33,914 nucleotides of DNA from Tubiluchus corallicola (taxonomy: Eukaryota; Animalia; Priapulida): NCBI GenBank assembly GCA_030141605.1, contig JAQGDQ010001582.1, forward strand, positions 1 through 33,914, in the 5' to 3' direction. The notes beneath the pieces are model-generated. The model was given only the letters and a program-made list of their open reading frames with translations, searched no databases and was not told the DNA's origin. A program made the translations under genes and the position numbers. Below, piece by piece: positions 1 through 33,914 of the stretch. Each line of letters begins with the position of its first letter. Positions within the stretch are counted from its first letter, which is position 1.

Positions 1-1000
1 TGTTGGGTTTATTTTACTGTTATCACGTATTATTTGAATACGTTGATCACTTAAACTGTTTGTGGTGTGCTAAAGGAAAGTACAAGTCATTTTGCATGTT
101 GGGTTTATTTTACTGTTATCACTTAAACTGTTTGTGGTGTGCTAAAGGAAAGTACAAGTCACTTAGCATGTTGGGTTTATTTTACTGTTATCACGTATTA
201 TTTGAATACGTTGATCACTTAAACTGTTTGTGGTGTGCTAAAGGAAAGTACAAGTCACTTAGCATGTTGGGTTTATTTTACTGTTATCACGTATTATTTG
301 AATACGTTGATCACTTAAACTGTTTGTGGTGTGCTAAAGGAAAGTACAAGTCACTTAGCATGTTGGGTTTATTTTACTGTTATCACGTATTATTTGAATA
401 CGTTGATCTCTTAAACTGTTTGTGGTGTGCTAAAGGAAAGTACAAGTCATTTAGCATGTTGGGTTTATTTTACTGTTATCATGTATTATTTGAATACATT
501 GATCACTTAAACTGTTTGTGGTGTGCTAAAGGAAAGTACAAGTCACTTTGCATGTTGGGTTTATTTTACTGTTATCACGTATTATTTGAATACGTTGATC
601 TCTTAAACTGTTTGTGGTGTGCTAAAGGAAAGTACAAGTCACTTTGCATGTTGGGTTTATTTTACTGTTATCACGTATTATTTGAATACGTTGATCTCTT
701 AAACTGTTTGTGGTGTGCTAAAGTAAAGTACAAGTCACTTTGCATGTTTGGTTTATTTTACTGTTATCATGTATTATTTGAATACATTGATCACTTAAAC
801 TGTTTGTGGTGTGCTAAAGGAAAGTACAAGTCACTTTGCATGTTGGGTTTATTTTACTGTTATCACGTATTATTTGAATACATTGATCACTTAAACTGTT
901 TGTGGTGTGCTAAAGGAAAGTACAAGTCATTTTGCACGCTGGGTTTATTTTACTGTTATCACGTATTATTTGAATACATTGATCTCTTAAACTGTTATCA
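1..1000. repeat. 96-bp tandem satellite, ~10.5 units visible, open at the window's left edge
   Basis: Unit TGTTGGGTTTATTTTACTG...AAGTCACTTAGCA recurs at 1, 97, 169, 265, 361, 457, 553, 649, 745, 841 and 937; the second unit is 72 bp (24-bp deletion). Confidence 0.97.
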
Positions 1001-1052
1001 CTACAAAAACTGTCTGTATAGCATGAAGTTAATTTACACTTTATAGAGAATT

Positions 1053-1201
<149 letters not shown>

Positions 1202-1444
1202 TTATTTGGAAGTGTAAATACAATATCAAGAAACACTGGGAAAAAATAGATATTAGAAATAATGATAATGACAGCGTGCATATAATAAATGGCAAGAACC
1301 AGAAGTAAAACTTGTTAGGTACTTGCACCATTATAAACACGTCCAAATAGTTAAAAAAAGAACAAAAAAACGAATTAAAAAAAAGAGTTGTGCAAAGTAA
1401 GGAGAGAAGTGATGGATAAAAGAATGCTCAAAAGCACGCATTAC

Positions 1445-1596
1445 TTAAACTAATTCAAACTTCTGCAGCTTACGTAAATTTCATGCAAAACTGTCAAAAA
1501 ATTTGCTATTTATTTTTTATAAGAACTTATCATACTTGAAGCAGACCCTTACAGTACGCTTTTTTGTTCAACCGATGAATGACGTCATTGGTGGAA
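1445..1596 (+). mobile_element. Fragment of an unclassified dispersed repeat; a diverged inverted copy lies at ~19442-19578
   Basis: TTAAACTAATTCAAAC...TTCATGCAAAACTGTCA...TTCAACC...AATGACGTCATTGGTGGAA aligns with the reverse complement of 19442-19578. Confidence 0.6.
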
Positions 1597-2130
1597 CGTG
1601 TGCTCAATGTGGGAGCGCCCACGCTTGAAATGATCGCGACTTTAAAGTGATTTTACTAGCCAGAATATCACTTCATTCTCTCCAATAATAAGAAACGGTT
1701 TTCCGTTAAAGAAAGCAAAATTAACCCTTTAAGAAACTACAGCGAAAATTACTCTATAAAATTTCAGTTCGGAAAATGCGCCATCATTAAATTGTCCTAA
1801 ATCGCTGCTGACTATGATTAATAATCATGACCGCTGTAAAGCGATGAAAGCTCAAAAGCGCCACAACTTCCTGTACAAACCAATCACTAATAACTGGCAT
1901 TTATTGCAACGTATATTAATTCTAATTGACACAATTATCTTCTAATTGAAATATATGAGTGGCCCGTCGGAATTAGTTATAGTCCGCTAATTAGGACTTA
2001 ATCAAGCCCGCTGTCATTAAGTGAGTATTTCGATTTTCCTATAATGAACAGAAAGGGAATGGAGAGATGATGAGGTTAAAGGAAGATTAGGGACGCAGCT
2101 ATGATTGTGTTGATGACGACAGCACAATAA

Positions 2131-2493
2131 GCCTTTTCACAGCTTCGCTGTGCGCACGCGCAGTTGCTATAGGTCAAAGGTTACCACTGTCTTGACTACA
2201 GCCGTCATTTGGCATGCTTGTAAAGCAATGTCGTCTGCCGCATCAGTTCAGTAACTTTAGTTGTTTTACGCAGACTTTACTTAGCATTACGCACTGGTGT
2301 GATCTACTAGAAGGATCTTGTTTGGGAATAAGAATAAATGAACTAGGTAAGGTTCTAGCTAGCTGTTATAACTGTTGCTATTACAATAACATGGGCTGCG
2401 AGGTATTGTCAAGTGTAAACAAATGCGTTGTCTAGTACACTTAACGTTTGACCTTTTCAAGATCATCATCAATTGCTGGAACTGTGAAAAGGT
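2131..2493. mobile_element. MITE, copy 1 of a family with CCTTTTCACAG TIRs (PIF/Harbinger-like TAA/TTA flanks)
   Basis: Ends GCCTTTTCACAG...CTGTGAAAAGGT, preceded by TAA and followed by TTA; the interior aligns end to end with 20648-21027. Confidence 0.8.
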
Positions 2494-2799
2494 TTATTCA
2501 TTCATTAAGAAGAAACAGACATTAGACATCATTTGTCAAGTCGGTCACATAACAGAACGTTCACAGAAGGTTTTTAGTTCTGAAAGCACAAGAAAATACC
2601 CCTCATAAATAAGATTTAAAAATTCGTGTTGAAATTTTTTATCACTTATATGCAGTCTTATTGCATACAGGGCTTGCATCGACAGTAAAAAACTTGTAAA
2701 TTTAAACTCCCGCGATGATCGTTAGACGCAGTCATTTTAATAGTAGGTGTTTAAAACAAGTTTAGATAAACTTGCGTGAAATTTGAAAAAAATAATTCA

Positions 2800-3735
2800 T
2801 GAGTCATTTATTTCACATTACAGATTTACAATAGTTTCATGTACAATATCTAGTGAAAGGGCCTACAATGAACATAATACAAATAAGAAATACTGCACAG
2901 GAAAAGCCTCACATACTGTTCACCTATATACAAAGGTAAATGTGTTGCGGGCAATCAAAAAGCAGGGCTTGTTAGATTGTCCCACACAGTGATAGAAAAA
3001 AAAGTAATGGAGATAATCTGAAAATTTAAAGTGAATTGTGATAAAAAACATTAGTGCTTAAAATGGAATGATGTAATGAATGAAGCTCATATATGAGATG
3101 ATATAAAAGATAGAAAGACTATTAGTTATTAATAGTATGTAAAATTAAGATAACTTGATTAAGATAACACCACTGTGAGGATGGATACTGATAGAAATTT
3201 TGATTACCGTATTTTCCCGTGTATAAGAGACCCTTTTTTGCTCAGAATTTTCACTTTAAAAATAGGGGGTCTCTTATACATGGGAGTAAGTCTTTTCAAT
3301 AAGATGCATAAATTGTGACACTAATGATTTTAAAGAAATAAGTGCTCTACAACTGTTTTGCGTGTCGCGTTCGACTATGAAGCGGTTGTAAGCAATACAA
3401 GCATCGTGACACAGACATTATCTCCGCGTTTTCTCTTTTCCTGTTACAGGTTTGCAGGTACGCACTTTAATATATAACAGTACTCTTTTTCTACAACACA
3501 TTAACTGGTTTTATTTTGTTTTCAGTACCGCACTGAGTTGAAAAAAGTTGTACTCTACCCTCTAAAAATGTCCGTCTGAAAAAACTTTTTTCCAGAATTT
3601 TTGCCTAAAAATTGAAGGGGTCTCTTATACACAAGGGTCTCTTATACACGGGAAAATACGGTACTCACTGATACTTACTTAAAATTTGATTTTTTAGCAT
3701 TTTTTTAAATCTAGTAATAGATCTAGTAATAAATA
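2800..3735 (-). mobile_element. Probable decayed 3' end of a CR1/L2/Crack-group LINE, interrupted by the 3207-3661 MITE
   Basis: Minus strand ~3723-3665 reads SITRFKKMLKNQILSKYQ*, like the S..FK..LK..LL..Y* ORF2 C-terminus. It is followed by an AT-rich UTR with a GGGACAATC...AAGCCCTGCTTTT...GATTGCCC stem-loop and a terminal TGTGAAATAAATGA. Confidence 0.45.
3207..3661. mobile_element. Tc1/mariner-superfamily MITE (Tc2/pogo-like TIR) with TA target-site duplication
   Basis: Perfect 29-bp TIR CCGTATTTTCCCGTGTATAAGAGACCCTT / AAGGGTCTCTTATACACGGGAAAATACGG; TA at 3205-3206 and 3662-3663; internal repeats of GGGTCTCTTATACA. Confidence 0.92.
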
Positions 3736-3737
3736 TT

Positions 3738-4015
3738 CAGGGCATTCGTACTGCACACGTCACAAACTAAGCAAAAGTTTAAATTACTGTATCTTGTCAA
3801 TAATGTATTTTTGGTGAATCAGTGGTGCACACTGGGATGGCGATGCAGTAGCGCTTTACCGGGTGACGCGAACATTTTAAATTGTTAATTCGGAACTTTC
3901 TTTTCCAATTACATAAGTCTGTCAAGCAGGTAAGAGCGTAATGCTAACTAATGTAACTTTGTATGGAAAGTTTTTGAGATCGACTTTTGAATTCACTTTT
4001 CATTTGCTTTAGCCT
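3738..4015 (+). mobile_element. Dispersed repeat fragment; second copy at ~17456-17810
   Basis: Shared blocks CACAAACTAAGCAAAAGT, TTACTGTATCTTGTCAATAA, TCAGTGGTGCACACTGGGA, CGAACATTTTAAAT and TAACTTTG..TGGAAAGTTTT. Confidence 0.8.
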
Positions 4016-4286
4016 TCTCGTATTCTACTTCTTGATCAACCCTTGTTTATCTTGTGTTTTGTTTCTCTCGGATGGCTCGTAGAGAAAACCAGAAAACACG
4101 TCGTCAAATTAAACTAGTTTATTAAGTGAGAATTCTACAACACAAAAGTATGAAGGAACGCGAAATGTTTACAGTAAATGTGATAATCTGGAAACGTGAA
4201 AACGAGAAAGCGTATCTGAGAATCTGAGAATACGAGGATACAAGAGAATAATCTTGAGCGGCAGCTCCGCCTTATATAGGTTTTAC

Positions 4287-7173
4287 AAGTTAAATGTAGA
4301 CACAGGAAAGTTCAAATGTGACTTAGGTAAGTCAAATGTAGACAGGGGAAAGTTCAAATGTGACTTAGGTAAGTCAAATGTAGACACAGGAAAGTTCAAA
4401 TGTGACTTAGGTAAGTCAAATGTAGACACAGGAAAGTTCAAATGTGACTTAGGTAAGTCAAATGTAGACACAGGAAAGTTCAAATGTGACTTAGGTAAGT
4501 CAAATGTAGACATGGGAAAGTTCAAATGTGACTTAGGTAAGTCAAATGTAGACACAGGAAAGTTCAAATGTGAGTTAGGTAAGTCAAATGTAGACATAGG
4601 AAAGTTCAAATGTGACTTAGGTAAGTCAAATGTAGACACAGGAAAGTTCAAATGTGACTTAGGTAAGTCAAATGTAGACACAGGAAAGTTCAAATGTGAC
4701 TTAGGTAAGTCAAATGTAGACACAGGAAAGTTCAAATGTGACTTAGGTAAGTCAAATGTAGACACAGGAAAGTTCAAATGTGACTTAGGTAAGTCAAATG
4801 TAGACTCAGGAAAGTTCAAATGTGACTTAGGTAAGTCAAATGTAGACTCAGGAAAGTTCAAATGTGACTTAGGTAAGTCAAATGTAGACACAGGAAAGTT
4901 CAAATGTGACTTAGGTAAGTCAAATGTAGACATAGGAAAGTTCAAATGTGACTTAGGTAAGTCAAATGTAGACACAGGAAAGTTCAAATGTGACTTAGGT
5001 AAGTCAAATGTAGACACAGGAAAGTTCAAATGTGACTTAGGTAAGTCAAATGTAGACACAGGAAAGTTCAAATGTGACTTAGGTAAGTCAAATGTAGACA
5101 CAGGAAAGTTCAAATGTGACTTAGGTAAGTCAAATGTAGACACAGGAAAGTTCAAATGTGACTTAGGTAAGTCAAATGTAGACACAGGAAAGTTCAAATG
5201 CGACTTAGGTAAGTCAAATGTAGACACAGGAAAGTTCAAATGTGACTTAGGTAAGTCAAATGTAGACACAGGAAAGTTCAAATGCGACTTAGGTAAGTCA
5301 AATGTAGACACAGGAAAGTTCAAATGCGACTTAGGTAAGTCAAATGTAGACACAGGAAAGTTCAAATGTGACTTAGGTAAGTCAAATGTAGACACAGGAA
5401 AGTTCAAATGTGACTTAGGTAAGTCAAATGTAGACACAGGAAAGTTCAAATGTGACTTAGGTAAGTCAAATGTAGACACAGGAAAGTTCAAATGTGACTT
5501 AGGTAAGTCAAATGTAGACACAGGAAAGTTCAAATGTGACTTAGGTAAGTCAAATGTAGACACAGGAAAGTTCAAATGTGACTTAGGTAAGTCAAATGTA
5601 GACACAGGAAAGTTCAAATGTGACTTAGGTAAGTCAAATGTAGACACAGGAAAGTTCAAATGTGACTTAGGTAAGTCAAATGTAGACACAGGAAAGTTCA
5701 AATGTGACTTAGGTAAGTCAAATGTAGACACAGGAAAGTTCAAATGTGACTTAGGTAAGTCAAATGTAGACACAGGAAAGTTCAAATGCGACTTAGGTAA
5801 GTCAAATGTAGACACAGGAAAGTTCAAATGCGACTTAGGTAAGTCAAATGTAGACACAGGAAAGTTCAAATGTGACTTAGGTAAGTCAAATGTAGACTCA
5901 GGAAAGTTCAAATGTGACTTAGGTAAGTCAAATGTAGACTCAGGAAAGTTCAAATGTGACTTAGGTAAGTCAAATGTAGACACAGGAAAGTTCAAATGAG
6001 ACTTAGGTAAGTCAAATGTAGACATAGGAAAGTTCAAATGTGACTTAGGTAAGTCAAATGTAGACACAGGAAAGTTCAAATGTGACTTAGGTAAGTCAAA
6101 TGTAGACACAGGAAAGTTCAAATGAGACTTAGGTAAGTCAAATGTAGACATAGGAAAGTTCAAATGTGACTTAGGTAAGTCAAATGTAGACACAGGAAAG
6201 TTCAAATGTGACTTAGGTAAGTCAAATGTAGACACAGGAAAGTTCAAATGTGACTTAGGTAAGTCAAATGTAGACATAGGAAAGTTCAAATGTGACTTAG
6301 GTAAGTCAAATGTAGACACAGGAAAGTTCAAATGTGACTTAGGTAAGTCAAATGTAGACACAGGAAAGTTCAAATGTGACTTAGGTAAGTCAAATGTAGA
6401 CACAGGAAAGTTCAAATGTGACTTAGGTAAGTCAAATGTAGACATAGGAAAGTTCAAATGTGACTTAGGTAAGTCAAATGTAGACACAGGAAAGTTCAAA
6501 TGTGACTTAGGTGAGTCAAATGTAGACACAGGAAAGTTCAAATAAGACTTAGGTAAGTCAAATGTAGACACAGGAAAGTTCAAATGTGACTTAGGTAAGT
6601 CAAATGTAGACACAGGAAAGTTCAAATGTGACTTAGGTAAGTCAAATGTAGACATAGGAAAGTTCAAATGTGACTTAGGTAAGTCAAATGTAGACACAGG
6701 AAAGTTCAAATGTGACTTAGGTAAGTCAAATGTAGACACAGAAAAGTTCAAATGTGACTTAGGTAAGTCAAATGTAGACACAGGAAAGTTCAAATGTGAC
6801 TTAGGTAAGTCAAATGTAGACAAGGAAAGTTCAAATGTGACTTAGGTAAGTCAAATGTAGACACAGGAAAGTTCAAATGTGAGTTAGGTAAGTCAAATGT
6901 AGACACAGGAAAGTTCAAATGTGACTTAGGTAAGTCAAATGTAGACACAGGAAAGTTCAAATGTGACTTAGGTAAGTCAAATGTAGACACAGGAAAGTTC
7001 AAATGTGACTTAGGTAAGTCAAATGTAGACACAGAAAAGTTCAAATGAGACTTAGGTAAGTCAAATGTAGACATAGGAAAGTTCAAATGTGACTTAGGTA
7101 AGTCAAATGTAGACATAGGAATTTCGAATGTGTTTTGGTAACTCAAATGTGACTTAGGTAAGTCAAATGTAGA
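4287..7173. repeat. 42-bp minisatellite, ~68 highly homogeneous copies
   Basis: Unit TTCAAATGTGACTTAGGTAAGTCAAATGTAGACACAGGAAAG, made of two ~21-bp subunits that each contain TCAAATGT. Confidence 0.99.
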
Positions 7174-7440
7174 TGCATTACTTTGAATAAATCGGTAATT
7201 AACTCATTTAATTGCAAATTGCAAAAAGATAAACCAAAGATAGTGCATCTATTAGTAGGCCTATAACGTTGTTATTTTAACTTAGGAGCAATTATTAAAT
7301 TGAAATTAAAGAAGATTAAATTTAACATCCTTAAACTTTACCACCTGTCCACATTTGAGAGACCAATGTCACATTTGACTTGACATGTGTCTACATTTGA
7401 CTTACCAAAAGCGCTCAAGATTTCTTGAAAACGATTGTTA

Positions 7441-7640
7441 ACACATTTGAACTACCTAAGTCTACATTTGAGTTACCAAGACACATTTGAATTACCTAAA
7501 TCTACATTTGAGTTACCAAGACACATTTGAATTACCTAAGTCTACATTTGAGTTATCAAGACACATTTGAACTACCTAAGTCTACATTTGAGTTACCAAG
7601 ACACATTTGAATTACCTAAATCTATATTTGACTTAACGTC
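7441..7640. repeat. 40-bp minisatellite, ~5 copies, inverted relative of the 42-bp array
   Basis: Unit ACACATTTGAA(C/T)TACCTAA(G/A)TCTACATTTGAGTTACCAAG; its reverse complement contains TCAAATGTAGAC, CTTAGGTA and TTCAAATGTG. Confidence 0.92.
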
Positions 7641-8310
7641 GGTCTACATTTGACATTTGAAACTTATATATCAGCGCCAGGGAACAATCTAGAAATAGAA
7701 AGTTCTCGAAACTTCTACAAGGTAAGAAGATTGTTCTACTATACTATAGAACATTCTTCAACATTCTATTTAATTCTAGTGGATCTCCGCATGAGTTTAC
7801 GCAAAATTTGCCGATTTTCGTTGCGTTTTCTATTGTAACAGAAGTTGAGTAGTCTCTGTTTCTATGTATTGGCAAACAAAGTTTAAGTTGCAAATAATTT
7901 TCTACAAATTTAACGGTAAATCTCCGTTTTGGTCGGTGAACTTCTAAACCTTCTCTTTTCGGTGGCATAAGTTTGATGAATCAGTAAAAGTTTTTGTGTT
8001 CGAATGGTTATAGTTGTAAATTGTTTTTTCACCTATGAAATAATCAGTGCTAAAAAGTTGCAATTAATTGTAATTTCCAGTTTAAAAGATTTCCACGTGT
8101 GCTGAGGAAAGGACTGTTTCGTTTATATACACGAATAAGCTTAGATTAATTGGCAACGCAACGACAAACTTACACAAAGTAAAAACATTTTAGACCTTTC
8201 CTAGGATTACAAATTTTTTCTCTAACTTTATGCATCTAAAACTCAGTCATTTGTAATTTGTAACTTAATGTATTTATGAATAACTCCTGAATACAACTTG
8301 CATTAGCACC

Positions 8311-8540
8311 GAGATTCTTATGAATAACATTGAATTTCTTATGAATAGGCTCGCATTTTAAAGGTACATTAGCTTATATTGTTAACTCAGAGATTCTTAT
8401 GAATAACATTGAATTTCTTATGAATACGCCAACAGTTTCAAAGGTACATTAGCCTATATTGTTAACTCAGAGATTCTTATGAATAACAGTGAATTACTTA
8501 TGAATACGCGCACAGTTTCAAAGGTCCACTGGCCTATATT
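8311..8540. repeat. 79-80-bp tandem repeat, 3 copies
   Basis: GAGATTCTTATGAATAACA recurs at 8311, 8390 and 8470. Confidence 0.92.
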
Positions 8541-9502
8541 AGTTTAATACAAATTCCAATAGATGGCGTATACTCAGCGCATAAACACAGCGCATTACGC
8601 GTTACGCTGAAACTCCTATTGACAGGTAAGAAGAGGTATTGTAATCTGGCGTTTTTTTAATACGAAATACGGATACTTACACGTACGGAAACTTGTACAA
8701 AGAAGGAACTATTTCACGGTGACTCTAGGTCAAGCGTTTCTTCAGAAATTCGTAACTTTGTCACTTTGCTGTATGACCACAAACTGTTAAACAAAGTTTT
8801 TCCCGAAGTTCCTTAGACTCCTTCTATCCGCTGCAATGGACAGCATTAGTTTCAAAGGTTGGACATCAACACGGAACCTCTTTTGACACTTTGCAAGAAT
8901 ACTGCACGAAGCACAAACGTAACTGAAACAAAAATAAAGCAGAACTGAATTTAAACGTCACTTCTTGACAGCTCAGTGAAATTTTCAAGATTTCCGCAAT
9001 ATCTGCATTTGGTCATCCTTGACCCAACTGTCCATGCTTCTGCCTCTCTTGTTTCAAATCACACACTAAGAGCAAGATTTAGCTCGATAAGCCGGCCACT
9101 GCAAGCTCCCAAACGAAGCCACAACACTATTTTCATCCCGACGGTTAAACCGCAGGAAGCCAGGAATGCTTCCGCACCGCGCATGCGCAGTAGCACCAGC
9201 GCATTCGTTCTGATTAGTGCAATGACGGTGTTGTAATTTATATCGTCGAGTTATCATGATTAATTAGGCTAATTAGTAATTTAGAAAATAGTTTATGGCT
9301 GAAACGATTACTTTTTGCACGGTTTGCTGTTGTCTAATAGCCCTTGAAGGTGTTATAAAGTTGCAATGATGGTCAGTAACTTATTTAATTATTTTTTCCA
9401 ACAAGCCAATGGCGTATTGCAGAGTACTCTGGTTCGTAATAGGACATTTTAATTAGAAATGTAATGATAAACATTGTTAGTTCGTTAGCTAAAGTCAGTT
9501 AT

Positions 9503-10393
9503 CAGCTGCTGACCATCACAGGTTATATACTAGGTTAGCCAGCTAGCTGACCATCACAGGTTATATACTAGGTTAGCCAGCTAGCTAACCATCACAGGTT
9601 ATATACTAGGTTAGCCAGCTAGCTAACCATCACAGGTTACATACTAGGTTAGCTAGCTAGCTGACCATCACAGGTTATATACTAGGTTAGCCAGCTAGCT
9701 AACCATCACAGGTTATATACTAGGTTAGCCAGTTAGCTAACCAACAGGTTATATACTAGGTTAGCCAGCTAGCTAACCAACACAGGTTATATACTAGGCT
9801 AGCCAGCTAGCTAACCAACACAGGTTTTATACTAGGTTAGCCAGCTAGCTAGCCAACACAGGTTATATACTAGGTTAGCCAGCTAGCTAACCAACACAGG
9901 TTATATACTAGGTTAACCAGCTAGCTGACCATCACAGGTTATATACTAGGTTAGCCAGCTAGCTAACCAACACAGGTTATAGACTAGGTTAGCCAGCTAG
10001 CTAACCAACACAGGTCATATACTAAGTTAGCCAGCTAGCTAACCAACACAGGTTATATACTAGGTTAGCTAGCTAGCTAACCAACACAGGTTATATACTA
10101 TGTTAGCCAGCTAGCTAACCAACACAGGTTATATACTAGGTTAGCTAACTATCTAACCAACACAGGTTATATACTAGGTTAGCCAGCTAGCTAACCAACA
10201 CAGGTTATATACTAGGTTAGCCAGCTAGCTAAACAACACAGGTTATAGACTAGGTTAGCCAGTTAGCTAACCAACACAGGTTATATACTAGGTTAGCCAG
10301 CTAGCTAACTAACACAGGTTATAGACTAGGTTAGCCAGCTAGCTAACCAACAGGTTATATAGTAGGTTAGCCAGCTAGCTAACCAACACATGG
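9503..10393. repeat. 38-bp minisatellite, ~23 copies, with a near-palindromic core
   Basis: Unit CCA(T/A)CACAGGTTATATACTAGGTTAGCCAGCTAGCTAA; core GGTTAGCCAGCTAGCTAACC. Confidence 0.98.
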
Positions 10394-10815
10394 TAATTGA
10401 AGGACCTGATGCCAGACTGATTTCCACCTTATTTTAACGTTACTGTCGACACTCTCGTACTGAATGACCTTAGCTGCTCAACAGCCTCAGTAAAGACCAT
10501 AACTTTTTTTAATGACTTCATCCCGTTTCAATTCATTTCGTTTCCAGAAATTCAATTTTCTTCCCATCTGAATGTCGTCAACAGCGGAAGTAGTCAAACA
10601 ATAGATCGTAATAGTCTAATCAATGATAATTCAGTCTAGAAAACCGGATTTGCAGGCCTGTAATATTCAAAGAATCCTCTCACAAACAATGTTGCTGATG
10701 GCGAATAATGATGGTGATGACAAACAATGTTTGATGAGCAACATAATGGCGGCCATTATGAAAGCAACGAAATTTGAAATGTAGCGTTTAGGAAATCACA
10801 AGTATTATTCTTTAG

Positions 10816-10935
10816 AACTACGGCCAAATCACGTTGAAAACAGCGGTTCTCGTCTGATCACCGAAGATAAGCAACGTAGAGCCTGGTTAGTGCTTGGATG
10901 GATGACCGCTTAGGAATACCAGGTGCTGTAGGCTT
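10816..10935 (+). pseudogene. Full-length 5S rRNA-derived sequence forming the head of a SINE
   Basis: 120 nt collinear with animal 5S rRNA (CTACGGCC...CACGTTGAAAAC...GGTTCTCGTCTGATCACCGAAG.TAAGCAACGT...GGTTAGT.CTTGGATGG.TGACCGC...GGAATACCAGGTGCTGTAGGCTT). It has several substitutions, no oligo-T terminator and no tandem rDNA context. Confidence 0.93.
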
Positions 10936-11295
10936 GGGAGATGCCCACACTGTATCTCGACACTAGGCGGAGGAGCTGCACAAGCAGCCAACGGCTAGAG
11001 GGTGGAGGAGGTCAAGTGACCCAACGGTCATGTGTAGAGGAGTAAACCTTCCAAATCAGGAGTGGAGCCCCGAAGGCGGACCAGTGCAGCATGCTCACTG
11101 ACTCCGTCAGCTCCTGCAGCCAACCTGGTACCAAACGTATCGCTCCGCTTTCCTTTGGACTACACCAGGGAGGAAGAGAAGGGGTTCCTGTTGTCTGGGC
11201 AACTCAGGATCTCCATACACCTTGCCCAGGCATGCGCCCTGGAGACGTTCAAGGAATGGACTCTCTTGGCGCACATTCCATCGTCTTCCGAACAG
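10816..11295 (+). mobile_element. 5S rRNA-headed SINE (SINE3-type) with RTE-like body and tail, copy 1
   Basis: 5S head at 10816-10935; body at 10936-11255 is highly similar to the reverse complement of ~25657-25977; tail ATGGACTCTCTTGGCGCACATTCCATCGTCTTCCGA starts at 11256. Confidence 0.85.
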
Positions 11296-11362
11296 CTCTA
11301 GAGGAGCGGGTCTCGCAATGGGATTTCAAAGCTAAAAGACTGATTATTTTTCTAATATTTAA

Positions 11363-11909
11363 AGGAAGACAGGATGATTTTTCATATGCTGCCCCATTTT
11401 CAAATCCGGTAAAAAGTATACATTTTAACACAATTAATACTACAAAAGCGTTTCTGAAAATTAAATAATAGATTAAAAACTTAATTAATCGCGGGCGAGC
11501 CCAACTACTGATGACATCACAAACTAACATATTTTTCAACAGCAAAAGTATTCTACGAGCGTGTTGCACGTGTTTGCGAAAGCGAAAATTGAAGTACAGT
11601 TCTAGTGTAAGATCTTCAGTGTGTTGTACTAAAACTAGACACGTTTTAAGATAAAAATTCAAATTTCAAATTACCCCTGCACTCACGCATGAGCTGTCGA
11701 ACGTGCGTAGTTTATCACAAATTAACACATCTGAACTGAGAGGTACAGCATTTGTTTTTGTGCATCCATTTTCGAAATGCAGGCGCTAGTGCCCGTCTAA
11801 CTGCCCGAAATGCATGTAACAGCGAAGAATTAGTGGCGCGAACGCAAAATTGCGTTTGTGTGGTAATAATTCTTTCACGTAAGTCATTTTTGAAAAAGTA
11901 ATGTTTCCT
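11363..11909 (+). mobile_element. Non-autonomous DNA transposon with TTAA|AGG terminus (Kolobok-like)
   Basis: Starts TTAA|AGGAAGAC and ends GTTTCCT|TTCA; the interior matches 12385-13486 and the reverse complement of 30395-30712. Confidence 0.65.
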
Positions 11910-12384
11910 TTCAATATTTTAAAGAGTAGATTGTTTTGACCTGCAGTTTAGGATCACAGTTTTATTTTAAGCTGTAACTTGGCATCATAGCTTGCAGTTT
12001 GACTAAGAATATCAAAATTGTTATTATCTAAACGTGGAAGATAAAATATATTGACATTTTTTAGCTGTATGCGCAGAAATACTAGCGGAAATAACTTTGG
12101 CATTTTTCTGAAGTTTGAAAGGACATTTTTCTGAAATTTGAACTTATGAGTATTGCTGTTAACGAAGAGTAAAATTTATTCTGCTTTTACTGAATATTGT
12201 AGTGCTACGTTTTCCCGCTTGCACTCGAGTAATCAAGTTTATTTGATGGAAAATGACAAGATGAAAAATATGCATAGCAATTTTCATTCCTAAAGTTGGC
12301 TGGGAACGGACACACCCACGGTAAACACATCGTACACATGTAGACGTTCATTATTGATGTTTTTCTTCTAAATTGAAGGTTTAA

Positions 12385-13486
12385 AGGAAAAGAGGACAAC
12401 TTTTCACGTCACGTTATATTTTGAAGTACAGTAAAAATTCATACATTTTAACACCAGTAATAACGCTTCTGAAAATTGAACAATTGGCTAAAAAACCTTT
12501 TTATATTTAACATTTTCTCTAGTACAAAACATACTTTACAAATTACAAACCACCAATAATAATAAGCAAATACAAACACCAAGTGACTGTCAATGAATTC
12601 AATTAGTTGTAATCAGTAATACGCATTGACTACACTTTGACAATTTTGGTTGTTCAGTAAATCATATAATATATTTCAAAGGTAGCAAACTTTTTCTAGT
12701 ATCCTAAGGTTGCTGTTCCTGCATATATATATATATATATATATACTTGTCAGATCAGTAGAGTTCGGTTGTGACGTAGTACGCACGTTCGAGAGCACGG
12801 CGGTAAACCTCAACTTCGAATTTTAAACTCAGAATTTACCGAACTTTGTTCACACACGCACGCACGCACGCACACACACACACACACACGTATATTTAGC
12901 ACAGCTCACTGCATGATTAAAATTCGGTGCTTGTAATTTGTTTCGAGTACACCAAATATAATATTTTACTATTAAAATGGTCTTATTTAAACACAGGAAA
13001 TCTTTATAACGGAAGCTTTCCAAAAATTACAACAGATTTATCAATTTCTAATGCATATTTTTGCACCCTCCATTGATTGAAATGTTCCCATATGAGTTTT
13101 ACTAATCGGTTAAAAAGTTAGTTAACGATCGGGCCAGCTAATGATGACGTCACAACTGAACATATCATGAGCGTGTTGCACGTGTTCGCAAGAGCGAAAA
13201 TTGAAGTACAGTGCCACTGTGCATTATTCAGTGTGGTGTACAAAAATTCGGCATATGCCGAGTTTAAAATTCGAAGCTGAAGTTTACTGCTGTGCTCTCG
13301 AACGTGTGTACTACGTCACAACTGAACTCTACTGATCTGACAGGTACGGCATCTATTTTTCTGCAACGCAATTCCAAAATGCGGGCGCTGTTGCCCGTCT
13401 AACTTGCGAATGGCGAAATGCCTGTAGCCACCGGGAATGAGAAATCATGTGATGATGTGATAATAATGATGATAAGTCGTTTTCTT
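12385..13486 (+). mobile_element. Second, diverged and interrupted copy of the Kolobok-like family (matching segments ~12385-12497 and ~13104-13486)
   Basis: Starts TTAA|AGGAAAAGAGGA; shares ATACATTTTAACAC, GAGCGTGTTGCACGTGTT, GCGAAAATTGAAGTACAGT and TGCCCGTCTAACT with 11363-11909. Confidence 0.65.
12744..12830 (-). repeat. 87-bp inverted copy of 13260-13346, bounded by (AT)n and (CACG)n/(CA)n microsatellites
   Basis: Ungapped reverse-complement alignment with 7 differences. Confidence 0.9.
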
Positions 13487-13539
13487 TCAATGTTTTCTAA
13501 CCTAGAAGCTGACCAATTGACCAATAACCAAGAATGCAC

Positions 13540-13890
13540 AAAATAAACAGTTAAAAAAGCAATAAAGTAAGTAAGAAAGCAAACAAGCAAGAAAGTAAAC
13601 AATCAAATAAACGAGAAAACAGGCAAGCAAAGGAACAAGAAAACAAGAAACAACTAAAAACAAAAAGCAAGCAAATTAAGGAAATGGAAAACTAACGAAA
13701 GAAAGAAAAAATAAAAGGAAAAAAGAGAGAAAAAGAAATAAAAAGGAAAGCACGAGAAGAGAGTGCGAGAGAAAAAGGAAAGATCGAAGAGAGAGAGAGA
13801 GAAAAAAGAAGAAAGGAAAGAAAGAAAAAAGAAAATAATTGCAAGAAGAAAAGAACAAGGAAAATATGAGAAGGGAAAAAGAGGTGGAAA

Positions 13891-13979
<89 letters not shown>

Positions 13980-14075
13980 AGAGAGAGAAGAGAGAGAGAA
14001 GAGAGAAAGAGGGAGAGAGAGAGAGAGGGAGAGAGAGAAAGAGACAGAGAGAGAAAGAGAGAGAGAAAGAAAGAA
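13540..14075. repeat. Purine-rich low-complexity tract including a pure (GA)n run at ~13894-13973
   Basis: Directly visible. Confidence 0.95.
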
Positions 14076-14414
14076 GCCACCATGCACATGAATGACACTG
14101 ACAAATCCCATGGACGCTCGTAGCTAAGGATTACAGAGGAGGTCTGGACATCAGCTTCACAAAATTTAAAACAGACCATCTAGGACAACGTAAACAAACA
14201 AGGATTAGCAGGAGAGTTGGAAGCCAATAGTTCAAGATGGATGCTAAGAAAGCGTCCACGAGCCACCGAAATTCTGTGATACTGGGTGTCCCAAAAACAC
14301 AAGTTAGTGTTCTACTAAATTCACAAAAAGAGTACATTGAGGAATTGACTAGAATGAGTAATTTTTGTGCTAAAATTGGGAGTTAGATAGTCAAAAAAAT
14401 AAATAAAACATTAT

Positions 14415-14655
14415 TGAAAGTGAGTAATATCATACTCAACATGAGTAACTTGATGCTCACGGTACCAAAAGTAGTACTCAAGTTGAGTAATTCCATGGTC
14501 AAAGTGATTAACTTGATACTCAAAGCAGCCAACTTACCGCTCAATGTGAGTAATTTGATGATCAAATGGATAACTTGATACTCAAGGTAGTCAACTTAGT
14601 ACTAAATGTGAGTAATTTGATGGTCAAAATGAGTCGCTTGATACTCAGAAAATGA
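14415..14655. repeat. Degenerate 21-bp tandem repeat, ~11 units
   Basis: Recurring TGAGTAA(C/T)TTGAT(A/G)CTCAA-type units at 21-bp spacing; the minus-strand translation shows a 7-aa period. Confidence 0.75.
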
Positions 14656-14879
14656 GACCATTACATGAAATCAGCATTTTTTTATGCTCAAAATACATAT
14701 TTTAATATTCTTGCTTGTTGAAAAACCTTGAGTAACTTCAATGTGATTTTTGCAAAATTGAGGATTTTCTTTTTTTCGGACTCATTAATGTGAGTAGCTA
14801 AATTCTCAGAATTTGTTTCGATTAATTTTGGTTATCAGTAAACAGGGTCTTAGAACAACAAGCACTTAGTCTAGTCCCA

Positions 14880-15136
14880 ACGAAAGAAACAAAGAAACAA
14901 GATATGTAGAAAAGAAAAGAAAACAAACAGAAAAAAAGAAGACAAAAGAAGGAAACAATGAAAACGGAAAGAGCAAAAAGCAGAAAAACATGAAGTTCAA
15001 AAGAGAGAGAGGGCGAGAATCAGAGAAAAGGGGGTGAAAGAGAGAGAAAAGGGGAGTGAGAGAGAGACAGAGAGAGCGAAAGAGACACAGAGAGAGAGAG
15101 AGAAAGAGACAAAGAGAGAGAGAGAAAGGCGGAAGA

Positions 15137-15181
<45 letters not shown>

Positions 15182-15410
15182 GAAAGAGGCAGAGAGAGAG
15201 AGAAAGATATATATAGAGAGAGAGGGAAAAAGAGAGACACACACACAGAGAGAGACAAAGAGAGAGACAAAGAGAGAGAGAAAGAGAGAGAGAGATAGAG
15301 AGAGAGACAGAGAGAGAAAGAGATAGAGAGAGAGAAAGAGAGAGAAAGAGAAAGAGAGAAAGAAAGAGAAAGAGAGAGAGAGAGGGAGAAAGAGAGAAAG
15401 AAAGCTAGGG
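14880..15410. repeat. GA-rich low-complexity / imperfect (GA)n tract
   Basis: Directly visible. Confidence 0.95.
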
Positions 15411-16159
15411 AGACGAGACAGACGCCATGTCATTTTACATATACCTGATTTGACATTTTGACTTCAGATTACATCTGGAATGCACTTATAACAAGTCCAA
15501 TGGAAAACCAAGCATCAGTGTGGTATCAAACACCCAGTTTACATCTTATAATGAGCGTTATAAATAAAATATTTGGTTAGTAGCTACAACTGTGTCAATC
15601 ATCATGCCACTTCCTATCGGAGTGGTGAAATTTATTGCTCTTCCCATTTGGGAAGTGTAAATCACAGGAGAAAGAAAGTGTTGATTTAACCCTAATGAAA
15701 TTAAATAATGGAACACGTGACCTTTATTAATTAAACATGAGATGTTGCATGGTTTCGCCAACAAGACACCGAATTCATACATCAATAGAGAGTGAATGAA
15801 GTATATTAAGAGTGACAATTAAAGTTGAATACTTTTTTCTTTCTTCACCGTAAGACTGTGCTGTATTTCTCCGGGTTCATGAAAAATTGCTCTCACTAAG
15901 CAGCGATTACATTATATTTGATAATTTTTGTAGTTTTTTACAACTCAAACAATGGATTTTCATGCAAAATTATACATGAAATGCATTTGCTTACCTTAGA
16001 CAAATTAAAAATCGATTTTTGACGAATATACTAAAAAAAGCTTTCAGTAACTGCAGTGTTTGCACTGTAACAATGTACAGTATCACTTGTGTGAAACCGG
16101 CTAATGCAGAAAATTTCAACTGTCCAGGCCCAACACTGATACACGTTGGTCTCAAATGT

Positions 16160-16422
16160 ACTCTATATTTAAGAAGAAATTCCTGTTAAAAGTTGAAATA
16201 ACCTTAATTTGTTCTTAGCTGATCAGTTGGTTTTTTCTGGAATAGCAGCAGAACACTGCACAGCTTGAGCTGTAGCAAGCAGGCGATCAATAAAATAGTG
16301 TGTACAATCACGCAAGTGTATACCAGACTAAGCTAGTCAATAGGCTACGTTGGAGTGCCTGAAAAGGTTGTGTTTTTCTTATTTTTTCCAATAAAATCAT
16401 TTATAAACGTTTACACAAATAG
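16160..16422 (+). repeat. Left member of a ~263-bp inverted repeat pair (partner at 18734-18997)
   Basis: ACCAGACTAAGCTAGTCAATAGGCTACGTTGGAGTGCCTGAAAAGGT is the exact reverse complement of the block near 18789-18835; similarity extends across the whole segment. Confidence 0.92.
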
Positions 16423-16802
16423 CGTTATCGAATTGCCAAGATTATGCAGAATAGAACAGTGCCTAATTTTGTAATCATTTAGTTATGTGTGATGTCAAAA
16501 TGTCTAAGAAGCCGTGGTAATTTTTAAATTTACAGTTTCACTTCAAAAATGTGCATTGCAAAAACATTTTTAAAGTGTGTTACCAACCGAGTAGTAATTT
16601 TATAATAGCTTAAAATGAATCACCCTCAAGGCGCAAGAAAACACTCTTCATAAATGAAGCTTAAGAAGTTATTTTGAAATTTTGGATCACCTACATGCTG
16701 GCTTATTGCACAAAGAGTTTGCGTGAGCAGCACTGAATTTAAACACACTGAGTTAACCCTGGGGCGCTGCTATTTTGATGGTAGGTCGCTTAAAGCGTTT
16801 AG

Positions 16803-17420
16803 CCCTTATAAGGTCACCGGGGGGAGGTAAAAAATTACCCCCAGACCGGTTTTTTGCATTTTACCCTTTTACCATACACATCCCAGTAAACCTTTTCTAT
16901 GACTTTTTCTAAATATGTTTTGTGCACAAAATACTTTCAGTTATTTATTTTAGGCGCATTGTCTCACCACGAAATAAAAGTGAAAATGCAATATGTCGAT
17001 TTTTTAAAATTGTCGAAACTTTACTTCGCTTGTCTATACATTATACGTGCGATGTATCTGATAAAACAAAATGTCAGTTACTCAAATTACTTCACCTAAA
17101 AGAAGAAAGTAGTAGACAATAAATTCAAAATAACAATGATTTTTGCACATGCGCTAGCAATGTCGGTTGTCTACAGTTATTCCAGCATAGATAAGGGAAC
17201 GTAACTAAGTGTATTTAAATTTCGTATTACTAGTAAGTCACGTGTCTTTAAGCAGAGGTATACTGTATCCCATGGTGGTCAGCATAACCACAAATTATGC
17301 TGTTGCTGTTTACTAATGAAACACGGCGGTTTATCAAAAGTAATTTACGAATTATGGTGGGGGCAATTTTTTACCCCCGGTTACGAAAATCGGTTGTAAA
17401 AAGTCGCGACCCTATAAGGG
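16803..17420. mobile_element. piggyBac-like MITE (CCCT...AGGG ends, TTAG/TTAA flanks)
   Basis: TIR CCCTTATAAGGTCAC vs reverse complement CCCTTATAGGGTCGC; subterminal inverted motif GGTAAAAAATT(A/G)CCCC at both ends; TTAA at 17421-17424. Confidence 0.8.
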
Positions 17421-17455
17421 TTAAATAACATTGGGTAAAGTTTGAAAAAAAAATC

Positions 17456-17810
17456 AGGAAATCCGTGCCACACACTTCACAAACTAAGCAAAAGTATAAG
17501 TTACTGTATCTTGTCAATAAGACTAAACTGCGTTTTGGGTGAGTCAGTGGTGCACACTGGGAAGGTGAGTCAGTGGTGCACACTGGGAAGGTGAGTCAGT
17601 GATGCACACTGGGAAGGTGAGTCAGTGGTGCACACTGGGAAGATGAGTCGGTGACATATTACCAACTGGCACGAACATTTTAAATGACTAAGAATTTTCT
17701 TTTCTAGTTACGTAGCTTTTTCAAGGTAAGTGCAATGCTATGTAATATAACTTTGCTTGGAAAGTTTTGGGGACATAATTTAAAATTGGCTTTCCTTTCC
17801 CTTTAAGCAT
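17456..17810 (+). mobile_element. Second copy of the 3738-4015 dispersed repeat, with an internal tandem expansion
   Basis: Collinear blocks shared with 3738-4015. Confidence 0.8.
17538..17652. repeat. 26-bp minisatellite, ~4.4 copies
   Basis: Unit GGTGAGTCAGTGGTGCACACTGGGAA at 17538, 17564, 17590 and 17616. Confidence 0.95.
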
Positions 17811-18480
17811 TCTATTATACAAGAAATATCACAAGTTATTAATTTAGGCTCTTGATTAATCCAACGAAATTAAACGAAATGAATGGGAGTGAGCCAAAAA
17901 TTAGCTTTCTACAGAAAACAATAAGCTTTTGCACTTTCTTGCATTTCTTAGCAACATGGCTTCCTTTTTCCAATGGCTTCAGTTGCCAAATTATTGTAAT
18001 TGTTGCCTACAGCAAGAGACAAAATTCCGCGGCGACAAACCTAGGATTTCCAAGAAACCGGCCTAACGAAGATACGTCGTGACTGTTTTACTAAGCCCAG
18101 TGCACAGCAATCAGTGACGTCACTAATTCCTGTCATTACTTGGAGGTCACGTGACGGCCCTGCTCACAAAATCACAGTAATCAGGGCGCATTTGTTGCCG
18201 AGGAAAAGCTGGCGTGGATAATGTTCAGGGTGCGGGGAGGAGACATTAAATTTTTATCAGGCCAAATGAATTGAAGTTGCGCCATTTCTGAACTGCCGCA
18301 ATGTCAAATTGAGTTTGGCTTCCAGCGTTCGCTCTAATTTGGAGAGAAGAGAGACAAAATCTGATTGTGGGATGGTTCCAATTAAACGACATTCGGTAAT
18401 TCTGCCTAGGAAGTTGACCTGAATACTTCTAGTTGAAAATGACAGTTGAGCATGCTCTTGCATACTTTTGTTTTATCCTA

Positions 18481-18733
18481 AACATTCCAGTTAAGAATCG
18501 TATAATCTCACACTGTTTTAGAAATGAAATCGAAGACTTTGTTATAAAATGTCCATATTACAATGATCTTAGAGGAAAATTATATAATCACATCAGTGTA
18601 ATTATGTCAGAATTTTTCATTGGGAACAATTTTTATTCTAGATGGGAAGTAGTGGTTTAGAAGTTGTTAAGACAATTGGTGTTTATGTAGAAAAAACGCT
18701 TTTGAGACCCAATGAACAATGTACTAATTAGTT
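18481..18733 (+). pseudogene. Decayed C-terminal zinc-knuckle region of a non-LTR retrotransposon ORF (RTEX-like)
   Basis: Translation NIPVKNRIISHCFRNEIEDFVIKCPYYNDLRGKLY resembles the R.C..C...IEDE.HF...CP.Y..LR motif with the first Cys and the His lost; a shifted frame then gives LEVVKTIGVYVEKTLLR. Confidence 0.65.
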
Positions 18734-18997
18734 CTATTTGTCTGAACGTTTATAAATGATTTAATTGGAAAAAAACAAGAAAAACATGACCTTTTCAGGC
18801 ACTCCAACGTAGCCTATTGACTAGCTTAGTCTGGTGTACACTTGCGTGATCGTACACACTAATTTATTGATCGCATGCTTGCTACAGCTCAAGCTGTGCA
18901 GAGTTGTGCTGCTGTTCCAGGAAAAACCAACCGATCAGCAAAGGACAAATTAAGGTTGTTTCATCTTTTAACTTTAATTTCTCCTAAAAACAGAGTC
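18734..18997 (-). repeat. Right member of the inverted repeat pair with 16160-16422
   Basis: Reverse-complement alignment. Confidence 0.92.
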
Positions 18998-19005
18998 TCC
19001 TAAGA

Positions 19006-19190
19006 ACAGGCTTAGAATTAATTAAGTCAATTGGTGGTTATGTTGAAAAAAGTGTTTTTGAATGAACAATGAACAATATACTAATTAGTATGTAATGATC
19101 ATTTCATTGAAAATGAGGCCAGATGAATGACAATCTATTTTAAAAACTAATTAATAAACTTTTCAATTAAATAACTAAAATAACTAACAG
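19006..19190 (+). mobile_element. Second, shorter 3' end of the same LINE family plus putative 3' UTR
   Basis: 19006-19090 repeats 18655-18733 (TTAGAA.T..TTAAG.CAATTGGTG.TTATGT.GAAAAAA...CAATGAACAAT.TACTAATTAGT); AATAAA near 19154. Confidence 0.5.
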
Positions 19191-20092
19191 AAAGATTTTA
19201 AAAATTTTGTTTTATGAATAATTATTTTGTTTGTCTGCAGTGTCACTGTATTTCAAAATTAAAATTTTGTTTTTAGTTTTTTTTCTTGGATTAAATGTAC
19301 TTTTGGCACTAAAATGAAATAAGAAATAAATAATGGACTGTAACATTTTCTTGCAAAATTTTGCAAATCTAAAGCTTCGTTCATATGTATTGTCTGTACT
19401 GTCGCTATATTTCAAAATTGAAATTGCATGTATGTTTTGTTTTCCACTAATGACGTCATTTTTGGTTGAAGAAAAGCGGCGCGCTGTCAATTTCTGCAAG
19501 AAGTACAATAAGTTTAGCTAATTTTGTGACATTTTTGCATGAACACTAGGTAACCTGTAACAGTTTGAATTAATTTAACAAGCGCACGCTTAAAGAAGCC
19601 AAGCACTTACGAAAACTCACGAAATCCACCAGTTACGTCACAACTTTCAAGTGAATGCACGTTTTATGGTTGCACAGCTGCAAACAAGAGGACGAGAGTA
19701 AAAGGGAAAGTACTTTTGTCAATGATTTACAAACTTATGCTGTTACATGTTTGTACAGTTTCTTAATCGATCACTTGTCTAGGCATTTTTTACGTTTTAT
19801 TATAAGTACAAATGAAGCCGTGAACTACATCCCACTTAATCTATAGGTAAATCTGCACTTTAAGTATTTGTCTATGTTCAGTCGGTCGATGCTCTTTGTT
19901 TAAATTTTGTTTTCCTAGATTAAATTTCGATGTCATGAATGTCCTTCGAAGGTCAGCGAAATTTATTGGCTTCCGACGTTGCAGTGTTTCATGTAGAGAA
20001 GTGAGGAAGCCTCCAATTTATAAAACTCACATTGATGGCGCATCAGATGTGAGGAAAGCAGTTCTTAAGAGTTTGTAATTTTATTAGACACT

Positions 20093-20592
20093 TGGATGGA
20101 TGGATGGATGGACGGACGGACGGACGGACGGACTGATGGATGGACGGACGGACGGATTGATGGATGGATGGATGGATGGATGGATGGATGGATGGATGGA
20201 TGGATGAATGGATGGATGGATGGATGGATGGATGGATGGATGGATGGATGGATGGATGGATGGATGGATGGATGGATGGATTGATGGATGGATGGATGGA
20301 TGGATGGATGGATGGATGGATGGATGGATGGATGGATGGATGGATGGACGGACTGACGGACGGACGGACGGACGGACGGACTGATGGATGGACGGACGGA
20401 CGGATTGATGGATGGATGGATGGATGGATGGATGGATGGATGGATGGATGGATGGATGGATGGATGCATGGACGGACGGACGGACGGACGGACGGACGGA
20501 CGGACGGACGGGCGGACGGATGGACGGACAGACAGACAGACAGATAGATATATAGATAGACAGATAGAGAGATAGATAAGTAGATAGACAGA
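20093..20592. repeat. Compound tetranucleotide microsatellite (GGAT)n/(GGAC)n grading into (AGAC)n/(AGAT)n
   Basis: Directly visible. Confidence 0.98.
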
Positions 20593-20647
20593 TAAAATTC
20601 TCCAACACTAGAACAATACACACACAGCCGTACAATATATGTAATAA

Positions 20648-21027
20648 TCCTTTTCACAGTTTTGTTGTGCGCACGCGCAGTTGCTGTAGGCCAAAGGTTA
20701 AGTGTACCACAGCAACGCATCTCAACTACAACAATCACGTGTGGGTAAAGCAAAGCCGTTTGCCGCATCAGTTCAGTAACTTCAGTTGTTATAGATAAAC
20801 ATTAATTAATTATGCATTAGTCTGTGAGCAGAGTGATTTACTAGCAGGATTTTGTTTGGGGACAAGTGAAAATAAATTAGGTAAGGTTCTAGCTAGCTGT
20901 TAAAACTGTTACTATTACAAAAGCATGGGCTTTGAGGCGTTGTCAAATGTAAACAAAGGCGTTGTCTGGTACAGTTAACCACTGACTTTTTCACGATCAT
21001 CATCAATCACTGGAACTGTGAAAAGGC
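20648..21027. mobile_element. MITE, copy 2 of the CCTTTTCACAG-TIR family, TAA on both sides
   Basis: TAA|TCCTTTTCACAGTT...AACTGTGAAAAGGC|TAA; the interior aligns with 2131-2493. Confidence 0.82.
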
Positions 21028-21154
21028 TAATTGTACGTTGAGTTTACGGGATGGAATTTCGTCATAGGTTTACTGATATTTCCCCGCACTGATTATTGGT
21101 TCTGTCTAACAAGATTAAAGTTACCTTTCATTATTAGGGTCATATTGTGCTACA

Positions 21155-21304
21155 GTGTGCCACACCGACGCGTATTAACTACAACCGGCACGTTACACGT
21201 GGGTAAAGCAAAGCTGTCTGCTGCAACAATTCAGTAACTTCAGTTGTTTTACGTGAACTTTACTTAACTATGCATTAAGCATAAAATACAAATTTCTGTG
21301 AGCA
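21155..21304 (+). mobile_element. Internal fragment of the same MITE family
   Basis: GTGGGTAAAGCAAAGC...TTCAGTAACTTCAGTTGTT...TATGCATTA...TCTGTGAGCA matches ~20700-20831. Confidence 0.7.
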
Positions 21305-21971
21305 ACTCACCTGCTTCAATTATGACGACCTAGTATTATTGGTTACACGACAGCCTAGCTAGTTCCGAAGACGTCACTCAACAAAGGCTACCATCACGCC
21401 TAACCAAAACAACCCGACGCTTGGAACTGCACGGTCGTGTACTTCATCGTCCATATATTACCATTTCAAAGATTTCGCCTATTCCGCGTGGCACCTTAAC
21501 CATTGTATATGACTTGCAACGAGAGAAGTTAAGAATCACTTATTTACGACTTCAATTCGACGCCAGTTTACAGTAATTGAGCCACACTTTCCACGCAGCA
21601 AGGCACGCAGTTCAAAGACATAGCAGGAATACATGGCTTCGTGTTATGCTTTCAGAAAACATGGGTTAAAACACGAAACTGGCTTCTCTAGCTGCCATTC
21701 ACATCTTGTAAAAACAAAGCAGCCACCCACGAATGCACTGTTCGAGAGTTTTGCAAGGAAGCTGTTTCGACACGTGTGGCAGGCACACTTAACTCGACGT
21801 TTTTGCACCGGAAATCAACACCCGGAGAATACTCGGTTTCCGGGATGAGTGTAGTTTCAGGCTCTGTGCCAAACAAGGAAGTGCTGCGTTGGCACTTTTC
21901 CCGTAGATGTGAACAGTCGAAAAACAATTGACTGAGCAGCTGTCACAGCGAGTATACATACTCACGTTACA

Positions 21972-22480
21972 CCCAAGCAAACAGACAGACAGACACACAA
22001 GCAAGCAACAGACAGATAAACAATCACACAAGCAAGCAGACAATCACACAAGCAAGCAAACAAGCAAATACACAAACAAACAAACAGACAGACAATCATG
22101 CAAGCAAGCAAGCAAACAAATAAACAGACAGACAGACAATCACACAAGCAAGCAACAGACAGACAAACAATTACACAAGCAAGCAAACAAGCAAACAAAC
22201 AAACAAACAGACAGACAATCACACAAGCCGGCAAACAACAAACAAACAAACAGACAACGACACACAATCAAACAAGCAAACAAACAAACAGACAACGGCA
22301 CACAAGCAAGCAAGCAATCAAACAGACAATCACACAAGCAAACAAGCAAACAAACAAATAGACAGCGACACACAAGCAAGCAAGCAAACAAACAGACAAT
22401 CACACAATCAAGCAAGCAAGCAAACAAACAAACAGGCAACAACACACAAGCAAGCAAGCAAGCAAATTAACAAACAAGCT
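21972..22480. repeat. Complex CAAA/CAAG/CAGA low-complexity repeat
   Basis: Directly visible. Confidence 0.92.
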
Positions 22481-22586
22481 GCTTGGGTTCTATAAAACAT
22501 ATAAACTAAGCGTCGTAGAGAAAAGACACATTCATTGAACTCATAAAATTTGCTGAAAACTATTCAGACATTTTAGGACAAAAACT

Positions 22587-23063
22587 GAAGAAGCAAGGAG
22601 GGAAATCTTCTAAAAACAAACATCGTAATGTAACGTTTTGATACAGACAGAAGCAAGGAGGGAAATCTTCTAAAAACAAACATCGTAATATAACGTTTAA
22701 CACAGACAGAAGCAAGGAGGGAAATCTTCTAAAAACAAACATCGTAATGTAACGTTTAACACAGACAGAAGCAAGGAGGGAAATCTTCTAAAAACAAACA
22801 TCGTAATGTATCGTTTAACACAGACAGAAGCAAGGAGGGAAATCTTCTAAAAAACAAACATCGTAATGTAACGTTTAACACAGACAGAAGCAAGGAGGGA
22901 AACCTTCTAAAAACAAACATCGTAATGTATCGTTTAACACAGACAGAAGCAAGGAGGGAAATCTTCTAAAAACAAACATCGTAATGTAACGTTTAACACA
23001 GACAGAAGCAAGGAGGGAAATCTTCTAAATACAAACATCGTAATGCAGCGTTTAACATAGACG
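22587..23063. repeat. 59-60-bp minisatellite, 8 copies
   Basis: Unit GAAGCAAGGAGGGAAATCTTCTAAAAACAAACATCGTAATGTAACGTTTAACACAGACA. Confidence 0.97.
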
Positions 23064-23375
23064 CAACTACAATGGACCATCTTCCGTGATATTACAGGCT
23101 ATCAATTAAAATTATGATGTCTAACACAAGCAAACACATAAACAGACAAACCAGAAGTAAACAGGCAAGCAAACAAACAACAAACAATCACACAACCAAG
23201 CAACTGAGCAAACAAACACATATACATACAAGCAAACAAACACAAAATGAACACACAAACAAATTTAAACAAAAGAACCGACTAGAAACATAAACAATCC
23301 AGTAAACAAACAAAAAAAAACAAAAACAAGAAACGTTAGCTTTATTTGAAATAGCAATACTATCCGTAAGGATGA

Positions 23376-23430
23376 AAAAAATGTGGATGACGGGATTCGA
23401 ACTTGGGATCCCTGCATGACGTAAACACTC
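23376..23430 (-). other. tRNA-like 3' half / Pol III B-box fragment (duplicated at 24237-24291), probably a tRNA-SINE remnant
   Basis: Minus strand CATGCAGGGATCCCAAGTTCGAATCCCGTCATCCACATTTTTT has a GTTCGAATCC B box followed by oligo-T; no complete cloverleaf. Confidence 0.5.
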
Positions 23431-23830
23431 AGGCAAAAATCAGCGAAGCGTGAAGCGAAATACTCTTGCCGGTTGAAAACTCAAACACTATCGTCTACGA
23501 TAAGTACCCGCGTTGACTTTTTATCTAACACTGTAGCTGCAGCAGTGATTATTCATAACTGGGCTTCATGGCTTCATAGATAATTACATGGCTTTGTGAG
23601 AGAAACCAGCCCGCATGTTTGCAAAGATGATAACAAATTTGAAAACTATCAAACCAACGCCGGCGGGGATTTGCCTAAATTAAAAATCACGTGTCGACGA
23701 AATTAAATTACAGGCGACAAATACTAGTCAACCCTGTTTAGATCAACGTGGGAGATAAAGTTCCCAACTTACGATTCGTTTTTTTATTTTCATTTTAACT
23801 GTGTTTTTCAATCTAAAACGCCAAGTTTTA

Positions 23831-24085
23831 TAGTATGGTATAGTATAGTGTAGTGTAGTGTAGTGTAGTGTAGTGTAGTGTAGTGTAGTGTAGTGTAGTG
23901 TAGTGTAGTGTAGTGTAGTATAGTATAGTATAGTATAGTATAGTATAGTATAGTATAGTATAGTATAGTATAGTATAGTATAGTATAGCATAGCATAGCA
24001 TAGCATAGCATAGCATAGCATAGCATAGCATAGCATAGCATAGCATAGCACAGCACAGCACAGCACAGCACAGCACAGCACAGCA
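23831..24085. repeat. Compound pentanucleotide array (TAGTG)n(TAGTA)n(TAGCA)n(CAGCA)n
   Basis: Directly visible. Confidence 0.97.
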
Positions 24086-24691
24086 GAGTACACAAAACAA
24101 ACACAAAATGAACACACAAACAAATTTAAACAAAAGAACCGACTAGAAACATAAACAATCCAGTAAACAAACAAAAAAAAACAAAAACAAGAAACGTTAG
24201 CTTTATTTGAAATAGCAATACTATCCGTAAGGATGAAAAAAATGTGGATGACGGGATTCGAACTTGGGATCCCTGCATGACGTAAACACTCAGGCAAAAA
24301 TCAGCGAAGCGTGAAGCGAAATACTCTTGCCGGTTGAAAACTCAAACACTATCGTCTACGATAAGTACCCGCGTTGACTTTTTATCTAACACTGTAGCTG
24401 CAGCAGTGATTATTCATAACTGGGCTTCATGGCTTCATAGATAATTACATGGCTTTGTGAGAGAAACCAGCCCGCATGTTTGCAAAGATGATAACAAATT
24501 TGAAAACTATCAAACCAACGCCGGCGGGGATTTGCCTAAATTAAAAATCACGTGTCGACGAAATTAAATTACAGGCGACAAATACTAGTCAACCCTGTTT
24601 AGATCAACGTGGGAGATAAAGTTCCCAACTTACGATTCGTTTTTTTATTTTCATTTTAACTGTGTTTTTCAATCTAAAACGCCAAGTTTTA

Positions 24692-25478
24692 TAGTATGGT
24701 ATAGTATAGTGTAGTGTAGTGTAGTGTAGTGTAGTGTAGTGTAGTGTAGTGTAGTGTAGTGTAGTGTAGTGTAGTGTAGTGTAGTGTAGTGTAGTGTAGT
24801 GTAGTGTAGTATAGTGTAGTATAGTATAGTATAGTATAGTATAGTATAGTATAGTATAGTATAGTATAGTATAGTATAGTATAGTATAGCATGCATATAG
24901 TATAGCATAGTATAGCATAGCATAGCATAGCATAGCATAGCAGCACATAGCATAGCATAGCATAGCATAGTAGCACAGCACAGAAGTAGAGTAGAGTAGA
25001 GTAGAGTAGAGTAGAGTAGAGTAGAGTAGAGTAGAGTAGAGTAGAGTAGAGTAGAGTAGAGTAGAGTAGAGTAGAGTAGAGTAGAGTAGAGTAGAGTAGA
25101 GTAGAGTAGAGTAGAGTAGAGTAGAGTAGAGTAGAGTAGAGTAGAGTAGAGTAGAGAGTAGAGTAGAGTAGAGTAGAGTAGAGTAGAGTAGAGTAGAGTA
25201 GAGTAGAGTAGAGTAGAGTAGAGTAGAGTAGAGTAGAGTAGAGTAGAGTAGAGTAGAGTAGAGTAGAGTAGAGTAGAGTAGAGAAGAGTAGAGTAGAGTA
25301 GAGTAGAGTAGAGTAGAGTAGAGTAGAGTAGAGTAGAGTAGAGTAGAGTAGAGTAGAGTAGAGTAGAGTAGAGTAGAGTAGAGTAGAGTAGAGTAGAGTA
25401 GAGTAGAGTAGAGTAGAGTAGAGTAGAGTAGAGTAGAGTAGAGTAGAGTAGAGTAGAGTAGAGTAGAGTAGAGAGTAG
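24692..25478. repeat. Compound pentanucleotide array (TAGTG)n(TAGTA)n(TAGCA)n(CAGCA)n followed by ~490 bp of (GAGTA)n
   Basis: Directly visible. Confidence 0.97.
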
Positions 25479-25551
25479 CTTATGATACATTCATAGCTTA
25501 TGACAAATTTCATTTAAAATAATCATTAGAATTGCTATAAATTACACTTAA

Positions 25552-26054
25552 TTGTTGGCATTCTACTGTCTCAGAAGACAATGGAGTGTGCCCCAAGAGA
25601 GTCAGTTATTGATCACATTGATGGAGCTGCAGTGTCGACTGTGGCTGAGCAGTGCGATCCTTGAACGTCTCCAGGGCACACGCCTGGGCAAGGTGTATGG
25701 AGATCCTGCGTTGCTCAGACAACAGGAACCCCCTCTCTTCCTCCCTGCTGTAGTCCAAAGGAAAGCAGAGCGATACGTTTGGCACCAGGTTGGCTGCAGG
25801 AGCTGCCGAAGTCAGTGAGCATGCTGCACTGGTCCGCCTTCGGGGCTCCACTCCTGATTTAGAAGGTTTACTCCTCTACACATGGCTGTTGGGTCACTTG
25901 ACCTCCTCCGCCCTCTAGCTGTTGGCTGCTTGTGCAGCTCCTCCGCCTAGTGTCGAGATACAGTGTGGGCATCCCGCAAGCCTACAGCACCTAGTATTCC
26001 TAGGCAGTCACCCCTCCACGTACTAACCAGGCTCTATGTTGCTTAACTTCGGTG
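25552..26054 (-). mobile_element. 5S rRNA-headed SINE with RTE-like body and tail, copy 2 (5S head 5'-truncated, 25978-26054)
   Basis: Reverse complement begins CACCGAAGTTAAGCAAC...GCTGTAGGCTT, joins the body at the same point as copy 1 and ends ...CACTCCATTGTCTTCTGAGACAGTAGAATGCCAACAA. Confidence 0.88.
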
Positions 26055-26055
26055 T

Positions 26056-26113
26056 ATGGACTCTCTTGGCGCACACTCCATTGTCTTCCGAGACAGAAGG
26101 ATGCCAACAACAA
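26056..26113 (+). mobile_element. Isolated RTE-like 3' tail on the opposite strand, abutting the truncated 5S head
   Basis: ATGGACTCTCTTGGCGCACACTCCATTGTCTTCCGAGACAGAAGGATGCCAACAACAA; inverted match to 25552-25603. Confidence 0.85.
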
Positions 26114-26999
26114 GGTTTATTGAATACTTATGTGGTAGATTTATTCTTACAATGCTTACTGTTAATGTTGTTCTTCGTTATGTAGACTTAAACTAATTAT
26201 TTACCTGTTGTGTTCTTTTCTGCTTCTCCTGTGTTAAGTGAATTTTTTTTATATTTCTCTGCAATTTCTTCCATTAGAACCTGCCTTATTTTGACACGTT
26301 AAATTCTAATCTATTGGTTTATAGTTTCAGTTTGTGCCTTTGTATCATTAATATTCTTCACTTTACCCTTTTCAGGCTTCATTTATAATTTGATAATGGC
26401 TTCAACAGCCAAAACGATAGTCTCTCAGTAAACATGTTATGTATAATAATTGAAGAAAGTTGTGGCGGCTCATAGCTAAAATCAGTGAGGGCGCTGCTTT
26501 AGAAAATTTTAGACATTGTTTTACTACTGTGTAAAATGAAACAAACATATGTAATGTAGTTATGTTTGAAGATCAGGTGTTGAACGGCCTCTTTTCTTAA
26601 CTGCAACTTTCTCATGGAGAGACAACTGTTGTAGTCCACTTACAGTCTCAGAATGCATTTCTTGGGGATGCAAGGGGTCCATTATTAAATAATTTTTGTT
26701 TTAAGCACACGCGCTAAGTTTACACTTTATCATACCCAAATGACGATACATGGTAACCACGTATCAATTGTTGCTGTGATAGAGACAGTACTTTTCTACC
26801 TAGCAGCAGACGCTAGCGTGCAGCGTGTTATCTCAGACACGTGCGCATGGCCGCATGCGTACAACAGCCAAACACCACGTTGCTTGGCCTGTGAAGCAAA
26901 TTGTACTTCCCTCACGTGGTCTGGTTCCGCACAAGTTTAAAAAAGAACTAAAGAAAAAAAATTATTATATTGAATATTATCGATAATAATGAGTGAAAA

Positions 27000-29812
27000 C
27001 AGGGGGTGCTGCAGTACCACAGTAGTATACACGAGCCGCTACTGATCATAACCTACAGGGGGTGCTGCAGTACCACATTACCTATACACGAGCCGCCACT
27101 GATCATAACGTACAGGGGGTGCTGCAGTACCACAGTACCTATACACGAGCCGCCACTGATCATAACGTACAGGGGGTGCTGCAGTACCACATTACCTATA
27201 CACGAGCCGCCACTGTTTGTAATGTACAGGGGGTGCTGCAGTACCACATTACCTATACACGAGCCGCCACTGTTTGTAATGTACAGGGGGTGCTGCAGTA
27301 CCACAGTACCTATACACAAGCCGCCACTGTTTGTAATGTACAGGGGGTGCTGCAGTACCACATTACCTATACACGAGCCGCCACTGTTTGTAATGTACAG
27401 GGGGTGCTGCAGTACCACATTACCTATACACGAGCCGCCACTGTTTGTAATGTACAGGGGGTGCTGCAGTACCACAGTACCTATACACGAGCCGCCACTG
27501 CTTGTAATGTACAGGGGGTGCTGCAGTACCACAGTACCTATACACGAACCACCACTGATCGTAACTTACAGGGGGTGCTGCAGTACCACATTACCTATAC
27601 ACGAGCCGCCACTGATCGTAACGTACAGGGGGTGCTGCAGTACCACAGCACCTATACACGAACCACCACTGATCGTAACGTACAGGGGGTGCTGCAGTAC
27701 CACAGTACCTATACACGAGCCACCACTGATCGTAACGTACAGGGGGTGCTGCAGTTCCACATTACCTATACACGAGCCGCCACTGATCGTAACGTACAGG
27801 GGGTGCTGCAGTACCACATTACCTGTACACGAGCTGCCACTGATCGTAACGTACAGGGGGTGCTGCAGTTCCACAGTAGTATACACGAGCCGCCACTGAT
27901 CATAACCTACAGGGGGTGCTGCAGTACCACAGTAGTATACACGAGCCGCCACTGATCATAACCTACAGGGGGTGCTGCAGTACCACAGTACCTATACACG
28001 AGCCGCCACTGATCGTAACGTACAGGGGGTGCTGCAGTTCTACACAGTACCTATACACGAGCCACCACTGATCGTAATGTACAGGGGGTGCTGCAGTTCC
28101 ACAGTAGTATACACGAACCGCTACTGATCATAACCTACAGGGGGTGCTGCAGTACCACAGTAGTATACACGAGCCGCCACTGATCATAACCTACAGGGGG
28201 TGCTGCAGTACCACAGTACCTATACACGAGCCGCCACTGATCATAACGTACAGGGGGCGCTGCAGTACCACAGTACCTATACACGAGCCACCACTGATCA
28301 TAACCTACAGGGGGCGCTGCAGTACCACAGTAGTATACACGAGCCGCTACTGATCATAACCTACAGGGGGTGCTGCAGTTCCACAGTAGTATACACGAAC
28401 CGCTACTGATCATAACCTACAGGGGGTGCTGCAGTACCACAGTAGTATACACGAACCACCACTGATCATAACCTACAGGGGGTGCTGCAGTACCACAGTA
28501 GTATACACGAGCCACCACTGATCATAACGTACAGGGGGCGCTGCAGTACTACAGTACCTATACACGAGCCGCTACTGATCATAACCTACAGGGGGTGCTG
28601 CAGTACCACAGTAGTATACACGAGCCGCCACTGATCATAACGTACAGGGGGCGCTGCAGTACCTATACACGAGCCACCACTGATCATAACGTACAGGGGG
28701 CGCTGCAGTACCACAGTAGTATACACGAGCCGCCACTGATCATAACGTACAGGGGGCGCTGCAGTACCTATACACGAGCCGCTACTGATCATAACCTACA
28801 GGGGGTGCTGCAGTACCACAGTAGTATACACGAGCCGCCACTGATCATAACCTACAGGGGGTGCTGCAGTACCTATACACGAGCCGCTACTGATCGTAAT
28901 GTACAGGGGGTGCTGCAGTTCCACAGTAGTATACACGAACCGCTACTGATCATAACCTACAGGGGGTGCTGAAGTACCACAGTACTATACACGAGCCGCC
29001 ACTGATCATAACGTACAGGGGGCTGCAGTACCAACACCCACAAACACCAACACAACACACCCCACACAAACACTACCTATACACGACCCACTGATCTAAC
29101 TACAGGGGGTGCTGCAGTACCACAGTACTATACACGAGCCGCCACTGATCATAACCTACAGGGGGTGCTGCAGTTCCACAGTACCTATACACGAGCCGCC
29201 ACTGATCATAACCTACAGGGGGTGCTGCAGTCCACAGTATATACACGAGCCGCCACTGATCATAACCTACAGGGGGTGCTGCAGTACCACAGTAGTATAC
29301 ACGAGCCGCCACTGATCATAACCTACAGGGGGTGCTGCAGTACCACAGTAGTATACACGAGCCGCTACTGATCATAACCTACAGGGGGTGCTGCAGTACC
29401 ACAGTACCTATACACGAGCCGCCACTGATCATAACCTACAGGGGGTGCTGCAGTACCACAGTACCTATACACGAGCCGCTACTGATCATAACCTACAGGG
29501 GGTGCTGCAGTACCACAGTAGTATACACGAGCCGCTACTGATCATAACCTACAGGGGGTGCTGCAGTACCACAGTACCTATACACGAGCCGCTACTGATC
29601 ATAACCTACAGGGGGTGCTGCAGTACCACAGTAGTATACACGAGCCGCTACTGATCATAACCTACAGGGGGTGCTGCAGTACCACAGTAGTATACACGAG
29701 CCGCTACTGATCATAACGTACAGGGGGTGCTGCAGTACCACAGTACCTATACACAAGCTGCCACAGATTTTAACCTACAGGGGGCGCTGCAGTACCACAG
29801 TACCTATATACA
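27000..29812. repeat. 56-57-bp GC-rich minisatellite, ~50 copies
   Basis: Unit CAGGGGG(T/C)GCTGCAGTACCACAGTA(G/CC)TATACACGAGCCGCCACTGATCATAAC(C/G)TA. Confidence 0.99.
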
Positions 29813-30295
29813 GTGTTTACAATTATTAAAGAAAGTGGCTGGTAGAATATGAAACATACTGAGTTACTCGTAATGCTCACAACTTTGGGAGGCTTCAGAC
29901 AAAAAATCAGAAGTAAGATGAAGCCATCCATTACTCAAGGCGGAGATGCTTACAGCAGGGTTTACGGGATTACGCGAACTAATTGCATAAATATAGTCAA
30001 TTACGCCAGGCTGATTTAATAGATTAAATACCCAGTTGGTTTGCTGAAGATGAGGAAAGTTTGGTCGTTGTTTATGGAAACGACTTCGTGGACGGAGAGG
30101 GTTTTGTTGTTAGAAAATGTTGAGGTAATTACTGTAGAATAAATATAGGGGTTCTCTAGAGGCAAAATACTAGCCAGTGTGTGTGCGCATGTGCTGAGAA
30201 GATTCAGAATTGAGAATGACGAAGTTGGGATTCGAATATCGAGGTTTAGCACGATGGATATTGCATTAAGTAGTAAGATCGGTAGGCTGTGACTG

Positions 30296-30299
30296 AGAA

Positions 30300-30334
<35 letters not shown>

Positions 30335-30380
30335 AGAGGGGGGAGAGGGAGGAGAGGTGAGGGTAAGGGAGGGGAGGGAA
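30296..30380. repeat. (GA)n / G-rich purine tract
   Basis: Directly visible. Confidence 0.9.
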
Positions 30381-30394
30381 TACGCTAGTGGAAG

Positions 30395-30712
30395 AATGTT
30401 TTTGCTGTTGAAAATTATGTTAGTTTGTGACGAAATGCACACGTTCTACAACTTATACGTGAGTAGAGTGGTAAATTTTAAATTTGAATTTTTATCTTGA
30501 AACCAATTTTCACTTTCGCAAACACGTGCAACACACTCGTTAAATATTTTTGATGTTGAAAATTATGTTCGTTTGTGATGTCATCAACAGTTGGGCTCGC
30601 CCGCCTTTGATTAAGTTTTTAATATATAATTTAATTATCAGAAACGGGTTTGCAGTATTAATTGTGTTGAAATGTATATTTTTATCAGATTTGAAAATGG
30701 GGTAGTATATGA
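30395..30712 (-). mobile_element. Third, truncated copy of the Kolobok-like family
   Basis: Reverse complement matches ~11385-11720 (CCCCATTTTCAAATC, GCGGGCGAGCCCAACT, GTGTTGCACGTGTTTGCGAAAG, AAGATAAAAATTCAAATTT). Confidence 0.8.
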
Positions 30713-31350
30713 TACATATAGTTGATTCTAGCATGAGTCGTTTATTAATGAATACTTGATTAAGAGACAGCCTACATAATAACTTAAATACAATTATACG
30801 TACAATACAATAATACAATTATTACAAAATTATTATTATTACAATTATTACAGTTATAATACAATTTGTGTAGTATTACGGTTATTACAGCAGTACATAT
30901 AGTTGATTCTAGCATAAGTTGTTTATTAATGAATACTTGATTAAGAGACAGTCTACGTAATAACTTAAATGCAATTATACGTACAATAACATAATAGAAT
31001 TATTACAAATTTATTTTAATTACAATAATTACAGTTATAATACAATTAGTGTAGTATTACAGTTATTACAGCAGTACATATAGTTGATTCTAGCATGAGT
31101 TGTTTATTAATGAGTACTTGATTGAGAGACAGTCTACATAATAACTTAAAATACAATTATACGAACAATACAATAATAGAATTATTACAAATTTATTATT
31201 ATTACAATATTACAGTTATAATACAATTAGTGTAGTATTACAGTTATTACAGCAATACATATAGTTGATTCTAGCATGAGTTGTTTATTAATGAGTACTT
31301 GATTGAGAGACAGCCTACATAATAACTAAAAATACAATTATACGTACAAT
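30713..31350 (+). repeat. ~181-bp AT-rich satellite, ~3.5 units
   Basis: CATATAGTTGATTCTAGCAT recurs at 30715, 30896, 31077 and 31258. Confidence 0.96.
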
Positions 31351-31919
31351 CAGCTAACAAAACGTTTAGTGGACTTTATGTAGTTCTGCAACAATTTGAA
31401 GAGATATCACGTGACTAAACAGCCAGTTGAAACAGCAAAGGAGGTACTCAAAGATGGGGAAGGTACTATGGATCCTGTCTTTCTTTAAACGAACGAGGGT
31501 AAACCTTGTGGTTAGAACAGTCTTAAAAAGTGGGTTATTGGGGATTTCGTTGTTCTAAATGCACAGCTTGATTGAGTTTTAAAACGTTTGCGGGTCTATG
31601 CTCTTTGGTAAAGCGGTATTTGGTTTCTTTTACGCCACTTCAATGATCGATGTTCAACAGCATTTACATGTTGCAAAACAGATGGCCAAACCAAAAATAA
31701 GCAGCCAACACTTCCCCGGAGATGTTTGGGGGTCAGTTTACGACTGTGTGAAAACGCTTATTTCAATGCCACAACAATTCAACAAACACGGTGGGTCAGC
31801 AAACTAAGTGGGGGTGAGAGTTTTTTCAGAAGTGAATGGAGTGAGTCAAACATTACTGTTGTGGCCAATGTGCCCCTTTTAGGTGACAAATATTTTTGTC
31901 ATTAGTAACTGGTAATTAA

Positions 31920-32320
31920 AGCACAAGAAAACATCCTTCATAAATTCGTCATGGAGTTTTAGACCGCTGCCTTGTTGTATACAGAGCTTGCGTTAACAGT
32001 AACGTTGTATAAAACTTATAAATCAAATTTAGGCGGGAAGACATTTTAACGGCAAGTTGTTTGCTAACATAATCACGGCATTCGTAGCACACATTTCACT
32101 AGCTAGTGTATTAGCCTGTAGGACAATATGGACCTGAGTAAAGTACTGTACAGATACAGCACGAGCAGTGCAGCATAATCGCGTGAGTTTAAAATTACAA
32201 ACGTTTTGTGCAGCGTTACGACCGACGCAAGTCCTGCATGCAAAAAGGCAGTATGTAAGTGATGTAAAATTTCAATCCAAATTCTTTAAGCTTTGTGTAA
32301 GTGGAGGGTTTTCTTGTGCT
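31920..32320. mobile_element. 401-bp MITE with TTAA target-site duplication, nested in the foldback spacer (Kolobok-like)
   Basis: TTAA|AGCACAAGAAAAC (31916-31932) and GTTTTCTTGTGCT|TTAA (32308-32324) are perfect reverse complements. Confidence 0.72.
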
Positions 32321-32766
32321 TTAAAACTGTATATTCCAGTCTGGAAGCCTGCGATAACTGTAACTGGTGACATTATTCGTTGTCTGAAAAGCATCAAATG
32401 CACTAAATCTTGGCGTGGAGCGTCTGCATAGAGTGCAACTGCAGTAGCCATGTTTTTAACAATACCTGATGCCTAATGCTTTCAGGAAACGTTTACATAC
32501 CCAGACAAAGGCAACTGTAACAGGAATTATTACGGTATCGTAGACGTTACCGTTCAAACTTGTCTGAACATGTGAACGAATTTCACAGTGGATGTTCTAA
32601 TAGGCAATTATAAGGGAAGTGCAGATTAAACATTTCCAAGTGAAGCCACAGCATCTTCCCCATCTTTGAGTACCTCCTTTGCTGTTTCAACTAGCTGTTT
32701 AGTCACGTGATATCTCTTTAAATTGTTGCAGAACTACATAAAGTCCACTAAACGTTTTGTTAGCTG

Positions 32767-33914
32767 ATTGTTCGTATAATTGTATTTTTAGTTATTATGT
32801 AGGCTGTCTCTCAATCAAGTACTCATTAGTAAACAACTCATGCTAGAATCAACTATATGTATTGCTGTAACAACTGTAATAATTGTAATAATAATAAATT
32901 TGTAATAATTGTATTATCGTATTGTACGTATAATTGTATTTTAAGTTGTTATGTAGGCTGTCTCTTAATCAAGTATTCATTAATAAACAACTCATGCTAG
33001 AAACAACTATATGTACTGCTGTAATAACTGTAATAATAATAAATTTGTAATAATTCTGTTATTGTATTGTTCGTATAATTGTATTCTAAGTTATTATGTA
33101 GGCTGTCTCTCAATCAAGTATTCATTAATAAACAACACATGCTAGAATCAACTATATGTACTGCTGTAATAACTGTCTACACTAATTGTACTGCAATATT
33201 GCAATATAATAAATTTGTAATAATTCTATTATTGTATTGTACGTGTAATTGTATTTTAAGTTATTATGTAGGCTGTCTTTCAATCAAGTACTCATTAATA
33301 AACAACTTATGCTAGAATCAACTATATGTATTGCTGTAATAACTGTAATACTACACTAATTGTATTATAACTGCAATAATTGCAATAATAATAAATTTGT
33401 AATAATTCTATTATTGTATTGTACGTGTAATTGTATTTTAAGTTATTATGTAGGCTGTCTTTCAATCAAGTACTCATTAATAAACAACTTATGCTAGAAT
33501 CAACTATATGTATTGCTGTAATAACTGTAATACTACACTAATTGTATTATAACTGCAATAATTGCAATAATAATAAATTTGTAATAATTCTATTATTGTA
33601 TTGTACGTGTAATTGTATTTTAAGTTATTATGTAGGCTGTCTTTCAATCAAGTACTCATTAATAAACAACTTATGCTAGAATCAACTATATGTATTGCTG
33701 TAATAACTGTAATACTACACTAATTGTATTATAACTGCAATAATTGCAATAATAATAAATTTGTAATAATTCTATTATTGTATTGTACGTGTAATTGTAT
33801 TTTAAGTTATTATGTAGGCTGTCTTTCAATCAAGTACTCATTAATAAACAACTTATGCTAGAATCAACTATATGTATTGCTGTAATAACTGTAATACTAC
33901 ACTAATTGTATTAT
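32767..33914 (-). repeat. Same satellite in inverted orientation; shorter inner units (~145-170 bp), then apparently identical 182-bp units, open at the window's right edge
   Basis: TTATTATGTAGGCTGTCT recurs at 33091, 33261, 33443, 33625 and 33807. Confidence 0.96.

What the first reader, a model, noticed from the sequence alone, without database searches (positions are those of the whole stretch)
10816..11295. Candidate new SINE family: 5S rRNA head fused to a bipartite RTE-like body (two copies in the window)
Seen: a full 5S-derived head without a terminator runs into a ~320-bp GC-rich body. The same head-body junction (GTAGGCTT|G.G.GATGCCCACACTGTATCTCG) occurs on the minus strand at 25552-26054. 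Both heads carry TAGAGCCTGG and TAGGAATAC where I recall canonical 5S differing, which argues for a shared master element rather than independent pseudogenes. Recalled knowledge: the body (CCTTTGGACTACA...CTGGGCAACTCAGGATCTCCATAC...GCCCAGGC.TGCGCCCTGGAGA) resembles 5' UTRs of RTE-clade LINEs, and the tail (CTCCATTGTCT.CCGAGACAGA.GGATGCC(AAC)n) resembles RTE 3' ends. RTE-mobilised SINEs typically retain both LINE ends. 5S-headed SINEs are rare; a 5S+RTE design is known to me from springhare Ped-1. Inference: an independently evolved invertebrate 5S/RTE SINE, possibly undescribed.
Basis: partly seen in the sequence, partly recalled or inferred. Interest (0 to 1): 0.85.

Follow-up and report, generated by a model that had tools for sequence, protein, structure and literature searches.

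The report
5S-headed SINE built from RTE ends
This is one damaged copy of an abundant, dispersed repeat about 550 bases long that joins a whole 5S ribosomal RNA gene to both ends of an RTE retrotransposon, whose enzyme likely copies it; the design is already known from birds, fish, reptiles, mammals and moths, although this family appears to be a separate origin.

Summary
Confirmed. 10816-10934 is a complete 5S rRNA (92.6 bits). The same head-body junction recurs at 26054-25552 on the minus strand (371/397 identical), with unrelated flanks. In public contig sets the element lies about 10^4-fold deeper than its flank (summed depth, inflated). It has a sharp 5' edge and at least 104 contigs with differing 3' flanks. 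Body 11019-11245 is 67-70% identical to the 5' UTR of APE+RT LINEs. The 3' part keeps the last 21 codons of the LINE ORF and a tail 41/46 identical to the end of a LINE of the same lineage. So it is a young SINE3 with a bipartite RTE body, likely transcribed by Pol III and copied by an RTE. The flagged copy lacks 51 internal bases and its tail end. Not shown: transcription, target-site duplications, the resident partner LINE, the host taxon, absence from Repbase/Dfam. New member of a known kind.

The parts
10816..10934 (+). Complete 5S rRNA-derived head of copy 1 (internal type-1 Pol III promoter)
   Evidence: Rfam RF00001 92.6 bits. Public contigs begin to match at 10817-10818 with mixed AT-rich upstream flanks (52 contigs in X1, agreement 0.41). 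At the five listed head positions where copy 1 differs from the bulk of contigs (10843, 10867, 10892, 10902, 10910) the bulk letter is the Rfam consensus letter.
10935..11018 (+). Proximal body, origin not shown; possibly more 5' UTR of the partner RTE
   Evidence: No match to the L004 5' UTR (score 20 vs shuffle mean 21). Covered at low depth by contigs of organisms B and C; the bin holding the head-body junction has zero depth in both.
11019..11245 (+). Body derived from an internal part of an RTE 5' UTR
   Evidence: 67-70% identical over 200 nt to L002 and L004 (E 4e-16 to 7e-20); score 130 vs shuffle maximum 46. In L002 and L004 the match lies about 240 nt upstream of an APE endonuclease ORF.
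11246..11295 (+). RTE 3'-derived part of copy 1, with a 51-nt internal deletion and the terminal GGATGCC(AAC)n missing
   Evidence: Alignment with copy 2, the tail fragment and L007. Loose ends of other copies at 11291 continue into the full tail.
25979..26054 (-). 5'-truncated 5S head of copy 2 (5S positions about 44-119)
25668..25978 (-). Body of copy 2
   Evidence: 17 differences from copy 1 in 321 nt
25552..25667 (-). Complete RTE-derived 3' part: last 21 codons and stop of the LINE ORF (25667-25602), short 3' UTR with hairpin, AAC repeat
   Evidence: Top hit of 1621 six-frame segments to a profile of 79 RTE ORF C-termini, E 0.0018; 72/97 identical to the L007 3' end, E 4e-8; hairpin
26056..26113 (+). 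Tail-only fragment of the same family, joined head-to-head to copy 2
   Evidence: 41/46 identical to the L007 LINE terminus, E 3e-11

Best explanation
This is a copy of an abundant, dispersed repeat of about 546 nt made of a complete 5S rRNA gene joined to part of the 5' UTR and to the extreme 3' end of an RTE-type LINE, and it is likely a SINE3 that RNA polymerase III transcribes and an RTE reverse transcriptase copies. Shown: the three modules, a constant head-body junction, a sharp 5' boundary at 5S +1 to +3, an (AAC)n end followed by unrelated flanks, and low divergence (about 3-4% of sites per window copy). Inferred origin: an RTE lost its interior, joining the 5' UTR to the last 21 codons of the ORF, and a template switch onto 5S rRNA added the head. 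Inferred cycle: TFIIIA/Pol III starts at 5S +1 and, with no terminator, reads through to the first T-run in the flank. The partner RTE protein would bind the shared 3' hairpin and AAC repeat, nick AT-rich DNA and reverse-transcribe the RNA in place. Incomplete copying would give 5'-truncated copies such as 26054-25552 and 26056-26113.
For: Head. Dispersed and abundant: X1 summed depth 169 in the left flank vs 1.2-2.4 million across 10833-11239, X4 2.9 vs 25,000-140,000; depth at the junction position 10937 is 1.1 million in X1. 52 contigs with differing 5' flanks at 10817 and 27+21+56 with differing 3' flanks at 26108-26113 (agreement 0.41-0.45). Flanks of the two window copies are unrelated (72, 9 and 142 of 200 shuffles score as high). 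5' UTR match: 2 of 5 metagenome hits extend to 200 nt and precede an APE ORF; that ORF's relatives are single APE+RT proteins of about 1050 aa, mostly on 3.3-4.9 kb contigs. 3' match. L007, which shares the tail, groups with that protein family on an RT tree (98/99, midpoint root). The hairpin stem is identical in SINE and L007 and only the loop region differs. RTE anchor: L004's 5' UTR carries the motif seen in AviRTE-derived BuceSINE (compared by eye). Precedent for the route: PMC5786205.
Against: No transcript was seen and no Pol III test was possible. No target-site duplication was found: none of 5 nt or more for copy 1, only a 5-mer for the copy 2 compound, though both are damaged. The autonomous partner was not found in this genome (no assembly; no RT coding remnant in the window besides the tail); the LINEs compared come from other organisms. 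Summed contig depth is not a copy number and overcounts short overlapping contigs, so I take 10^3-10^4 as the range. The tail hairpin energy alone is weak (z -2.0, -1.9 in the SINE; -0.4 in L007). The absence of T4 runs is expected by chance about 40% of the time at 20% T (my estimate). The RTE label rests on anatomy, names and a by-eye motif match, not on a tree with named reference clades.
Confidence: 0.9

Rival explanations
1. A bipartite non-autonomous RTE transcribed by Pol II (from the RTE 5' UTR or from host read-through) that carries 5S as a passenger, or repeated independent 5S-RTE chimeras made by template switching.
For: The body is long (311 nt) and derives from a LINE 5' UTR. Type-1 promoters are said to depend on upstream signals (PMC3272025 passage). 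Copy 1 has changes in the promoter region.
Against: The junction is constant (both window copies; depth 1.1 million at 10937), which independent chimeras would not give. Full copies start at 5S +1 to +3 and the family majority keeps the consensus 5S letters at the five listed positions. The conserved upstream RTE 5' UTR motif present in L004 is absent from the window at up to 3 mismatches.
Confidence: 0.05
2. The family is the deletion derivative of an autonomous RTE LINE that itself replaced its 5' end with a 5S gene, so that 5S-headed full-length LINEs exist in this genome.
For: A minority of contigs carry a longer 5' UTR/3' junction, about 12 nt more 5' UTR after 11245 (13 contigs in X4; 24 in X1), so more than one deletion form exists.
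Against: The listed loose ends at that junction return to the 3' part rather than to an ORF. Depth is level across head, body and tail. Only part of the loose-end tables was shown.
Confidence: 0.03
3. Variant tandem 5S rDNA unit with an RTE-derived spacer, or a segmental duplication of one pseudogene.
For: The head is a nearly intact 5S gene that passes Rfam's threshold easily.
Against: No terminator follows the 5S. Copies are isolated, in opposite orientation, with unrelated flanks. Flanks differ among more than 100 contigs.
Confidence: 0.01
4. Solo LTR of a 5S-carrying TRIM (Cassandra or Ajax type).
For: Ajax carries 5S promoter sequence in LTRs in nemerteans (PMC10886601 passages).
Against: Ajax holds only the promoter part inside the LTR, whereas here the element begins at 5S +1 and ends in an RTE 3' end with (AAC)n. 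5'-truncated copies point to target-primed copying.
Confidence: 0.01

Closest known systems
HaSE3 (Helicoverpa armigera; PMC3272025 passages, PMC5786205 text and supplement passages)
   Same: Invertebrate SINE3: 5S head, unknown segment, RTE 5' UTR piece, RTE 3' end.
   Different: 349 nt with a diverged 5' part of the head and only about 54 nt of RTE 5' UTR; a different RTE tail type; reported as low in abundance. No shared body or tail motif seen.
CoeSINE5 (coelacanth) and SINE-1_Pmo (python) (PMC5786205)
   Same: Annotated as 5S - RTE5' - RTE3'; CoeSINE5 also ends in AAC repeats.
   Different: 225 and 241 nt; the 5S match covers only positions 16-88 and 16-105; their RTE parts come from other RTE lineages (RTE-2_MMa type, BovB type).
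GymnSINE (antbirds, mobilised by AviRTE; PMC4844689 passages and supplement passages)
   Same: 5S head on a bipartite tail from an RTE with a long 5' UTR (about 800 nt) and a short 3' UTR (about 40 nt), like the LINEs matched here.
   Different: Different 5' UTR segment and tail; the four motifs searched do not appear in the consensus file that holds GymnSINE.
Ped-1 (springhare; original paper not seen, cited in PMC5786205 and PMC10946416)
   Same: 5S head on a bipartite RTE body.
   Different: BovB-mobilised and mammalian (recalled; title of the cited paper agrees); sequence not compared.
SINE2_Gav / RTE-11_AMi (crocodilians; PMC5786205 supplement passage)
   Same: By eye, its RTE 5' UTR piece shows several short motifs in the same order as 11110-11235, so it may have captured the same region of an RTE UTR.
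   Different: tRNA-Gly head; 271 nt; similarity not quantified.

Membership tests
SINE (SINEBase definition, PMC3531059) | Short (<1 kb), interspersed, non-tandem repeat | tested here: met
   About 546 nt; unrelated flanks
SINE (SINEBase definition) | [quoted passage not shown] | tested here: met
   104 contigs with differing 3' flanks in the listed rows of one run (alleles may count twice) and an element/flank depth ratio near 10^4; no assembly count
SINE3 | At least 60% identity to 5S rRNA over 60 nt or more at the 5' end | tested here: met
   Full-model Rfam match, 92.6 bits
SINE3 | Distinct from a 5S pseudogene: extra body with a constant junction | tested here: met
SINE3 | Transcription by RNA polymerase III from the internal promoter | not testable with these tools
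   No RNA holder was listed; promoter integrity is inferred from sequence only
SINE / non-LTR retroposon | Target-site duplications | tested here: inconclusive
   None found at the two damaged window copies; paired flanks of other copies are not available
Bipartite RTE-derived SINE (Kojima 2018) | Middle part from an RTE 5' UTR | tested here: met
Bipartite RTE-derived SINE (Kojima 2018) | 3' part from the extreme 3' end of an RTE, with microsatellite tail | tested here: met
Bipartite RTE-derived SINE (Kojima 2018) | Partner autonomous RTE in the same genome sharing both parts | not testable with these tools
   No assembly held; matching LINEs come from other organisms
RTE clade (for the matched LINEs) | Single ORF with APE and RT, no ORF1; RT phylogeny | tested here: inconclusive
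   Anatomy met; AviRTE-type UTR motif present in L004; the tree has no named reference clades
HaSE3, CoeSINE5, SINE-1_Pmo or GymnSINE as families | Shared body and tail sequence | tested here: not met
   Motif searches and by-eye reading of the printed consensus sequences; no alignment was run
Cassandra/Ajax TRIM | 5S part inside paired LTRs with PBS and PPT | tested here: not met
   The element starts at 5S +1 and ends in an RTE tail

The most novel reading that the evidence does not exclude
A young, thousand-copy-scale SINE3 in a non-arthropod invertebrate, outside the groups that a 2024 review lists for 5S SINEs (reptiles, insects, fish, mammals), whose head is a complete, still-folding 5S rRNA rather than a promoter remnant. 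Its RNA could assemble a 5S ribonucleoprotein (TFIIIA, uL18/uL5) and so be brought to ribosomes making the RTE protein, a 5S counterpart of how Alu uses SRP9/14. Thousands of near-intact heads might also compete with real 5S genes for TFIIIA.
Probability: 0.12. Interest if true: 0.65.

Novelty: new member of a known kind. Interest (0 to 1): 0.3.

Why it matters
It adds another, probably independent, birth of the 5S + bipartite RTE design and shows its construction clearly: the deletion joins the 5' UTR to the last 21 codons of the LINE ORF. If the host is a non-arthropod invertebrate it widens the published range of SINE3. In practice, full-length copies pass Rfam's 5S threshold by a wide margin (92.6 vs 38 bits), so automatic annotation would count them as 5S rRNA genes. 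A young family is also a source of insertion markers. None of this changes a general model.

Tried and rejected
No whole genome is held, so no direct copy count, TSD survey or partner search. No RNA holder listed; the one guessed-RNA run X11 covered only the neighbouring repeat; neither bears on expression. X10 (same species label) laid nothing (the tool says this can be false). Viral contig scans for the body motif, the tail motif and P0001: nothing. 3 of 5 metagenome hits (L001, L003, L005) match only the 22-24 nt pattern and were set aside as chance. Rfam found no ribozyme or other family in the body or in L002/L004/L007. The body as a whole folds no better than shuffles (z -0.82). No tRNA in the window. 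TSD search negative. Literature motif searches gave only unrelated primer hits among the 20 of 227 papers listed or nothing. Searches listed no paper on a 5S/RTE SINE of a non-insect invertebrate, judged by titles and abstract starts. The host taxon was not established. In the RT tree, loci L015, L024, L026-L029 were left out as too short; L025 and L017 are long branches and were not interpreted. A pair count on the tail alignment was not obtained. The sequence look-up of earlier findings returned nothing.

Full report
Observation. Rfam finds one family in the window at threshold: a complete 5S rRNA at 10816-10934 (92.6 bits). It is followed without a terminator by a 57% GC body; the first run of four or more T is at 11347. 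A second copy on the minus strand matches 10859-11255 at 371/397, with its head cut at about 5S position 44. A third, tail-only fragment at 26056-26113 (+) abuts copy 2 head-to-head. The flanks of the copies are no more alike than shuffles. The rest of the window is AT-rich and full of tandem repeats, with no tRNA and no RT coding sequence.

Is it a family? No assembly is held, so I laid contigs of public DNA runs on both copies. In X1 the summed depth is 169 in the left flank and 1.2-2.4 million across the element; in X4 it is 2.9 and 25,000-140,000. The tool warns that this is not a copy number, and short overlapping contigs inflate it, so I read it as roughly 10^3-10^4 copies. X1 may be the window's own sample. 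A firmer floor comes from loose ends: 52 contigs diverge upstream of 10817 (agreement 0.41) and 27+21+56 diverge just after the AAC repeat at 26108-26113 (agreement 0.41-0.45) in the rows shown; 981 and 523 further rows were not shown. Depth at the junction (10937) is 1.1 million, so the head is attached in a large share of copies. Copy 1 differs from the bulk at 13 listed positions in 10843-11232, and the two copies differ at 26 of 397: about 3-4% each, a young family. At the five listed head positions the bulk letter is the Rfam consensus letter, so the master likely had a near-intact 5S; real 5S genes also contribute to that depth. Depth stays high over 25596-25667, so copy 2's longer 3' part is the standard form and copy 1 has a net 51-nt deletion, bounded by a four-base repeat when the letter carried by about half the depth at 25654 is used. 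Copy 1 also lacks the terminal part of the tail. The whole element is 119 + 311 + 116 = about 546 nt. A minority form keeps about 12 more nt at the 5' UTR/3' junction.

Where the body comes from. A 22-nt body pattern gave 5 metagenome hits. Two (L002, L004) extend to 200 nt at 67-70% identity (E down to 7e-20); three are pattern-only. The local alignment covers 11019-11245 (score 130; shuffle maximum 46), while 10935-11035 alone does not match. In both loci the match lies upstream of an AP-endonuclease ORF. That ORF has 1186 relatives at E<=1e-30; 79 of the 120 listed are 1000-1200 aa, and these carry APE and RT domains, mostly on 3.3-4.9 kb contigs. Several named hits are 'craniofacial development protein 2-like'; the link of that name to the RTE endonuclease is recalled and seen only as a reference title. 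L004 also carries, further upstream, the motif printed in AviRTE-derived BuceSINE (compared by eye), which the window lacks. In two other organisms, contigs cover the body but not the head-body junction, as expected for related RTEs or RTE-derived repeats.

Where the tail comes from. A profile of the C-terminal 60 aa of the 79 proteins picks the copy 2 segment as the best of 1621 six-frame pieces (E 0.0018; RSRIALLSHSRHCSS against hSriGLySHsrrcss). The full-length profile gives only E 0.48, as expected for 15 residues. So the 3' part starts at 11246/25667 with the last 21 codons of the LINE ORF. A scan of GTDB genomes returned 24 LINE pieces, evidently contaminants. L007 holds RT, the ORF end and the 3' UTR, and its terminus is 41/46 identical to the tail fragment (E 3e-11) and 72/97 to copy 2; no other of the 29 loci matched. 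L007 falls within the P0001 family on an RT tree (98/99; midpoint root, no named references), so both ends trace to one LINE lineage. SINE and L007 tails fold the same six-pair hairpin and differ at its loop, though the energies alone are weak.

Mechanism. Shown: modules, junction, boundaries, abundance, dispersal, homology of both LINE-derived parts. Inferred, following the route proposed in PMC5786205 (parts 1-4 of 5 read): internal deletion of an RTE, then a template switch onto 5S rRNA; Pol III transcription from the internal promoter, ending at a flanking T-run; recognition of the 3' hairpin and AAC repeat by the RTE protein; target-primed reverse transcription into AT-rich DNA. Not shown: RNA, TSDs (none at these damaged copies), a resident partner LINE.

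Comparison with what is known. The 5S - RTE5' - RTE3' layout is published for CoeSINE5, SINE-1_Pmo and HaSE3, GymnSINE (PMC4844689 passages) and Ped-1 (cited only). PMC7245038 (passages) says that some bipartite RTE SINEs have 5S heads and that SINE3 occurs in vertebrates and some insects; PMC10946416 (passages) lists reptiles, insects, fish and mammals. PMC4758252 (passages) mentions no molluscan 5S SINE in the places found. The printed consensus sequences of CoeSINE5, HaSE3, SINE-1_Pmo and GymnSINE share no recognisable body or tail with this family (motif search and by eye). What differs here is a full-length head, a longer body, retention of the ORF end, and a different RTE lineage. Earlier notes of this scan describe planarian and fish 5S SINEs on other DNA and call this genome a likely non-arthropod invertebrate; both are unchecked. 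From recall the 5S looks spiralian, which I could not test. Repbase, Dfam and SINEBase sequences, subscription papers and bioRxiv supplements were not searchable, so prior cataloguing is open.

Verdict. New member of a known kind; interest 0.3.

Noticed in passing
window 25552-26113: Copy 2 (minus) and a tail-only fragment (plus) are joined head-to-head at 26054/26056, so the compound has an AAC tail at both ends. It could be two-ended target priming at one break or two adjacent insertions. No TSD beyond a 5-mer; the junction is not among the joints listed, and the right flank has no cover there.
   Followed up: partly
window 11180-11214; L002, L004: A predicted hairpin in the retained 5' UTR segment keeps three double-sided pair changes between the SINE and the LINEs; only two independent lineages, so a hint only.
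   Followed up: partly
window 11359-about 11800; also 12380-12494, 13100-13400, 30418-30712: A second high-copy family starts sharply at 11358-11359 with TTAAAGG (depth 1.4-3.7 million in X1, mixed upstream flanks). It looks like a non-autonomous DNA transposon (recalled resemblance to Kolobok-type elements); some contigs of the guessed-RNA run X11 match it.
   Followed up: no
window 23234-23828 and 24095-24689: Exact 595-nt direct duplicate between microsatellites; a recent duplication or an assembly artefact.
   Followed up: no
window 118-996, 4287-7121, 9503-10390, 26999-29808, 30713-31350, 32767-33914: Several minisatellite arrays (96, 42, 38, 57/56, 181/182 nt units); the 182-nt arrays at 30713-31350 and 33023-33914 are in opposite orientation.
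   Followed up: no
window 12744-12847 / 13243-13346 and 16160-16422 / 18734-18996: Inverted repeat pairs (88% and 90%), possible MITE or DNA transposon ends.
   Followed up: no
L006-L029: 24 animal- or plant-type LINE fragments sit inside bacterial and archaeal GTDB assemblies, including named isolate genomes (L007, L014, L020); likely contamination.
   Followed up: no
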